Sequence record: OQ718158.1
Length of the DNA: 64,000 nucleotides
Strand: one strand, 5' to 3'
The translations under genes were made by a program, and so were the position numbers. The notes below the pieces were generated by a model, which searched no databases, had not been told where the DNA came from, and was given only the letters and a program-made list of their open reading frames with translations. Position 1 is the first letter of the stretch, and each line of letters begins with the position of its first letter. Positions 1-64,000 of this stretch are shown here, piece after piece.

Positions 1-1
1 C

Positions 2-289
2 ATGTCTGATGATTCGAATCTAACAGGTTATTTTTTGCAAGAATCAATGATCAAATTCAGTGAACATTTTCCAGTACTAGATGGTGTGGAGATGTGGCAT
101 GTAAAACCACTCTTCCACACTTTCAGTAAAGAGCACAAAATGTTATTGACTGAGGCTTGTAAATCGAATAAAATATGCCAAATCAAGATTGGTGTAAATG
201 TCTACAAAGGATTAGTCATCTTTTTTGACAACAACAGCAACTACTTTTATATTGTTAAGGAGCATTACGTTGACAAATACAAATACTAA
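2..289 (+). CDS. hypothetical protein (may be 5'-partial)
   Basis: ORF at window edge, phage-like composition. Confidence 0.55.
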   Translation: MSDDSNLTGYFLQESMIKFSEHFPVLDGVEMWHVKPLFHTFSKEHKMLLTEACKSNKICQIKIGVNVYKGLVIFFDNNSNYFYIVKEHYVDKYKY

Positions 290-887
290 TACATACTTTC
301 GTTATCTTCGCCTAGGGCTTTCCCTACGCCCAATCCGTGGTAAGTGTGATTCACTTGCTGATTTGGATTATGCATATGCATTACATTGTGATGGTGTTCA
401 ATATGTATTAGGTGACTATGGCACATTCGAAGAATCCAATGACAGTTCAGAAATTATTGCTGGTGTTGCTAACCTTAACAACATTGCCAATAGTTCTCGT
501 CATGAAATCGTTCTTGAAATTCAGAACTTCATTGAGAAAAATACTGGCAAGCGTACATGGTCATATGTCGGTACTGATGCACAAATGTCAATCGCATTTG
601 GTAACGAAGATGGTTATGTAGCACAACTTATTATGGATTTCGAATCAGAAGAGAAGTTCCTAGAATACAAGGAAAAAATCATCCAATCCTTGTTGCAAAT
701 GGGTATTCCTGAAGATCGTATGCCTGAAATTCAAAGCATTGATGAGTTTGTTCTTATCCCATCTGATGAAAAATATGATGCGATGTTTACAGCACTGAAC
801 ATTCCTGGTGTAGTTGTTGAGTACTTCGATGATGGTGATGCTGACATTTACCTAGATCTCGACGACGATGATGACGATGATGAATAA
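270..887 (+). CDS. hypothetical acidic protein with poly-Asp tail
   Basis: AAGGAG 7 nt before TTG 270 (track start 225 is likely too long); ends DDDDDDDE; terminator follows. Confidence 0.7.
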   Translation: MTNTNTNTYFRYLRLGLSLRPIRGKCDSLADLDYAYALHCDGVQYVLGDYGTFEESNDSSEIIAGVANLNNIANSSRHEIVLEIQNFIEKNTGKRTWSYVGTDAQMSIAFGNEDGYVAQLIMDFESEEKFLEYKEKIIQSLLQMGIPEDRMPEIQSIDEFVLIPSDEKYDAMFTALNIPGVVVEYFDDGDADIYLDLDDDDDDDE

Positions 888-893
888 TACATA

Positions 894-923
894 TAGCCCG
901 ACATAAGTTCGGGCTATTTTTTT
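894..923 (+). terminator. intrinsic terminator
   Basis: TAGCCCGA-cataagt-TCGGGCTA + T-run. Confidence 0.85.
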
Positions 924-933
924 AAGGGGAAAT

Positions 934-1203
934 ATGAATTACAAACATATACAATTCACTTATATGGAATTATTTAAATTACACCATAATCACAGAAGTA
1001 CTAACACAATTAATAAAAATGCGTTTACTCATAAATTATGGTCAAATTACCTAGAAGAATTACGTGAGTATTTTATTGATACTGAAATTTTCATTAATGG
1101 AAAAAAACGAAAGATACTTAGAGTCGATAGTTTTGGTGGTAGATTAGTACTTTCATATAAATTTGATAACGACTTATTCTCTGTTGATTTGGTGAATATA
1201 TGA
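934..1203 (+). CDS. small paralog-array protein (family A)
   Basis: N-terminal IQFTY motif shared with neighbours. Confidence 0.75.
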   Translation: MNYKHIQFTYMELFKLHHNHRSTNTINKNAFTHKLWSNYLEELREYFIDTEIFINGKKRKILRVDSFGGRLVLSYKFDNDLFSVDLVNI

Positions 1204-1460
1204 ATTATAAAGATTTCCAATTAACATTCAAGTGCATTCGTGACCTAGCAAATAAAAATAATAGTATATTTTTAGAAGATACATGTATTGAAATGATTAA
1301 TATTGTGCGTGAGAGGATTAAAGAAAAATTCAGTACTGTAATTATCAACAACGATCATGCAGAATTTTCAGATATAATCATTAAGCTCGATGGTAAAGTA
1401 GAGGTACAGTTCTACACTGATTTTGGATTTACGAGTGTTCCTCTGGAGATATTCCCTTGA
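1200..1460 (+). CDS. small paralog-array protein (family A)
   Basis: FQLTF motif; ATGA overlap with upstream gene. Confidence 0.75.
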   Translation: MNYKDFQLTFKCIRDLANKNNSIFLEDTCIEMINIVRERIKEKFSTVIINNDHAEFSDIIIKLDGKVEVQFYTDFGFTSVPLEIFP

Positions 1461-1768
1461 AATTAAATTTGAATGATGTTCAATTCACGTATAAAAATAT
1501 ATATGGTTTGTATGACATGTATCTTTTTAGTGGGAAGATTGGTGAACATGTCGAATCAAAAGAATCACCATTTATTAATAATTACTATGATTACTTAGAT
1601 TCTATTGCTGAATATATAAAAAAGAATTACAGTACTTACACTGATGGAGATGACATATTTGAATATTCAGGTGTAAAATCTTATCAAGGTATTATCCATG
1701 TAGAATTTCTTGAAAAAACTGATAGGGAATTTATGGAGATTAAAGTTATGAAGTTAACGGACCTATAA
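1457..1768 (+). CDS. small paralog-array protein (family A)
   Basis: VQFTY motif; TTGA overlap. Confidence 0.75.
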   Translation: MKLNLNDVQFTYKNIYGLYDMYLFSGKIGEHVESKESPFINNYYDYLDSIAEYIKKNYSTYTDGDDIFEYSGVKSYQGIIHVEFLEKTDREFMEIKVMKLTDL

Positions 1769-1778
1769 GAGTTGACAT

Positions 1779-2090
1779 ATGAATATTAATGATATACAAT
1801 TCACATACAAATTTTTGTATATCCAATACGCTACGGTTGATGCTGGAGAATATCTCTACGGTGAAATCTATCGTTCGGTATGGATAAAGTTTTTGGATGA
1901 ATTACATGAATATTACCATGATTTGTGTATAGTTCGTGATAATAAAATATACAAATTCCGCGATATTGTTAGTCATAGCGGTAAGCTACGATTGGAATTA
2001 AGTACCGATAGTGATGTTGATTGGATTGGTGTAAATTTACTGGAGTTGGAGAATGAAAAACAACTTAAAGGAAATACAAGTATTTTATAA
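1779..2090 (+). CDS. small paralog-array protein (family A)
   Basis: IQFTYKFLY motif. Confidence 0.75.
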   Translation: MNINDIQFTYKFLYIQYATVDAGEYLYGEIYRSVWIKFLDELHEYYHDLCIVRDNKIYKFRDIVSHSGKLRLELSTDSDVDWIGVNLLELENEKQLKGNTSIL

Positions 2091-2337
2091 ATTCTTATAC
2101 TTGTCATATGTAAAAGATGAGTACTATGAAAGTGTGTATTATTTTTTATGGCAACATTACCGTACTATAGTAAGAGATTTATATATAGGAAAATCTATCA
2201 TATCCAATGGTGAAAAATGTATATGTACTGATGTTGTTAGTTTTAATGGTTCTTTAACACTGTGTTTCAGATGCGATAATAATAGTGGGTCATTTTCATT
2301 AAACGTATATCAGTTAGAAGGAATAAATTTTGAATAA
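2053..2337 (+). CDS. small paralog-array protein (family A)
   Basis: IQVFYKFLY motif; GGAG RBS. Confidence 0.75.
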   Translation: MKNNLKEIQVFYKFLYLSYVKDEYYESVYYFLWQHYRTIVRDLYIGKSIISNGEKCICTDVVSFNGSLTLCFRCDNNSGSFSLNVYQLEGINFE

Positions 2338-2530
2338 ATGTCCATATTGCAACAGTACTCAATTAGCTCGTTTCCGTTTAGATTCAGACTGGGCCACTGG
2401 TGCTGGTGATTTCTTTCCCATCAATGATGATTCGGAATACACTGAAGAACAGCACAAAGATTTTGATAAATCATGGCGACCTGACATTGAGTGCATTTAT
2501 TGCCTTAATTGTGAGCGTATCCATGACTAA
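2330..2530 (+). CDS. small Cys-rich Zn-ribbon-like protein
   Basis: CPYC and CLNC pairs. Confidence 0.65.
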   Translation: MNKCPYCNSTQLARFRLDSDWATGAGDFFPINDDSEYTEEQHKDFDKSWRPDIECIYCLNCERIHD

Positions 2531-2786
2531 AGCTGAACTGATCGTGCAAACACTGCGTTTATTGAGGGATTTAGATATCCCACGCATGGATGTGAAACTT
2601 GAAGATATCTACATTGAATCTCTTAGTGAAGATTACACCGATACCGTAATGATGCTGAATGACGTGCTTTATCGTATAGATAGCATCAGTCGTCTTGGAA
2701 GTACTTTAAAAGTGAATATGGAAAGAGTTGATAAACTTTACGTACATATATATAGTCTACCCATTTCAATATTAAACTATAGATGA
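2523..2786 (+). CDS. small paralog-array protein (family A-like)
   Basis: Start reassigned to ATG 2523 (MTKAELIVQTL). Confidence 0.65.
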   Translation: MTKAELIVQTLRLLRDLDIPRMDVKLEDIYIESLSEDYTDTVMMLNDVLYRIDSISRLGSTLKVNMERVDKLYVHIYSLPISILNYR

Positions 2787-3073
2787 ATATTATATTGATA
2801 CAAAAAACATATGCGTTATTGATGAAAGAATATACTAATACTTATGATGAAAAGTGCAGTGCAAATCATAATATGTATAAATTCATCACTCAAGAGTACA
2901 GGGATTATATATATGCTGCGTTAGTTGGTAGATATTTCAGTACTAAAAAACGTAAAGAACTCAAAGTTGTAGATATTACTTTTTTCTACAACGGGCATAT
3001 AACAATTCATGGTGTGGAACATAATTCACAAATATATCGTAACTACTCATCCAATGAGGTAACATTTTTATGA
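2783..3073 (+). CDS. small paralog-array protein (family A)
   Basis: IQKTY motif and LVGRYF...LKVVDI beta region. Confidence 0.7.
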   Translation: MNIILIQKTYALLMKEYTNTYDEKCSANHNMYKFITQEYRDYIYAALVGRYFSTKKRKELKVVDITFFYNGHITIHGVEHNSQIYRNYSSNEVTFL

Positions 3074-3232
3074 GAGCATTATTTTTTATCTGGAGTCTTT
3101 TTTCACTAGCAGTACTGACAGTAAGTGGGATTTGTTTCCTTTCGACAATGAATGTCTGGTACATTAATTTACTATTCCCATTCGTAGGTGTAGGTTTAGG
3201 ATTTACTTTACATAGTGTTTGTAAGGATTTTA

Positions 3233-3517
3233 ATGGCAAATAAATCGAATGAAGTACTTGTTGCTGAAACAATGAAGATGGTTTATGCCATAACAACTAG
3301 TAATGATTTGTCTTACCCAATTAAGTCCAAGTTGAGGGATATAACTCTTCAGGTTATACAGCAGTACTACAAATCTAAACACAAAAGTATTATTAATGTT
3401 TATCGTGACTATGAAAGGATTCGCATTTTGTTCTGGAACAAGAATCGAGTTCGTTCGGAATGTGATATAGAAAACTTTAAATTTGAGAATCTTTATTGTT
3501 ACAAAGCGGGACAATAG
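3233..3517 (+). CDS. hypothetical protein (family A-like)
   Basis: AAGGA RBS, ATG 3233. Confidence 0.65.
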   Translation: MANKSNEVLVAETMKMVYAITTSNDLSYPIKSKLRDITLQVIQQYYKSKHKSIINVYRDYERIRILFWNKNRVRSECDIENFKFENLYCYKAGQ

Positions 3518-3535
3518 CTCAAGTAGTGATATAAT
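3508..3535 (+). promoter_or_regulatory. RGACA-N13-TGATATAAT promoter
   Basis: GGGACA-16 nt-TATAAT with extended -10 TG. Confidence 0.75.
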
Positions 3536-3566
3536 ATTGGGTATGGAACAATAACTAACACAAGGA

Positions 3567-4499
3567 GTGTGTAAAGTGCCAAGTAAAAAGCCAGATTCTG
3601 AAGTATTCAGACTGGTTGATGAAAAATTGAGTTCAATTGGTTCATCGGTAAAAATGGATAGAACAACATACACAACCATATCAAACAAATCAACTTTTTT
3701 CTGTGATGAATGTGGGTTTAGTAAAAATATCATAGTTAGGAATGTGTACAAAAATGGAATATTTTGTCATTGTCCCACATTTAAAACTTTATATAATAAA
3801 TTGGGTGAAATTAATTCAAAATTAAAATTAGATATTTCCACATTCACAACTACAAAAAACAAATCTAGATTTTATTGTGACGATTGTGCGTTTGAAAGAT
3901 ATATGACGGTGCATGATGTTAAGTCTAGAGGTGCATATTGTAAATGTCATTCATTATATTGTATGCCGTTAGATATCGACGAAGCATATAACACTATTAT
4001 GAATAAAATAAAAGATTACTCAAATACAATACATATGGATAAATCTACATACCGTGGTACACAATATAAGGTTAGATTTTATTGTACAGAGTGTAATTTT
4101 GACAAATATATTAATTATAGTAGAGTTAAATGTGGAACTCTTAACTGCAATTGTATCAGACCAATCCCAGAAGAAAGTAAATTATATATTTTAGGAATAT
4201 ATGAACAAAATATTTTAATAAAATATAAAGTTGGTATTTCTACAAAGATTGATAAATCAAGACTAATTAGTATTAGGTCAAAAACTAATTTTATAGTAGA
4301 GGAATTATATTATTTTACTGGAAATACCGAAGTTATTAAAAGTGTAGAATATAATATTTTAAATCTGCTTAAAAATAGTAGTAAATTGTCAAAGGATTAT
4401 TTTGGCGATGGGTATACTGAAACATTTGATTTACAAGATATAAATCTTGTTATTGATTATGTATGTAAATGTTTACTCGAAAATAAATTAAAAATATGA
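3567..4499 (+). mobile_element. putative free-standing homing endonuclease (3 Cys-rich repeats + GIY-YIG-like T5orf172/MUG113-type domain)
   Basis: Three F(F/Y)CxxC...CxC repeats; C-terminal LYILG...YKVGIS...RL...GYTETF. Confidence 0.7.
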
Positions 4500-4524
4500 A
4501 AATCATAAACACAAGGAATGTGAA

Positions 4525-5253
4525 ATGATAGATAATATAAAATTTGCAACAGAAATGGCGAATCAACTCAATATAGCAAATTTTCAAATGTTAACATCTG
4601 TTATGGCTGAACATGCTGCTGCATATTCATCTAGTGGTATACAATGTGGACAAGCTAACATGTTAGCTGATGTTTATAGTGAAGTTCAAAGCAAACAATA
4701 TAGCGTGAAGACATACAAGGATAAGTTCGTAAGTCTTTATATGAATGAAGATATTTCAGAAGACCGCAAATTCACCGATTTTATTATTGAACGCCGTATT
4801 AGTGGGGTTTCAGACCCAAATGCAGAAAGTGATATTGTATTCGATGAGGTATTAAAAGATATATACGAAAATGAATTGAAAAGTAAGAATCATTACAATG
4901 TACGTGAAACTAACACAGTGCTAGTTGGATATGATGAAGACGAACAATATTTCTATTTTCGTATAACAGAAGTTCCATTTGAATATAAAAAACCAACCAC
5001 TACATCTGTAAAAGAATTCACTGAGAAGAGTAAAAACTTCAAGAAACACGAAGGAAACCGTTGTAGTATTAATGGTTATGATGAAAATGGTGTTCATGTT
5101 TATGAATGGGTTTCACCTAATTGCCAGACATACACCCGTTGCTTGAAGAAACGTTATAATTTAGAAGACAATGAATCCTTCTACTTTAAAGTTAAGAAAC
5201 AAGGTTATACTCGCCCTGAAGATTCAGAATTGATGGGTATGGTATATTTCTAA
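4525..5253 (+). CDS. hypothetical protein
   Basis: 242-aa ORF, AAGGA RBS. Confidence 0.75.
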   Translation: MIDNIKFATEMANQLNIANFQMLTSVMAEHAAAYSSSGIQCGQANMLADVYSEVQSKQYSVKTYKDKFVSLYMNEDISEDRKFTDFIIERRISGVSDPNAESDIVFDEVLKDIYENELKSKNHYNVRETNTVLVGYDEDEQYFYFRITEVPFEYKKPTTTSVKEFTEKSKNFKKHEGNRCSINGYDENGVHVYEWVSPNCQTYTRCLKKRYNLEDNESFYFKVKKQGYTRPEDSELMGMVYF

Positions 5254-5262
5254 GGAACTGTT

Positions 5263-5544
5263 ATGGATTTTTACCTACACACATGGTCATACGAACAATA
5301 CATTACATTATATCTTGAGATTATTAATACTGATCCCAGATATGGTTGTGATTTCGCTGATATTATAAAAGAGTATGCAGATGAGTTTGAGTTTGTATAT
5401 CTTGGTTCTGAACTATTTGTAAAGAGTGTAGGTAAAACCGGACGCATCACTGAAATTGATTATGATACTGTTAGTGTGAATTTCTATGTTGATTTTCCTT
5501 GTGATGGCGTTGATGGTGTATATTGTCTATATGAAATAATTTAA
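5263..5544 (+). CDS. small hypothetical protein (family A-like)
   Basis: RBS; YLGSELFV...GRITEIDY beta region. Confidence 0.7.
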   Translation: MDFYLHTWSYEQYITLYLEIINTDPRYGCDFADIIKEYADEFEFVYLGSELFVKSVGKTGRITEIDYDTVSVNFYVDFPCDGVDGVYCLYEII

Positions 5545-5550
5545 ATTTTA

Positions 5551-5575
5551 AGGCCAGCGTTTGCTGGTCTTTTTT
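5551..5575 (+). terminator. intrinsic terminator
   Basis: AGGCCAGC-gttt-GCTGGTCT + T-run. Confidence 0.8.
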
Positions 5576-5588
5576 CGCAGGTACAAAG

Positions 5589-5891
5589 ATGCTCAGTATA
5601 GATTTAATTAACAGTACTATAAAGTTGTTGGCTGATGTAGTAAAAGAATCCAATGGAACTTTATACCCATCAATGTATAAAATCTTTGAACGATACATCA
5701 AGGATTGTAATATATCCTTATATGGACTGGCAGTTGATATAGACGACCACTATGAAATTAATACTTCATATAAAACTGGAATGTTAATTGGTATTAATAT
5801 AAAGATGGGATATTTTCCTTATTACTGTATAGGATTACCAGATAGTACTATGGTAGATTATCCAGCCAGTATTATTAAACTAAGAGGATAA
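5589..5891 (+). CDS. hypothetical protein
   Basis: ORF in + strand gene run. Confidence 0.65.
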   Translation: MLSIDLINSTIKLLADVVKESNGTLYPSMYKIFERYIKDCNISLYGLAVDIDDHYEINTSYKTGMLIGINIKMGYFPYYCIGLPDSTMVDYPASIIKLRG

Positions 5892-5898
5892 AACTAAA

Positions 5899-6477
5899 AT
5901 GAATGTATTAGAATTATGTACTAAGCTGATTACTATGCGTAATGAGTGGTACGATTGGTTTTATAATGGTACTGATATGGATTTTTCAAAATATCCATTT
6001 ATGGAATCAGGATGTGATGCAAGATACCGCTGGTTGAGCAAAAGTGGTTCTGGTTTATTCATTCGAATTGATGATAGTGGTCAAGGAATTATAAAAGATT
6101 TAATTCGAGTTGAAGAACTCGTCCATGACAATTGGTGTGATAATGATCCATACCTTGGAAATATGATTTATGTAAGTAAAAATGATTGCATATTCGTTAT
6201 CCAGCGTCATGGTGATTCTATGTTTTATGTAGCAGACAACAGTACACCTGACGGTGCAGCAGCCAATGGACTTATGCCTAAGATTGATATATTGAAATTT
6301 GGATTACCTGAGCACTTCCAGATTAGTACTTTATACGATATTCCACCACTTGAGTTCTTTGAAGAATTTAAATTGTACTTCAATGATCTTCAAAAATTGA
6401 GTACTGATCGACGCATGGAAATAACTGTTAAGTACATGGACGGAACGAAATTAACCGATACGGGGATAGAATTTTGA
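5899..6477 (+). CDS. hypothetical protein (family B)
   Basis: GAGG RBS; PEHFQISTLYD motif. Confidence 0.75.
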   Translation: MNVLELCTKLITMRNEWYDWFYNGTDMDFSKYPFMESGCDARYRWLSKSGSGLFIRIDDSGQGIIKDLIRVEELVHDNWCDNDPYLGNMIYVSKNDCIFVIQRHGDSMFYVADNSTPDGAAANGLMPKIDILKFGLPEHFQISTLYDIPPLEFFEEFKLYFNDLQKLSTDRRMEITVKYMDGTKLTDTGIEF

Positions 6478-7163
6478 TTAAAGATTTAGATAGAATTTTA
6501 TATGTACTGAGAGGTGTAATTACATTACAACCACAGGTTAATCGTATGGAGAGAGCCTTTGAATTAAAATCAAGAGAAACTCCATATTCACATATATCAA
6601 ATGTAGTTGGATCATTCAGTACTGAAGACTCGCCTTATGATATTTGTGTATGTGAAGTACAGCCAAGTTCGGATCTTGGATTTGCTATTTTTGATAAAAA
6701 TCAAAATCTCATTAGTATGTTTCAGTGCAATAATCCTTTTTGGAAAACATGCCTGTATCCAGAGTGGGCTATGCTTGATCCAACAAAGAGTTCCATTAAA
6801 GTATATGACTCTAAAAATGATGAAGTCGTTATTGATTTGGATGAGTCAATGTCAGAGGAAGAACACTTTCAGCTAATGATGATGCGTGCTATGCCTGAGT
6901 ACAATGCAATGATTAACACTGTGCAATACATTAAGGATACCATGCCATCGTTGCGTACACATGAGTTTTGTCATCCGGTATTGTATGAACATTTGGATTT
7001 AGATTTCAGTACTATTAAATTTAAAGATAATGTTATTAATTACATTCAAGAGAATGTTAAATTTGATTTTATTAGTACAATGACAAATAATCCAAATACT
7101 AATTTCAGGCATCAGTACAATGAATCTTTGTCTGGTGGTCGTGATACAACTTGGTGGAAATAA
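6474..7163 (+). CDS. hypothetical protein (family B)
   Basis: MSEEEHFQL motif; TTGA overlap. Confidence 0.7.
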   Translation: MIKDLDRILYVLRGVITLQPQVNRMERAFELKSRETPYSHISNVVGSFSTEDSPYDICVCEVQPSSDLGFAIFDKNQNLISMFQCNNPFWKTCLYPEWAMLDPTKSSIKVYDSKNDEVVIDLDESMSEEEHFQLMMMRAMPEYNAMINTVQYIKDTMPSLRTHEFCHPVLYEHLDLDFSTIKFKDNVINYIQENVKFDFISTMTNNPNTNFRHQYNESLSGGRDTTWWK

Positions 7164-7164
7164 T

Positions 7165-7428
7165 ATGAATATCCAAGATAGATTGCAATTGTTGCACACA
7201 CTTGAAGAAGCTGCTTTTGAACTTGTTAATAAAATTGCACAAGAACTCCCAAAAGGAACCAAAGTTCGTGTTCGTGAAATGGATTATTTAACGGGAAAAA
7301 TTGATGAAAAAGTTCTAACAGTGATCAAAGTAACATACTATGAATCAGAGTTATCAATTCAATGTAATTCAGATAATGGTTACGTTTCCTACTATGGTAC
7401 AGATGTAGATATAGAGGTAATAAAATGA
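7165..7428 (+). CDS. small hypothetical protein (helix + SH3/KOW-like)
   Basis: Start reassigned to ATG 7165; PKGTKVRV. Confidence 0.7.
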   Translation: MNIQDRLQLLHTLEEAAFELVNKIAQELPKGTKVRVREMDYLTGKIDEKVLTVIKVTYYESELSIQCNSDNGYVSYYGTDVDIEVIK

Positions 7429-8567
7429 CCCTTTTACAAATATATGAAGATTTAATGCACTTATGTAATACCCGTGATGCTTTCTTTTATGTGGATCATA
7501 AAAGTCCTGCTGGTGGAACATATCGTGTATTCAGTTATCGTCTAGCATCATATACCGATTTCATGCAACCCAATGCATTAGAAACCCGTGGTTCTATGTG
7601 GGAAATTGATGAAGACGGTGATATGATTCGTTGTGCTGCTCGTACTATGAAAAAGTTCTTCAATGCTTACGAAAATCCTGCTACAATGTTCCCTGCTGAT
7701 ACCTCATTCGATGACATTGCAGTAGTGATGCCTAAGTTGGATGGTTCAGTAATCAGTACTTACCGTGATAATGATGGTGTAATTCGTTGTAAATCACATA
7801 CTGCATTGTATTCAGACCATGCGATTAACAGTACTCGTCTTCTCAATGAGAACCAAAATTTGTATCAATACATTGACGAAGCAGACCGTTTGGGCTATAC
7901 TGTTAATCTGGAGTATACAAGTCCAGAGTACCGTATTGTATTACCATATCAGGTTGAACAATTATTTGTACTAAACGTTCGCAATCGTAAGAGTGGTGAA
8001 CTATTATGTGGTTCTGCATTACGTAATAAGTTCCCATGCCTTGCACAGTACAGTACTAACATGACAGGTAAAGATATTCATTACACTTTCCCTGCTCGTG
8101 CTACATTCAAAGAAAGTGTTGAAGAAGTTAAGAAAATGCTTGACATTGAAGGTTTTGTGTGCATCCTAAATAATGGTACAATGTGCAAAATCAAAACCGA
8201 CTGGTATTGTTCTTTGCATTTAACGAAAGACAGTATTATAATCGATTCCCATTTATATGAAGCTGTATTAAATGGTTCGAGTGATGATTTAAAACAGTTG
8301 TTCAGTACTGACGAATATGCTACCCAAAAGATATTAAGAATGGAACAACTAGTCTTTTCGTGCTATAATGCTTTACAAGATGAAGTTGAAAGCTTCGTCA
8401 AGGAACACAAGCACTTGGAGCGAAAGGAATTCGCTAAGAAGGTTCAGGAGTGTTTAACTAATGAACTGAATCGTCAGGGCTTGGCCTTTGCAATGTACAA
8501 CAATAAGAAAGTCGATTACAAAGAGACTCTTATTAAGTACATGAAAATTGTACTAAAGGATTTTTAG
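7425..8567 (+). CDS. rnlA: RNA ligase 1 (T4 Rnl1-like)
   Basis: Motif I KLDGS, ETRG, NLEYTSPEYRIVLPY, EGFV, KIKTDWY. Confidence 0.92.
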   Translation: MTLLQIYEDLMHLCNTRDAFFYVDHKSPAGGTYRVFSYRLASYTDFMQPNALETRGSMWEIDEDGDMIRCAARTMKKFFNAYENPATMFPADTSFDDIAVVMPKLDGSVISTYRDNDGVIRCKSHTALYSDHAINSTRLLNENQNLYQYIDEADRLGYTVNLEYTSPEYRIVLPYQVEQLFVLNVRNRKSGELLCGSALRNKFPCLAQYSTNMTGKDIHYTFPARATFKESVEEVKKMLDIEGFVCILNNGTMCKIKTDWYCSLHLTKDSIIIDSHLYEAVLNGSSDDLKQLFSTDEYATQKILRMEQLVFSCYNALQDEVESFVKEHKHLERKEFAKKVQECLTNELNRQGLAFAMYNNKKVDYKETLIKYMKIVLKDF

Positions 8568-8596
8568 TACTATCTAGCCTAGCACAAGGAGAAGTG

Positions 8597-8851
8597 ATGG
8601 CTAAACCTAAGTATAAAAATGACGGTTCCCTTTCTCCGACAGAATTCAGGAAAATACAAGAAGAAATCGATGAATTACAGCACAAACGCTCTAAGAAAGG
8701 TGTGAAGATTAGTAAGAAACGAATCGAGAATACTTTCGGGTGTAGTAGTACTGAATACAAGAAGAAAAGGAAACCAAAAGGTGTTAAGCCGAGAATACAT
8801 GATGTAACTCGCTATACATCGAAACGTGAAAATAAATTCGACCCACTATAA
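8597..8851 (+). CDS. small basic hypothetical protein
   Basis: AAGGAG RBS; Lys/Arg-rich. Confidence 0.7.
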   Translation: MAKPKYKNDGSLSPTEFRKIQEEIDELQHKRSKKGVKISKKRIENTFGCSSTEYKKKRKPKGVKPRIHDVTRYTSKRENKFDPL

Positions 8852-8860
8852 GGAGTTCAT

Positions 8861-9097
8861 ATGAAAGTTGAAGTTCAGCATAGTATTGTTCAGGATATGT
8901 CAGTAGTTAAATTTCTTTCCTTGAAAGATTATTTCAGATGTATCAAGTTCCTAGAAGAATCTCAATTACAGTGGACCCCATTAAAGTACAGTTCATCCAA
9001 TGATACTGCTAGTATTCGTTGTGATGAATCTGTACTTGTGAAAATCTCCAAGCGATTTGGGATTGGAAAATACAATGATAAACAATGCACAAAGTAA
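8861..9097 (+). CDS. hypothetical protein
   Basis: AAGGAG RBS. Confidence 0.7.
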   Translation: MKVEVQHSIVQDMSVVKFLSLKDYFRCIKFLEESQLQWTPLKYSSSNDTASIRCDESVLVKISKRFGIGKYNDKQCTK

Positions 9098-9386
9098 TTT
9101 GCTATATATAAAGTCAGTTGAAGCTGAAATTAAAAATTCAGTTCAAACTATCGTCGAGGAAATGATTGACAAATACAAGAGCAATCTTATTGGAAAGAAA
9201 GTCAGATGTTGGGATTACACATTCAAACACTGGTACGATTCCGAGATTGTGAAAGTTGATGTGAATACTGATAGTAATGGTCTAATTAATGGTATTGCGT
9301 ATGTTGGTGTTTTAATACGCAAGGGAACGCCACAGGAATGGCTCACCTATCATAATATAGAGCATGTTAAATTTATAGAGGATTAA
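9075..9386 (+). CDS. small hypothetical protein (helix + SH3/KOW-like)
   Basis: LIGKKVRCW; start ATG 9075. Confidence 0.7.
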   Translation: MINNAQSNLLYIKSVEAEIKNSVQTIVEEMIDKYKSNLIGKKVRCWDYTFKHWYDSEIVKVDVNTDSNGLINGIAYVGVLIRKGTPQEWLTYHNIEHVKFIED

Positions 9387-9389
9387 AGG

Positions 9390-10322
9390 ATGCCAACTAT
9401 CACACTAACAGTTGGATTGCCTGGGTGTGGTAAAACTACATGGGCAGTGCAAGAGATTAAAAAAGCCAAATCCAAGACTATCAACATCAACCGTGATGAT
9501 ATTCGTGAATCTATGGCTGGGTCACATGATGCTTACAAATTCAACGATGCTAATGAGCAGTACGTAACTAATTTACAGTTCAGTGCAGCAAATTCAGCCG
9601 CAGAGAATGGTTGGAACATCATCATATCCGATACGAACCTTAAACAACATTTCCGTAATCTATGGAAAGTATGGGCTATAGATAATGGTTATGATTACAA
9701 AGAAAAGAATTTCTATGATGATTTTGTACCTAATGAAGACCGTGGTGCAGATGTTCATGAATTCTTTAAGATTAAAGAGTTCGTAAAACTTTGTAAGAAA
9801 TATAACCTCCAGCGTGAGCGTTCAGTACAAGATAATATCATTGACACTATGGCAGATACGTACTATTATAGTAAGGCATTACACATTGGTTACTATGGTA
9901 ATTCACGAGAAGCTGCTATTATCGTTGATATCGACGGTACTCTTGCTCATAAATGGGGACGTAACCCGTTCGATGAAAGTACTGTACTCCAGGATACACC
10001 AGACGAAGAAGTTATTTTGTCGATTATCGCAGAAGCAGTTTTTCATAAACGCAAGATTATCGTCATGAGTGGGCGTACTGAAGGGTGTCGTGCTGATACC
10101 GAACAGTGGCTTAAGAATTGGGGTGTTCCTTACGATGCGTTGTTTATGCGAGGCATCGATGATAAACGTCCTGATGATGTTGTTAAATTCGACCTGTACA
10201 TGAAAAATGTGGTTGATCATTACGATGTTAAAAAGGTTTATGATGACCGCAATCAAGTTGTTTTTATGTGGCGTAAGCTACTTGGGTTGAAAGTTTTCCA
10301 AGTGGCAGAAGGAAATTTCTAA
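9390..10322 (+). CDS. pseT: polynucleotide 5'-kinase/3'-phosphatase
   Basis: P-loop GLPGCGKT, NRDDIR, HAD motif DIDGT, SGR, DDR. Confidence 0.93.
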   Translation: MPTITLTVGLPGCGKTTWAVQEIKKAKSKTININRDDIRESMAGSHDAYKFNDANEQYVTNLQFSAANSAAENGWNIIISDTNLKQHFRNLWKVWAIDNGYDYKEKNFYDDFVPNEDRGADVHEFFKIKEFVKLCKKYNLQRERSVQDNIIDTMADTYYYSKALHIGYYGNSREAAIIVDIDGTLAHKWGRNPFDESTVLQDTPDEEVILSIIAEAVFHKRKIIVMSGRTEGCRADTEQWLKNWGVPYDALFMRGIDDKRPDDVVKFDLYMKNVVDHYDVKKVYDDRNQVVFMWRKLLGLKVFQVAEGNF

Positions 10323-10325
10323 TAC

Positions 10326-10353
10326 AAAAGGGATCATATATTGGTCCCTTTTT
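10326..10353 (+). terminator. intrinsic terminator
   Basis: AAAAGGGATCA-tatat-TGGTCCCTTTTT. Confidence 0.85.
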
Positions 10354-10371
10354 CTTTTAAGGTACATTATA

Positions 10372-10548
10372 GTGAATGTAACAACACAGATGTTATTACG
10401 AAAAGACTACTTAGAAAATATAGAAAGATACTACAGAATGTCTTTGTATGAAAATAAACATAAAAATTATAATTTTAATAAACTACTAAATTCCAGTACT
10501 GAAGATTATCTATTTTCATCAATGTTTTATGTGAGAGGATTATTGTAA
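10372..10548 (+). CDS. 58-aa hypothetical protein (not in ORF track)
   Basis: GTG start, TAATG overlap with next gene. Confidence 0.5.
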   Translation: MNVTTQMLLRKDYLENIERYYRMSLYENKHKNYNFNKLLNSSTEDYLFSSMFYVRGLL

Positions 10549-10808
10549 TGGATAAATTTCACACAGATATATCACAGATAGGTAATCTTATCAATAGTCT
10601 AATTACTGATTTAGAAGAAAAGTACTTAGGACGAAATGTATACTTAGAAATGTATGAAACATATGGTGTTATTGATATGATTTATTACAGTGCATTGAAG
10701 TATGAAATACGTTTAACTGTATGTTTATATGAAAAAGGTACATTTAAAAGAAGTACTGCAATTCGTCAAGTTGGAGTTGATGACATGGAATTATACGAGG
10801 AACACTGA
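10548..10808 (+). CDS. small hypothetical protein (family A-like)
   Basis: KYLGRNVY; GAGG RBS. Confidence 0.7.
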   Translation: MDKFHTDISQIGNLINSLITDLEEKYLGRNVYLEMYETYGVIDMIYYSALKYEIRLTVCLYEKGTFKRSTAIRQVGVDDMELYEEH

Positions 10809-11059
10809 TGTTTGAGCAGGACTTAGAGCTATTCAAAAGTTATGTCGAGTACTTAGTTACATTAGAAAAAGAGCTAACGACAAAGTACAAAGGTATTCGT
10901 GTTCTGTGCTGGTATGATGATTCGGATTATAAACGTGAACTCACCATTGACCGAATCTATTTCATCGACGGTGTATTGAATGTGCATGGTGTAAATGATT
11001 TTGGACATTCATATACTTATTCGAATAATGCTAAATTCAAGAGGATTGACAATGAATGA
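10808..11059 (+). CDS. small hypothetical protein (family A-like)
   Basis: KYKGIRVLCW; TGATG overlap. Confidence 0.7.
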   Translation: MFEQDLELFKSYVEYLVTLEKELTTKYKGIRVLCWYDDSDYKRELTIDRIYFIDGVLNVHGVNDFGHSYTYSNNAKFKRIDNE

Positions 11060-11354
11060 GTACTATCAAAATTTATTCAATTACATAAAACTAATAGATG
11101 ATCTTGCTTTCGATTTTCTTAGTACTGATAAAGTTGGTGAGCCTTTATATTATGATTGTATTGGAACACTTTGTTCAGATGAAAAGAATATATTAGAAAA
11201 TAAATTACCGTCATCACAGTGCTTAATCAATGGTTCCAAAGCAGTAATAACTGATGTTAATTTTTATAAATCTCTTAATACTATTTGTTATGTATTCAAT
11301 AACACTGTGTTTAAACATGTAACAAGTAATATTAAATCTGTGAGGTTCTTATGA
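11052..11354 (+). CDS. small hypothetical protein
   Basis: GAGG RBS, ATG 11052. Confidence 0.65.
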   Translation: MNEYYQNLFNYIKLIDDLAFDFLSTDKVGEPLYYDCIGTLCSDEKNILENKLPSSQCLINGSKAVITDVNFYKSLNTICYVFNNTVFKHVTSNIKSVRFL

Positions 11355-11647
11355 ATTTAAAACTTTTGTTAGAACAGGTACATTTATTGTATAGCTGTGC
11401 TGATGGTTCTGATAAGGAGTATAGTGAAGTTTATTTAGAACTGTTTAGAACGGAAATACACATAATTAGAAGATACTTAATTGATAATAAAACTGAAGTA
11501 AAAGTTAGATACCATAATGGTACTTTAAAGAATGGTATAATTATTGGATTGATAGTTACACGAATGTCTAGTAATATTAAAGTTGCAGTTAGATTAATGA
11601 CTGATGATGGTGTCTACACCATAGAAGTAAGTGAGATTATATATTAA
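11351..11647 (+). CDS. small hypothetical protein
   Basis: ATGA overlap. Confidence 0.65.
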   Translation: MNLKLLLEQVHLLYSCADGSDKEYSEVYLELFRTEIHIIRRYLIDNKTEVKVRYHNGTLKNGIIIGLIVTRMSSNIKVAVRLMTDDGVYTIEVSEIIY

Positions 11648-11953
11648 ATGGATATACAAACATTCAATAAACTAAAGTACTATGACAATGGTTTTGCTAT
11701 TATCATTGATGAACTAGATGGAATACCATATGAGTATCATAATGATGTAATGAAGATAGTAAAAAGTATTTGTAATGATTTAAAAACTATTTTCGAAAAT
11801 GAATATGTATACGACTTAGGTACAAACAATAAGAAACTATACATAAAGAAATTCTGTGGAACGCATTGTGGTCTGATGGTTGATTTAGGTTTAAGTGCTG
11901 ACAACAATTTCGAAGCATGTAGTTTATATCTGGATGAAATGCGAATCTCATGA
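11648..11953 (+). CDS. small hypothetical protein
   Basis: Abuts upstream gene. Confidence 0.65.
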   Translation: MDIQTFNKLKYYDNGFAIIIDELDGIPYEYHNDVMKIVKSICNDLKTIFENEYVYDLGTNNKKLYIKKFCGTHCGLMVDLGLSADNNFEACSLYLDEMRIS

Positions 11954-11979
11954 GACATATCTTGATTCGGTGATATAAT
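11952..11979 (+). promoter_or_regulatory. RGACA-N13-TGATATAAT promoter
   Basis: GAGACA-16 nt-TATAAT with TG. Confidence 0.75.
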
Positions 11980-12001
11980 TTCATTACAACACTGACATGG
12001 A

Positions 12002-12340
12002 GTGGTTGTTGTGAATAACGATTTTTTAAAAATGTGGGAAAAAACAATAGTAATTCTATCTAGTTCATTAATGCACATTTTCAGTACTGATAATTCTTAT
12101 AGTTCACATACATTTGATTTAATATGTAATAACTATGTAAATGGTATATCAGATGAAATATGTCCATTCATTGCGTATTCACCGGATGGTATTGAAGAAT
12201 TTAATATATGCAACATCAGTTGTGGTTTTGGTGATTGGCTTGTGTTAAATGATCGAGGTGGAATCTGTTTATACATCGAAGATATTGGTAAATTTATATA
12301 CAAAGGAGTAGAATATGTTAACAATCGCAGCAGTTATTAG
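12002..12340 (+). CDS. hypothetical protein
   Basis: GGAG near GTG start, downstream of promoter. Confidence 0.6.
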   Translation: MVVVNNDFLKMWEKTIVILSSSLMHIFSTDNSYSSHTFDLICNNYVNGISDEICPFIAYSPDGIEEFNICNISCGFGDWLVLNDRGGICLYIEDIGKFIYKGVEYVNNRSSY

Positions 12341-12911
12341 TGTACTTGGTGTAGTTATTGCAGGTATGCTTGCATACAATTACAATCGTAGTGTTATCGG
12401 CTATGTACTACTTAGTCTAGTACTAACCCCAGTACTCACCATCGTTACTTTATTAGTGCTAGGTGAACGTAATATCAACTTCATGATTAATGATAAACGT
12501 GATCAGGTTACACCAGAACCTGAAAAAGTTATTCCTGAAGAACAAGAAGAACTTAAAGTTGAAGTTCAAATGCAAGTGAATGTTCACAATGCACTTGATG
12601 AAACTGATCCAAAAGTTAATGTTACTGTTGTTCCTGTCGTCAATGAAGTAAAGCCTAAAGCAGCACCGAAAAGTACTAAAGCACCAAAGAGCACCAAGAC
12701 TACAAAGAAAGCTCGCTATACTAAAGGGAAGAATAAAAACAAAGTCCAAGATGAACCACAACAAGGTACACACGACCATACTTCCCATATTATTACAGCA
12801 GCCACCACCGCAGCAATCGTAACGCCATATATCTCTTCTGCTGATACTGGTTCATATGATAGCTCTAGCTGTGATTCAAGCTCTAGTTCAAGTTCCGGTA
12901 GCTGTGATTAA
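12315..12911 (+). CDS. membrane-anchored protein with Lys-rich linker and Ser/Asp-rich tail
   Basis: Two N-terminal hydrophobic segments; ends DSSSCDSSSSSSSGSCD. Confidence 0.75.
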   Translation: MLTIAAVISVLGVVIAGMLAYNYNRSVIGYVLLSLVLTPVLTIVTLLVLGERNINFMINDKRDQVTPEPEKVIPEEQEELKVEVQMQVNVHNALDETDPKVNVTVVPVVNEVKPKAAPKSTKAPKSTKTTKKARYTKGKNKNKVQDEPQQGTHDHTSHIITAATTAAIVTPYISSADTGSYDSSSCDSSSSSSSGSCD

Positions 12912-12913
12912 CA

Positions 12914-13246
12914 ATGAAACATCTTGCACAATATAATCAGTACTTGATTGCGTTGCATCAAATGAAAGATGATTTCTATAAAAGTGCAGAAACAGAACTC
13001 GTCGGTAAGATAGTAAAATTTACTGACGAGTACATCAACCGATATGCGGAAATGGACGATGATCCAGAGTATGAATCATACTACCAGTACATAAATCCCA
13101 ATACAAGAATGAGAATTATTGAAATTATGAAATACGGTATACGTTTAATTGCACAAGTAGAATACATCAATCACGATGCAATTGATGCCGCTGCCTTTGG
13201 TGATGAAATAAGTTTAGAATATCTTATTCAAGTTGATGAGGAATAA
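12914..13246 (+). CDS. small hypothetical protein (family A-like)
   Basis: LVGKIVKF. Confidence 0.7.
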   Translation: MKHLAQYNQYLIALHQMKDDFYKSAETELVGKIVKFTDEYINRYAEMDDDPEYESYYQYINPNTRMRIIEIMKYGIRLIAQVEYINHDAIDAAAFGDEISLEYLIQVDEE

Positions 13247-13248
13247 TA

Positions 13249-13464
13249 ATGACTACATTTTTTGCAATATATGGATTTGTTGCGTTTTGCTCATTTATAT
13301 GTAACTTTCTAGTACTGAATTGGAAATGTTTCAAAGATGAAATCATAACTGCAATGAGTCTACAATCAGCAGCACTAATGGCTATAATTTGGCCTGTAAC
13401 TATGGTGTATCTTTTTATCTCAATAACAAAAGATATCATATCCCACTTCAAGAGAAAGAAATAA
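13249..13464 (+). CDS. small membrane protein
   Basis: Two hydrophobic segments; GAGG RBS. Confidence 0.65.
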   Translation: MTTFFAIYGFVAFCSFICNFLVLNWKCFKDEIITAMSLQSAALMAIIWPVTMVYLFISITKDIISHFKRKK

Positions 13465-13718
13465 TGTTCAACACCGACTATTCACATTTGCGATATCTTA
13501 TGTCTTTGGCTGATGATTTTATTAATGATTTGAAGCCGAAGTATATTGGACAAGAAGTACGTTTGATAAACTCAAGGGGTTATGGGAAGTACATTATCGC
13601 TGATATGTATATTAGCGGTGGTGAATGGCGTTTCAAAGTTAATACGTATCTTAAAGATGGTTCTTTTGCAGGTACACAAGTTACAAAACACACTAACATT
13701 ATATGGTTGGAACAATAA
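13464..13718 (+). CDS. small hypothetical protein (family A-like)
   Basis: KYIGQEVRL; TAATG overlap. Confidence 0.7.
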   Translation: MFNTDYSHLRYLMSLADDFINDLKPKYIGQEVRLINSRGYGKYIIADMYISGGEWRFKVNTYLKDGSFAGTQVTKHTNIIWLEQ

Positions 13719-14461
13719 TGAAACATTTTTTGGAAGTTACAGTACCGGATGATAAAGATTTATATATCGTTGGTGATTTACACGGCAATGGAAAACTGTG
13801 GGATGCTACCAAGAAAGAATTTGGTATCACCAATAATGACTATGTTTTTTGTGTAGGTGATGTTATTGACCGTGGTGACCAGAATTCCAAACTACTATTT
13901 GAATTCCTTTTCGGTGAAAACCGTTTTATGATTGCTGGGAACCACGAGATCATGTGTGTTGATTCTGAAACTCACCGTGACTGGCATCACTGTTGGGTAC
14001 AAAATGGTGGAGATAAGTTCATTGATGAAGTTGGTGAGACAGGTATACAGTTCTTCCGTCAGTACTTAAAGGATCTCCCTATGATTATCCAAATCAATCA
14101 CCGAGGATTGAAGATTGGACTGGTTCATGCTGGTGTTCCTTTGGAATATACCACATGGGAACGTTTCGTTAGTGGGACAAAATCACTTAGTGCTGATATA
14201 ATTGAGAAGTGCTTGTGGGACCGTGATACATTCGACTACTGCAAGAAAAATAACACATATTACGTCCCTAGACTTGATGGCATCCATTGCGTCTTTAGTG
14301 GTCATACCGCAGTATCCGACCCACTCATCTACGGTAATCGTATCTGGATTGATAGTCAGTTTTTAACTGGTGATTTGACTCTTGCAACTCCCCAAAGTGG
14401 CGGGATGAGATACTTACGTAAAGAAAAAGATGAGTATTCATTTAACCGCTTCAAAAGGTAA
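13718..14461 (+). CDS. Ser/Thr protein phosphatase-type metallophosphoesterase (lambda NinI/PphA-like)
   Basis: GDLHG, GDVIDRG, GNHE, VHAG, GHT motifs. Confidence 0.88.
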   Translation: MKHFLEVTVPDDKDLYIVGDLHGNGKLWDATKKEFGITNNDYVFCVGDVIDRGDQNSKLLFEFLFGENRFMIAGNHEIMCVDSETHRDWHHCWVQNGGDKFIDEVGETGIQFFRQYLKDLPMIIQINHRGLKIGLVHAGVPLEYTTWERFVSGTKSLSADIIEKCLWDRDTFDYCKKNNTYYVPRLDGIHCVFSGHTAVSDPLIYGNRIWIDSQFLTGDLTLATPQSGGMRYLRKEKDEYSFNRFKR

Positions 14462-14465
14462 TAAT

Positions 14466-14735
14466 ATGCATGATGATATTAAAAAATCATTGTATGATTT
14501 ATATATTATGAAAAAAACCATCAATTCTATACTTGCCGACCAGATCAAACAGGTACGTAACTTCCTATCAAAAAAACTTATTGGTGCAGAGGTTAAATTC
14601 TATTACAAAAAAAATGTCGTGGTTGATGGTGTTATTAGAAGAGTAGTTACAATTTCAGACCAAACAATATATGTTGAAGTTGAATATGATGGTAAATTAT
14701 CACAATTAAGTACTGAAGATTTAACATTTTTATAA
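14466..14735 (+). CDS. small hypothetical protein (family A-like)
   Basis: LIGAEVKF; ATG 14466. Confidence 0.7.
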   Translation: MHDDIKKSLYDLYIMKKTINSILADQIKQVRNFLSKKLIGAEVKFYYKKNVVVDGVIRRVVTISDQTIYVEVEYDGKLSQLSTEDLTFL

Positions 14736-14745
14736 GGAAATAGAA

Positions 14746-14973
14746 ATGAAAGTAATTCAAGTTATGGTAGAAAAATACCAAACCGAAGATGGTCGTATTT
14801 TTGATTCAGCAAAACAAGCTGAACACCATGAACGTATTATTTCTGGAGCACGTAAAGTGTGCCCTACATGTAATGGTACACAACAAGTTCCATCTGAAGA
14901 CTATCGCAGTTATTATGCTTGTCCACATTGTGATGGTAAAGGGTTTGTAGAAAAACAAGAGGTATGGAAATGA
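14746..14973 (+). CDS. small DnaJ-type zinc-finger protein
   Basis: CPTCNGT and CPHCDGKG repeats. Confidence 0.75.
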   Translation: MKVIQVMVEKYQTEDGRIFDSAKQAEHHERIISGARKVCPTCNGTQQVPSEDYRSYYACPHCDGKGFVEKQEVWK

Positions 14974-15383
14974 AATTATATTGCTTAACAAACATGTACT
15001 GTCAAGGTGTCCAAGCTGGCATTCAAGCATTTCATGCTGGTGTTAAACTAATTAAAGAATATGAAGGTACTGCTTTCAGTACTATTATTGATGAATGGTA
15101 TTATGACCACGAAACTATTGTAGTACTAAATGCTGGTGGTCATGATAAGTTAAATTCTTATTATGATGACCTTTGTAAGCAGGGGAAAGTTCCATTCGCT
15201 AAATTCAATGAAGCCGGATTAAATGATGCAACTACATGTGTAGCAGTACTATGTACATCTGAAATGGTTGAAGACATGTCTGTTATGCGTATGAATCTTC
15301 CTGCTGGGGATCAACTAATGCAAGTAAAATATGGTGCATTGTTTAACACATTAAAAGCAATTAGCACAATGAGGACTGTTTGA
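14970..15383 (+). CDS. peptidyl-tRNA hydrolase 2 (PTH2)-like protein
   Basis: QAGIQAFHA, W...TIVVLN, FNEAGLNDATTCVAV. Confidence 0.65.
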   Translation: MKLYCLTNMYCQGVQAGIQAFHAGVKLIKEYEGTAFSTIIDEWYYDHETIVVLNAGGHDKLNSYYDDLCKQGKVPFAKFNEAGLNDATTCVAVLCTSEMVEDMSVMRMNLPAGDQLMQVKYGALFNTLKAISTMRTV

Positions 15384-16582
15384 TGGATTTTCCAGAGAAG
15401 TTATTTGTGGCTCGTTCATATGTAAATCATAACCAAGTTACTGGTTACATTATAGATGCCACAAAATCACACACAAAAGCGTTTGAGACTAAAAAAGAAA
15501 AGGCCGAGTACTGGGCTAAGAAAAACAATCTACCGTCACTATGGATTGATAATGTGCCTACAATTGGATTTTCTGTGGTACATAAGCTCACTGTTCATGC
15601 TCGTGAAACATACTTCACCATTCGTCACCCTGAAGGTTTCGAGTTCTTGGTGAGTGCTAAAAACATGAACGACCTTATCATCAACAATGATATTGTTAAG
15701 GGTGTATTTGTTGAACCTATGTTCTTCAATAATAGTTTAGAACTAATTAACGGTAAAACTAAAACCTTTGCTAAATTGGTTGAGAAGGAGAATAAGAAAG
15801 AACAACAAAAAGAAGTTGTTTCTAAATTGAAAGTGGGTGATGGTTTTAGACACAATAAAGAAGATTACTATTATTGTGGTAAAGTAAATGCTATTTGTAT
15901 CAAGAAAACTAAAGAGTTTTCATTTTCTGATAAGAGTTCCAAGTATCACTTAGTATATAATACTACTCGTGGGACATATGCTCTTAATGCTCGTCTTGAA
16001 ACTTATGCGTTAGAACCAAGTGCTGCACTGAATGTAAAAACTACAGTTCAAGATGAAATTGTTAAAGCTAATGCATTTTGGCAAAATATCCAACGAAATC
16101 GCAGTAACCCATTATGTGAAAGCAATATTCCAGTACTGATAAGTGATAAGTCGTTTAAAGCACAAGATTTGAAAGTAAAGTACGAAGAAATCAATCCTGA
16201 TGATATAATGAGTAATGGACGATTCAATGAGAACGTACCGTTCATGTGTAAAGTTGATGAACAGGCATATCGTGTTTTCTTTGGTGTAAAGAACAATACA
16301 ACCAGAAGTTATTATGGTCGTAATGGTGATTATATTCTTCAATACACTGATGTATTTGAACGATACAGTGCGTATCCAGTTGAAATTGATGCTAATGGTA
16401 TTATGACAATGGATGTGGATTTAAACGAACATGTATCATTTGGTACATGGAACGGATACCGTTCTCCTTTCTTCCCACCGACTGAAAATAAAACATCATC
16501 AACTCGTTACTACCAAGAAAAACCTTGTCACGTCCAGCTATCACTAAGTAATAAACTTTATATTGGAAAGTATTATCTATAA
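15380..16582 (+). CDS. conserved phage hypothetical protein
   Basis: 400-aa ORF; DNVPTIGF...HPEGFEFLVS. Confidence 0.8.
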   Translation: MMDFPEKLFVARSYVNHNQVTGYIIDATKSHTKAFETKKEKAEYWAKKNNLPSLWIDNVPTIGFSVVHKLTVHARETYFTIRHPEGFEFLVSAKNMNDLIINNDIVKGVFVEPMFFNNSLELINGKTKTFAKLVEKENKKEQQKEVVSKLKVGDGFRHNKEDYYYCGKVNAICIKKTKEFSFSDKSSKYHLVYNTTRGTYALNARLETYALEPSAALNVKTTVQDEIVKANAFWQNIQRNRSNPLCESNIPVLISDKSFKAQDLKVKYEEINPDDIMSNGRFNENVPFMCKVDEQAYRVFFGVKNNTTRSYYGRNGDYILQYTDVFERYSAYPVEIDANGIMTMDVDLNEHVSFGTWNGYRSPFFPPTENKTSSTRYYQEKPCHVQLSLSNKLYIGKYYL

Positions 16583-16593
16583 GGGAATATACA

Positions 16594-18012
16594 ATGAGCA
16601 TTTTAGCAATTCTTGAAAGCATTAAAAATACTAGCAGTACTCTGGGTAAAAAAGCTATTCTTGAACAAAACAAAGATAATCAAACATTACAAAAAGTACT
16701 GAAATATACACTAGACCCTTCAATTGTAAGTGGGTATAAAAAGCTACCACAAGCTGATGATGTATACCAACATATGACATTAGAAGAAGCAATTGATAAG
16801 CTAGAATGCATTTACAAACGTGGTGTGACCGGAAATGCTGGGCGTGACTTCATTGCTTCAGTACTGGGTTCAGTATCAGAAGATGACCAAGAAGTTCTTC
16901 GTAAAATGCTCACGAAGAACCTTGATTGTGGTATCCAAGAAAAGAACTGCAATGATGTGTTCGGGAAAGGTTTTATCAAAGACGAACCATACATGCGTTG
17001 TTCTTTGATTGACAAAAAGACTGCAAAGAACATTAACTTCAAAGATTATGGTTATGCTATATCAGAAGTGAAAATGGATGGTCAGTACTTGAACCACGTT
17101 GTCATTAATGGTTCATTAACTTCTACATCCCGTAATGGTAAACTATACGACTTCCTGGGTTGTCGTGATGGTGAAATGGCAGGTCTTGCTCACATCATCC
17201 AAAGTAAAGATGAACGTTTTAGTAGTGGTGTAGTCTTTATGGGTGAAGGTGTAGTACTGGACAATGATGGAGAAACCATTCTCCCACGCACTACTGGTAA
17301 CGGTATTATCCAGAAAGCTGGTAAAGATAGCATCAGTCAGAATGAAGCAATGCGTACTGTATTTGTTCTATGGGATGTTGTTCCATATGATGCATTTTGT
17401 GAAGGTGTATGGAATGTAAAACGTAAAGAACGTCGCGAGATCTTAGTAGATGCAATTAACGAACTCGGTAGTGATTTTGTTCGTATGGTTGGATTCCGTA
17501 AAGTTCTAAACATCAAAGAAGCATTTGAGTACAATAGTGAACTAATGAACGAAGGTGAAGAGGGTTCAGTACTGAAATGTGAAGATGGTATCTGGAAATC
17601 TCACACTTCTCCTAAGCAATTGAAAATGAAACTTAAAATGCAATTGGACTTGCGTATTGTTGGTTTCAATGAAGGTGAAGGTAAGCGTAAAGGTAGTCTT
17701 GGTTCTTTACAACTGGAAAGTGCTTGTGGTACATTGAAAGTTAATGTAGGTACTGGAATTAAAGAGAAAGACGCAGAATGGACGTTTAAAACCATTTGGG
17801 AAAGAATGCAAGAACTCATTGGTCAAGTAGTGACAGTAGAGTGCAATGATATTGTGTTCGATAAGCGAACTGGCGAGCCATCACTATTTTTACCAGTGTT
17901 TATTGAATTTAGATTTGACAAAAACACCTGTGACGACTATACTCGTATCTTAGAAATTCGTGATAGTGCTGTTGAGGTGTTCTCTAATAGTATTCTTGAA
18001 TCACTCGGTTAA
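16594..18012 (+). CDS. lig: ATP-dependent DNA ligase (T4 gp30-like)
   Basis: EVKMDG adenylation motif, EGEEGSVLK, OB domain with FLPVF. Confidence 0.95.
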   Translation: MSILAILESIKNTSSTLGKKAILEQNKDNQTLQKVLKYTLDPSIVSGYKKLPQADDVYQHMTLEEAIDKLECIYKRGVTGNAGRDFIASVLGSVSEDDQEVLRKMLTKNLDCGIQEKNCNDVFGKGFIKDEPYMRCSLIDKKTAKNINFKDYGYAISEVKMDGQYLNHVVINGSLTSTSRNGKLYDFLGCRDGEMAGLAHIIQSKDERFSSGVVFMGEGVVLDNDGETILPRTTGNGIIQKAGKDSISQNEAMRTVFVLWDVVPYDAFCEGVWNVKRKERREILVDAINELGSDFVRMVGFRKVLNIKEAFEYNSELMNEGEEGSVLKCEDGIWKSHTSPKQLKMKLKMQLDLRIVGFNEGEGKRKGSLGSLQLESACGTLKVNVGTGIKEKDAEWTFKTIWERMQELIGQVVTVECNDIVFDKRTGEPSLFLPVFIEFRFDKNTCDDYTRILEIRDSAVEVFSNSILESLG

Positions 18013-18031
18013 TCATTTATAGGAGGTAATT

Positions 18032-18823
18032 ATGAAATTTGTTGTAACGTCAGACGTACACGGTGGCACTGATTACCTCCATAGTGGTGATTACAGTGAT
18101 ACAGTTCTGATTATTGCAGGGGACTTTGATGAAGCTAAACGCAGTCGTTATCGTACTGGTATCGAATCCCTGTGCAAGCAGTTCAAGAATGTAGTACTGG
18201 TTCCTGGTAATCATGAGTACTACGGTTCAAACATTCACAAGACTAATAAAGTACTGTCCGATATGCAAGATGAGATTCCAAATTTCATCTTTTTGCAAAA
18301 CAAATTTGTATGGCTGGATGGTGTACTGCTGGTTGGTAGTACACTGTGGACTGACTTTGATAAAGGCAATGCACTGGTTAAGTTTGATGCTCAACAAAAG
18401 ATGAATGATTATAAACACATTCGTCATGGAACAACATCAGAACCGTGGAAACGTAAGCTCAAACCTGATGATGTTGAGTTCATGCATTATCAGGATAAAC
18501 AATTTATCAAAAATTCAGTTAACACAGTTCGTCTAATGAATGATAATGATTTCAAGGTTGTGGTGGTAACACATCATGCACCAAGTTATCAGAGTGTATC
18601 TCCGAGATACAAGAATGACTCACTGAATGGATGTTATTGTTCTGATATGGACCAGTATATCGAAGATTTGGGTGCTGATGTTTGGATTCATGGTCACGTT
18701 CATAGTAGCTTTGACTACATCATTGGGAAAACTCGTATCATTTGTAACCCAAGAGGTTATGAATCTTACAGTGGTGCATGTGAGAACTTCGATTACGATC
18801 CTAAATTTGTATTTGAAATCTAA
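18032..18823 (+). CDS. calcineurin-like metallophosphoesterase
   Basis: SDVH, AGD, PGNHEYY, THHAP, HGHVH. Confidence 0.9.
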   Translation: MKFVVTSDVHGGTDYLHSGDYSDTVLIIAGDFDEAKRSRYRTGIESLCKQFKNVVLVPGNHEYYGSNIHKTNKVLSDMQDEIPNFIFLQNKFVWLDGVLLVGSTLWTDFDKGNALVKFDAQQKMNDYKHIRHGTTSEPWKRKLKPDDVEFMHYQDKQFIKNSVNTVRLMNDNDFKVVVVTHHAPSYQSVSPRYKNDSLNGCYCSDMDQYIEDLGADVWIHGHVHSSFDYIIGKTRIICNPRGYESYSGACENFDYDPKFVFEI

Positions 18824-18832
18824 GGTAATGTT

Positions 18833-19228
18833 ATGATACATACACTTCACATTGATGATAAAATGCTTGTTATATTGGGTAGTTGTTATATGTTTCAACG
18901 ATTGGGTATGCGTATGCTATACTCTTGTGACAAAACCCAATACTACAATCCTGATGGTACTGGTACTGTGATGAAAGATAGGCATCACTTCACCAGTGAT
19001 GTAAAACAAGCAGACGATTTAGATTCATTTGCGGGAAAGGTGTATGTTCTAATTAATGATGATAGACGTGGTGGTGTGTTACCATTCAGTACTTTATCAA
19101 TTAATACGTTCTTTAAATACGAACAATTTTCAAATTCACTAAGAATGATTGAGATTGATTTTGATGACATCCCAGTTGGTATACGATATGAATTTCTTCA
19201 TGCTCTTGCATCAATAGGGGTGTACTGA
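18833..19228 (+). CDS. hypothetical protein
   Basis: AAGG RBS. Confidence 0.65.
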   Translation: MIHTLHIDDKMLVILGSCYMFQRLGMRMLYSCDKTQYYNPDGTGTVMKDRHHFTSDVKQADDLDSFAGKVYVLINDDRRGGVLPFSTLSINTFFKYEQFSNSLRMIEIDFDDIPVGIRYEFLHALASIGVY

Positions 19229-19611
19229 TGGAAAATATCGTTGTGTATGTAATTGAGTACAATGATGAAATAAAGTACGTAATTAATGGTTATAAACATT
19301 ACTCCAGTGCAGCCAGAAAGCTGGAAATATATTCAAAAGAAGCAAGAAACTACTGCTTAGATGATGATTCAGTTGAGGTTTGGATTGATGGAAATGCAGA
19401 GTACTTTGATGCTAACTTCTATGAAGATCTTGACAAATCAAATGAATTATACATTTATGTAGAAAATGAACGTTATTACACAAATTCTTTGTTTGACATT
19501 ACCGACTCTACGGTGTATGATAATGCTATGGTTAAGTTGTTAAAGATTGACCACGATATGTTTAATAAACATACAATTTGCGGTTTACTCGATTTTTTAA
19601 GAAACTTGTAG
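19228..19611 (+). CDS. hypothetical protein
   Basis: TGATG overlap. Confidence 0.65.
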   Translation: MENIVVYVIEYNDEIKYVINGYKHYSSAARKLEIYSKEARNYCLDDDSVEVWIDGNAEYFDANFYEDLDKSNELYIYVENERYYTNSLFDITDSTVYDNAMVKLLKIDHDMFNKHTICGLLDFLRNL

Positions 19612-19636
19612 ACAAATACGAACACTGTGATATAAT
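19609..19636 (+). promoter_or_regulatory. RGACA-N13-TGATATAAT promoter
   Basis: TAGACA-16 nt-TATAAT with TG, upstream of clpP. Confidence 0.75.
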
Positions 19637-19670
19637 ACTCACATCAATGAAACAATAGAGGAAAATAACA

Positions 19671-20366
19671 ATGGTTGAACAATTCAATTTTGGTGGTTAT
19701 GCTGGTGGTGAAGTTCGCAACATTTCTATTCCTTATGTAGTTGAAAAAGTTAATGGTGCAGAACGTACTTATGATCTAGCATCTCGTATGATGCAAGACC
19801 GTATCATTTTCCTTGATACTGACTTCAATGACCAAATGGCACATATCATCAAGCAACAATTGGTGTGGTTGGATTCTCAGGGTTCTGAACCAATTACCTT
19901 CTACATTAGTTCTCCTGGTGGTTCAGTACACGCAGGTTTGGGTATCGCTGACATTGCTAAGTCTTGTGTATCTCCTATCCGTACAGTAGTAATGGGTTAT
20001 GCAGCATCAATGGGTTGCTATACACAATCAGTAGTTGGGACTAAAGGTTTCCGTCTAGGTGGTAAGCGTTCTTACTTCATGTGTCATCAAGTAAGTTCCG
20101 GTACTCAGGGTCTGATTACCGATCAGAAGATTTCTTTGAAACACTCTGACGCATTGAACACACTATTGACGAAAGAAATTGCTGAAGCAGTTGGTGTATC
20201 ACACGAACAACTACTGAAAGATGCTGACCGTGACCTGTGGTTGAACGCTGAAGAAGCACTCGAATACGGTGAACATGGTTTCATTGATGGTATCATCCTT
20301 GGTCCACGCAACGAAGAAGGTAAGTATCTCGTCAAACGTCGCGGTGGCGTGGAAGAGTGGGTCTAA
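19671..20366 (+). CDS. clpP: ClpP-like protease subunit
   Basis: RIIFL, SPGGSV, AASMG (Ser), MCHQ (His), DRDLWL. Confidence 0.92.
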   Translation: MVEQFNFGGYAGGEVRNISIPYVVEKVNGAERTYDLASRMMQDRIIFLDTDFNDQMAHIIKQQLVWLDSQGSEPITFYISSPGGSVHAGLGIADIAKSCVSPIRTVVMGYAASMGCYTQSVVGTKGFRLGGKRSYFMCHQVSSGTQGLITDQKISLKHSDALNTLLTKEIAEAVGVSHEQLLKDADRDLWLNAEEALEYGEHGFIDGIILGPRNEEGKYLVKRRGGVEEWV

Positions 20367-20380
20367 TTTGAATTTCATTT

Positions 20381-20406
20381 GATGCCTCATTTGGGGCATC
20401 TTATTT
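20381..20406 (+). terminator. probable intrinsic terminator
   Basis: GATGCCTC-attt-GGGGCATC + TTATTT. Confidence 0.6.
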
Positions 20407-20417
20407 CTGGAGATTAT

Positions 20418-20708
20418 ATGAAAGTTCTTGTACGTAATAATACTGAAGTCAATGATGTGTTGGATGATTCAGAGTTTATTAATGTCGCATTAGATCAGAT
20501 TAGTGCAGTAGCTCTTGAATTGAAAGGTGTTGACGAGGCAGAACGAGTACTCAATGGTTTTTCTATTGTTCTCGAACTAATGCAAGAAGTTCTTATTAAA
20601 AAGAACATTAATCCAATTAACGCAGTTCAACACGCAGAAGCTATGCGTCAAGAACATGGCACATTCTCAGATAAAAAATTCATCAGTACTGACGAGGGGA
20701 AAGAATAA
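20418..20708 (+). CDS. hypothetical protein
   Basis: GGAG RBS, ATG 20418. Confidence 0.7.
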   Translation: MKVLVRNNTEVNDVLDDSEFINVALDQISAVALELKGVDEAERVLNGFSIVLELMQEVLIKKNINPINAVQHAEAMRQEHGTFSDKKFISTDEGKE

Positions 20709-20709
20709 T

Positions 20710-21156
20710 ATGTCTAATGCACAATACAAAGAAGGTTCTGCCGCGTTTAAAAACAAAGTAGTTTTTAACAATGAACAGCTAAAATCACAGCACCCACTAT
20801 TCCGTCAAGGTTATCGTGCTGCACAAGCTGAAGCTATGAAGAAAAACAACGTAACATTCCCAACAACTCTGTATGATATTCCTAAACGTCCATCAGTGTT
20901 TAAAGCAGAATGGACTGACATTATGGCAGCAACTAAACGTCCTCGTTTTGCTAAACTTCACACTGATGAAGGTCGCTGGATGTTGATGGGTATTATGAAA
21001 GCAGTTGAGAAACAGGCACATACCATCGTTCGTTACAAAGACGTTGTAGCTATGGTTGATAAAGCATTTGATCTTATTCTCCAGTACGGTTATGATGAAG
21101 GTGTACTAACTGTATCTGATTGTGAGCAGTACCAGTACACTCCATTCCAGAAATAA
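20710..21156 (+). CDS. hypothetical protein
   Basis: GAGGGG RBS, ATG 20710. Confidence 0.75.
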   Translation: MSNAQYKEGSAAFKNKVVFNNEQLKSQHPLFRQGYRAAQAEAMKKNNVTFPTTLYDIPKRPSVFKAEWTDIMAATKRPRFAKLHTDEGRWMLMGIMKAVEKQAHTIVRYKDVVAMVDKAFDLILQYGYDEGVLTVSDCEQYQYTPFQK

Positions 21157-21163
21157 TTACTTA

Positions 21164-21191
21164 GGGAATCTTTCATGATTCCCATTTTATT
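21164..21191 (+). terminator. intrinsic terminator
   Basis: GGGAATC-tttcat-GATTCCC + ATTTTATTT. Confidence 0.75.
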
Positions 21192-21275
21192 TGCTGCATA
21201 TCAAAAATTATTGATCAAAAATTGATCCATACGAGGTAAATACCCAAGGTGTAATTGTTAATAGGGTAGGTGGAT

Positions 21276-21794
21276 ATGCAGCAATATAAATTATCTGAAG
21301 ATCAAAGTGATTTATTTTTCAATCACATGTTTTTAATTGATGAATTTGCCGAAAGTTAAAATTCAGAGGCAATAGCTATAGTTAAAAAGTGGTATTCTTG
21401 CTATAACAAGAACAAAAAATGGTATTGGTTGAATAGAAATTTAAAATCATTTCTAGGAACAATAACTAGTACTGATAGTATTGAACTAATATATAGTTCC
21501 ATTGGCTATAGTTACTTAACCAAGCATAATAATACGTCAATAGAGTCTGGCTTTAAAATCAAGCGTCTAATGAAATTGACGGGATTGAGTGCAGAAACTA
21601 TACAAAACGATACAGAAAAGTTATGGAAGATTATAGAATTCATGAATAAAAATATGTCATTTATATATAGAAACTATGATATATTCACTGATGTACGACA
21701 ATTTTATAAGAGTCCATATTCACTTAATGAGAAATATTTCCGACACATGGAATTATGCTCAACTATGGTTGATGAATGGAATTTAGAGGATTAA
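21276..21794 (+). pseudogene. hypothetical gene interrupted by one in-frame TAA (21357-21359)
   Basis: ATG 21276 with AGGTGG RBS is in frame with track ORF 21429-21794; single stop between. Confidence 0.55.
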
Positions 21795-21795
21795 T

Positions 21796-22323
21796 ATGAA
21801 ATACACTGCTCTTAGCCCAACTGATACTAAAGTATGGTTGAGTAATTTGAACAAAACTATTATTTTAACCAAAAAAGTGATATCAACAGCTAATTCATTA
21901 GATGTAAATATCAAGAAGAATGTTCTTAAATATCATCACCGAAGTAAACTTAGTACTTGGTACTCCAATATTTTTTACGGCTTATATGGGATGGATGATA
22001 TTTTAATTGGTACATCATCTGGGTCATGCTTCAGTGCTGGTGGTATGTGCTTTATGGATTTGGGTTTTTCATTATCCGATGAAGAAATCGAGTTTAAACA
22101 ATTCCGTGACAAGTTACTGGGTTCGGGTGATATCAAGTTCTGTACAGAATTAATGGGAGCATGGGACGTTTATGCAGCGAAACCATTTGACATTGAAGAA
22201 TCAGATGTGCTAAACTACCTTCGTGTTCTTAAAATACATTCGAACTGTAAAACCAAATTACAATCCCTAGGAGTATATGATGAAACACTTGACGTGGTTG
22301 AAGATAGCCGAAGTCGTGGCTGA
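21796..22323 (+). CDS. hypothetical protein
   Basis: GAGG RBS. Confidence 0.7.
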   Translation: MKYTALSPTDTKVWLSNLNKTIILTKKVISTANSLDVNIKKNVLKYHHRSKLSTWYSNIFYGLYGMDDILIGTSSGSCFSAGGMCFMDLGFSLSDEEIEFKQFRDKLLGSGDIKFCTELMGAWDVYAAKPFDIEESDVLNYLRVLKIHSNCKTKLQSLGVYDETLDVVEDSRSRG

Positions 22324-22759
22324 AGAGAGTAAATGCATTTCACAGAAAGTTGGTTGTGTTATTGTTAAAAATAACCGAGTATTGAGTACTGGTTATAATG
22401 GCACTCCATCTAAACAACCTAACTGCTGTGACGCTAATGAGCACTTAGTTAATGGTGGACGTTTCCAAGACTGGGTTAGCGATGACGCAAAGCATGAACA
22501 CCATGAATGGAGTAATATCCATGAAATCCATGCTGAAATGAATGCATTGTTATACAGTTCACCTACCGAACGTCAGGGAGCAACACTTTACACAACGCTG
22601 CAACCATGCTATACTTGTTCTAAGTTGATCGCGGGAAGTGGTATTGCTCGCGTGATTTATCACAAAAGTTATCCTCGCACTCCACCAGAAGCTATTAAAG
22701 TACTGGAAGATGCTGGGATTATTGTAAATTGCATTTATGATAAGGGGTTGGGACTTTGA
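22277..22759 (+). CDS. cd: dCMP deaminase
   Basis: KVGCVIV, GYNG, HAEMNA, PCYTC. Confidence 0.9.
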   Translation: MMKHLTWLKIAEVVAEESKCISQKVGCVIVKNNRVLSTGYNGTPSKQPNCCDANEHLVNGGRFQDWVSDDAKHEHHEWSNIHEIHAEMNALLYSSPTERQGATLYTTLQPCYTCSKLIAGSGIARVIYHKSYPRTPPEAIKVLEDAGIIVNCIYDKGLGL

Positions 22760-23016
22760 CTTTCTTGATTTTAGGTATCCCATTTGCAGTTGTGATTCTT
22801 GTACTTTTAGTGATGATGGTATTAAATGATAATACTACTCCACCAGTGATGCGTAATCATGAAGTACGATTTTCAGCACAAAACAACAAGTACTACATTG
22901 TAAATTGTTTAACTTGTAAAGAGTATAAAGTAACTGGTAAATTTGGTTTTACCATTTATTATAAAGACCGTGTTGAAGCTGACATGATTTGTCAGAAACT
23001 TAATACGGTAGAATAA
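22756..23016 (+). CDS. small membrane-anchored protein
   Basis: N-terminal hydrophobic helix. Confidence 0.65.
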   Translation: MTFLILGIPFAVVILVLLVMMVLNDNTTPPVMRNHEVRFSAQNNKYYIVNCLTCKEYKVTGKFGFTIYYKDRVEADMICQKLNTVE

Positions 23017-23046
23017 AAAAAAAAGGAGCCATAAGGCTCCTTTTTC
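23013..23046 (+). terminator. intrinsic terminator (possibly bidirectional)
   Basis: A-run + GGAGCC-ataa-GGCTCC + T-run. Confidence 0.88.
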
Positions 23047-23137
23047 TTTTGTTAGTACACAACTTGTTTGAATTTCAGGAAAACTCTTAGATCCAACAAC
23101 GAGTTCAGTACTACCACGTTATTTGTTGACAAAAGCA

Positions 23138-23165
23138 TAGACATTATACATTAGTGTGATATAAT
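23138..23165 (+). promoter_or_regulatory. RGACA-N13-TGATATAAT promoter
   Basis: TAGACA-16 nt-TATAAT with TG. Confidence 0.75.
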
Positions 23166-23300
23166 CATTCAAAAGAAGGTAAAAAGGTGGGATGATTCTG
23201 CGAGGGAATTTGTGAAGTGATATAAAAAACAATTTGACTTAAGTTAAATCTTCCTATAATATTATTTATGTAATCAACAATCAACTAAGAGGGTTAACCA

Positions 23301-23909
23301 GTGGTACGATTATGTAAAGAAATCATCCAATCTATTATTATTATTTTCTTAATTAACTTTCCTGCAAGTGCAGGTGTTGAAAGAAAAAGTATCATTAGAT
23401 ATGATGAATCTAAACAGACAGTTCAGTTCATTTCAACTTTAACTGAAAATACTGTAAACCGTTTGATGGTTTTTAGAGAAACACACCCATTTGACACTAT
23501 CATCATTACGTCACCTGGTGGTGATTTTGATGCGGGAGTGGCACTAGGAAATTTTGTCAATGATAACAATTTAACAATTATTGTTGAAAGATATTGTAAT
23601 TCTTCTTGCACTATCGCATTCTTTAGTGCTAATATAGAAAACAGATACATGATGAAGGACTCAATTCTAGGTCTACATAATGTGTCAATCGAAAGTAAAG
23701 CACGAAATAGTGATGACACATACATATCAGTTCGCCAAATGACTATTTTTGCTGAACAGCTATCAACTAAGGTTGGTGTTCTATTTGCGTTATATGCAGC
23801 GAATGGTATTCCTCCAGAATTGTTAGTGGAGGTTAGTAAGGTTCGTGGTAATGAAGTTGTGAGACTTACACCAGATCAGTTGCTCGAATTAGGTAGTATC
23901 ATTCATTAG
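23301..23909 (+). CDS. exported ClpP/crotonase-fold protein
   Basis: Signal-like N-terminus; ITSPGGD, CNSSC, LGLH. Confidence 0.7.
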   Translation: MVRLCKEIIQSIIIIFLINFPASAGVERKSIIRYDESKQTVQFISTLTENTVNRLMVFRETHPFDTIIITSPGGDFDAGVALGNFVNDNNLTIIVERYCNSSCTIAFFSANIENRYMMKDSILGLHNVSIESKARNSDDTYISVRQMTIFAEQLSTKVGVLFALYAANGIPPELLVEVSKVRGNEVVRLTPDQLLELGSIIH

Positions 23910-24001
23910 TATTAGATACAAAATAATAATATTATAATAAGAGGATGATAAAGTGGTACATCCTTTGTTATAAGTTCACATACACTAGGAGTGTATAAAC
24001 T

Positions 24002-24262
24002 ATGACAAATTTACAAAACTTAACATCTCTTGTTTTTTATGCAACAACTATTGTATATTGCATTACATTAGTTTTAACATGTTTCATCTATAAAGACTAC
24101 AAACGTGGTTTTATGGATTCCAGTACACACAAATTTGCATCCAAGTTAGAAGCAGGAATTTACTATGTTCTATCAATTTCTTATGGAGCATGTTTACTTA
24201 CACTAGGGTTGCTGATATACTGGTTGTATACGGCACTTTTTGCACAAGGAGTTATTTCATGA
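24002..24262 (+). CDS. small membrane protein
   Basis: Two hydrophobic helices; AGGAG RBS. Confidence 0.7.
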   Translation: MTNLQNLTSLVFYATTIVYCITLVLTCFIYKDYKRGFMDSSTHKFASKLEAGIYYVLSISYGACLLTLGLLIYWLYTALFAQGVIS

Positions 24263-24852
24263 CTTGTATTATCGCTCACACAAATGGCACATCTTCCTTC
24301 ATCGCTGGTGATAAATTAGGAAGCAATGGTTTCACTAAAGCAGTTCAAACTGAGCCTAAAGTGTTTGAGAAAGAGTTCATTAAACTCAATGAGGATGGTC
24401 TTTCTCGCACTAAAGAAGTAATGGCGTTGGGGTATACTACCTCGTTCCGCATGGGACAGTTGTTGAATTACAACCTAACTCTACCAGAACAAGTTGCAGG
24501 GGAAACCTTTTCACAGTATCTAGTACTGAAAGTTATTCCTATCATTCGTCAAATGTTTAAAGATGAATGGGGTGCTCGTGATGCATCACAAGATGTTGGT
24601 GGTGGTCAGTTCATTATTCTTCATAATCATACGATTTATGAAGTTCAAGAAGACTTTTCAGTACTGCAACCTAAAACACAAATTACTGCTGTCGGAAGTG
24701 GGACTTATCATGCAATTGCATCCATGTCAGCGTATATTGAAGTTCAAGAAGAAACCAATGTTCAGTTACATGAACGTGTTGAGTCTATTTTCAAAATTGT
24801 TAGTGATAATGTAACAAGTGTTAGTCCAGAGTTTGATATTTTGAAATACTGA
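24259..24852 (+). CDS. HslV/proteasome-like Ntn peptidase
   Basis: AAGGAG + ATG 24259 gives MTCIIA (N-terminal Thr); AGD, AVGSG. Confidence 0.8.
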   Translation: MTCIIAHTNGTSSFIAGDKLGSNGFTKAVQTEPKVFEKEFIKLNEDGLSRTKEVMALGYTTSFRMGQLLNYNLTLPEQVAGETFSQYLVLKVIPIIRQMFKDEWGARDASQDVGGGQFIILHNHTIYEVQEDFSVLQPKTQITAVGSGTYHAIASMSAYIEVQEETNVQLHERVESIFKIVSDNVTSVSPEFDILKY

Positions 24853-24874
24853 GAATAATAATTATAAAGAGAGA

Positions 24875-25075
24875 GTGTATCTGATGGCATACATAATTTA
24901 CGAGTGGATTTTTTGTTTCATAGTTGTGTTTATTTGTGTGGTGTTATACAATCACACTAAATGTTTATACCGAGAATTCAGGAATGGTAATAAACATGGA
25001 CACAATAAGTGGATGTATGTCTATCATATTGCTATCATTGTATTTTTAGTATTAAACTTGATACTTTTTATATAA
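24875..25075 (+). CDS. small membrane protein
   Basis: Two hydrophobic segments. Confidence 0.55.
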   Translation: MYLMAYIIYEWIFCFIVVFICVVLYNHTKCLYREFRNGNKHGHNKWMYVYHIAIIVFLVLNLILFI

Positions 25076-25084
25076 GGAGTAAAT

Positions 25085-25837
25085 GTGATATCAGATAAAT
25101 TTATACAAAATGCTGGGAACAAAAGATTACTTATAATTTCAGGGGCAGGTCTTTCAGTTGAGAGCGGGATGGAACCATTCCGCTTTGATGATGGGTTGTG
25201 GGACAATTTCAAAATTAATGATGTTTGTAACATTGCACGACTTAGTTCTAAGTATCATGTAGTTCATTCATTTTATAATACATTGCGTGTAAAATTAGGT
25301 GAATGTCATCCTAATGAAATGCATTACTTTATTAAATCATTAGAAGATTTGTATGGTGATTGTTTTTTACACATGACTTCTAATATGGATGATCTATATA
25401 CTAGAATTGGTGGAACCGAACTCAAACTACACGGCAATTTATGTGAAGTAATTGAGAACTTTTCTATTAATACCGATGATTACAATGTCATTAATTGTGG
25501 TTATGAACCATATATTCCTAAAGCTGATGTTTTTGCAAAACCAAATGTAGTGATGATTGGTGAGTATCATCGCTACGTTGATGGGGTACGTCTCCCCATT
25601 TATGAAGAACGAAATGAAGTGTTGAAAAGTCTCACAGAAAATGATACAGTTGTAGTTATTGGAAGTAGTGATACAGTACTGGTATGGTCCAGACTAGCTG
25701 GTGCACTTCCATGCTATAGTGTAAATGTTAACATCCGAAAAAATGATAATGATTTTCTTTTTAATGAGAAGGTCATCAAACCTGCGACGAAAGCAATTCC
25801 ACAGATTGAAACTATAATTAAGGAACGAATGCGATGA
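25085..25837 (+). CDS. Sir2/CobB-family NAD-dependent enzyme
   Basis: SGAGLSVESG, SNMD, LHGNL, KPNVV, IGSS. Confidence 0.88.
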   Translation: MISDKFIQNAGNKRLLIISGAGLSVESGMEPFRFDDGLWDNFKINDVCNIARLSSKYHVVHSFYNTLRVKLGECHPNEMHYFIKSLEDLYGDCFLHMTSNMDDLYTRIGGTELKLHGNLCEVIENFSINTDDYNVINCGYEPYIPKADVFAKPNVVMIGEYHRYVDGVRLPIYEERNEVLKSLTENDTVVVIGSSDTVLVWSRLAGALPCYSVNVNIRKNDNDFLFNEKVIKPATKAIPQIETIIKERMR

Positions 25838-26385
25838 GTAAAGCGGAAGTACCACTGGGGCAAATGGGGAAACGTGCAAATTTTGTATTCTGTTTCTTTT
25901 ATGCAAAAGAATGTACCCCATACGCTGGTTATGAACTAAATGATATCCCAGTGGTTAACTTAGTACTCCTACAAGTGCGTTGGGATGGATTGTTGGGTGC
26001 ATGTGGTGGAACAGTTGAAAGTACTGATAAGTCATTAGAAGATGCGTTACAGCGTGAAGTTCAAGAAGAAATGAACTATATCATTGACAAAAGTCGCCTG
26101 TCTCCATTAAAATCACTTGAATTGTTTCCAGAGGGACACTCACATAGCTATAGTTATGAAATGACTTATGCTGAACTTAAAAAACTTCGTGATAATTATG
26201 CATATGGCAAACATGCTAGTGCAGAGGTGGCTGGTGTAAATTTATGTCACATCTCTCGTTATTCGAAGGGACAAAATCGAGAAGCAGGATATAATAATCT
26301 TATGACACAGAACTTCATCGGAACTGCGAAACAAGAATTAGAGTATCTTGTACAAAAAGAAAACTTACTAATCAGCTATCTATAG
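25834..26385 (+). CDS. Nudix hydrolase, NUDT16/U8-decapping-like
   Basis: LLQVRWDGLLGACGGTVESTDKSLEDALQREVQEEM resembles the NUDT16 Nudix-box region. Confidence 0.8.
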   Translation: MSKAEVPLGQMGKRANFVFCFFYAKECTPYAGYELNDIPVVNLVLLQVRWDGLLGACGGTVESTDKSLEDALQREVQEEMNYIIDKSRLSPLKSLELFPEGHSHSYSYEMTYAELKKLRDNYAYGKHASAEVAGVNLCHISRYSKGQNREAGYNNLMTQNFIGTAKQELEYLVQKENLLISYL

Positions 26386-26394
26386 GAGTTTAAA

Positions 26395-26715
26395 ATGTCG
26401 TACTCAATGTTCTTGGATGATATTCGTGATTATCAAAAATATTATCCTGACCAAGAGATGGTATTGTGTCGTGACTACGAAAGTGCATGTGAATACGTAA
26501 TCAAAAATGGAATTCCAGCATTTGTCTCATTTGACCATGACTTGGGTGACTTGAGTACAGATGAGAAAACGGGATACACTTTTGCCAAATTTCTAATTGA
26601 TTATATGTTTGAGCATAATATTAAAGAACCATTTAAATACTATGTACATAGTAGTAATCCAGTAGGGAAAGTTAATATTGAAACTTACTTAACTAATGGA
26701 TTTAATGCACTATGA
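26395..26715 (+). CDS. cyclic-phosphate-processing receiver-domain protein
   Basis: FLDD, SFDHDLG, TGY, VHSSNPVG. Confidence 0.8.
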   Translation: MSYSMFLDDIRDYQKYYPDQEMVLCRDYESACEYVIKNGIPAFVSFDHDLGDLSTDEKTGYTFAKFLIDYMFEHNIKEPFKYYVHSSNPVGKVNIETYLTNGFNAL

Positions 26716-27014
26716 TTTCAACACATATCAAGAGTCTTATTTGCACAACACTGTTAGGTATAGGTGTTCTATGGTTCAGTTCATATCATGAGAACACTAA
26801 ACGTTACAATATTCATTACAATGCAGCGACTGTAACAGGATTAGGTCAATGTAATGAAAATAAATGCTCATTTACTTATAAAACCAGTACTGGTGAAGTT
26901 CGTAATGGGTTATCAAGAGATCCAGTATCAATTGGTCAACTAGTTTACCAGGAATGCTGGGAGGAAAAGGCTCGTGGTTCAAGATGTTATGTTGAATACG
27001 AACCGAGCATGTAA
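26712..27014 (+). CDS. membrane-anchored hypothetical protein
   Basis: N-terminal TM; four periplasmic-side Cys. Confidence 0.65.
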   Translation: MISTHIKSLICTTLLGIGVLWFSSYHENTKRYNIHYNAATVTGLGQCNENKCSFTYKTSTGEVRNGLSRDPVSIGQLVYQECWEEKARGSRCYVEYEPSM

Positions 27015-27075
27015 TATTCCGAGTCACTAACCATTAGTCGAGTACAAGGATGTACTCATAACTCAAGGATGTTTT

Positions 27076-28515
27076 ATGAAAAAATATACAATTGACACAA
27101 ACGTACTACTATCTGATCCAAATGCTACCATTGCTTTTGATGGAGCAGCTATCATTCTACCGTTCACAGTACTTGAAGAATTGGATTCAATTAAAAGTCG
27201 TAATGTGGATGTTTCCCGTGATGCTCGTGTTGCAATCCGTAACATTGAAGCTATCCTTTCTGATGCATCACATGAAGAAATTAGTAGTACTGGTGTTAAT
27301 ATTGCTGATGTTCATACTAATATGAGTCCTGAAAGCAAATTGTTTGTTATTACAAGCGAAGAAGCTGAAGCACTAATTCGTACTGCTGGTAACGAAGAGA
27401 AAGTTCAAACTCTTCTAAAAAGCACAGTACCAGATGATAAAATCATTTTAGTAGCATTAGCAACTGATTCAGTACTGGTTACCCGTGATATCAATATGCG
27501 TATCAAGGCTCTAAGCTACGGGGTGGAAGTTCAAGATTATCGTCATGATATCGTGATTGGTGATAGTGATTTGATTCACATTGGTCAACATCACCTTGAC
27601 CTACATTTCTGGGATGTGTATAGTAATCTGACTGATGTATCTATTCAGTCTGAACAAGTTGGTCGTCGTTTGTACCACTACATTCCAAAAAGCTTGATTG
27701 AACATATCATGCCACAAAATATTTGCATCGGTGATTACCTATATGATAATGCTGATGTTCTATTTGTGTACGAAGGTCAATCTGCAATTGAAGAAGATGA
27801 TGGTACTTTAACACCAGAAGATATTCTTGTATTCCAAGATATTGGACAATCTGTTGCTCTACGTGCTAAAGTGTGGGATATTAAGGCTAAGAATATTCAA
27901 CAAGCACTAGCAATCAACAGTATCCTAGATCCTGATGTTCATCTAACAGTACTGTTAGGTTCAGCAGGTACTGGTAAAACACTAATCACCATTGCAACTG
28001 CACTAGAGTTAGTTCTAGAGAAGAAAAAATACGACCGTATCATCTTCTCCAAAACACAAGATTCCCAATTCGAAGACATTGGTTTCTTGCCTGGTTCTGA
28101 AGCAGAGAAAGTGATTCCTTTCTGTGGTGCGGCAATCGATGCGTTGGAATTCCTACACAAAGATGATGCTAACCCACAAGGCAGTATCGAAGAAATCATG
28201 AAACGCAATGTTATCCAATTCAAAGCACTAAACTTCGTTCGTGGTCGTTCTTTCACAAATACTATCCTAGTAGTTGATGAATTCCAGAACATCACACCTG
28301 CTCAGGCAAAAACAATCTTGACTCGTGCAGGGATGAACTGTAAAGTGGTTATTATGGGCAACTTGAGCCAGATTGACTCTAAATTCATTAGTCCAGTAAA
28401 CAGCGGCCTAACTTATGTTACCGAGAAGTTCAAGAACTGGGACGGCTGTCGTGTAATCGAACTAGAAGGTGTCGTTCGTTCACCACTAGCAGAATTTGCA
28501 GAAGAAAATATGTAA
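27076..28515 (+). CDS. phoH: PhoH-like ATPase with N-terminal PIN domain
   Basis: IDTNVLL, ELD, DDKII (PIN); GSAGTGKT, FVRGRSF, VDEFQN. Confidence 0.93.
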   Translation: MKKYTIDTNVLLSDPNATIAFDGAAIILPFTVLEELDSIKSRNVDVSRDARVAIRNIEAILSDASHEEISSTGVNIADVHTNMSPESKLFVITSEEAEALIRTAGNEEKVQTLLKSTVPDDKIILVALATDSVLVTRDINMRIKALSYGVEVQDYRHDIVIGDSDLIHIGQHHLDLHFWDVYSNLTDVSIQSEQVGRRLYHYIPKSLIEHIMPQNICIGDYLYDNADVLFVYEGQSAIEEDDGTLTPEDILVFQDIGQSVALRAKVWDIKAKNIQQALAINSILDPDVHLTVLLGSAGTGKTLITIATALELVLEKKKYDRIIFSKTQDSQFEDIGFLPGSEAEKVIPFCGAAIDALEFLHKDDANPQGSIEEIMKRNVIQFKALNFVRGRSFTNTILVVDEFQNITPAQAKTILTRAGMNCKVVIMGNLSQIDSKFISPVNSGLTYVTEKFKNWDGCRVIELEGVVRSPLAEFAEENM

Positions 28516-28523
28516 TAATGTGT

Positions 28524-28551
28524 GGGACATTCGTCCCATACATGATATAAT
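28524..28551 (+). promoter_or_regulatory. RGACA-N13-TGATATAAT promoter overlapping a hairpin
   Basis: GGGACA-16 nt-TATAAT; ATGTGTGGGAC/GTCCCATACAT inverted repeat. Confidence 0.75.
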
Positions 28552-28581
28552 AATATTGTTAACAACAAAGGAGAAATACTC

Positions 28582-28779
28582 ATGGCAAAGCAACCTAAGA
28601 AAAAAGAACCAGTAGCAAAAGTTAAGAAAGTTAAAGTTATTCAATCTAAAGAACAACGTAATTACGAACTACGTAAAGCAGAAACCCTATCAGGTCTTCA
28701 AGCTCTACGTAAACAAGGTGTTCTAACTCGTGCTCAATACCGTGAGATCGTAGCACAAAAAGGTTATTGGTCCATTTGA
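28582..28779 (+). CDS. small basic protein
   Basis: AAGGAG RBS; Lys-rich N-terminus. Confidence 0.75.
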   Translation: MAKQPKKKEPVAKVKKVKVIQSKEQRNYELRKAETLSGLQALRKQGVLTRAQYREIVAQKGYWSI

Positions 28780-28873
28780 GGCAATAAACTGGAGTTCATG
28801 ATAAATACTTTCATAAGAATAATAATACTTTTTATTAATTTAAAAAGAACTCCATGTGTTATTTCAGTTTTTC

Positions 28874-28900
28874 ATCCCTGTCTTTTGGCAGGGATTTTTT
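28874..28900 (+). terminator. intrinsic terminator
   Basis: ATCCCTGTC-tttt-GGCAGGGAT + T-run. Confidence 0.85.
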
Positions 28901-28995
28901 CTTTCTAGATATTGACAAAAGGATTAAACCATGAGAACATGTAGTAAAGGAAGAATGACATTCCATTAGGTTAGTTTAACTTAAAGGAGAAATAT

Positions 28996-29553
28996 ATGTT
29001 TTTTGACCAAACATTTACGTTGTACCATGATTCAGGTAAAGTTGAGATTATTGATAATCTGTTAGAGTACATTGCGGAACATGACGGTATAGACCGTTTC
29101 CACAGTAAGATGAAATTCGATTTAGCTGAATTCAACAAAAAGAATCGTGAAACATTTTGGAAGAACCGTTTCTATTACGAAATGTATCCAGAAAAGTTCG
29201 TAGGTTATTATCTTTGTACTGAAAAAGGATTACTTGTATCTCCTGATTTACTTATGGGTGAATACATGATACTCTATAATGAGTACTGGGAACATAAGCG
29301 TAATGCTCGTGACACTGAATGGCGACACAAGCGTTCGTATATGTACAAACATAACCACTCCAGATACAAACGTCCTAAGACCCAACAAGAGCGTCGTATG
29401 GCTTGTGCAGTACTGAAGGATGAGGGGGAACCTGAAATACGTGGAAGACGTAAGATGCGTTCATTGCCATCGTATTGGGATGATATCAGAACAAGACACA
29501 GTACTGGCTGGAAATACAGTACAAAACGTAAACATCAATACAAAGGGAGCTAA
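28996..29553 (+). CDS. conserved phage hypothetical protein with basic C-terminus
   Basis: AAGGAG RBS; PKTQQERR...LPSYWDD...WK. Confidence 0.8.
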   Translation: MFFDQTFTLYHDSGKVEIIDNLLEYIAEHDGIDRFHSKMKFDLAEFNKKNRETFWKNRFYYEMYPEKFVGYYLCTEKGLLVSPDLLMGEYMILYNEYWEHKRNARDTEWRHKRSYMYKHNHSRYKRPKTQQERRMACAVLKDEGEPEIRGRRKMRSLPSYWDDIRTRHSTGWKYSTKRKHQYKGS

Positions 29554-29571
29554 TGCTCCCTAATTTTATAG

Positions 29572-29910
29572 GTGAACTTTATGAACAAAATTGACGTTAC
29601 TGTAGTGATTGGTTATATTGAAATTGAACCGTGTGGCATTGATACCTTTATTGACACTCTTAATAAGTATCGTGCTGAATATGACGGTCACATTAGTCTT
29701 TCACCAGACAGTGGTTACGGCGGTTTTCATGGATACAATGTAATTTGGACCAGAGAAGAAACTGACGAAGAATACCATGCACGAATTGAAGCTGAATCTA
29801 AAAGACGTGAAGAAATTGAACGTCAAGAAATGAAACACTTGATGAACAAGAAATCATTAAGTACCGAAGAGAAATCTAAACTTTTAAAATACATCAAGGA
29901 TTACATGTAA
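29572..29910 (+). CDS. hypothetical protein
   Basis: REETDEEY motif. Confidence 0.7.
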   Translation: MNFMNKIDVTVVIGYIEIEPCGIDTFIDTLNKYRAEYDGHISLSPDSGYGGFHGYNVIWTREETDEEYHARIEAESKRREEIERQEMKHLMNKKSLSTEEKSKLLKYIKDYM

Positions 29911-30557
29911 TGAAAAATGTATCACAAGAAAAGATTCTGTACCTTGCAAAGTACAATGGTGGATTTAATATTACCAGTTGTGAATATCATGGTAACATGG
30001 CTAAAATGATTGACGAGCTACTAGAAGGTAAAATGCTCCGTTGGGAGACAAATGACCTTTGGTACGAATATGCGGGTCAACAATGGGAAAGTGACTACGA
30101 TAATGCAATTCATACGTATACAATTACTAAAAGTGGTGAAGTACGTTTGGCTATCATGCGTTGTGCTTACACTTACAAAAATTTCAAAGATGAAGAAAAG
30201 CATATTCGCCGAAATGAAGAGTTAGTACACCTAATGGGTGAAGCTGGCATTACAATGCATGACTTGTTCAATGAACCAAGATGGACTGGGAATCTGACCA
30301 AAGCAGAATACAAAGCATTGCGATACATCCAAGTACCAGAAATCAACAAACCAAAAGAATGTATTGATGATGGTGAACTAAGCCTCAAAAATGTATTTGA
30401 AAGTACCAGTACTGAAAGTATTGCTGATCTTTCAGTTCAGATGGCTATCAAAGCTATGGAACTATTCAAAACACAATATGAAGGACACAGTGCTGAAGAA
30501 GTAGAGCGTGAGTTCATTACGCGAGTACAAATTGCATTACATAAATCAAAAAAGTAG
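29910..30557 (+). CDS. hypothetical protein
   Basis: TAATG overlap. Confidence 0.75.
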   Translation: MKNVSQEKILYLAKYNGGFNITSCEYHGNMAKMIDELLEGKMLRWETNDLWYEYAGQQWESDYDNAIHTYTITKSGEVRLAIMRCAYTYKNFKDEEKHIRRNEELVHLMGEAGITMHDLFNEPRWTGNLTKAEYKALRYIQVPEINKPKECIDDGELSLKNVFESTSTESIADLSVQMAIKAMELFKTQYEGHSAEEVEREFITRVQIALHKSKK

Positions 30558-30563
30558 GTTCAT

Positions 30564-30743
30564 ATGAAAATTTTACTTGTACTAATCGCCGTTCTTATGG
30601 TATTATCTTGTTCAGTTAGTAATGGTTCATACATTTACGTATCAGTATTTGAAGAAGCACCAACGAACTGTGTATTAACTCACACTGGTATTGTGTTAGT
30701 TAATGGTAAACCATCAATCGAGTACTTATGTATAGGTGATTAA
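30564..30743 (+). CDS. small putative lipoprotein (59 aa, not in track)
   Basis: MKILLVLIAVLMVLSC signal with lipobox-like Cys. Confidence 0.6.
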   Translation: MKILLVLIAVLMVLSCSVSNGSYIYVSVFEEAPTNCVLTHTGIVLVNGKPSIEYLCIGD

Positions 30744-30746
30744 ATT

Positions 30747-30980
30747 ATGAAATTTATTTCTATTGCAATTGTTTCAGCACTCATGATGTTAGTAACAGGC
30801 TGTGCATCTAAAGTTCAGGAGGCTGATGCAGAGTTCATTCGCCAGAATTTGACTAAACTTAACTACGATGGCACATTGTATGCTTGCCATGAGATGCGTC
30901 ATGGGCAAGATCTTAATCTCATGTGCAGGAAGATTGTGAATCGCAAACGTCTTAATACTGTTCCGAAGGATGCACAATGA
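30747..30980 (+). CDS. small lipoprotein
   Basis: MKFISIAIVSALMMLVTGC lipobox. Confidence 0.75.
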   Translation: MKFISIAIVSALMMLVTGCASKVQEADAEFIRQNLTKLNYDGTLYACHEMRHGQDLNLMCRKIVNRKRLNTVPKDAQ

Positions 30981-31147
30981 AAGAAGTAATTGGTTACAAA
31001 TGTAAAAATTGTGGCAAAGATAAGGGTAAGCATTCAGTACAAGGGATGGCTTGTCCGAATCCAGGACGTGGTAATTTCAGAGGGTTCAGTACTGAAAAGT
31101 CTTACGAACTGGATCATACCAAACCTGTAATGGGTTATAAATTATGA
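30977..31147 (+). CDS. 56-aa Cys/His-containing protein (not in track)
   Basis: CKNCG...H...C; ATGA overlaps at both ends. Confidence 0.6.
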   Translation: MKEVIGYKCKNCGKDKGKHSVQGMACPNPGRGNFRGFSTEKSYELDHTKPVMGYKL

Positions 31148-31503
31148 GTGATTATGTGGCATTTCTTCATCGCTTTGGTGAAGCTCAAGAAAAACACATT
31201 ATCCGTATGCCAGCTTATGGTGAAGAAGACTGGTACAAAAGTACTATCAGTGTAGGTGCATTTCGTGACCGTGAAGCTGAATTCTTTCTGGGTAAGCAAC
31301 ATGAACGAGAGGTACTTTGCTCACTTTGGCGTTTAGATGAATGGGATAGTGAAAATTCAAGAACGGCTAAATCAATGATGACTATTGTTGGTATTGCGAA
31401 CTATCAGCACCCATATGATCTATTACCTACATTTGAACATGCTTCTTTGTTTGACTTTTACAAAGCAGTAGGGTATGATTATAAAAAGAAACGTTACATT
31501 TAA
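31144..31503 (+). CDS. hypothetical protein
   Basis: ATGA overlap. Confidence 0.7.
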   Translation: MSDYVAFLHRFGEAQEKHIIRMPAYGEEDWYKSTISVGAFRDREAEFFLGKQHEREVLCSLWRLDEWDSENSRTAKSMMTIVGIANYQHPYDLLPTFEHASLFDFYKAVGYDYKKKRYI

Positions 31504-31548
31504 TATCAGTACTGTTATAGTGGCAGTACTTTTTAATTGGAGATTACT

Positions 31549-32163
31549 ATGACTACATCTGAAAAGTACTGGTGGATTATGGGCCATCCTAAATTCATCA
31601 ACGGAGATATGGTTCCCCCAAGGATTGATATCGAACCACATGATGTGTGTCCAATCACAAACCGCATTGAATCATTTAAAGCTCTGAATACAAAGACACA
31701 ATTTTGGGTAGAATTCATCTCACCTATGTACGTTGAGCAAGATGATGAATGGGTACAAGCACATGATTATGAGTTAGATTGCGGTGGTGATACTTATGAT
31801 GAGGCAATTGATGAACTATACAAAAATGTGCTAAACACTTATGGTGATTACACCCAACAAGAAGCAGACGATACGTTTAATAAGATCCATGCAGTCATTC
31901 CTACATCATCAATTTACAATTCAGCAAAAACAGTTTGGGAAGAACGTCACGGGTGGAGTTCATCTGTAATTGATGCAGAAGCCAAAGAAACAATTCTCGA
32001 AGACATAAAAAATATAAAAAGTACAATAGAAGCCTTGCGTGAATTTATAAAGTCTTGTACAATAGAACAACAGAAAGAGGCAAAGATGCATTTGGAGAGT
32101 GAAGAATGTAAACTTTGGGTTCTAGAGAAATCATTTGAAAAGGGTATAGACTTAGACTTATGA
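31549..32163 (+). CDS. hypothetical protein
   Basis: GGAG RBS, ATG 31549. Confidence 0.75.
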   Translation: MTTSEKYWWIMGHPKFINGDMVPPRIDIEPHDVCPITNRIESFKALNTKTQFWVEFISPMYVEQDDEWVQAHDYELDCGGDTYDEAIDELYKNVLNTYGDYTQQEADDTFNKIHAVIPTSSIYNSAKTVWEERHGWSSSVIDAEAKETILEDIKNIKSTIEALREFIKSCTIEQQKEAKMHLESEECKLWVLEKSFEKGIDLDL

Positions 32164-32528
32164 ATCGTAAACTTGAGAAACTAATTGAAGAACTACGCCG
32201 GATGCCACCCATCGAGCAAGTGGGGAGCTACAAACGTTATCGTGTGATTGCTCGTGCACTAGATAAGAAAGGTCGTGTATTGGCAACACGTACTAATTCT
32301 TACACACATACTCACCCAGTACAGAAAGGTTTTGCAATCCGTGCTGGGCGTCCACAAGGTGAATTTCTTCATGCTGAAATCTCATGTTTGCTGGCTTCTC
32401 GTGCTGAAGTTCATACTTTGTTGATTGCACGGGTAAGTAAAGATGGTATTCCAGTCCCTGCCAAGCCTTGTGAGATTTGTACGTTGGCAATTCTGGAATA
32501 TGGGGTAAAAGAAATTATTCACACATGA
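32160..32528 (+). CDS. zinc-dependent cytidine/dCMP deaminase-fold protein
   Basis: LHAEISCL and KPCEIC. Confidence 0.8.
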   Translation: MNRKLEKLIEELRRMPPIEQVGSYKRYRVIARALDKKGRVLATRTNSYTHTHPVQKGFAIRAGRPQGEFLHAEISCLLASRAEVHTLLIARVSKDGIPVPAKPCEICTLAILEYGVKEIIHT

Positions 32529-32746
32529 AGAAAATTGAACGCTACCAAAACCATACAGTTGTGACTGAAGATGATATATTTTATTATTATATTTTCAGAC
32601 CCACACACTGTTTACAAATAACGACATATGAGAATGGTAAATTCAAAGATGTCAACTTCCATATAACAGATTTAGCAAAATATTCCAGTACTGAATACTT
32701 TAGTAATTTAGTATTTGTGTACTGTATACCACATCATAACATTTAA
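32525..32746 (+). CDS. hypothetical protein
   Basis: ATGA overlap, ATG 32525. Confidence 0.55.
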   Translation: MKKIERYQNHTVVTEDDIFYYYIFRPTHCLQITTYENGKFKDVNFHITDLAKYSSTEYFSNLVFVYCIPHHNI

Positions 32747-32756
32747 GGAGTCAACT

Positions 32757-33116
32757 ATGGCTAAAACTATTTCTTTAAAAAATGAAAATGTAGGACAACG
32801 CAAAGATGGGTTCTTTGGATTCTCATGGACAACATTGTTCTTTGGTCCGTTCCCTGCATTGTTTCGTGGTGACTTTATTACGTTCATCGGTGCATTTGTA
32901 ATTTACTTCATCCTCAACGCAGTGTCTTTTTGGATTGTGGGTACAGTTGCAATGGTCGTGTGGGCATTTCTTTATAATAAGTACTACACTGTGAATCTCA
33001 TCAAGAATGGGTATAAATTCAATGGTACACATGAAGAAAATGCTGAAGCTGCAATGGCGTTACAAATTGATCTAAACAAAAACAATACTGTAGATAAAAA
33101 CAAAGAACCAGAATAA
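32757..33116 (+). CDS. small membrane protein (HrgC/DUF2628-like)
   Basis: AAGGAG RBS; GFSWTTLFFGPFPALFRGDF and TM helices. Confidence 0.7.
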   Translation: MAKTISLKNENVGQRKDGFFGFSWTTLFFGPFPALFRGDFITFIGAFVIYFILNAVSFWIVGTVAMVVWAFLYNKYYTVNLIKNGYKFNGTHEENAEAAMALQIDLNKNNTVDKNKEPE

Positions 33117-33335
33117 ATGGATCAATATGAGATAACTTACGATTATTATGGTAAGGCTTATATGAAGTGTGGTCGTTTTATTGAACTATCGAATAGAGAA
33201 GCAATCGACCCACAAACCATTATATCCATCCATAACTCGTACTATAAAAAAATTACCATAGCTAATTTTGCAACATACGTAGATAATCCTATATTTCCGT
33301 ATATTATTCAGTTCTATTGTAGAGCTATAAAATAA
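33117..33335 (+). CDS. hypothetical protein
   Basis: Abuts upstream gene. Confidence 0.55.
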   Translation: MDQYEITYDYYGKAYMKCGRFIELSNREAIDPQTIISIHNSYYKKITIANFATYVDNPIFPYIIQFYCRAIK

Positions 33336-33346
33336 GGTAAAACGAA

Positions 33347-33757
33347 ATGTTAGCCGATGATTTTATGTCTCTAAGTATCAAGATATTTGATATATTAGGT
33401 GATGAAATAGATTTCCATCTAAATGATAAAACTATACCACACGAAGATGGTGGGTATTTTTTCGCATTTGGTAATAAGTTCAATGTTGATTTTTCAATTC
33501 CGGTTCCTGATGGAAGTGATTATGCAGCATCAACATATTTTGAATTTCAGTTCAGTGGTCATACCGAGCGTTTACTAACATATAGACGTAAAGGAAATTT
33601 CAGTAGGCCAGAGATTATATTAATGGATTTTGAAAAACGCATAGAACTTGCCAAGAATAATCCATTCATCAGTACTTATGCGTTAAACCAATTCATTGAT
33701 CTATTTGATGGATATCCAGACAGAATACGAGGGTCGTTACGTATAAATGCAGAATGA
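33347..33757 (+). CDS. hypothetical protein
   Basis: AAGG RBS. Confidence 0.65.
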   Translation: MLADDFMSLSIKIFDILGDEIDFHLNDKTIPHEDGGYFFAFGNKFNVDFSIPVPDGSDYAASTYFEFQFSGHTERLLTYRRKGNFSRPEIILMDFEKRIELAKNNPFISTYALNQFIDLFDGYPDRIRGSLRINAE

Positions 33758-33932
33758 AATCTTTAAAAAAGAATACGATGGTGAAAGTCTCTATGATATT
33801 CAGCGAGACGTACATGAAGCATTCGATTCAAGATTTAACCCATTAGCTGGACAAATCCCACAAGATGAGTTTGGTTTCCAAGAAGGCACATTTACAGTGA
33901 CTATTACATGGAGTCCAGATGAGACTAGCTAA
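33747..33932 (+). CDS. small conserved phage protein
   Basis: Acidic 61-aa ORF. Confidence 0.65.
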   Translation: MQNEIFKKEYDGESLYDIQRDVHEAFDSRFNPLAGQIPQDEFGFQEGTFTVTITWSPDETS

Positions 33933-34035
33933 ACTTGTAATCGGATGCAGTGCAATTGCTGCATATATGTTTTTTGCCGCTCCAACCAATGTAGTACTGC
34001 TAATTTGGGCAGTTTTTATATTAGCAGTACTTTAA
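33919..34035 (+). CDS. 38-aa membrane peptide (not in track)
   Basis: GGAG RBS; hydrophobic; followed by terminator. Confidence 0.5.
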   Translation: MRLAKLVIGCSAIAAYMFFAAPTNVVLLIWAVFILAVL

Positions 34036-34057
34036 AGCACCCTAGTGGTGCTTTTTC
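34034..34057 (+). terminator. intrinsic terminator
   Basis: AAAGCACC-ctagt-GGTGCTTT + TT. Confidence 0.8.
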
Positions 34058-34194
34058 TATTTGTACAAATATAAAGCAATGTGACCTTTCCTTGATATAG
34101 GTCAAGAGAAATACCCTGTTCTGACGCTATAATGGTGTCTGGTGATGTTAAATAACTTCACCCCCAGATGATTTCAAAATACAAGGAAAGTAAA

Positions 34195-36000
34195 ATGCAA
34201 TTAGATAAATTATATACTGACGTAACAAATTTCCTAAATCAGAGCAATACTGATCTTACAAATGAAAATGCAAACAAAGATGCGAAATGCGTCAATACAC
34301 ACAGGGATTTACTTGCTGGTATCCTATCTAAGCATTATTCACAAGATGTTATTCCAAAGGAGCTAATGCAGTGGCATAATGATGGTTATGGTCACATTCA
34401 TGATTTAGACTACTATATCAGCCCATTAACTAACTGCTGCTTGGTTAACTACCCAGATATGCTAAAAAATGGATTTACCATTGGTTGTGCAAAAATTGAA
34501 GAACCAAAGAGTTTTAGTGTAGCATGTACAGTACTGACACAAATTGTACAAGCTGTTGCTAGTTCCCAGTACGGTGGTCAATCGTTGGCTCATATCGACG
34601 TGGGTCTTGAACCTTACGTCCAAAAGTCGTGGGATAAGCTATTAGCGAAGCAAAAGGCATATAATCTCAGTACTGAATACATTGAGGAAGAATTACGAAA
34701 AGAAGTCTATGATGGGTGTCAAACCTTACTTTACCAGACAAATTCAATGATTAGTACAAATGGTCAAGCAGCATTCATTTCTCTTAGTTTGGGACTGAAT
34801 ACTTCAAAATTTGGTAAATTAATCACTGAACAGTACTTAAAAGTACATGAGAATGGTTTAGGTAAAGATAAGATTACTCCTGTGTTTCCTAAAGTAATTT
34901 TCTTTTTACAGGACGGAATCAACATGAATAGCGATGATTGCAACTATGACATGAAACAGTTGGCAATGCGTTGTGCATCGAAGAGAATCTACCCAGACTT
35001 CGTTTCTGTGCCGTTAAATCACAAAGTTACAGGAAGTGGCAGTACAGCAGTAACTCCGATGGGTTGTCGTTCATTTTTAGGAAAATGGGAAGATTCCAAT
35101 GGAAATGAGCAATATAACGGTCGTTTCAACTTAGGCGTAGTTTCTATCAATTTACCTCTAATTGCTCTTGAAAGTGCCTCAGATGGAGAGTTTTTTGATA
35201 AAATAGACGAGCATATGAATATTGCATATCGTGCTCAGATGAACCGTGTAGAGCGTTTAAAAGGCACAAAAGCGAAGCAGAATCCGATTTTGTTCATGGA
35301 AGGTGCACTTTCACGTTTAGGGGCAGAAGAAACGATTGACAAGCTATTTTATAACGGATATGCTAGTATTAGTATTGGTTACGTTGGTTTAGTTGAATGT
35401 TCAGAAATTCTGACTGGTTCTATCAGTAAGGAGTTCTGCATGTCAGTACTGAATTATATGAAAGTAAAATGCGATGAGTTCAAAAAAGAGAGTAATATAG
35501 CTTTTAGTCTATATGGAACCCCAGCAGAGTCACTTTGCTACAAATTTGCACGTTGCATCGAATCTAAATACCCTTCAGTACTAAAACGTGATTACATCAC
35601 AAATTCCTTCCACCAACCAGTATGGGTAGCAAGTTCACCATTTGATAAGTGGAGTTACGAAGAGGGTTTTGCTTACCTCAGTAATGGTGGAAACATCAGT
35701 TATGTTGAATCACCCAACCTAAGTAACAATATTCAAGCACTTGAGACTTTAGTCAATTACGCTTACACAAAGATCCCATATTTTGGTATCAACCAGCCAA
35801 TTGACCAGTGTTACGAGTGTGGGTATAAAGGTGAGTTCAGTGTAGATAAACACGGTTTTCATTGTCCAGTATGTGATAATCGCAATGAGAAGACAATCTC
35901 AGTGATTCGTCGTGTTTCTGGATATTTGGGGAACCCATCGTCTCGTGGATTCAACAAAGGCAAACAACAAGAATGTTGTGAGCGTATACAACACAAATAA
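34195..36000 (+). CDS. nrdD: anaerobic (class III) ribonucleotide reductase, T4-like
   Basis: NENANKD, HIHDLDY, TNCC, PMGCRS, TPAESLC, CYEC/CPVC, RRVSGYL glycyl-radical motif; start ATG 34195. Confidence 0.96.
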   Translation: MQLDKLYTDVTNFLNQSNTDLTNENANKDAKCVNTHRDLLAGILSKHYSQDVIPKELMQWHNDGYGHIHDLDYYISPLTNCCLVNYPDMLKNGFTIGCAKIEEPKSFSVACTVLTQIVQAVASSQYGGQSLAHIDVGLEPYVQKSWDKLLAKQKAYNLSTEYIEEELRKEVYDGCQTLLYQTNSMISTNGQAAFISLSLGLNTSKFGKLITEQYLKVHENGLGKDKITPVFPKVIFFLQDGINMNSDDCNYDMKQLAMRCASKRIYPDFVSVPLNHKVTGSGSTAVTPMGCRSFLGKWEDSNGNEQYNGRFNLGVVSINLPLIALESASDGEFFDKIDEHMNIAYRAQMNRVERLKGTKAKQNPILFMEGALSRLGAEETIDKLFYNGYASISIGYVGLVECSEILTGSISKEFCMSVLNYMKVKCDEFKKESNIAFSLYGTPAESLCYKFARCIESKYPSVLKRDYITNSFHQPVWVASSPFDKWSYEEGFAYLSNGGNISYVESPNLSNNIQALETLVNYAYTKIPYFGINQPIDQCYECGYKGEFSVDKHGFHCPVCDNRNEKTISVIRRVSGYLGNPSSRGFNKGKQQECCERIQHK

Positions 36001-36008
36001 GGTACATT

Positions 36009-36335
36009 ATGGATTTAAAGCCAATTGTGGTTAACAAATATAAAGAACCGTATGATGTGTATATCGGGCGTGGGTCTAAATGGGGAAACCCATTTACCCA
36101 TATCAGTGATAAACAGACCAAAGCCGAGTTCATTGTTGCTACAAGGGAAGAATCAATCGAAAAGTTCAGAGAATACATTATTGAGCGTATTTCTAATGGA
36201 GAAGTTAAGATTGATGATTTACTTGAGTTAGCAGGGAAACGTCTTGGCTGTTTCTGTAAACCGAAATCATGTCATGGTGATGTTCTCGTTGAGATAGTGA
36301 GTGCAATATTAGATGAATTACCAGACGATAATTAA
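36009..36335 (+). CDS. DUF4326-family protein
   Basis: YDVYIGRGSKWGNPF...LGCFCKPKSCHGDVL. Confidence 0.8.
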   Translation: MDLKPIVVNKYKEPYDVYIGRGSKWGNPFTHISDKQTKAEFIVATREESIEKFREYIIERISNGEVKIDDLLELAGKRLGCFCKPKSCHGDVLVEIVSAILDELPDDN

Positions 36336-36783
36336 AGACGACCTTATTAATGGGGAGGGAGTAAGATGCTCCCTTTTTGTTAGTGGGTGCAGTCATGGAT
36401 GTGACGGATGCTTCAACGAAGAGGCATGGGATTATAGAAGTGGGCAAGAGTTCAGTACTGATACAATTGATACAATTTTAGCTGAACTCAGCAAACCGTA
36501 CATTAGTGGGTTATCACTCCTTGGTGGAGATCCTCTAATGAAAAAGAACATCGAAACAATTTTAGAGCTATGTAAAATTGTAAAAGAGACTTATCCCAAT
36601 AAAACTATTTGGTGCTGGAGTGGATATACTTTAGAAGAGATTATGGATAATCATGCTAAAGACATTCTTCAGTACTTAGATGTATTAGTTGATGGTAAAT
36701 TTGTTTCAGAAGAAAAGAATTTAACATTACCATTTCGTGGTTCAAATAACCAACGTATACTTTATAAAAATAAAAATTTTTAA
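36313..36783 (+). CDS. nrdG: NrdD activase (radical SAM)
   Basis: NGEGVRCSLFVSGCSHGCDGCFN, GGDPL, FRGSNNQR. Confidence 0.95.
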   Translation: MNYQTIIKDDLINGEGVRCSLFVSGCSHGCDGCFNEEAWDYRSGQEFSTDTIDTILAELSKPYISGLSLLGGDPLMKKNIETILELCKIVKETYPNKTIWCWSGYTLEEIMDNHAKDILQYLDVLVDGKFVSEEKNLTLPFRGSNNQRILYKNKNF

Positions 36784-36811
36784 CAAAAAAGCACCCAAAT
36801 GGGTGCTTTGT
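36783..36811. terminator. bidirectional terminator between convergent genes
   Basis: AAAGCACCC-aaat-GGGTGCTTT. Confidence 0.8.
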
Positions 36812-37984
36812 CTATTTTGGTGTTTGTAACGTTACAAACGAACCAGTTAATGTATCAGAAGTTGGGTTTATACCAGTATACATAACACCATTACTTATTA
36901 CTATTGCAGTAAGGTTGTAAGACATTGAAATGAAATCATCAGAATCAGTTAGTGAATTTGGAATTAAACTAAATGTAAGTGTTGGATTTGGATTGGAACC
37001 CAAACGAGTTGTATAGTTTCCACCAGTTCCATATAAACCATCTGATTTTTTTATACCTATACCAAAATATCCTTCTGAATATACTGGATACAATTTATAA
37101 TCAGTTCCCATATCAAATGCAATCAAAGTTGGGTTTACAACGTTTCCTGATGCAGAAACACCATTACCCAAGTTACCAGCTATTCGGTTACCACATACCC
37201 ACATTTCATCAACCGATGTTGTAGTATTACGTAATACCATATATGTACCATAGTAAGAAACCATAATATCCGAAACGGTGTATGATGCTTTTGTATATTC
37301 TGTGAACGTTGTTAAGGCAGTTGTGTTACCCGTTCCAAGCTGCCCATTATTATTGATACCACATCGAAAAAGTGTATTATTATTTTTTAATATCCAAGTT
37401 CCATTATCAGCAGCTATACATATTTTTTTAACATCAGTACTAATTAATGTGAATTTAGTTACTGCTGATGTGTTTCCAGTTCCTAATGTACCATTAGCAT
37501 TTCTACCCATTCCGTAAGCTGAACCATCATTGAAATGTATAATTATATTATCCACCCAAACATGTATATCTTTTATATTATTGAGTTGTTCTTCTGTAAA
37601 TACACTAGAAAAGTAACTAGTTCTATCTACATAAACATTCGAGAATGATGACACACCCCCAAATGCATAAGTCGTGGTTGAGCATGATAAAAATTCATCA
37701 GTTTTCGTTTGTAATAATATAAATCGTCCAAAGGAACACCAAGCGTTTTTAACATTACTTCGGATAAGGGTCCAGGTAGTACGGTTAGTGCTTACATCAC
37801 CATCACCAAAAATATAATTTGAACCAGCACCACTACCACCACCACCACCAATTCCCCATAACTCACCATTATCATATAATATTATGATAGCAGAATAGTT
37901 GCTCGTTGTTGGTGTTAGTATTTTAGATATATTTGGTGTTGGAGCACGATTTCCGTACTTCACCATTCTTGCAAATGGAAGCAT
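36812..37984 (-). CDS. RCC1/BLIP-II-like beta-propeller repeat protein
   Basis: Start MLPFARMVKYGN (ATG 37984); repeated G-x-N-x-x-G-x-L-G-x-G units; only credible minus-strand gene. Confidence 0.75.
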   Translation of the reverse strand: MLPFARMVKYGNRAPTPNISKILTPTTSNYSAIIILYDNGELWGIGGGGGSGAGSNYIFGDGDVSTNRTTWTLIRSNVKNAWCSFGRFILLQTKTDEFLSCSTTTYAFGGVSSFSNVYVDRTSYFSSVFTEEQLNNIKDIHVWVDNIIIHFNDGSAYGMGRNANGTLGTGNTSAVTKFTLISTDVKKICIAADNGTWILKNNNTLFRCGINNNGQLGTGNTTALTTFTEYTKASYTVSDIMVSYYGTYMVLRNTTTSVDEMWVCGNRIAGNLGNGVSASGNVVNPTLIAFDMGTDYKLYPVYSEGYFGIGIKKSDGLYGTGGNYTTRLGSNPNPTLTFSLIPNSLTDSDDFISMSYNLTAIVISNGVMYTGINPTSDTLTGSFVTLQTPK

Positions 37985-38057
37985 TTTAAGTCTCCTTATC
38001 ATTATTATATAGTATATTTATGCAACTTTCCTTTAGTTCGCTTTTAGTAACCTCTAA

Positions 38058-38063
38058 TAAATA
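38058..38063 (+). promoter_or_regulatory. candidate T4-type late promoter (TAAATA)
   Basis: Upstream of a putative structural gene block. Confidence 0.4.
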
Positions 38064-38096
38064 CAGTAACTAATATCTAAATTACAAGGGATATGT

Positions 38097-40793
38097 ATGT
38101 CAAAGAAAATATATGGTGGCTTAGACGTCACTCATAATGTGACAGTTAAAGGGAAAAGAACAGTACAGGGCATCAATGAACAAGTATTTGATGCTAATGG
38201 TAATATGGAAATTGATACATATTCCAAAGAAGAATTACTTGATGTAATTAGTTTACTTCCAATCTCGCATTATGGTACACATAACTATCTACCTGCTGGG
38301 GTATCTGGTGATTTTAATGGTGCATCAGAAAACCAATCCCAACGTAGAAACAAAATACTTTTAGAAAACGATGGCACATTAGTACTATTACGTAGTGGTA
38401 CAAACGGTAGTGTTGAAGGTTTATTTTATTCTTACCTAGCGAACGCATTATCCGTTACCGATATGAGCCGTACTGTTAATACAAGCCGTCAGTATAAGCC
38501 TGGCTATTTTGGGGCAAACCGTGTTGCTATTGGTTTATACAATACCGATTCAAAAATACTGTTAGGTCGTTACAATGACACATCTACCAATACTAATGGG
38601 TTGTTTATATCAGTAACGAATGGTACATTGGATGATACTCAACATAGTGGTCTTTTTGTGAACCAAGCTGATATTTCACCTGAAGGTGGGATTGAGTATG
38701 CTATGATGGCAGAAGACGGTTCAGTTTATGTATTCAACGTCCTTAATGAAAATAACAAACTACAGATTGTTGTTGTTCGTGTTGTATTGAATATTGCAAA
38801 CGGTACTTATACTGCTACCCGAATCACGGGGTGGACAACAAAAACTTTTTACAATACTACATATACTGCTCAGAATAATATGATCATTACTGACCATGTT
38901 AACTCAACTAATATTGCTGATAAGCCCTATGTCTATGTACCACAAAATTTGGCTGGTATGGGGATTTATATGACATCTATCGATTTATATGTTGCTCAGG
39001 AGCCAGGAACGCAGAACTTCCGATTCAGAATGAATGGTGACGCATGGTTCACTATGGCAAACTACAATACCCGACCACAGCATAGTTATAGTTTCAATTT
39101 TAACATGAGTACTAAACAATGTAACTTGGATAATGGGAACGATATTGGTACATTTGCTGCACCATTTGTTGTTACAAACACAGGTTCGGCATTGGTTGCT
39201 ACTGGTAATGTTCTCAACAACGATCCGTTATATGACCATAGCGGTGCAAGAAACATTTACAGTTCATATTATTATTTGAATACAGGTGAAGTATTCTGTA
39301 CTGCATGTCCAAACTTAGCAGAACCATTACTTATGCAGAAAGCTAAATTTACTGCACAATCAATATATAGCATGATTAATGTACGTGCGAACATTTCAAC
39401 TGATTTCAGAAATGGCATAGTTCGTCCTTCATTTGGTTCAGCAGTTGGTTCTTTTATTAACGGCGTAGAATTGCTTCCAGGGAACAGTACTAAACAGTAT
39501 TCTCGTTCAACTGGTTCTGGTGCATTCCGTCCATCTTATGCAGTTCATAAAAGTACTCCTAACTTTACGTTTAATTCTTTATCACGTGGAACCATACAAG
39601 GTTATGAGCCAACAACAGAACGTGCTAATGTGACAGATAACACGAACAACAGAGTTTTTATTAGTTCCATTAGTGGTAATAATGTTACTACAAATGGTGG
39701 GATATTCATGGTAGGTCAGAGATATTCCCAATCACTATCATATGATAAAAATATGAACGGAACTGGTATCATTAGTGTTACTCAATCTGTACTTGATAAT
39801 TTCAGAAATGCTGAATACGCCAAAGTACTAAGCGACTGGAACTTATCTTCTGCTGCTTATAAAGATATGACATTGTTTGTTCCACAACAAACTGATATAC
39901 CTGCATTCGTAATGCTAAGTACAGTTACAAATACATATCAGAACTATATTAGAATTGCTGAAGTGAATGTGAATACACGTTCAGGTAATATCACTACAAT
40001 TACCTTCAAGCGTTTAGTACTAGAAAACGTTTACGGAAGTAACTTTACACCAAATGGTAATGGTAGTTTTGCATTGTCTTCTGTTGGTTTAACAATATAT
40101 GATGGTGGTTCTTTCTACTTCATAGGTGGTTCTGACCCATTATCTCACCCAACTATTGGTAATACAAACACACACCAATTCAGAGCATATGTAACAAAAG
40201 CAACTGCACAATTTGATAGTTTTATTATCAGTGGTTCACATGCAAGTTATGAGCAAGGTATTCAACCAGCAGCTTTACCTGGTATTGGTTTTGGTTATTT
40301 CCAAGCAATAGACTATGTAAACAAAATGACTTTCCAAAAATGTGGTACTACAATTGCTGATTATAATAACTGGACTGCTCAAGGTGCACCGATTAACGTA
40401 GTTTCACAAGACGTTGCTCAAGGTTTTATTGTGTACTTCACAGAAGAAACTCCAGTAATTCTTTCTGGTAAAGCATTTACATTACCGATTACTAGTATAA
40501 ACTTAACTACAGTTAAGGCTAATCCAGCAAACACATTATTTCATGTATATGTTAAAATGGAACAAGGTAATGCAAAATATGTAATAACAACTGATGTTAT
40601 TTCAGAGACTGGTACTACAGCATATAATATTTTCTGGATAGGTACTATACAAACAAACTCACTACAAATATCAAATGTTAACATACAAAAACGTTCAAGA
40701 TTGGATATTTTCGGTGCGTCACTTGAAGCTGCTGGTTCTTCATTCCCAGTTAGTTATGGTCTACCGTCACAAACAGGAACAATCAATTGGTAA
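38097..40793 (+). CDS. large putative virion/tail-fibre-associated protein
   Basis: 898 aa, Thr/Asn/Gly-rich; shares N- and C-terminal modules with next two genes. Confidence 0.6.
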   Translation: MSKKIYGGLDVTHNVTVKGKRTVQGINEQVFDANGNMEIDTYSKEELLDVISLLPISHYGTHNYLPAGVSGDFNGASENQSQRRNKILLENDGTLVLLRSGTNGSVEGLFYSYLANALSVTDMSRTVNTSRQYKPGYFGANRVAIGLYNTDSKILLGRYNDTSTNTNGLFISVTNGTLDDTQHSGLFVNQADISPEGGIEYAMMAEDGSVYVFNVLNENNKLQIVVVRVVLNIANGTYTATRITGWTTKTFYNTTYTAQNNMIITDHVNSTNIADKPYVYVPQNLAGMGIYMTSIDLYVAQEPGTQNFRFRMNGDAWFTMANYNTRPQHSYSFNFNMSTKQCNLDNGNDIGTFAAPFVVTNTGSALVATGNVLNNDPLYDHSGARNIYSSYYYLNTGEVFCTACPNLAEPLLMQKAKFTAQSIYSMINVRANISTDFRNGIVRPSFGSAVGSFINGVELLPGNSTKQYSRSTGSGAFRPSYAVHKSTPNFTFNSLSRGTIQGYEPTTERANVTDNTNNRVFISSISGNNVTTNGGIFMVGQRYSQSLSYDKNMNGTGIISVTQSVLDNFRNAEYAKVLSDWNLSSAAYKDMTLFVPQQTDIPAFVMLSTVTNTYQNYIRIAEVNVNTRSGNITTITFKRLVLENVYGSNFTPNGNGSFALSSVGLTIYDGGSFYFIGGSDPLSHPTIGNTNTHQFRAYVTKATAQFDSFIISGSHASYEQGIQPAALPGIGFGYFQAIDYVNKMTFQKCGTTIADYNNWTAQGAPINVVSQDVAQGFIVYFTEETPVILSGKAFTLPITSINLTTVKANPANTLFHVYVKMEQGNAKYVITTDVISETGTTAYNIFWIGTIQTNSLQISNVNIQKRSRLDIFGASLEAAGSSFPVSYGLPSQTGTINW

Positions 40794-40805
40794 AGGATTA
40801 ATCTT

Positions 40806-41393
40806 ATGGCATATATTATAAGATCCGATATCGAAGCTATGTCACAAATCGTAGTCCAGAATAAAAACACTGGACTATCTATTAGTGATATTAATGACGT
40901 ATCGTATCGAACAGACGCAAATGGGGAATGTACATTCCCCCTCTTAACAAAAGATGAAGTTGATTCTATTGTTAACGGTTTACCATTATCACAATATGGT
41001 GAACTTTATGATGTATCTAGTTTGTCAATTACATCAAGCGGTTATTCATTACGTTTTAACCGAGAGATACCTGCATTCATCGGTGGCTATCTTTATAATT
41101 ACCCTGTTGTTGCAGTGACAGCACCAACAGTGGCATCAGGAACACAAACACAATATGTATACGCTACTTTAGTACTGGGTGAGCCAATTTATAGAATCTC
41201 AACTTCACAATTACAAGAATCACAGATTATAATGTTCATCGGGACTATTACCGTTGGAACTTCTGGTATTACTGCTATCAACATTGAACGCGTATCACGA
41301 TTCAATACATACAGACCAAGTACAACACAAAAAGGTTCATCTTTCCCAGTCAGTACTGGAAATCCAACACAAACTGGTACATTAGGCTGGTAA
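40806..41393 (+). CDS. short paralog of flanking putative virion proteins
   Basis: LPLSQYG and SSFPVSTGNPTQTGTLGW modules. Confidence 0.6.
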   Translation: MAYIIRSDIEAMSQIVVQNKNTGLSISDINDVSYRTDANGECTFPLLTKDEVDSIVNGLPLSQYGELYDVSSLSITSSGYSLRFNREIPAFIGGYLYNYPVVAVTAPTVASGTQTQYVYATLVLGEPIYRISTSQLQESQIIMFIGTITVGTSGITAINIERVSRFNTYRPSTTQKGSSFPVSTGNPTQTGTLGW

Positions 41394-41409
41394 TTAAAGG
41401 AAAAAGAAT

Positions 41410-44139
41410 ATGTCATCCAAACGCATCATTGGTAGTGCTGCTATACTTGGAAATTTAGCAATTGGTGGAAAGTACGCTATGCGTACTTTTAATGGTACAG
41501 CACCAGACGCAAATACAGGTATTGTTGACTATCCAATTTATAAAAGATCAGAAGTTCAAAAAATACTTGATATGTTACCAATCTCCCGTATAGGGGAAAT
41601 GGATTATCTACCATTAAACGTTAATGGTTCATACGAAGGGGCAACGTCGCTTTCAGATGTATACCGTATGCAACCAACAATAGTCGAAGATGATGGTACT
41701 GGTGTGGTATTACGTGCTGGTACAAATGGTAGTACTGAAGGATATTACTATGCATTCATTCGTGATTTGCGTAATATTGATGCACTAACACAAAGTAGTG
41801 TTATCAGTACTACATCAAAATATCATCCTAGAATTCTTCCAAGTACTGAAAATGTTAAACAGTTTATCGGAACGAATGGTTATGAATTACTAGTTAGCCT
41901 ATCTAGTGCAAGTAATTATATTTTCACTTTAACAAATGGTACATTTAACGAAGTTGCACATATTCACGCTTCTATCGCTGCTACATCATTTGGTACAGAT
42001 AAACCATTGTATGCACATATCGTTAATGATAAAGTATTTGTGTGGTGCAAAGACACTACTATAGCAAACTATGGTTTGGCTTTAACATTATATACTGTTA
42101 ATACAAGTAGTATTAAAGATGGTACTATGAGTACTTTTGCTAAGGTTACTGGTTTTTCTGGTCAAACCTTAAGAAGTGTTAACTACACAAGTGCTAATAA
42201 TTTGAAAATTTATGAAAGATTATATTCAGTTGGAACTAGTAGTGATTCATTATTTGAATGCACTTCACCAGTTACACGAGTTGAATATTCAGATTATACA
42301 GATTATAATATACAAGCAAACGTAAGTCCAGATTTATCAAAGATTAGAATTACATTATTTCCAACTAACCGTTTAGTATCAAATCTATATATTAGTACTG
42401 TTTATGCTAGTGGTTTTAGTTTTGTTTATACTATCAACTCTAAATCATTATCAATTGATGGAAGTAGTAGAGCACCAATAGCAGCGGAATATAATGATGT
42501 TGATGGATTCACATTAACAAACCCATTTGCCATTGAGATGAACAACTTCATGGGTACACAGTTAGGTGTTCCGCAATTAGGTAACGTTGGTTCTATATGC
42601 CAAACCTATGACGGTTTAGTATTCAGTACTCGTGCTCGTTGGAGTTCTTCTGAAACCTATGGTATTCAGGTTTATAACGTAACAGGAACACCATATGATA
42701 GTTGGGTTGCCAGTACTCGCAAAGCGAACAATTCTAAATTTGTAAACGTTGCCCCAACATATGGTAGTGCAGTAGGTGAAAACCTTTTAGGAACACGTTT
42801 TATTGATAAACGTAAAGTACTGTTAGCATGTTCTGGAACATATGAAGATGAGTCATATGGTTATAACAATACAGTATTTTCTGAAATTGGCACTGATCCA
42901 ACCTTCCAGTTCAATTCAGTACAAAACAATACAACACTTAATGGTTTTGCACCACAAGCCAACCGAACTCGCCTCGGCGACAACTACAAATATACAGGTA
43001 TGATTTCATTAATTGATACTGACGGTTCAGTTAAATGTTATGGGACATCATTCATTGAAGGTGTATACAAAACAAGTGGTGGTTTGTTTAACCCAGATAC
43101 TTTAGAATTTGATGGTTCTTATACAATTGGTGATAATGTTCTGGAAACATTAAAACAAGAAATACTTGCTAATATTGGAATAGTAGGAGCATTTACTGGT
43201 AAAATTGCTTTATATTATGTACCAGATAGTTCTTTCTCAAAATCTATTGCGGTGGTTTCTGCATATAACTTAGGAAATAACCAAGGTTATGCAATATATT
43301 CTGAAGTTGATGTCACTGTTTCAGGAACCAATATTAGTTCTGCGTCTATGGTGAGTTCTAGATACGAAACACTTAATTCTGTAACAGGTATTGTAACCGA
43401 AGCCTATATGAAACGCTGTACTGGTCTAACTGTTGCTAAGTATTCTGGTTTTGGTTATATTGGTGTTGATGCAGTTCATCAGTTTTCACAACCTGGTAAT
43501 GCTCAATTCAAATTGATGATTGCTAAAACAGTGAATGGTTTGATTACATCTAACCGATTTATGTCATCCAGCTACATAGATAATGGCAATGCATTCCAGC
43601 ACGGAGTTATACCAGGTGTTGGATTTGGATACTATCATCTTCAAGATTCAGATTATCAAACTAAAGCAGTGTTTAGTCTCTTTGGGACAACATCAGCACA
43701 GATGGATGGGTTGATTGATGGTTCAGGAACTGTACAAGATAAAATCGTAGTAGTTTCACAAGATGTTGCTGAAGGTTTCACTGTGTACTTCACCCGTGAA
43801 GTTCCGGTATTCCTTGGTGGTATGTTTGATAGATTAGCGATTCAAACCATAGAATTAAGTACTATTAAAACTAACCCAGCTAACAGTACTTTTTATCTTT
43901 ACATTCAAATGAACCGTAACACAAGAAAAGCGGCATACGTTATCAGTACAACTCTTCTTGATGAGACATTGACAAACGTATATGTTGGTGATATTGTTAC
44001 TGGAAGTACGAGTATTACGTCAATTGATACTGAAAAGGTAACCCGATTCTTGACATACAGACCTAGTACGACCAAGCGTGGTTCTGCTATCCCAGCAAGT
44101 ACTGGTGTTCCTTCAAGCTCTGGTACACGTTGGCATTAA
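41410..44139 (+). CDS. large putative virion/tail-fibre-associated protein
   Basis: 909 aa; LPISRIG, EDDGTGVVLRAGTNGS, SAIPASTGVPSSSGTRW. Confidence 0.6.
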   Translation: MSSKRIIGSAAILGNLAIGGKYAMRTFNGTAPDANTGIVDYPIYKRSEVQKILDMLPISRIGEMDYLPLNVNGSYEGATSLSDVYRMQPTIVEDDGTGVVLRAGTNGSTEGYYYAFIRDLRNIDALTQSSVISTTSKYHPRILPSTENVKQFIGTNGYELLVSLSSASNYIFTLTNGTFNEVAHIHASIAATSFGTDKPLYAHIVNDKVFVWCKDTTIANYGLALTLYTVNTSSIKDGTMSTFAKVTGFSGQTLRSVNYTSANNLKIYERLYSVGTSSDSLFECTSPVTRVEYSDYTDYNIQANVSPDLSKIRITLFPTNRLVSNLYISTVYASGFSFVYTINSKSLSIDGSSRAPIAAEYNDVDGFTLTNPFAIEMNNFMGTQLGVPQLGNVGSICQTYDGLVFSTRARWSSSETYGIQVYNVTGTPYDSWVASTRKANNSKFVNVAPTYGSAVGENLLGTRFIDKRKVLLACSGTYEDESYGYNNTVFSEIGTDPTFQFNSVQNNTTLNGFAPQANRTRLGDNYKYTGMISLIDTDGSVKCYGTSFIEGVYKTSGGLFNPDTLEFDGSYTIGDNVLETLKQEILANIGIVGAFTGKIALYYVPDSSFSKSIAVVSAYNLGNNQGYAIYSEVDVTVSGTNISSASMVSSRYETLNSVTGIVTEAYMKRCTGLTVAKYSGFGYIGVDAVHQFSQPGNAQFKLMIAKTVNGLITSNRFMSSSYIDNGNAFQHGVIPGVGFGYYHLQDSDYQTKAVFSLFGTTSAQMDGLIDGSGTVQDKIVVVSQDVAEGFTVYFTREVPVFLGGMFDRLAIQTIELSTIKTNPANSTFYLYIQMNRNTRKAAYVISTTLLDETLTNVYVGDIVTGSTSITSIDTEKVTRFLTYRPSTTKRGSAIPASTGVPSSSGTRWH

Positions 44140-44146
44140 AAATTTT

Positions 44147-44175
44147 AAGCTCGTCTATTGACGGGCTTTTCTTTT
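44147..44175 (+). terminator. intrinsic terminator
   Basis: AAGCTCGTC-tatt-GACGGGCTT + TTCTTTT. Confidence 0.8.
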
Positions 44176-44186
44176 ATGTGTATAAT
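44158..44186 (+). promoter_or_regulatory. sigma70-type promoter
   Basis: TTGACG-17 nt-TATAAT with TG at -15/-14; overlaps terminator. Confidence 0.75.
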
Positions 44187-44209
44187 GCTAGAAAATACAG
44201 GAGGAAATT

Positions 44210-44776
44210 ATGGTCAAATCTTTACTACCACCACCAAAGCGTCACAAAATCCAAGAAATGAAAGACCAACGTACATTAAAGATGTACAACAATTTAGTTA
44301 AGTTACTGTGTAAAAGTCCATCGCTCAAAGCAGAGTTTAAAACTGATGATGACCGCAAAGCACTAATTGAGATGAAGTATATGCTCAGTAAAATGTCCTT
44401 TTACAAATTTGTAAAAGAATACGCATCTGACCCATTTAGTCCTCGTTGGAGAACCAAACCAAGAGAGTTTTTTTTCGGTGGTTCATATACTGATATCATT
44501 CAAGATACTGTGATAGGCGTAGAGTTCGAGATTGATTATGAGCCGAATGGTGTGGAAAACTTGCTGATTGAGAAACGTTTACCAAGTGAAGAAGAAATTT
44601 ATGTTTATGCAAGAAAACTTTCAACTTACAGTTCAAGAATTACTCTAGGCAAGTTAGATTCATTTATTATTTTCTATATACGTGTTGGCGTAGACAAAAT
44701 GGTAACTAAACTCAATGAACTTTCATTACAACAAAAACAGATTAATGCATACAAAGACATTACTGATTTATACTAA
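44210..44776 (+). CDS. hypothetical protein (triplet family C)
   Basis: DDDRKALIEMKYMLSK. Confidence 0.75.
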   Translation: MVKSLLPPPKRHKIQEMKDQRTLKMYNNLVKLLCKSPSLKAEFKTDDDRKALIEMKYMLSKMSFYKFVKEYASDPFSPRWRTKPREFFFGGSYTDIIQDTVIGVEFEIDYEPNGVENLLIEKRLPSEEEIYVYARKLSTYSSRITLGKLDSFIIFYIRVGVDKMVTKLNELSLQQKQINAYKDITDLY

Positions 44777-44782
44777 TGAGGA

Positions 44783-45304
44783 ATGAATATGTTTTTTGGC
44801 CCAGTTGGAAAACAAAACAGTACTTTAATTTGGCATGAAATTATCTTTAAAATTATATCAAAAAGTTTCACACTTAAAGATATCATCAATACAGATCAAG
44901 ATCGTCGTGTTCTGTTAGAAGCAAAATATAAATTGAGCAAACACCCTTTGCTACCATTAATCATTGATTACGTTAATGATTATGAATCCAGTCGTTGGAA
45001 GTTTGAAGAAGGCGGTTTATTTCGTGGAAAAACATTCTACGGTGCGGAACGATATGTATTCAGTGATGCAACAAATGGCGTTAAGTTTGCTATTAGAAAC
45101 TTTAACTCCAAAGAAAATGATTATCTTGAAAGTGGAGTGAAAGTATATATCGATAACAATAGCAATGTTCTAACATATGACGAATCACTAATTATGTTAC
45201 AAATAATGCGTGGCGTTGAAGGTGTAAGACACAATCTTACTAATTTGAAAATTCAGCAAAATGATATACATAATAGACAGAAAATTAAGGGTTTATATAA
45301 ATGA
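44783..45304 (+). CDS. hypothetical protein (triplet family C)
   Basis: DQDRRVLLEAKYKLSK. Confidence 0.75.
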   Translation: MNMFFGPVGKQNSTLIWHEIIFKIISKSFTLKDIINTDQDRRVLLEAKYKLSKHPLLPLIIDYVNDYESSRWKFEEGGLFRGKTFYGAERYVFSDATNGVKFAIRNFNSKENDYLESGVKVYIDNNSNVLTYDESLIMLQIMRGVEGVRHNLTNLKIQQNDIHNRQKIKGLYK

Positions 45305-45810
45305 TTTCATTTTTCAAAAAGAAAGAAAAAGTTGATGAAACTGGATTAGAATCGTTTCTATGGACTCTTATCATCAAAAAAAGTCCATTGATAAAAGAAT
45401 ATGCCATCAATGATACTAATAGAAAAACTATCATTGAATACAAATACGAATTAGCAAAATGTGATCCGATTGTTTACCACTTCGTAAAGTACTGTTCTGA
45501 AAATTTATCGGATATCACTATTGAACACGAGTCAGTACCAATGAGTTTTCCTTATGGAGATTGGGTATATACTTATGATATTTTTGATGGGTCTAACGGA
45601 TTCAGTTTTTATTTCACATCAAATAAAGCATATGTTCGAATCAAAACAGATATAGGTTGGGTATTGCATAGCACAAATAAAGAAGATTATAATTTATTAG
45701 CTGATGTATACAGAAGTGTTAAGAACTCAAAGGATATTGATGAAAGAATTAAAAAGCAAAATCGTATTTCTTTATCAATAGAAACATACAAGTCAAAGTA
45801 TGGTGGTTAA
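45301..45810 (+). CDS. hypothetical protein (triplet family C)
   Basis: DTNRKTIIEYKYELAK. Confidence 0.75.
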   Translation: MISFFKKKEKVDETGLESFLWTLIIKKSPLIKEYAINDTNRKTIIEYKYELAKCDPIVYHFVKYCSENLSDITIEHESVPMSFPYGDWVYTYDIFDGSNGFSFYFTSNKAYVRIKTDIGWVLHSTNKEDYNLLADVYRSVKNSKDIDERIKKQNRISLSIETYKSKYGG

Positions 45811-45812
45811 CT

Positions 45813-46214
45813 ATGACTACAGTTGATGATATCTACAGTACTATACGAAATATGAGTACAGATAGAAAAGTGTTTGGTGACAAAGAAAAGTCAAAATGTT
45901 ATGGCATCGATTCTTTTGATATTATTTCATACGAATATAATAACAACGGGACCAGTTCACTAAACATTGTGTGTCCACGAGATCCAGAAAATAATTTCAT
46001 GTACGTTGAAATTAACAATGATGGTATGTTCTTTACTAAAGTATATAAAGGTGGGAAAGAATACGAACCCATCGAAGTAATGAATGAAGAGAAATTCTTC
46101 CAAGAAGATACCATCATCAATCTTGGATTTAGTTACAATGACTATCAAGTACTGGATCATGATTTTAAACGATACTATAATGGTTTTCTAAAGGAGTTAA
46201 CGATTTACTTATGA
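45813..46214 (+). CDS. hypothetical protein (family B)
   Basis: MNEEKFFQ motif. Confidence 0.7.
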   Translation: MTTVDDIYSTIRNMSTDRKVFGDKEKSKCYGIDSFDIISYEYNNNGTSSLNIVCPRDPENNFMYVEINNDGMFFTKVYKGGKEYEPIEVMNEEKFFQEDTIINLGFSYNDYQVLDHDFKRYYNGFLKELTIYL

Positions 46215-47449
46215 AAAACAATTTTCTAGAACAAACTATTGTGAAACACTTAGCTGGTTCACAGGCGTATGGCACAAGCACACCAGAAAGTGATACCGAT
46301 TATCGTGGTATCTTCCTTGCAAACAAAGAATTTATCCTAACTCCTTTTTTTAATGTTAAGGAAGTTTCAGATCCTTCTGAAGAAGATACTAAATTTTATG
46401 AAGTCAATCAGTACTTAAGTCTGTATACTGAAGCTAACCCAAACATTCTTGAATCACTATGGGTTAAACCTGAACACATCGTAGAAAGTACTGAAATCTA
46501 TGACTATCTACGCTCATTCAATCAGCAATTATTGAGTTCAAAGATTGCACACTCATACAGTGGATATGCATACAATCAGGTTAAGCGTATGTCTAATCAC
46601 CACGGCTGGCTCGATAAGGAACGAATTGCTGAACGTAAACTAAATGAAATTTTAGAAGAACATCCAGTTGACGAAGTACTTTCATGGATGTATGATACAT
46701 TCCCGCAGTATTTGGTAGACCGTTTGAATAAATCCAATCTTCACCCATTCAATGCTACAAAAATTGATTTTGAAAAATACATGCGTGATACTTCATTACA
46801 ATTAGTTTCAACACAAGCATTGAAACAATATCATTTTGTACGTTTAGTACATAATTATAGTACTGATAAAGTATTAGATCGTGATTTCAATTTATTGAAT
46901 TACAATTCAGGGTATGAACTAATCCATTACGGTGAAAACATCTTTGGGGTAATTATCAACCCGAATGAAAGTACAGTGAATGCTGATGGTTCACTACGTT
47001 ACTTCAACAAAGAACGTACTACAGAAGAATTGAAAGTTCGTCCTGAACTCATTGTAAAATTCAATGAAAAGGAATACAAAGAAAATAGTGAGAACCGTAA
47101 GAGTTATCACAAATGGAAGCAGAATCGTAATGCCAAACGTGCTATTCTTGAATCACACCACGGTTATGACTGCAAACATGCTATGCATACAATCAGGCTG
47201 CTGAATACAGCACAGGAAGCACTTGAAACTGGTATCATCCAAGTTCACCGACCGGATGCTGCTATGTTGATGGACATTCGTAACGGGAAGTGGTTGTATC
47301 AAGAAGTTATGGATTATTTCAACGAAAAGGTTGACTACATCCGAAATGTGGCGTATCATAAGACCCATCTACCGAAGCGACCAAACATAAAGTTGGCTAC
47401 GAAGGTACTATTAGATATCCGTGAAATGCAATGGTACAGTAAAAAATAA
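46211..47449 (+). CDS. Pol-beta-family nucleotidyltransferase (RlaP-like)
   Basis: GSQAYGTSTPESDTDYRG, NPNILE, GYD.KHAMH..RLL. Confidence 0.85.
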   Translation: MKNNFLEQTIVKHLAGSQAYGTSTPESDTDYRGIFLANKEFILTPFFNVKEVSDPSEEDTKFYEVNQYLSLYTEANPNILESLWVKPEHIVESTEIYDYLRSFNQQLLSSKIAHSYSGYAYNQVKRMSNHHGWLDKERIAERKLNEILEEHPVDEVLSWMYDTFPQYLVDRLNKSNLHPFNATKIDFEKYMRDTSLQLVSTQALKQYHFVRLVHNYSTDKVLDRDFNLLNYNSGYELIHYGENIFGVIINPNESTVNADGSLRYFNKERTTEELKVRPELIVKFNEKEYKENSENRKSYHKWKQNRNAKRAILESHHGYDCKHAMHTIRLLNTAQEALETGIIQVHRPDAAMLMDIRNGKWLYQEVMDYFNEKVDYIRNVAYHKTHLPKRPNIKLATKVLLDIREMQWYSKK

Positions 47450-47459
47450 GAGGATTGTT

Positions 47460-47876
47460 ATGCTAAACGAACAAATCAAAGACGCACTACGTGTACTGAA
47501 TCGCGAAGTTAACCGCATCCAGAAAAGTACTGATCGTTATAAACTAATGCATGAACTTAGACTTTCGTTGGAAGCTATCAATAATGGCGAATGGTATCTT
47601 GAACCAGAATATCGCACACGTGAACTAACTGACGTTGAAAAAGCAATTGTCAAATTCATTACAAGTCGCGACAAAAATGCATCCGAAAAAGATGTATCAA
47701 TGAACTTCCATCTTACTAAATGTGAAGTCGTGGAAAAATTTAAATTCGATTGGCTTGACTGGATTGAAATGATCATGGAACTTGAAGAAGAATTCAAAGT
47801 TGAAGTTGATTTGGAATACGAGAATGAAAACACTAAACTGTATAAACTCGTAGATCATATTCAAAAAATGTTGTAA
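47460..47876 (+). CDS. acyl-carrier-protein-like protein lacking the phosphopantetheine Ser
   Basis: FDWLDWIEMIMELEEEFKVEV aligns with ACP [25 protein letters not shown] RBS, ATG 47460. Confidence 0.75.
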   Translation: MLNEQIKDALRVLNREVNRIQKSTDRYKLMHELRLSLEAINNGEWYLEPEYRTRELTDVEKAIVKFITSRDKNASEKDVSMNFHLTKCEVVEKFKFDWLDWIEMIMELEEEFKVEVDLEYENENTKLYKLVDHIQKML

Positions 47877-47895
47877 ACATATAATATAGTACACT

Positions 47896-47902
47896 CTAAA
47901 TA
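47896..47902 (+). promoter_or_regulatory. candidate late promoter CTAAATA
   Basis: Directly upstream of spanin genes. Confidence 0.5.
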
Positions 47903-47929
47903 ATATTACCAACTATAGGAGATGTTATT

Positions 47930-48304
47930 ATGAGTGTACTAGAAATTATTGTTTCAAAAGTTTTAATACCATATTGGAAACCAATTTTGGTAGTAGGAGT
48001 AATGGCAGGTTGTGTTTACGGTGGATGGTCAGCAAATACTTATTATACTGGTTATAAAGAAAGTATTGACCAAAAAATAGAAAAGAAAGTTGATTCTGCA
48101 CTCGCTAAGATGCAGCAAGAAAATGCAAAAAACTATATAGAAACCAAAAAGATAATGCAAGATAATGCTAAAGTTATCGAGACACAAGTGCCTATTATAG
48201 TAGAAAGAGAAGTTTACAAAAATGTATGTCTAGATGAAGATGGCGTTAAACTTCTGAATGAACTTAAACAGAATTCCCTTGCAGCGAGGAATAAATTCAA
48301 ATGA
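47930..48304 (+). CDS. i-spanin (Rz-like)
   Basis: N-terminal TM, coiled coil, VEREVYKNVCLD tail. Confidence 0.8.
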   Translation: MSVLEIIVSKVLIPYWKPILVVGVMAGCVYGGWSANTYYTGYKESIDQKIEKKVDSALAKMQQENAKNYIETKKIMQDNAKVIETQVPIIVEREVYKNVCLDEDGVKLLNELKQNSLAARNKFK

Positions 48305-48615
48305 AATACGCTTTAGTATTTGCAATTTCTTTTCTATTAATTAGTGGTTGTGCTGAAGAAATTAAGTATCAACCTAAACCAATTGTAGAACAAGAAATCT
48401 TACTTGAACGTTGTGACGAAAATACACCACTACCAAGTAAAATCATGGTCGATAAAAACGGGTTCAGAGGATATGATGGTGCTGAAATTCTTGCAGTACT
48501 CGTAAAATGGGATGCAATGTACAATGACTGTGCACTAAAACATGATGCATTAATTAAAACTATTCGTGATTTACAAAATCAAGATGTTAAGGTTAAAATT
48601 AAATCCGAGGATTAA
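48301..48615 (+). CDS. o-spanin (Rz1-like lipoprotein)
   Basis: Lipobox LISGC; LLERC...LP, YNDCALKHDAL. Confidence 0.8.
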   Translation: MKYALVFAISFLLISGCAEEIKYQPKPIVEQEILLERCDENTPLPSKIMVDKNGFRGYDGAEILAVLVKWDAMYNDCALKHDALIKTIRDLQNQDVKVKIKSED

Positions 48616-48617
48616 AA

Positions 48618-49229
48618 ATGTCAAAATATCAGGTCTACTATGTTGCCAAACTATCACTTCTTGATGAGTTAAATCAAAGAAGTACACAGATGAAACGCTA
48701 TACATATAACGGTGTTACTTTCCGATACTTCCCACAAAAAGTACTTACATTCGTTAAGAATTGTAAATGCGTTGCGTGTGGTATTGAAGCTACTGAAGTT
48801 CGCATTGAGCGTTCACATAGCACTGATCCGGTATATGGTAAACCTCACTTAAATGTCTATGCAGTTTGTGGTCTATATGAAGTACTGATGACAGTAGATC
48901 ATAACCAACTAGCATCTAAGGGTGGACCTGATTTAGAGTCAAATTACAACACAATGTGTTCACGTTGTAACAGTCTTCGTTCTAATAAAACTGAATCAGT
49001 AGGTGAATTCCTGGAAAAAGTTAAGGGTAGAAATCTACTGGAAGAGCATATGAATGATTTTTTCAATAAAGATAAGAAGAAATCTAAAACTCCTACTCCA
49101 GAAGAATTGGAAGAACGCCGTTTACGTACAGAACTATGGGAAACCGACCATATATGGCATGTTCGTGATTTTGGACGACATATGAAAGCTCTAAAAAAAG
49201 AACAAAAGAAATTGAATAATCACAATTAA
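48618..49229 (+). CDS. HNH endonuclease
   Basis: CVACG; TVDH...SKGG.D...N...MCSRCN..R.N. Confidence 0.82.
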   Translation: MSKYQVYYVAKLSLLDELNQRSTQMKRYTYNGVTFRYFPQKVLTFVKNCKCVACGIEATEVRIERSHSTDPVYGKPHLNVYAVCGLYEVLMTVDHNQLASKGGPDLESNYNTMCSRCNSLRSNKTESVGEFLEKVKGRNLLEEHMNDFFNKDKKKSKTPTPEELEERRLRTELWETDHIWHVRDFGRHMKALKKEQKKLNNHN

Positions 49230-49239
49230 TATGTTATGA

Positions 49240-49272
49240 TAGGGACTTGAGAAATCGAGTCCCTATTTTTTT
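49240..49272 (+). terminator. intrinsic terminator
   Basis: TAGGGACTTGA-gaaa-TCGAGTCCCTA + T-run. Confidence 0.88.
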
Positions 49273-49283
49273 GGAGAAAATAA

Positions 49284-49640
49284 ATGAAATCTAAAATCTT
49301 TTTACCGCAGTTAATGTGGCATCTGGCAGAGTTAGATGAAGATGATGAATATACTGACTATGGTACATGGGATGACAGTACTGAATCATTCAATCCAGAT
49401 GTTAAGTACAAAATCATTAGTAATGAAAGTAAAGGGTATAGACGATGGACAGAAGAATTTGATCTAGTTTTTCTTGACATGAACACGAACAAATATTATC
49501 ATTGTACGTATGAACGAGGTTTAACAGAAGATAGACCAGCAGAACCATTCAGAAATGAAACTGATGGTGTTAAGTGCTATGAAGTTTCTGTTACCAGAGA
49601 AGAAATTATCACTTATCGAACTTTGTGGAAATATTTGTAA
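49284..49640 (+). CDS. hypothetical protein
   Basis: GGAG RBS. Confidence 0.75.
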   Translation: MKSKIFLPQLMWHLAELDEDDEYTDYGTWDDSTESFNPDVKYKIISNESKGYRRWTEEFDLVFLDMNTNKYYHCTYERGLTEDRPAEPFRNETDGVKCYEVSVTREEIITYRTLWKYL

Positions 49641-50038
49641 TGCTAAAAGAATTAGATTTTTCAAACTTAGAAATCATCAGTGCTGTTAAAAATATCTCTG
49701 ACTTTGGAGATGAGAAGTCAGTACTGGTAACTGTTACATTCGTCAAAGAACAGGATAGCTATAGCCATTTAGATGGTATTGAAGAACTAATTCACAAGAC
49801 TAATCTACAAAACGATGGTAAACTCATTAAGCTTCAGGCTTCCTATACGCAAAAATCGTCATTTTTTGTAGACCTAAATAATGTAGTCAAGGTGGTATAC
49901 AATCACCCTGAACACAAATACAGGAACACGACAAGAAACGAGAATGATGCTATAGACTCCAATATCAAAGAGGATGTCGAATTCATCAACACAATTTTTG
50001 ACCGTTGTTCCAAGGATTTGAAAAAGGTATACATGTAA
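49640..50038 (+). CDS. hypothetical protein
   Basis: TAATG overlap, ATG 49640. Confidence 0.7.
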   Translation: MLKELDFSNLEIISAVKNISDFGDEKSVLVTVTFVKEQDSYSHLDGIEELIHKTNLQNDGKLIKLQASYTQKSSFFVDLNNVVKVVYNHPEHKYRNTTRNENDAIDSNIKEDVEFINTIFDRCSKDLKKVYM

Positions 50039-50039
50039 C

Positions 50040-50067
50040 GGGACATAATACATCCTAGTGATATAAT
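50040..50067 (+). promoter_or_regulatory. RGACA-N13-TGATATAAT promoter of candidate ncRNA
   Basis: GGGACA-16 nt-TATAAT with TG. Confidence 0.75.
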
Positions 50068-50356
50068 GTATATTGTAAAATGACAACGGACATTGAAAAA
50101 TGGATAATGAGAACCTACTTCTCTTGAAAATGTAAAGGATAGATGAGCTTTACCGTTGTAGCGAACAGCAAAAGAAACCTGTTAGAGTACTGGCAATCAA
50201 ACAAACACGAGATAAGACCACGAATCACGGCGACACGGCTGTATAAAGAACTCCAATAAGCACACAGAGAGTTCCTAGATAGATGTATAAGGTTCGCACC
50301 TTACGAATTTGCTAAGGGAGTTCAAGGATTGTGGACGCGATTTTACAAGAAAGTTG

Positions 50357-50526
50357 CGTCCAAAATTTGAGAACAGGTACTACTTTGATCGAATAGAGTT
50401 TAGTACTGAGTGCTGTTGATGAAAAGACCAGCGACCGTTGCATATGACTGCGATAGAGAGAAACCGAGCAACCCGCTTTCGCTCTCTAAATTTTGGTACA
50501 GGAAAGATCCGTCCAAAATTTGAGAA
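50357..50526 (+). repeat. 17-nt direct repeat CGTCCAAAATTTGAGAA x2
   Basis: Copies at 50357-50373 and 50510-50526, each the 3' arm of a hairpin. Confidence 0.9.
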
Positions 50527-50562
50527 ATTCGCAATTCGATAATATCCGATGCCATCATCGTC

Positions 50563-50588
50563 AAGAGAGACTTAATTGTCTCTTTTTT
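50563..50588 (+). terminator. intrinsic terminator
   Basis: AAGAGAGAC-ttaatt-GTCTCTTTTTT. Confidence 0.85.
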
Positions 50589-50728
50589 ATTACCTTCATT
50601 CCCCTGCGGGGGGATGAAATAGTCCTCAACAAATCCCGTCAAGCTTTTAAAGTACATTATCATTTTCAGAAGGAACTAGTTTACGAAGTAAACGTAGTGA
50701 CTTCTTGAGTTACGAGAGAACGAAGTGA

Positions 50729-51157
50729 ATGAGTAACACAACGAAAATATCCAATACATCTGAATTAACACAAATGTTATTCAAAGAATATTTTGAGTAT
50801 CAAATCAAAAGCGATCATGATTTGGTTCAGACATATTTGAAGAGAATCAAAGATCCATTAAGTTTAAACAAAGGAACTGAATTTTATAACAGTATTTTAG
50901 ACTTTATTAATTTAGTTCATACAAACAGACCTATTGTAGTTTTCTTCTTTGATAAATCAATTCCTGTAGAAGTTCCTGATAATGTATTTTTTGTTACAGA
51001 AACTGATTTAAGTAATCAAAGTACTGTAAGTAGATTAAGGAATTGCTTACTTATAATTTGTGATTCTTCATTATATAACAATAGAGTACTATGGAATAGA
51101 AGTAAGAGAAATGCAGTTTCAGAAATGAATCCTGAAGTTACCTTTATTATTAACTAA
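50729..51157 (+). CDS. hypothetical protein
   Basis: 142-aa ORF. Confidence 0.65.
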   Translation: MSNTTKISNTSELTQMLFKEYFEYQIKSDHDLVQTYLKRIKDPLSLNKGTEFYNSILDFINLVHTNRPIVVFFFDKSIPVEVPDNVFFVTETDLSNQSTVSRLRNCLLIICDSSLYNNRVLWNRSKRNAVSEMNPEVTFIIN

Positions 51158-51160
51158 ATA
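51154..51160 (+). promoter_or_regulatory. candidate late promoter CTAAATA
   Basis: Upstream of Dps-like gene. Confidence 0.45.
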
Positions 51161-51187
51161 CCATAGAATAACTCTAAGGAGAGATTT

Positions 51188-51628
51188 ATGGAAAATATTA
51201 ATGATTTACGACATGTAATGGACTTTATCGGAGATACTGAAGAAGATAGTTCTTATGATGAAGTACTACTTACATTTATTGAGAATAGTTTATTTTTAAG
51301 TGCTGCTGCTCACAACTGGCATTTACAGAGCCATTTCTACACTAAGCACCTACAATTGGATGAACTATACAAAGAGTTACCTGAGTACGTTGATGCATTT
51401 GTAGAGGGTATTATGAACACTCGCGGGGCATTGCAGGTAGGTACTGGTAACAGTTATCGTTTTACCCCTATCGAGGATTGTGTACCAATTCTTGAAGAAT
51501 ATGTTAGTCAATGTAAAGCCATTCATGCTATGCTAGAAGAGGCTGAAGACTATGGTAGTACTAACACGCTAGAAGACATTATGAGTTTTTGTGAAGGAAT
51601 GCTTTACAAACTTAAAGTTTTACAATAA
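51188..51628 (+). CDS. Dps/ferritin-like protein
   Basis: AHNWHLQS...KHLQLDELY..L..YVDAFVE. Confidence 0.8.
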   Translation: MENINDLRHVMDFIGDTEEDSSYDEVLLTFIENSLFLSAAAHNWHLQSHFYTKHLQLDELYKELPEYVDAFVEGIMNTRGALQVGTGNSYRFTPIEDCVPILEEYVSQCKAIHAMLEEAEDYGSTNTLEDIMSFCEGMLYKLKVLQ

Positions 51629-51635
51629 AATATAT

Positions 51636-51665
51636 GGAGAGTCATTGTGACTCTCCTTTTCTTTT
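51636..51665 (+). terminator. intrinsic terminator
   Basis: GGAGAGTCA-ttg-TGACTCTCC + T-run. Confidence 0.88.
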
Positions 51666-51674
51666 GGAGAATAT

Positions 51675-52028
51675 ATGAGTGATTACCGCGTAACATCTGG
51701 ACTAATGGCACGTCTTATTGAAGCAGTTCCTGAAGATGATTATGAAGCTATTTCAGATCGTCTTTTTGACGCAGATTCTAAACTCCATATTACATATGAT
51801 GGTGCATTGATTTACAGTACTGATATTGATATGTCTAGTTATGAATTTGATATTTCTTTTGGTAACAAACTAACTACTGAAGAATTCGCTCGAAAATGTG
51901 AGCGTGAAGGGTTGTGTATTGATATTAGTTCAGTTCAGCCATATACATCACTGTGGTATGATGGTGCTGATAGTCCAATGTCTACTACATCTTTACAGGA
52001 TTTTCTAAATGCAAATCAAAAAGATTAA
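51675..52028 (+). CDS. hypothetical protein
   Basis: GGAG RBS. Confidence 0.75.
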   Translation: MSDYRVTSGLMARLIEAVPEDDYEAISDRLFDADSKLHITYDGALIYSTDIDMSSYEFDISFGNKLTTEEFARKCEREGLCIDISSVQPYTSLWYDGADSPMSTTSLQDFLNANQKD

Positions 52029-52401
52029 ATTCCACCAGCATTGTTCTATACATGAATGTGATGATTGTGGTATGAACATGAGTGACATTTATACAGTTTC
52101 CTGTAAAGGATTCAAATTCACTCACGGTGAACCTGCATATTGTTATGGCACAGAAGAAGGTGATATCGAAGTAGTTCTGAAAGAATTGTTCCAGTACTTG
52201 CAAAGTGCTGGTCATGATGTTACAATGCCCACATATTACGAAGATGATTATGACTCACATGTAGAAGAAAATACATATTATAATCAATTCGTTCATGGTA
52301 ATGGCTTTATCACATACCTTCATGAGAATGGTATTGAGGTAAAAACTAAGTACACTAGTGATGATTACGAAAGTGATGACTCTATGGAGATTGAAGATTG
52401 A
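52009..52401 (+). CDS. acidic hypothetical protein
   Basis: CDDCG near N-terminus. Confidence 0.7.
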   Translation: MQIKKIKFHQHCSIHECDDCGMNMSDIYTVSCKGFKFTHGEPAYCYGTEEGDIEVVLKELFQYLQSAGHDVTMPTYYEDDYDSHVEENTYYNQFVHGNGFITYLHENGIEVKTKYTSDDYESDDSMEIED

Positions 52402-52985
52402 AAGCAAAAGACCTAGCAGCACTGTTGATGCAGAACCCTGAAATGGAAGTGTATCATGAGCACATGCATATTGATGATATGTGTGAATCGTACTATTCAC
52501 CAGAAAATGTGTCTGGGATTGAAATCACACCAAGTGGTGTATTCATCAGTACTGAACGTATTGATTACAATTCCCAGCAAGAAATCAAAACTCCACATAA
52601 TAAACCTCGCATTGGTGCTATTGAACTTGTATTTCAACAGGATCGTCTGGTTGAGTACAACGAAGACGATGGTACTACCAGAACTGATGTTGAGAATGTT
52701 GTTTTTCCTTTTTATAACGCCTATGATGACCCAACAACAGGTGAAGACTTCTTCCGTGAGTTATCAGAGGATGGTTATGTTTATGGTGAAAATGGAACTA
52801 TTTTTGTACTGGACCCTAATTATGAGCCAGATCACAACACTTGGCAATTCTATACACCTCAAGATGTAATGGAAGTTAAAGTACTTACAGATCTTGACGA
52901 TAATTGGAACCCAGTATATACTTCAATGACATTTGAAGAAGCAAAAAACCATTTCGTTTCTAAACTAAACATTACAAAAGAATAA
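52398..52985 (+). CDS. acidic hypothetical protein
   Basis: TTGA overlap; MKAKDLAALL. Confidence 0.7.
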   Translation: MKAKDLAALLMQNPEMEVYHEHMHIDDMCESYYSPENVSGIEITPSGVFISTERIDYNSQQEIKTPHNKPRIGAIELVFQQDRLVEYNEDDGTTRTDVENVVFPFYNAYDDPTTGEDFFRELSEDGYVYGENGTIFVLDPNYEPDHNTWQFYTPQDVMEVKVLTDLDDNWNPVYTSMTFEEAKNHFVSKLNITKE

Positions 52986-52989
52986 GGAT

Positions 52990-53280
52990 TTGAAATTTAT
53001 GAAAATTGTCGCAAGTGCATGGATGAAACTTACTGATGGTACTACTGCTTTTGAAGAGTATGGCTTTGTTGAAAGTGTAGAAGAATTAAAGCGTTTCAAA
53101 AGTGAAAATGATGATGATGTATTTGACATTGTATTCACCTATCACCATATTCCAAATGATACAGATTATGAACATTATTATTACAATCAAGATCTGTTGG
53201 AAAATCTAGTGTGCGACAATCAACATGAAATTGATGAAAACACTGCTCTACTAATGCTGAGTACCGTATCTCCGGTATAA
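52990..53280 (+). CDS. hypothetical protein
   Basis: AAGGA RBS. Confidence 0.65.
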   Translation: MKFMKIVASAWMKLTDGTTAFEEYGFVESVEELKRFKSENDDDVFDIVFTYHHIPNDTDYEHYYYNQDLLENLVCDNQHEIDENTALLMLSTVSPV

Positions 53281-53288
53281 GGAGTTAT

Positions 53289-53768
53289 ATGTATAACCTT
53301 ACAATTATCCGCGAACCAAATGAATATGACGGTAATACAACCTATGGTGAAGTTTTGGTATTTCAAAGTACTGAACAAAGTGGTATTGAACATAAATTAA
53401 AAGATTATTTACGTGATCATTTATATCTGCACCGTACTGATGCAAATTGTAATTATGGTGATATAATGTTTATTGTAACGCACAATGGTGCGGTAATTGA
53501 ACATATGAACATGACAAATGTAATGGATTTTTATAATTACACTGATACTTCTTTTCCATTGGATAACTATTTCAGTACTGTTTTTGATGCGTTACGTAAG
53601 AACGTTGCTAAAAATGATAGATTCTGTACTAATTTTAGATTATTAGAAACAAATACAAGAAAGAATCTTTCTAAGAAGTATGATGAAGAACATAAGAAAA
53701 ATCAGGAAATTCAACGTTTACATGAGTTAATGAAGAAATATCCCAACGAGGTCAAATATGGCTCTTAG
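53289..53768 (+). CDS. hypothetical protein
   Basis: AAGGAG RBS. Confidence 0.75.
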   Translation: MYNLTIIREPNEYDGNTTYGEVLVFQSTEQSGIEHKLKDYLRDHLYLHRTDANCNYGDIMFIVTHNGAVIEHMNMTNVMDFYNYTDTSFPLDNYFSTVFDALRKNVAKNDRFCTNFRLLETNTRKNLSKKYDEEHKKNQEIQRLHELMKKYPNEVKYGS

Positions 53769-54096
53769 AGGACAAACTCAATATAAGTGTATTGAAGAAA
53801 TCAGAAAGAAAGATGGAACACTTTTTGACAGGAAATTAAAACAAGAATATAAAGACCTAAGAGATGTTATCCGAAATGAAAGTTTCGGTGGGAAGCGTAG
53901 GCAGAAGATTTATGAATTTCTGAAGAATGGTGTAGAAATTCAAGTCAATGGTCTTCATTGTGTACAAACCAAAAACGATCCAGATATTTTACGTCTTTTA
54001 AAAGAGGGTAAAATAGAAATGTTCAATATCCCAATTTCATCCTATGGTAATAGATTAAAATGTAAGCACACGTACTTAAGGATTAAAAATGGGTAA
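53758..54096 (+). CDS. basic hypothetical protein
   Basis: GAGG RBS. Confidence 0.7.
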   Translation: MALRGQTQYKCIEEIRKKDGTLFDRKLKQEYKDLRDVIRNESFGGKRRQKIYEFLKNGVEIQVNGLHCVQTKNDPDILRLLKEGKIEMFNIPISSYGNRLKCKHTYLRIKNG

Positions 54097-54673
54097 ATTA
54101 GTATATTACTATGGTAGTATGTCTAGTGGTAAAAGTACTCATCTTTTACAAAAAGCATATAACCATAAGAAAAATGGAATGAAGGTAATTTACTTAACCA
54201 GTGCACTTGATGATCGTTATGGAACAGGAAAGATTACTTCAAGAATTGGCATCGAAGCTGAGGCTGAAGTAATTCCAAAAAATGACATTAGTGTTCTTCT
54301 TAAAGTTAAAGAAACACTCAAAAATGACGTTGACATTAACAGTATCTATGTTGATGAATGTCAATTTTTAAACAGAGAACAAATTGACCATTTAGCTGAT
54401 ATAGCAGATAATTATGGTGTTGATGTTTCCTGTTATGGAATCCGAACAGATTTTGAATCCAATCTTTTTGAAGGTTCACAAAGACTGTTCGAAATAGCTG
54501 ATGACATACATGAACTTAAGAACGTGTGTGAGAATCAGAAGTGTGGCAAAGAAGCCACTATGAATGCCCGTATAGTTGAAAGTACTGATAAAGTCTTTAT
54601 TGGTGGTGATGAATCATACAAGAGTCTATGCAGAACTTGCTATATGGATTATATGAGGAATAAAAATGGTTGA
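54089..54673 (+). CDS. tk: thymidine kinase
   Basis: GSMSSGKST, VDECQF, YGIRTDF, FEGS, C..CG...IGG..SY.SLCRTC. Confidence 0.95.
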   Translation: MGKLVYYYGSMSSGKSTHLLQKAYNHKKNGMKVIYLTSALDDRYGTGKITSRIGIEAEAEVIPKNDISVLLKVKETLKNDVDINSIYVDECQFLNREQIDHLADIADNYGVDVSCYGIRTDFESNLFEGSQRLFEIADDIHELKNVCENQKCGKEATMNARIVESTDKVFIGGDESYKSLCRTCYMDYMRNKNG

Positions 54674-54890
54674 TTCATTTATGAAACGCGTTTTGAATGA
54701 TGTACTATCTGGATTTAAAAAAGCGACTAGTCTTATTTTTAGTTCAGTAGTGATGGTTATTACCGTAATGGCATTTGCACTTGTACTGCATTTTGTACCA
54801 TTCTGGTTAGTATTCATTGTACTCATTGTTCTTCTAGGTACGCATGTTTATTATGTTTACCGTGAAGCTTTGGATGATGATAACGTTTAA
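54666..54890 (+). CDS. small membrane protein
   Basis: Two hydrophobic helices. Confidence 0.7.
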   Translation: MVDSFMKRVLNDVLSGFKKATSLIFSSVVMVITVMAFALVLHFVPFWLVFIVLIVLLGTHVYYVYREALDDDNV

Positions 54891-54898
54891 AAGTATTT

Positions 54899-54922
54899 GA
54901 CCTCACTATGTGGGGTCTTTTT
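54899..54922 (+). terminator. intrinsic terminator
   Basis: GACCTCAC-tat-GTGGGGTC + T-run. Confidence 0.8.
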
Positions 54923-54933
54923 AAGGTATCTAT

Positions 54934-55377
54934 ATGCATAACGAAACTGAAGTCTTCAAACGTTTCATTGATATTTGTTTACACACGAATTTGGTATATT
55001 TGGGTCCAGGAGCAAACTTCAGAACTTTATCTTCAATTTTAGGATACACTGAACCATCATGCTTATATTGCGATGGGAACATGATCCATCTCACTGATGG
55101 TGATTTTAATGTTCAGTACATTTATCAATGTGATATGTATGTATTCAATACACCAGAATATAATATTATTATTGAAGAACGTACTAAAGATAATTACCCA
55201 ACCCAATATGTAAGTTGGGATAGAACAGATTGCGTATATGCCACTGGTCCAGTACAGAAACCTATGAACTATCCTACTATTCATTTGAATGTTATCCATG
55301 ATGAATTGAAAGATTACTGTAACAGTATTTCAGATTCGGAAACAAAATACTTTCCTATTATATTTTTTAAGGTTTGA
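54934..55377 (+). CDS. hypothetical protein
   Basis: AAGG RBS. Confidence 0.65.
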   Translation: MHNETEVFKRFIDICLHTNLVYLGPGANFRTLSSILGYTEPSCLYCDGNMIHLTDGDFNVQYIYQCDMYVFNTPEYNIIIEERTKDNYPTQYVSWDRTDCVYATGPVQKPMNYPTIHLNVIHDELKDYCNSISDSETKYFPIIFFKV

Positions 55378-55769
55378 TTATGAGATGGCGTAAACGACAT
55401 GTAACAAGATTTGATAAAATAATCAAAAAATATTTCTCACATAAGTTAGATCCAATCATACTTCAACTAAGAAGTAGTATGTTTGATAGACGTTTCCCAC
55501 AGTGTTTAGAATCGTACAGTCGTAAACGTTACAAGAATGAATACCTGGTATATCGTTATGATTTATCAGAATTCTTTTTGAATACTCGTGTATCTGTACC
55601 CATCAGACTGTACTCAAGGGTAAAACGCAGTAGGGTTCAAGATATCACTTATGGTTATCTTATGCTTGAGATTAATGAACTCAATGAAAAAACAGGTAGA
55701 AATTTCAGTACTTTATGTCTGGAAAACAATGATACCATAAAAAGAATTATAGAAGATTTGGGCAAGTAG
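55374..55769 (+). CDS. basic hypothetical protein
   Basis: TTGA overlap. Confidence 0.6.
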   Translation: MIMRWRKRHVTRFDKIIKKYFSHKLDPIILQLRSSMFDRRFPQCLESYSRKRYKNEYLVYRYDLSEFFLNTRVSVPIRLYSRVKRSRVQDITYGYLMLEINELNEKTGRNFSTLCLENNDTIKRIIEDLGK

Positions 55770-55786
55770 GATTTTTTATGCTATAA

Positions 55787-56143
55787 TTGGAGATGAGTAT
55801 GAAATACATCGACAAAGGTACAGTTGAAACACAGTACTGGAATATTCATATTGCTGGTGATATCCAAACAGCAAGAGAGTACACAAGAAAGTTTGCATTC
55901 AAGCTTGGATTTTGTGTACAATTGATTCCGTGTGAATACATCTACACGGGTGGTCTTGAAAGTGGAATGTGTGCTCGTATTATTCAGTACCCACGCTTTC
56001 CAAAAGAAGAAGTATATCTCAACCGAGATGTATTAAACTATGCTAAGGGTTTAGCTGAAGAGTTGTGTCAAAAGAGTTTTACTATTGAGCGAAACAATGA
56101 TACAATCTATTATGAAAGTGCCGACCCTTTACACAAGAAATGA
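55787..56143 (+). CDS. conserved phage hypothetical protein
   Basis: GDI...CV...YIYTGG.E.G...I.YPRFP. Confidence 0.75.
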   Translation: MEMSMKYIDKGTVETQYWNIHIAGDIQTAREYTRKFAFKLGFCVQLIPCEYIYTGGLESGMCARIIQYPRFPKEEVYLNRDVLNYAKGLAEELCQKSFTIERNNDTIYYESADPLHKK

Positions 56144-56154
56144 AAGGAAAATAT

Positions 56155-56286
56155 ATGAATGGACTAAAAAAGTTTGGTAAAGATTTTCTAAAGTGCATCC
56201 GTTATACATACGATGCTAACCCTGAAATGACCGCCATTGTGGGTGTGTTTATTACACTCGTTGTATTAAGCTTTATTGTGGTGTAA
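56155..56286 (+). CDS. 43-aa membrane peptide (not in track)
   Basis: AAGGA RBS; C-terminal TM. Confidence 0.5.
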   Translation: MNGLKKFGKDFLKCIRYTYDANPEMTAIVGVFITLVVLSFIVV

Positions 56287-56289
56287 AAT

Positions 56290-56493
56290 ATGATTGAAAT
56301 TAATGCTGATGTTTATTGTAGTGCATCACCAAACTACTTCATTTATGCACTAAGTACATTTGGTGAAACTGAAGGTGAAACTTTTGTTTTAGTAGATAAT
56401 ACTACATGGTACAAAACAAGTAATAAAATTCCGAAAGATGTTTTAGAAACTTATGTTCGTATTGAAAATAAAAACATATATGTAAATTTATAG
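56290..56493 (+). CDS. hypothetical protein
   Basis: ORF in + run. Confidence 0.6.
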   Translation: MIEINADVYCSASPNYFIYALSTFGETEGETFVLVDNTTWYKTSNKIPKDVLETYVRIENKNIYVNL

Positions 56494-56500
56494 GTAAAAT

Positions 56501-56911
56501 ATGATTGAAATGGAAGGAACTCTGGTGTATGATCCAGATCGTGGCACTATGAAAAAGAAGAAGGACTTCTGGTTAGTACTGCAACTTCCATTACAGTTGG
56601 TTCGATACTACCAGTACTTCATCAGAACTGACTTACATATTGATATTAAAGACCCACAATGGGGAGCACATGTCAGTATCGTTCGTGGTGAAGTGCCACC
56701 AAATCCAGAGTACTGGAAAAAGTACGATGGTATGAAAGTTAAGATTAAGTTCGAACCTTTCATCGAAGAAGTAAAAGACAATAAGAAACCTGGGTCATTC
56801 TTTATCATAGAGTTTGAAGATGATTTCATTGCACAAATTCGTGATGAACTTGGTTTAGCATCTAAATATTTCAAATATCACATCACCATTGGTAGAACAT
56901 ACTACGATTAA
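56501..56911 (+). CDS. 2H phosphoesterase-like protein
   Basis: Two H-x-(S/T)-hydrophobic motifs: GAHVSIV and KYHITIG. Confidence 0.72.
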   Translation: MIEMEGTLVYDPDRGTMKKKKDFWLVLQLPLQLVRYYQYFIRTDLHIDIKDPQWGAHVSIVRGEVPPNPEYWKKYDGMKVKIKFEPFIEEVKDNKKPGSFFIIEFEDDFIAQIRDELGLASKYFKYHITIGRTYYD

Positions 56912-56934
56912 TGTGGTTATTTGGTAAATAGGTC

Positions 56935-56962
56935 TTGATATAACTAAAAAGTATGCTATACT
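56935..56962 (+). promoter_or_regulatory. sigma70-type promoter
   Basis: TTGATA-16 nt-TATACT with TG extension. Confidence 0.65.
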
Positions 56963-57078
56963 ACTTAAATGTTCCAAAGAACAACTGAGTACTGTAGAAA
57001 GTCCAATGAGGCTTTTGCAAATGGCCTCTTTGCCCTCTTTGTGATTGCTCATTGTTAACAACCAACAAAGGAGGCGTT

Positions 57079-58005
57079 TTGAAAAAAGCGAAAAAAGCAC
57101 TGAAAACTAAAATTGCCGTAGGCGTATTAGTTTCATCAGCCCTATTCGCTGCGATTGGATTTTATGGTTTTTCTCAAAGTGATCGTGCATCATCATTAGA
57201 CGAAAGTCAGGTGCATAATTTAAAACCACAAGTTACGCAAATTCAAAAGCAGGAACTACCACAGGTATCAGTACCAAAAGCAGTTCCAAGCAGCGAGAAA
57301 CATTATACGGTTCAACCTGGAGATAGTTATTATTCTATTGCACAGAAATTTAAACCTAAAAATGTACAGATTGAAGATTATGTCATTTTGTTGAAGAACA
57401 TCAACTTAAATGCAACTCTTCATACTTCTCAGGGTATCTTTATCCCAACAAAAGAGGATTTGAAGAACGTATTGTTACCAGATGTGACTGTACTGTTTGA
57501 TTATAAAGATCCAGAAATTGTCAATCACATCAAAGAAGCTGAAGGTTCTATTGAATTTCAGTCCAAGAACAAACGACGTTTACTTGGTGGGAAAGTTGGA
57601 GTTCCTTTCCACAATTCTAAATTTCATCCCTATAAGGACATGAAAGGTAATTATACAATTGGTTATGGGCATTATTTGGGTAAGAAAGATTCTGATGCAA
57701 TGAAGTACAGAAACGGGATTACCAAAGCACAGGCCAACAAACTTTTAATGCAAGATATGAAAAGGACTTACGAGGACTTTACACTATTGATGCAGAAGAA
57801 AGATGCAGTTAATCTGACAAAAGAACAGCAGCGTATCCTGTTTGAAATGTCATACACAATGGGCGTTGATAAGTTGGCAACATTTAACAAACTATGGAAA
57901 AGTGTTAAAATGGATAACCCTAAGAAATTCAAGAAAGAAATCATGAATTCCTTGTGGTATCGCCAAGTTACAAACAGAGCGGATTTGTTGTTAAGCTCAC
58001 TCTAA
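57079..58005 (+). CDS. membrane-anchored LysM + T4-lysozyme-like muramidase
   Basis: AAGGAGG + TTG 57079; N-terminal TM; HYTVQPGDSYYSIA (LysM); EAEG, YKD...YTIGYGH, SLWYRQV.NRA. Confidence 0.85.
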   Translation: MKKAKKALKTKIAVGVLVSSALFAAIGFYGFSQSDRASSLDESQVHNLKPQVTQIQKQELPQVSVPKAVPSSEKHYTVQPGDSYYSIAQKFKPKNVQIEDYVILLKNINLNATLHTSQGIFIPTKEDLKNVLLPDVTVLFDYKDPEIVNHIKEAEGSIEFQSKNKRRLLGGKVGVPFHNSKFHPYKDMKGNYTIGYGHYLGKKDSDAMKYRNGITKAQANKLLMQDMKRTYEDFTLLMQKKDAVNLTKEQQRILFEMSYTMGVDKLATFNKLWKSVKMDNPKKFKKEIMNSLWYRQVTNRADLLLSSL

Positions 58006-58020
58006 AAAGGTAGGTAAATT

Positions 58021-58353
58021 ATGCTAAATCTAGTTATCCAAGGTAATGTTGATATTACTCCAGCAATCAATGACGCAATTCATGCTGAAGCAAATGCACT
58101 AACGAAGTTTAGTGATTCTTCAGTACTGCATATTGGTGTTCATGTGAAGAAAGAGCATAAGAATCAATATTTCGTAACTTTAACATCAGGCGGTAAGAGT
58201 GTTACAGCCGATGATGCAGATTTATACAAAGCAATTGGTGATTCATTTGAAAAAATGGAAACTGTCTTAGGTAAAGACAAAAGCATCAAATTGCATCGCC
58301 GTAACCACCCCGAACATCCAGTTCAAGAAGACTTGACTGAAGACGAAGAGTAA
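58021..58353 (+). CDS. ribosome hibernation promoting factor (HPF/RaiA, S30AE family)
   Basis: IQGNVDITPAI...ADDADLYKAI..SFEKME. Confidence 0.75.
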   Translation: MLNLVIQGNVDITPAINDAIHAEANALTKFSDSSVLHIGVHVKKEHKNQYFVTLTSGGKSVTADDADLYKAIGDSFEKMETVLGKDKSIKLHRRNHPEHPVQEDLTEDEE

Positions 58354-58361
58354 GATATAAT

Positions 58362-58390
58362 AAAGGGACAGAGATTATTCTGTCCCTTTT
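58362..58390 (+). terminator. intrinsic terminator
   Basis: AAAGGGACAGA...TCTGTCCCTTTT. Confidence 0.85.
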
Positions 58391-58407
58391 CTTATGGGGT
58401 TTTAATT

Positions 58408-58824
58408 ATGAATTATGTTTGGGTAGATGTAGTAAAATCTCTCGTATCAACACATGATGTTGATTTACCAGATAGTCTGGTATTTAACAGATGGTACTAT
58501 CCAAATCCAGAGGACTGTAACGTTGGAATTGGATTTTTTATTAATGATAAATCTAATTTGTTTGGATTAATTGAAGATGAGACAAAATCCAACCTTATAT
58601 TCTCGATTGAGTTGAATGCTGATCACATAAAATACTACACCAATAAAATGGACGAAGACGATGGAGATGTTATAATCCCAGCAGAAATAGACGAAGCTTC
58701 ATTTTTTCAGTTATCATTGATTTATGATCTATCTAACATTAATTATGATAATGTGAAAGACCTTTTTATATTGTACAATAAAATGTATAATTACTTTTTA
58801 AGACCTTTTTATATTGTACAATAA
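58408..58824 (+). CDS. hypothetical protein (family B), C-terminus altered by duplication
   Basis: IDEASFFQLSLIYDL. Confidence 0.7.
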   Translation: MNYVWVDVVKSLVSTHDVDLPDSLVFNRWYYPNPEDCNVGIGFFINDKSNLFGLIEDETKSNLIFSIELNADHIKYYTNKMDEDDGDVIIPAEIDEASFFQLSLIYDLSNINYDNVKDLFILYNKMYNYFLRPFYIVQ

Positions 58825-58842
58825 AATGTATAATTACTTTTT
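58757..58842. repeat. perfect 43-bp tandem duplication
   Basis: AAGACCTTTTTATATTGTACAATAAAATGTATAATTACTTTTT at 58757-58799 and 58800-58842. Confidence 0.95.
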
Positions 58843-58860
58843 TATAACAGAGGAATTGTA

Positions 58861-59046
58861 ATGGAATATACCATATGTGTAATTGTATGTATCATAGCCT
58901 TACTCGCAGGAGTTGGTGTGATGATTTACTGTGATGCGGAACCCAGTACTGAAGTAGGTACAACCATCACACTTAAACCTGGTGTTAAAATTAATGATAC
59001 CTATTGCTACAATCCAAACACAAACCGTTATGAGATTTGTTTATGA
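58861..59046 (+). CDS. small membrane-anchored protein
   Basis: GAGG RBS; N-terminal TM. Confidence 0.65.
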   Translation: MEYTICVIVCIIALLAGVGVMIYCDAEPSTEVGTTITLKPGVKINDTYCYNPNTNRYEICL

Positions 59047-59450
59047 AAACATTCAACATTGTTCATATAATTGAACCGATTGCAGAACATATTAAAAACA
59101 TAAGTAAGAACGAGTCAGGTTTTTTCTTCAATTTAGACAAACTTCATCGCTATACCAATGTATCTAGTTTTAATCGTGCTAAGAGACTTTACATCCGTAT
59201 ACACAACCTATGGTACAGTGACGATACGTTGATGATAGATATCACGGTTGGTGAAGAAATAACATTAAGATATATTGACGATTTTAAATCAGATGATATT
59301 CGTGCTGGATCATTACCAATTGATGCTTCATATGAAGAATATCTGCAATACCAGTTCATTGATGACACATTTGGATTTGACTTTGAACTATATAATAGTA
59401 TAATGAACGTATACCATATATACGAAAGGAATTTGAATGGACATTCGTAA
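59043..59450 (+). CDS. hypothetical protein (family B)
   Basis: EEYLQYQFIDDTF. Confidence 0.7.
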   Translation: MKTFNIVHIIEPIAEHIKNISKNESGFFFNLDKLHRYTNVSSFNRAKRLYIRIHNLWYSDDTLMIDITVGEEITLRYIDDFKSDDIRAGSLPIDASYEEYLQYQFIDDTFGFDFELYNSIMNVYHIYERNLNGHS

Positions 59451-59859
59451 AATACCAAATTTCCACAGTACATTAAGGTACTTTTCTGAACAAGAAATCA
59501 GTACTGAAATACGAGGCATGATTTCGTATAATCAATATAGAGTACTAACCACTAATAAATTTCAGGGTACAGTACGTGTAAAAATACGAAACGCGTTAGT
59601 AGAGAATGATGAATTATTAATTACACTTAGAAAAAGTAAGATAGAATTAGCATACGCAATTTTCGATACTACATGTGATTTGATGTGGAACACACTGTTA
59701 AAAAAAGAAGGTTCATTGCCAGTTTATGATAATGGTCCTGAAACACTTGATCAGTACATGTTCATTGATGATACATTTAGTATTGACTATCCATCATTTC
59801 AGTGTATACTAGATATACATGCAAAATATTACGACCGTCTACGTGATAGATTAATTTAA
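59437..59859 (+). CDS. hypothetical protein (family B), tandem paralog of previous gene
   Basis: ETLDQYMFIDDTF. Confidence 0.7.
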   Translation: MDIRKIPNFHSTLRYFSEQEISTEIRGMISYNQYRVLTTNKFQGTVRVKIRNALVENDELLITLRKSKIELAYAIFDTTCDLMWNTLLKKEGSLPVYDNGPETLDQYMFIDDTFSIDYPSFQCILDIHAKYYDRLRDRLI

Positions 59860-59870
59860 TTGGAGGCATT

Positions 59871-59993
59871 GTGATTACAGTATTAGAAGAAGATTGGGGT
59901 GTTTCCGAGCAAGGAACAGATGAATATGAATATCCAGAATATCAGCCAAAAGGCTTCTGGGAACGTCTACGTGATTGGTTGATGGGGGAATGA
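59871..59993 (+). CDS. 40-aa acidic peptide (not in track)
   Basis: GGAGG RBS + GTG; ends KGFWERLRDWLMGE. Confidence 0.55.
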   Translation: MITVLEEDWGVSEQGTDEYEYPEYQPKGFWERLRDWLMGE

Positions 59994-59994
59994 T

Positions 59995-61110
59995 ATGAAA
60001 AAGTATTTGGTTGGTGGCTACGTTCGTGACCGTTTAATGGGCATCCGTGCAAAAGACAAAGATTATGTTATTGTTGGTGCTACCGAATCCGATATTAAAT
60101 ACTTGCAAAGTATTGGATACAAGCAAGTAGGTAAGGATTTCCCTGTATATCTAAGTCCAGAAGGTAATGAACACGCATTAGCCCGTACTGAGCGTAAAAC
60201 TGGTACTGGATATGGTGGCTTCGAAGTGAATACAAAAGGTGTGACACTAGAACAAGATCTATATCGTCGTGATCTCACAATCAATAGTATTGCATATGAT
60301 CCAGTACTCCAGATTCACATCGACCCTTATGGCGGGAAAGCTGATATCAAGAACAAAGTACTTCGTCATGTATCAGAACACTTTAAAGAAGATCCATTGC
60401 GTGTTCTACGTTTGGCCCGTTTCGCAACGCGTTACTCCGACTTTACAATCCATGATGATACTATGACAATGTGTAAAGATATGGTTAGTACTGGTGAACT
60501 AGACCATCTAGTCCCAGATCGTGTTTTTGTTGAATTCGAAAAAGCACTTTCTGAAGAAAACCCTTCCAAGTTTATCAAAACTCTGGTACAATTTGGTTAT
60601 TACGAAAAGGCATTTACTACAGTTCCAGTTACCAAGAAACGTCTGGAATTAATTGATGCTATCGCTACAAATTGTACAGAAGAATATAAACCATATTTCT
60701 TATGGACAGTACTTCTTGAAAATGAAGAAGTAAATAATGATTCAGTACTTAACGGTTCCATTAAGGTTCCAGTTAAGTACGTGAAGTTTAGTAATTACAT
60801 CAAGCGTTTCCGTGAAGATATTAAAACCTTCCGTAAGAAGACCCCAGTTGAAATGGGGCAAATCTTACTGGATATGAATATCAAAAACAATGGTGGTGAA
60901 GATTTCCTTTACAAAGTACTGGAAAACTTCATTTTGAACAAAGAAATTGATTCTGAACTTGAAGATTTGATTATTAAAGTTTATGATCGTTATACTGATG
61001 TTGAATTACCTGATATTCAGCAGTTAGTGAAAGATGGTGAACTCCAAACATCGGAGATTCGTGATTTTGTTGCTGAATTGCGTATTGAAGCAATCAAGCA
61101 AATGTTCTAA
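59995..61110 (+). CDS. cca: CCA-adding tRNA nucleotidyltransferase
   Basis: VGGYVRD, DKD, VGKDFPV, ARTERK, DLYRRDLTINSI, EDPLRVLRLARF. Confidence 0.95.
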   Translation: MKKYLVGGYVRDRLMGIRAKDKDYVIVGATESDIKYLQSIGYKQVGKDFPVYLSPEGNEHALARTERKTGTGYGGFEVNTKGVTLEQDLYRRDLTINSIAYDPVLQIHIDPYGGKADIKNKVLRHVSEHFKEDPLRVLRLARFATRYSDFTIHDDTMTMCKDMVSTGELDHLVPDRVFVEFEKALSEENPSKFIKTLVQFGYYEKAFTTVPVTKKRLELIDAIATNCTEEYKPYFLWTVLLENEEVNNDSVLNGSIKVPVKYVKFSNYIKRFREDIKTFRKKTPVEMGQILLDMNIKNNGGEDFLYKVLENFILNKEIDSELEDLIIKVYDRYTDVELPDIQQLVKDGELQTSEIRDFVAELRIEAIKQMF

Positions 61111-61115
61111 AAGCT

Positions 61116-61143
61116 GGGACAAGTTAACATCTTCTGATATAAT
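61116..61143 (+). promoter_or_regulatory. RGACA-N13-TGATATAAT promoter
   Basis: GGGACA-16 nt-TATAAT with TG. Confidence 0.75.
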
Positions 61144-61185
61144 TACTAGTATCTGAACATCACTTGATGATAAAGAGATAAGATT

Positions 61186-61630
61186 ATGCGTTATAGCTGT
61201 GGTATAATATTTTATCGTGATGGTCAGATACTTATCGGGCATACAACACGGACAGAATCACTGGGACTTACCTAAAGGTAAAACTGAAGGTACAGAAACA
61301 TTTAAAGAGGCTGCTGTACGTGAATGCTACGAAGAGACAGGATATGAAATCGATGAAGATGATCTTCTGTTTCTTGGTGATGTATCGTATAGAAAGGGGA
61401 AACGTTTAGTTTTATTTTTCTATACAGCCAAAGATAAGCCTATACCAGAAGAGTTGGAGTGTAAAAGTACTTACACAAACAGATATGGTAGAAGTCACCC
61501 AGAATTGGATAAGTTCATGTACATTGATGTACTAGATTGTCAAAAGTATTTGACTGAACGAATGTGTAACAGTATAATAAAGGCTGTTACAATGTTTCAA
61601 CGAAATAAAGGGAAAAGAAATGAAAGTTAA
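61186..61630 (+). pseudogene. nudE: T4 NudE-like Nudix hydrolase split by a one-base frameshift near 61249
   Basis: ATG 61186 frame gives MRYSCGIIFYRDGQILIGHTT; next frame continues GQNHWDLPKG...RECYEETG; span 445 nt = 3n+1. Confidence 0.7.
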
Positions 61631-61868
61631 AATTTATGGTCGCACTACTGGTTGTAAATTCTGCGACACTGCTAAAGCAGTATGTGAAAATAACAAATTT
61701 GATATGGAGTTTATCGATATTGTTACCGCTGGTATTGATGGTGCTAAACTATCTGAACTATGTGGTGAGCCAGTACGACAGGTTCCACAAATTTTCGTAA
61801 ACGATGTTTACGTTCCAGGTGGCTGTACTGGTTTCGTTGAAGGTCTTAAAGAAGGTCGCTGGAATTAA
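61620..61868 (+). CDS. glutaredoxin
   Basis: CKFC active site; RQVPQIFV...GG. Confidence 0.9.
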   Translation: MKVKIYGRTTGCKFCDTAKAVCENNKFDMEFIDIVTAGIDGAKLSELCGEPVRQVPQIFVNDVYVPGGCTGFVEGLKEGRWN

Positions 61869-62110
61869 TGAATATTGATAAAGTATCATCTCGTGCAAAA
61901 CATTTAGCTGACACATTGGGTGTTGAATTTAAAATGCCTGATATGGAAGCTGCAAAAGTTAAAGCACAACGTAAAATTCACAAAATGAAAGAATACACTA
62001 CTAAGAAAGAACAGTACGATAAAGCGGTTGCTTATATTATTGAAGCTTTCAGTAAAGATGATATTTTGGCATTCATCGCTTCAGTAGAGGTTTCGAGCAA
62101 CCCTAAATAA
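61868..62110 (+). CDS. hypothetical protein
   Basis: TAATG overlap. Confidence 0.7.
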   Translation: MNIDKVSSRAKHLADTLGVEFKMPDMEAAKVKAQRKIHKMKEYTTKKEQYDKAVAYIIEAFSKDDILAFIASVEVSSNPK

Positions 62111-62155
62111 TAATGAAGAACACAAGTTCTTCGTAACAATTTGGGAGATACTATT

Positions 62156-62398
62156 ATGCTCAGTTTTCGTGAACAATTAGCAAAAGGCCAATTCGCTGCT
62201 AAAGCTCAAACATCCATTCCTAAAAAGTCTGCTTTCTTAGGGACGATTACAGAAGATGGTTATTGTGATTATAATGCACCAGAAGATTCATGGTACATTA
62301 CGAAAGACACAAAACGTGGTAATAGACTTCACAAAAGTACCATTGCTCGCAAACAACGAAAAGAATTGAAAAAAATTCGATTCGGTGAAGAAGAATAA
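62156..62398 (+). CDS. small basic hypothetical protein
   Basis: GGGAG RBS, ATG 62156. Confidence 0.7.
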   Translation: MLSFREQLAKGQFAAKAQTSIPKKSAFLGTITEDGYCDYNAPEDSWYITKDTKRGNRLHKSTIARKQRKELKKIRFGEEE

Positions 62399-62408
62399 AA
62401 TATAAATT

Positions 62409-62438
62409 AAGGACTCTGATTACAGAGTCCTTTCTTTT
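62409..62438 (+). terminator. intrinsic terminator
   Basis: AAGGACTCTG-atta-CAGAGTCCTT + TCTTTT. Confidence 0.85.
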
Positions 62439-62449
62439 CGGAGAATATA

Positions 62450-62926
62450 ATGATACATGAACACCTAGGTAATTTGTTTGAATTGTTCAACACTGTTACT
62501 GATGATCAAACCGCGTTGCATATAATCGCTCATGGTTGTAATGCACAGGGTAAGATGGGTTCGGGTTTTGCAAAAGAACTAAGAAATCGTTACCCGATGG
62601 CATATGATGATTATAAAGCATATGAAAAGGAAATGGGATTTCTAAGAACTGGACAAATTTCATATTCTTCTATAAGTGATGATTTGCTTATCGCAAACTG
62701 CATTACCCAACAGTACTATGGTAATGACGGTTCTAAGTATGTAAGTTATGATGCAATCGATGATGTTTTCAAACAACTCAAATACTTATGTAACGTTGAA
62801 CGCACTGTTCATGTACACTTCCCGAAAATTGGAGCCGATTTAGGCGGTGGTAACTGGAACGTTATCAAAGAAATCATTGACCACAGACTGGTTAATGCAG
62901 AAAAACACTTATACATTCTAAAATAA
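62450..62926 (+). CDS. macrodomain (Appr-1-p processing) protein
   Basis: GNLF, AHGCNAQGKMGSGFA, PKIGADLGGGNW. Confidence 0.9.
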   Translation: MIHEHLGNLFELFNTVTDDQTALHIIAHGCNAQGKMGSGFAKELRNRYPMAYDDYKAYEKEMGFLRTGQISYSSISDDLLIANCITQQYYGNDGSKYVSYDAIDDVFKQLKYLCNVERTVHVHFPKIGADLGGGNWNVIKEIIDHRLVNAEKHLYILK

Positions 62927-62936
62927 ACAAAAGGAC

Positions 62937-63254
62937 TTGACAAAAATGACTATGACCGTTAAACTACTAAACATCAACAGCGTTGGCCCAGTACTAGCAA
63001 TTCTACAAAATGATGCACCAGAAGCAGTAGTAGTTAACTACCCAGCACAGCTAGGTACTGACGAACAAGGTGAAATCATTCTACGTGATTACCTAGAATT
63101 CATTAGTTCTGAAAAAGGCGTTATTTTTTATAAATCCAACATCATTAGCATCAGCGATGCAAACCCTGCACTAGTTGAAGCTTATGTTGAAGCAATCAAG
63201 GCTATCGAAGAAAAACCAGCACTGATTGTTCCTGATAACAAAATCATTCTATAA
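62937..63254 (+). CDS. conserved hypothetical protein (possibly Sm-like fold)
   Basis: AAGGA RBS; ends ALIVPDNKIIL; fold guess is weak. Confidence 0.65.
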   Translation: MTKMTMTVKLLNINSVGPVLAILQNDAPEAVVVNYPAQLGTDEQGEIILRDYLEFISSEKGVIFYKSNIISISDANPALVEAYVEAIKAIEEKPALIVPDNKIIL

Positions 63255-63266
63255 TAGAGGTATCTA

Positions 63267-63644
63267 ATGGCTGCTCAAAACGTTAAAGTTAAAACTATCC
63301 AAGCTATCGTAGTACTGAAAGATTCCACTCCATCACCAAAAGAACTGGTTATGGCTGGTATGACAATGCTACATCAGTACAATCCAGAATCACCTAACTA
63401 TGTACTGGAATACGAAGCGAAGCAGTTTAAAGAACATTGGCAGTCATGGATTAAAGATAATGAAATGGAACAGGTTGTTTATGCTGCTGATGACATTTTC
63501 GAATTAGAACAAATCGAATATCTAGCAGGACAACAATCTGTACCATTGAGTATCTTCGGTAATGGAGAAGAAGTTTTAGTACTGGGACCATTTACCGCTG
63601 ATGCCATCATGCATTTACTAAGTAATTGTAAAAAAGTTGGCTAA
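63267..63644 (+). CDS. degenerate PTH2-fold protein
   Basis: QAIVVLKD...W..W...QVV...EL...VLVLGP...I..L..CKKV; catalytic motifs not evident. Confidence 0.55.
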   Translation: MAAQNVKVKTIQAIVVLKDSTPSPKELVMAGMTMLHQYNPESPNYVLEYEAKQFKEHWQSWIKDNEMEQVVYAADDIFELEQIEYLAGQQSVPLSIFGNGEEVLVLGPFTADAIMHLLSNCKKVG

Positions 63645-63855
63645 AAAACAAATATTATCAGGTTACCGTAATAACACGTTGCACTACAATGACTTAAAGT
63701 ACTGGGTTGACCCACACAACAATAAGTCATTGTTGCTGTACAGAGATAAATTTCGAGATTTGTACGGTATATATGACACCCAGTTAATATACTTAGTTGA
63801 TACCGAACATTTTGCTCCTATGGTATACTTGTATTGCTTGTATAATTCCAAATAA
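63637..63855 (+). CDS. hypothetical protein
   Basis: TTG start overlapping upstream gene. Confidence 0.5.
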   Translation: MAKKQILSGYRNNTLHYNDLKYWVDPHNNKSLLLYRDKFRDLYGIYDTQLIYLVDTEHFAPMVYLYCLYNSK

Positions 63856-63860
63856 CTATT

Positions 63861-63905
63861 AGCACCTCTAAATAATGTATATAAACATTAATGAGGTGCT
63901 TTTTT
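63861..63905 (+). promoter_or_regulatory. hairpin containing late promoter CTAAATA and sequestering the downstream RBS
   Basis: AGCACCTC (63861-68) / GAGGTGCT (63893-900) + T-run; CTAAATA at 63868-74. Confidence 0.65.
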
Positions 63906-64000
63906 ATGTCTTACGATTATATGGGTGGAAACCCAGATGCTCCAAACTTTGATCATCGTGAAAAACTGAAAGATGTTATCACTCAAATGTTAGGTGCTGG
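63906..64000 (+). CDS. neck protein (T4 gp13-like), 3'-partial
   Basis: REKLKDVITQMLGA resembles T4 gp13 KELKDVILRRLGA; late-promoter motif upstream. Confidence 0.6.
   Translation, partial: MSYDYMGGNPDAPNFDHREKLKDVITQMLGA

Follow-up and report, generated by a model that had tools for sequence, protein, structure and literature searches.

The locus lies at positions 50039-50728 of the 64,000 nucleotides of record OQ718158.1 that were analysed (the window), in an Asteriusvirus jumbo phage, and its sequence is 100% identical to vB_Ec-M-J. An earlier note on this DNA had described it as the largest ORF-poor gap of the window. The gap is real: 50087-50399 is the largest stretch without an ORF of at least 60 amino acids, and 50039-50728 is the second largest without an ORF of at least 100 amino acids. 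The other ORF-poor stretch (61631-62449) consists of annotated small protein genes and was rejected as a second RNA. The higher G+C content noticed in the gap also holds, with 0.403 for 50075-50588 versus 0.347 for the window, and 3% of equal-sized segments are as high. This segment has a minimum free energy of -133.3 kcal/mol (z = -3.84), and none of 100 shuffled sequences folded as well. The following features frame the region.

50040-50067, + strand: promoter, with a -35-like box GGGACA (50040-45) and an extended -10 box TGaTATAAT (50059-67); 10/12 match including the TG.
50143-50259, + strand: 38-codon ORF, from the ORF list.
50400-50663, - strand: 87-codon ORF, from the ORF list.
50566-50588, + strand: intrinsic terminator hairpin AGAGAC-UUAAUU-GUCUCU (arms 50566-71 and 50578-83) followed by U6; helix 17, 4/6 pairs covary.

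Promoter and terminator had been proposed as the bounds of the gap, and both are confirmed, the former by its extended -10 match and the latter by a covarying stem with its U-run. The end drawn at 50588, however, does not hold, because the conserved unit extends beyond the terminator to about 50641-50643. Transcription would start at about 50073-50077. The promoter class (TGRRAC, 11-15 nt, TGnTATAAT) occurs upstream of 50/56 family members and of several other genes in the window, and the same class has been described for CBB and GAP32 (PMC5259590). A simple terminator scan did not list the 50566-50588 hairpin.

A protein-coding function of the region, through either the 38-codon ORF or the minus-strand ORF of 87 codons, was considered because both frames exist and small hypothetical proteins are annotated over these loci in some GenBank records. 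This reading was rejected and is exceedingly improbable. Among relatives, the ORF starting at the invariant AUG varies between 7 and 46 codons and is not conserved. Their copies contain no conserved long ORF on either strand; the longest have 24-90 codons and do not keep their position. Phage A4 has a 5-nt indel within the 38-codon ORF, indels across the family are not multiples of three and break the frame, and substitutions follow a pattern of base-pair compensation. Thus, the 38-codon ORF, which the earlier note had raised as a caveat, does not explain the conservation.

The locus belongs to a family of which 57 distinct full-length copies were collected. All copies were recovered by nhmmer; blastn reaches RaK2 only through the core stretch 50433-50480. 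Asteriusvirus carries four co-oriented paralogues (A-D), one of them the window locus, and every Rak2-like jumbo phage examined has 2-5 copies, which lie on one strand within each record. The family spans at least five genera, with diverged paralogues within each genome. An intact copy is also present in a defence island of two E. coli chromosomes, where it keeps its promoter and sits alone, the homology to phage being confined to the unit. Pattern scans added little to this distribution: three of four loci in JGI metagenomes are copies from the same phage clade, one match in GTDB genomes (a Nitrospira MAG) was dismissed as chance after nhmmer did not confirm it, and eight loci from a scan for the G/C hairpin described below were likewise chance matches. 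No family match was found in the plasmid collection. The earlier note mentions neither the family with its several copies nor the bacterial copy, and it likewise lacks the pseudoknots and the elements conserved beyond the terminator.

The comparison of homologues that had been recommended as a check revealed massive covariation in the family. In the curated structure, 98 base pairs form 18 helices, and 94.4% of the alignment cells are paired, versus 79.8% in shuffles and 39-45% in slid controls. Double (compensatory) changes occur at 64/98 of these pairs, and the covariation score is 0.423 versus 0.05-0.08 in controls; in the RNAalifold consensus, 45/82 pairs are compensated. Four covarying pseudoknots (PK0, PKa, PKb and PKc) were detected independently of any energy model. 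These patterns show a predicted RNA fold of at least 15 helices and four pseudoknots, whose elements up to the 3' junction are the following.

50083-50089, + strand: PK0, ACAACGG with CCGUUGU 50153-50159, the latter inside the loop closed by P3.
50091-50102, + strand: leader hairpin CAUU-GAAA-AAUG of the minimum-free-energy fold, variable across the family.
50115-50142, + strand: P1/P2 hairpin (helix 1), CUA..UCUCUU, loop GAAAAUGUA, AAGGA.UAG.
50143-50162, + strand: invariant GAUGAG, then P3 (helix 2), GCU 50147-49 with AGC 50160-62.
50165-50242, + strand: P4 (helix 3-4 region), ACAGC 50165-69 with GCUGU 50238-42; 4/5 pairs covary.
50179-50230, + strand: P5 (of the helix 3 and 4 set) within P4, CUGU 50179-82 with ACGG 50227-30.
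50233-50286, + strand: PKa (helix 5), ACA 50233-35 with UGU 50284-86.
50248-50274, + strand: P6 hairpin (helices 6 and 7), GAACUC 50248-53 with GAGUUC 50269-74; 6/6 pairs double-changed.
50288-50303, + strand: P7 hairpin (helix 8), UAAGG-UUCGCA-CCUUA, with compensatory AU-to-GC changes.
50313-50319, + strand: single-stranded UAAGGGA, invariant in 34/34 aligned copies.
50322-50374, + strand: optional module 1, GGACGCGAU 50333-41 with GUUGCGUCC 50353-61; its tail is copy 1 of a 17-mer.
50376-50407, + strand: P9 long hairpin (helix 9), GGUACUACUUU with AGAGUUUAGUACU; 12/12 pairs double-changed.
50388-50394, + strand: PKb (helix 10), AUCGAAU in the P9 loop with AUUCGAU 50534-50540.
50410-50435, + strand: P10 hairpin (helix 11), GUGCUG...CCAGCGAC; 3/6 pairs double-changed, 89% of cells paired.
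50433-50480, + strand: most conserved core (helices 12 and 14), including invariant GACCGUU.
50437-50472, + strand: PKc, GUUGC 50437-41 with GCAAC 50468-72; 100% paired, compensatory changes.
50449-50533, + strand: P11 (helix 13), UGCGA 50449-53 with UCGCA 50529-33, closing the 3' junction.
50456-50480, + strand: P12, GAGAG 50456-60 with CUUUC 50476-80 and the invariant loop AACCCGC; 100% paired, compensatory changes.
50483-50526, + strand: P13 (helix 15), UCUC 50483-86 with GAGA 50522-25; 4/4 pairs covary.
50488-50526, + strand: optional module 2 on P13, AAAUUUUGG 50488-96 with CCAAAAUUU 50513-21, tip ACAGGA-AAGA-UCCGU; 17-mer copy 2 at 50510-26.

The leader of this fold is variable. PK0 is compensated among A-class orthologues (UCAGUGG/CCACUGA in A4, ACAAUGG/CCAUUGU in JNE01), a homologous helix with other sequences is found in 31/34 copies, and in fixed columns 75.7% of cells pair versus 21-47% when slid. 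Other paralogues have a different local leader hairpin, for example CAAGGA...UCCUUG. P1/P2 shows double changes in 7/8 pairs with 97.8% of cells paired, and its loop GAAAA and GUA are invariant. P3, which encloses the 3' strand of PK0 (50153-59), is paired in 100% of cells with 2/3 pairs covarying. The P5 insert (50183-50226) is variable, with long and short paralogue forms. All 3/3 pairs of PKa are double-changed (AUG/CAU, AUA/UAU, ACA/UGU) with 98% of cells paired; for P7, the share of paired cells on A2 is just 71%, owing to a shift of the alignment at this point. PKb has 6/7 covarying pairs and 99.6% of cells paired, and its strand differs by paralogue (AUCGAAU, AUUGUAU, GUCAUAU, GUCGAAU). 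In P11, 3/5 pairs are double-changed and 98.8% of cells are paired. Two pairings in the RNAalifold consensus were rejected for want of covariation: GCUAAGG/CCGUUGC, which competes with PKc, and GAUG with the distal CGUC. UAAGGGA at 50313-19 has no supported partner, the one proposed by RNAalifold being taken by PKc.

All eight complementary segment pairs that had been read from the single sequence are present in it, and five are conserved as helices (50083-89/50153-59, 50288-303, 50332-62, 50377-406 and 50488-521). The fourth of these lengthens to the 12-13 bp helix P9, in which every pair covaries. The other three (50164-70/50411-17, 50248-54/50317-23 and 50454-88) have their conserved partners elsewhere: 50164-70 pairs with 50238-42, the P6 strand with 50269-74 in place of 50317-23, and 50456-60 with 50476-80, not with 50482-88. 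The duplication of the 17-mer CGTCCAAAATTTGAGAA is likewise borne out, with exactly two sites (50357-73 and 50510-26) where about 0.03 would be expected by chance. Each copy of the 17-mer forms the tail of a hairpin module that has two insertion points but is optional: many paralogues have one module or none, at either point. The module therefore behaves like a peripheral structural extension and not like the functional core, which weakens the earlier suggestion of a protein sponge or decoy that offers two binding sites.

Taken together, the comparative data show that about 50075-50641 is the predicted gene of a compactly folded non-coding RNA of about 515-570 bases. With more than about 400 nt, covarying pseudoknots, conserved unpaired bases, no conserved ORF and frame-breaking indels, it is a large ornate non-coding RNA, a descriptive class that implies no homology. 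The proposal that such an RNA, outside the known classes, lies here is supported by the compensation of 64 of the 98 pairs, by the lack of a conserved ORF and by the comparison to known RNAs. Scans with Rfam 15, also suggested in the earlier note, covered the whole window at gathering thresholds, 49900-50800 at E<=10 and six other family loci at E<=1, and matched no known family of relevance. ARAGORN found neither tRNA nor tmRNA in the window and, among the 57 loci, tRNAs in L012 only, about 9 kb from the copy. With the nhmmer and blastn results, these scans uphold the first impression that no tmRNA, RNase P or group I pattern is present.

To describe the RNA as being in the spirit of ROOL and GOLLD is fair, but it is not a member of either, because the covariance models of both are silent on the window, the locus and the six other family loci at the thresholds given above. 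Similar to ROOL and GOLLD, it has hundreds of nucleotides, many covarying helices and pseudoknots, is phage-borne with an occasional bacterial chromosome copy, and has no linked protein gene. It differs in being smaller (core of about 470 nt), in having 2-5 diverged paralogues per genome, in its confinement to one clade of Gram-negative jumbo phages, and in lacking their frequent adjacency to tRNA genes at the 57 loci scanned by ARAGORN. A motif, CGACCGUUGCA...ACAGAGCAACCCGC, resembles CCACGACCAGUGCAACAGAGAGCAAACCGCC of the E. coli RNase P RNA, and the two RNAs share a comparable size and a pseudoknotted core. The likeness is no more than a remark: Rfam gave no RNase P match, and neither the family nhmmer profile nor blastn was significant against E. 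coli rnpB. Moreover, the helix topology around the motif is different, and the family has 2-5 copies per genome, unlike the single essential copy of bacterial RNase P RNA (types A and B), a class also marked by conserved CR-I and CR-V strands that form P4. Like tmRNA, an RNA of about 400 nt, it contains several pseudoknots, but it has no tRNA-like ends or conserved tag reading frame. Group I and II introns were not matched by Rfam in the window, the locus or the six other loci, and unlike introns, which interrupt a host gene with continuous exons, each copy is an intergenic unit; most have a promoter of their own, and the flanking genes are unrelated between copies. In PA5oct, a distant relative of the Rak2-like phages, RNA-seq revealed the abundant non-coding transcripts ncRNA001-004 of 236-619 nt (PMC7318152). 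These are similar in being non-coding; ncRNA001 and ncRNA002 gave no profile match and share no motifs with the family. A literature search did not find the element described. The RNA family is thus apparently undescribed, and it is rated as new at the level of the RNA class, which has no Rfam 15 relative and no mention in the literature searched. The general category of large ornate phage RNAs has precedents.

The 3' part of the unit and the DNA downstream contain further conserved elements around and beyond the terminator.

50548-50565, + strand: P14 hairpin (helix 16), GAUG 50548-51 with UCGUC 50558-62; proximal AUCGUCAAG box at 50557-65.
50595-50618, + strand: near-invariant G/C hairpin (helix 18), UUCAUUCCCC-UGCG-GGGGGAUGAA, 3' of the terminator.
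50635-50643, + strand: distal CCCGUCAAG box, which repeats the proximal one in direct orientation; 3' limit of the conserved unit.
50709-50737, + strand: 'domain 2' remnant hairpin, GUUAC 50709-13 with GUAAC 50733-37; its loop is GAACGAAGUGA plus the ATG at 50729.

The best conserved element of all is the G/C hairpin, of which GGGGGAU occurs in 57/57 copies. Because it lies past the terminator U-run, read-through or a role at the DNA level is needed. P14 varies in a compensatory manner (GACGA/UCGUC, GAUGC/GCGUC and, in RaK2, AGCU/AGCU). The terminator and the G/C hairpin lie between two UCGUCA boxes, which vary in parallel between lineages (CGUCAAG, CGUCAG, CUUCAAG), and the homology between the E. 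coli and phage copies stops exactly at the distal box. These properties might reflect a ribozyme that processes itself at the boxes, or one that cleaves or ligates other RNAs, and the complexity of the fold and its number of invariant unpaired nucleotides are also like those of large ribozymes. The parallel change of the boxes, however, could equally result from a shared protein site or from alternative pairing with the 5' arm of P14. Since there is also no similarity to an Rfam ribozyme model and no exon context, a ribozyme is quite improbable.

The position of the terminator between the RNA and a gene suggests another function, namely a cis-acting leader in which a giant riboswitch or attenuator would respond to a signal and control read-through into the downstream genes, in the window ORF 50729-51157. 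The start codon of this ORF lies in the loop of the 'domain 2' hairpin, a region that is nucleotide-invariant among A-class orthologues, and four of the five paralogue classes have co-oriented genes downstream. These genes are unrelated between paralogues, though, and the B copy runs opposite to the genes beside it and points towards the 3' end of a convergent one; in E. coli, about 700 nt of non-coding DNA follow the copy. The only covariation partner of the terminator 5' arm is its own 3' arm, leaving no candidate anti-terminator, and the hairpin is missing in 6/34 aligned copies. Control in cis is therefore very unlikely. A covarying 'domain 2' hairpin with the same loop is found in most paralogues, and given this second structured domain the unit may be longer or composite. 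A TTGACA downstream was rejected as a -35 box, being an arm of a covarying hairpin.

Conservation past the terminator would also be in line with a replication origin. The transcript would then serve as a primer in the manner of ColE1 RNA II or T4 oriF/oriG, or form an R-loop; the G/C hairpin with its flanking boxes would be the DNA-level part, the 2-5 copies would be origins of a 350-kb genome, and the island could be amplified upon infection by way of its own copy. In T4, promoter-driven R-loops operate at several origins, and priming by ColE1 RNA II depends on its correct folding. The unit resembles these systems in being promoter-driven, about 0.5 kb long and dependent on its fold, and in having G-run and C-run elements near the 3' end. 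As with the T4 origins, the copies are dispersed; in ph0011 they are co-oriented at about 61, 116, 199 and 315 kb of 348 kb. In CBB, the promoter class has been reported upstream of DNA-synthesis genes (PMC5259590). In contrast to the known origin transcripts, however, an efficient-looking terminator frees the RNA before the conserved DNA part, and four pseudoknots with many invariant loops form a far more elaborate tertiary structure than a primer needs. The U.G pairs of the G/C hairpin are workable on the + strand only and point to a + strand RNA or a single-stranded form. The cumulative GC skew has no inflection at the locus, and RaK2 has only two copies in a genome of similar size. An origin, raised in the earlier note as an R-loop transcript, is an unlikely explanation. 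The ColE1 system also has a promoter for an antisense regulator, RNA I, within the 5' part; on the minus strand here, promoter-like hexamers at 50099-50045 occur at chance frequency.

The confinement of the E. coli homology to a discrete cassette raises the question of mobility. If the RNA were a guide or scaffold of a mobile element, for an RNA-guided nuclease or recombinase as with omega, reRNA or bridge RNAs, one end of the element would be formed by the G/C hairpin and boxes; a subterminal hairpin with a short repeated box presumably resembles IS200/IS605-type ends, which we treat as a lead only. OMEGA/HEARO RNAs and TnpB reRNAs are similarly large, structured, pseudoknotted and sometimes near HNH genes, and HNH endonuclease genes lie 1-2 kb from two copies. 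Unlike in those systems, the copies examined have unrelated neighbours and no linked gene for TnpB, IscB, an IS110-type or any other conserved protein; HEARO and the other models are unmatched; and the variable 5' leader is occupied by PK0 and provides no free guide segment. The copies occupy orthologous contexts in different genera and are therefore old and immobile. We accordingly give the mobile-element reading hardly any weight.

The best explanation, at a probability of roughly 40%, is a trans-acting RNA that binds one conserved partner, either within a ribonucleoprotein or as a decoy. An independent transcription unit is indicated by the promoters of the 50 copies, by the B copy that runs against its neighbours and by a terminator arm without any other partner. 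Action in trans is suggested by the neighbour genes, which vary by paralogue (endonuclease VII and baseplate hub, sigma factor, Dam, ADP-ribosylglycohydrolase), and by the intact, promoter-bearing copy that stands alone in E. coli. The RNA would be made alongside many phage genes of the same promoter class, probably early or in the middle of infection, a timing that is deduced from the promoter class only. It would fold into a rigid tertiary core that presents the invariant unpaired GAAAA, GAUGAG, UAAGGGA, GACCGUU, AUAG, AACCCGC and GGGGGAU as a partner-binding surface. The partner would be one conserved macromolecule, a host factor or a phage protein, and binding by this surface would therefore imply action in trans as a ribonucleoprotein RNA or decoy. 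The optional hairpin modules, the duplicated 17-mer included, may be peripheral braces, and several paralogues might provide dosage or slightly different specificities. A trans-acting RNA does not predict the conservation of the G/C hairpin after the terminator, and ribozymes and RNA-only assemblies typically have ornate folds rich in invariant unpaired bases as well.

Alternatively, the functional entity might be an RNA-only particle, a homo-oligomeric ring or cage as in ROOL and GOLLD. In that case, some pseudoknots would be intermolecular contacts, most of all the 7-bp PKb that joins the P9 loop to the 3' tail, and the paralogue-specific PKb sequences would keep the assemblies homotypic. 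A large, phage-borne, pseudoknot-dense RNA without a linked conserved protein gene fits this model, for which the reported cryo-EM structures of ROOL, GOLLD and OLE as natural homo-oligomers offer a precedent (PMC12286853). However, covariation is blind to whether a pairing is intra- or intermolecular, the core of about 470 nt is below the size of ROOL and GOLLD, and there is neither sequence or covariance-model similarity to them nor an association with tRNA genes. A particle of this kind is therefore improbable. Regarding the E. coli copy, titration of the partner by the trans-acting RNA would suit its place in the island, although this is speculation. A rather doubtful but more far-reaching idea is that Rak2-like jumbo phages express, from several paralogous genes, a new class of large tertiary-structured RNA that needs no protein of its own and acts as a ribozyme or self-assembling particle, and that E. 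coli captured a copy into its defence island as an RNA decoy against the phage.

New classes of large pseudoknot-rich RNAs are rare; each of RNase P, tmRNA, group I and II introns, OLE, ROOL and GOLLD either started a field of its own or is still an open problem. The phages 121Q, PBECO4 and phAPEC6, which carry the RNA described here, are coliphages that can be cultivated on laboratory E. coli, which makes genetics and biochemistry feasible at once. With 2-5 diverged paralogues per genome in at least five genera, natural variation is sufficient for a confident secondary structure. In dozens of jumbo-phage records in GenBank, the 'hypothetical proteins' at these loci should become a non-coding RNA feature. 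Finally, the bacterial copy in a defence island hints at a part of this RNA in the conflict between phage and host.

The window derives from an Asteriusvirus jumbo phage; its positions 49600-51200 are 100% identical to positions 111600-113200 of Escherichia phage vB_Ec-M-J. Between the hypothetical genes EcMJ_247 and EcMJ_248 lies a gap, without annotation in most records, which holds a structured, non-coding and independently promoted RNA gene that is multi-copy and found throughout this phage clade. The ORF-poor, GC-rich character that an earlier note ascribed to this gap is real: 50087-50399 is the window's longest run without an ORF of at least 60 aa, 50039-50728 is the second-longest without an ORF of at least 100 aa, and the G+C content of the RNA locus is 0.403 vs 0.347 for the window (top 3% among equal-sized windows). 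The folding energy of the RNA beats 100 of 100 shuffles (z = -3.84). The locus is organized as follows (window positions):

49625-50038, EcMJ_247, hypothetical gene flanking the RNA locus
50040-67, + strand, promoter with GGGACA box and extended -10 TGaTATAAT
50357-73 and 50510-26, the only two occurrences of a 17-mer
50557-65, proximal box AUCGUCAAG, the 3' arm of helix P14, just before the terminator
50566-88, terminator, a hairpin followed by a U-run
50595-50618, G/C hairpin UUCAUUCCCC-UGCG-GGGGGAUGAA, after the terminator U-run
50636-43, distal box CCGUCAAG, after the G/C hairpin, repeating the P14 3' arm
50729-51157, EcMJ_248, hypothetical gene flanking the RNA locus

Upstream of the RNA gene, at a distance of 800 nt, lies an HNH homing-endonuclease-like ORF (48618-49229), and on the downstream side a Dps-like ('starvation-inducible DNA-binding') ORF (51188-51628); both are unlinked to the other paralogues. 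Further runs without an ORF of at least 100 aa occur at 10323-10994, 30558-31143, 888-1456, 22760-23300 and 61631-62449, the last of which is annotated in relatives with several small protein genes (thioredoxin, macro domain or phosphatase, Nudix).

The earlier note was right to speak of a class promoter at this locus, because the same class, with a TGAAACG -35, has been reported from CBB and GAP32 (PMC5259590). The motif TGnTA(T/A)AAT, with a TGRRAC box ahead, precedes 50 of 56 family copies. Extended -10 sites (TGnTATAAT) number 15 on the + strand of the window vs 1 on the - strand, and several of the former carry the TGRRAC box upstream of protein genes; + strand examples of the class (TGRRAC box, 11-15 nt, extended -10) lie at 8341, 11951, 14173, 28523 and 61115. 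A transcriptome of any Rak2-like phage was not found in the literature.

Unlike the flanking genes, the non-coding stretch is recognizable by blastn at 66-71% identity in distant genera, with 3-5 matching places per genome, namely in Mimasvirus (GAP32, CBB, XbC2), Eneladusvirus (BF, fHe-Yen9-04), the 7t3 group and XaC1. Two full-length but diverged copies exist in RaK2, where only a profile search reveals them. Asteriusvirus contains four paralogue classes, A-D, of which A is the window copy. Class B (~196.4 kb in the vB_Ec-M-J record) has endonuclease VII on one side and the baseplate hub on the other and is transcribed in the opposite direction to these neighbours. Class C is located upstream of a methylase (~59.5 kb in that record, 59306-60209, about 2 kb before window position 1). 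Class D follows a sigma-factor gene, an arrangement shared with RaK2. All copies within a record share one strand. Pattern scans of IMG/VR supplied extra copies, on uncultivated contigs 355-371 kb long, which brings the collection to 57 distinct full-length sequences (393-546 nt from core start to distal box). Family loci in GenBank (7t3, WPEC3/5, SD-2_S15, fHe-Yen9-04, UE-S1 and others) are often annotated as strings of tiny 'hypothetical proteins', and one record has 'repeat_region'; both are probably mis-annotations.

A protein-coding region can practically be dismissed. The 38-codon ORF, raised as a caveat to the non-coding claim in the earlier note, opens at an invariant GAUGAG, and the same AUG gives 7-46 codons in relatives; phage A4 has a 5-nt insertion inside this ORF that breaks the frame, and neither strand has a conserved long ORF.

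Run on 21 copies, RNAalifold predicted 82 pairs, of which 45 show compensatory double changes. All column pairs of an alignment of 34 copies were also searched for stacked, compatible and covarying pairs without an energy model, and a curated structure of 98 pairs in 18 helices was drawn from this search. In the alignment, 94.4% of its cells are paired vs 79.8% with shuffled partners (reached by 0 of 500 shuffles) and 39-45% with partners slid by 1-3 columns; 64 of the 98 pairs changed on both sides, and the covariation score is 0.423 vs 0.05-0.08 in controls. The RNA structure is thus supported far beyond chance. Many pairs are U.G, and therefore the + strand is the folded one. Five of the eight helices first proposed are conserved (50083/50153, 50288-303, 50332-62, 50377-406, 50488-521), the first as a pseudoknot, PK0; the other three are complementary here, but their conserved partners lie elsewhere. 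Three further pseudoknots (PKa, PKb and PKc) emerged from the energy-free search. The pseudoknots and the replaced pairs are as follows:

50083-89 with 50153-59, PK0, ACAACGG with CCGUUGU
50233-35 with 50284-86, PKa, ACA with UGU
50388-94 with 50534-40, PKb, P9 loop AUCGAAU with AUUCGAU, 6 of 7 pairs covarying
50437-41 with 50468-72, PKc, GUUGC with GCAAC, inside the P12 loop
50165-69 with 50238-42, ACAGC with GCUGU, replacing a proposed pair
50248-53 with 50269-74, GAACUC with GAGUUC, replacing a proposed pair
50456-60 with 50476-80, GAGAG with CUUUC, replacing a proposed pair

PK0 is compensated among A-class orthologues (UCAGUGG/CCACUGA in A4, ACAAUGG/CCAUUGU in JNE01) and 31 of 34 copies have the helix, built from other sequences.

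Both occurrences of the 17-mer belong to a long hairpin module, of which they form the 3' tail. Because family members may lack this module or carry it after UAAGGGAG, within P13 or at both sites, it is read as a peripheral structural extension and not as the two binding sites of a sponge suggested earlier.

Rfam 15 gave no match, whether searched at gathering scores or permissively, and ARAGORN found no tmRNA. A short motif likeness of CGACCGUUGCA...ACAGAGCAACCCGC (50433-50476) to the J11/12 region of E. coli RNase P RNA is not statistically significant, and the helix topology differs. PA5oct ncRNA001 and ncRNA002, defined by RNA-seq in a related phage, are unrelated to the family, and no description of this element was found in the literature. 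Assembly of the RNA alone into a homo-oligomer in the manner of ROOL or GOLLD, in which PKb would be a contact between molecules, is unlikely; those RNAs have a tRNA neighbourhood, whereas the family copies do not.

The conserved unit extends beyond the terminator U-run, where its 3' end had been placed. The G/C hairpin is the best conserved element of all, with GGGGGAU in 57 of 57 copies, and 6 of 34 aligned copies lack the terminator hairpin and continue directly into it. An origin or primer unit with a DNA part would account for this conservation and for the dispersed, co-oriented copies, and is held to be about as improbable as the homo-oligomer. The proximal and distal boxes (CGUCA) vary in parallel among phage lineages; a ribozyme with processing at these repeated boxes seems less probable still. 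Farther downstream, a 'domain 2' is present in most copies (including loci L009, L007 and L002); it comprises two covarying hairpins, one with the loop GAACGAAGUGA and one with the loop GAA. A downstream TTGACA was rejected as a -35 box, as it belongs to an arm of a domain-2 hairpin. The window copy keeps only the first hairpin (GUUAC 50709-13 with GUAAC 50733-37, region 50700-50745), whose loop contains the ATG of ORF 50729-51157; this remnant is nucleotide-invariant among A-class orthologues.

Almost no further copies came from outside this phage clade when GTDB genomes, JGI metagenomes and plasmids were scanned. An intact copy with promoter occurs in 2 of 5,426 complete E. coli genomes, LR-29-1 (human) and EEC_W5 (chicken), within a ~10 kb integrative island between ffs and ybaA (LR-29-1, NZ_AP027515.1, L038:7900-18300; RNA at L038:11951-12496). 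The island encodes an IS3-split tyrosine integrase, a resolvase and a ParB-like 150-aa protein, and three of its genes match the PADLOC candidate defence system PDC-M45 (DuOB, DUF488, mSLOG-DUF4326). Homology to phage spans exactly AACCUGAUCC to CUCGUCAG, where the Eneladusvirus B copy is 80.6% identical; the remainder of the 4.2 kb around it shows no other phage homology. That the RNA is a guide of a mobile element is very improbable.

We infer action in trans because the neighbour genes of the paralogues differ, the B copy has no downstream gene and the E. coli copy stands alone; a cis-acting leader is accordingly given little credence, if slightly more than a guide RNA. Our tentative preference, with a probability of roughly 0.4, is that a rigid core with invariant unpaired bases would let the RNA contact one conserved partner in trans, so that its working form may be a ribonucleoprotein or a decoy.
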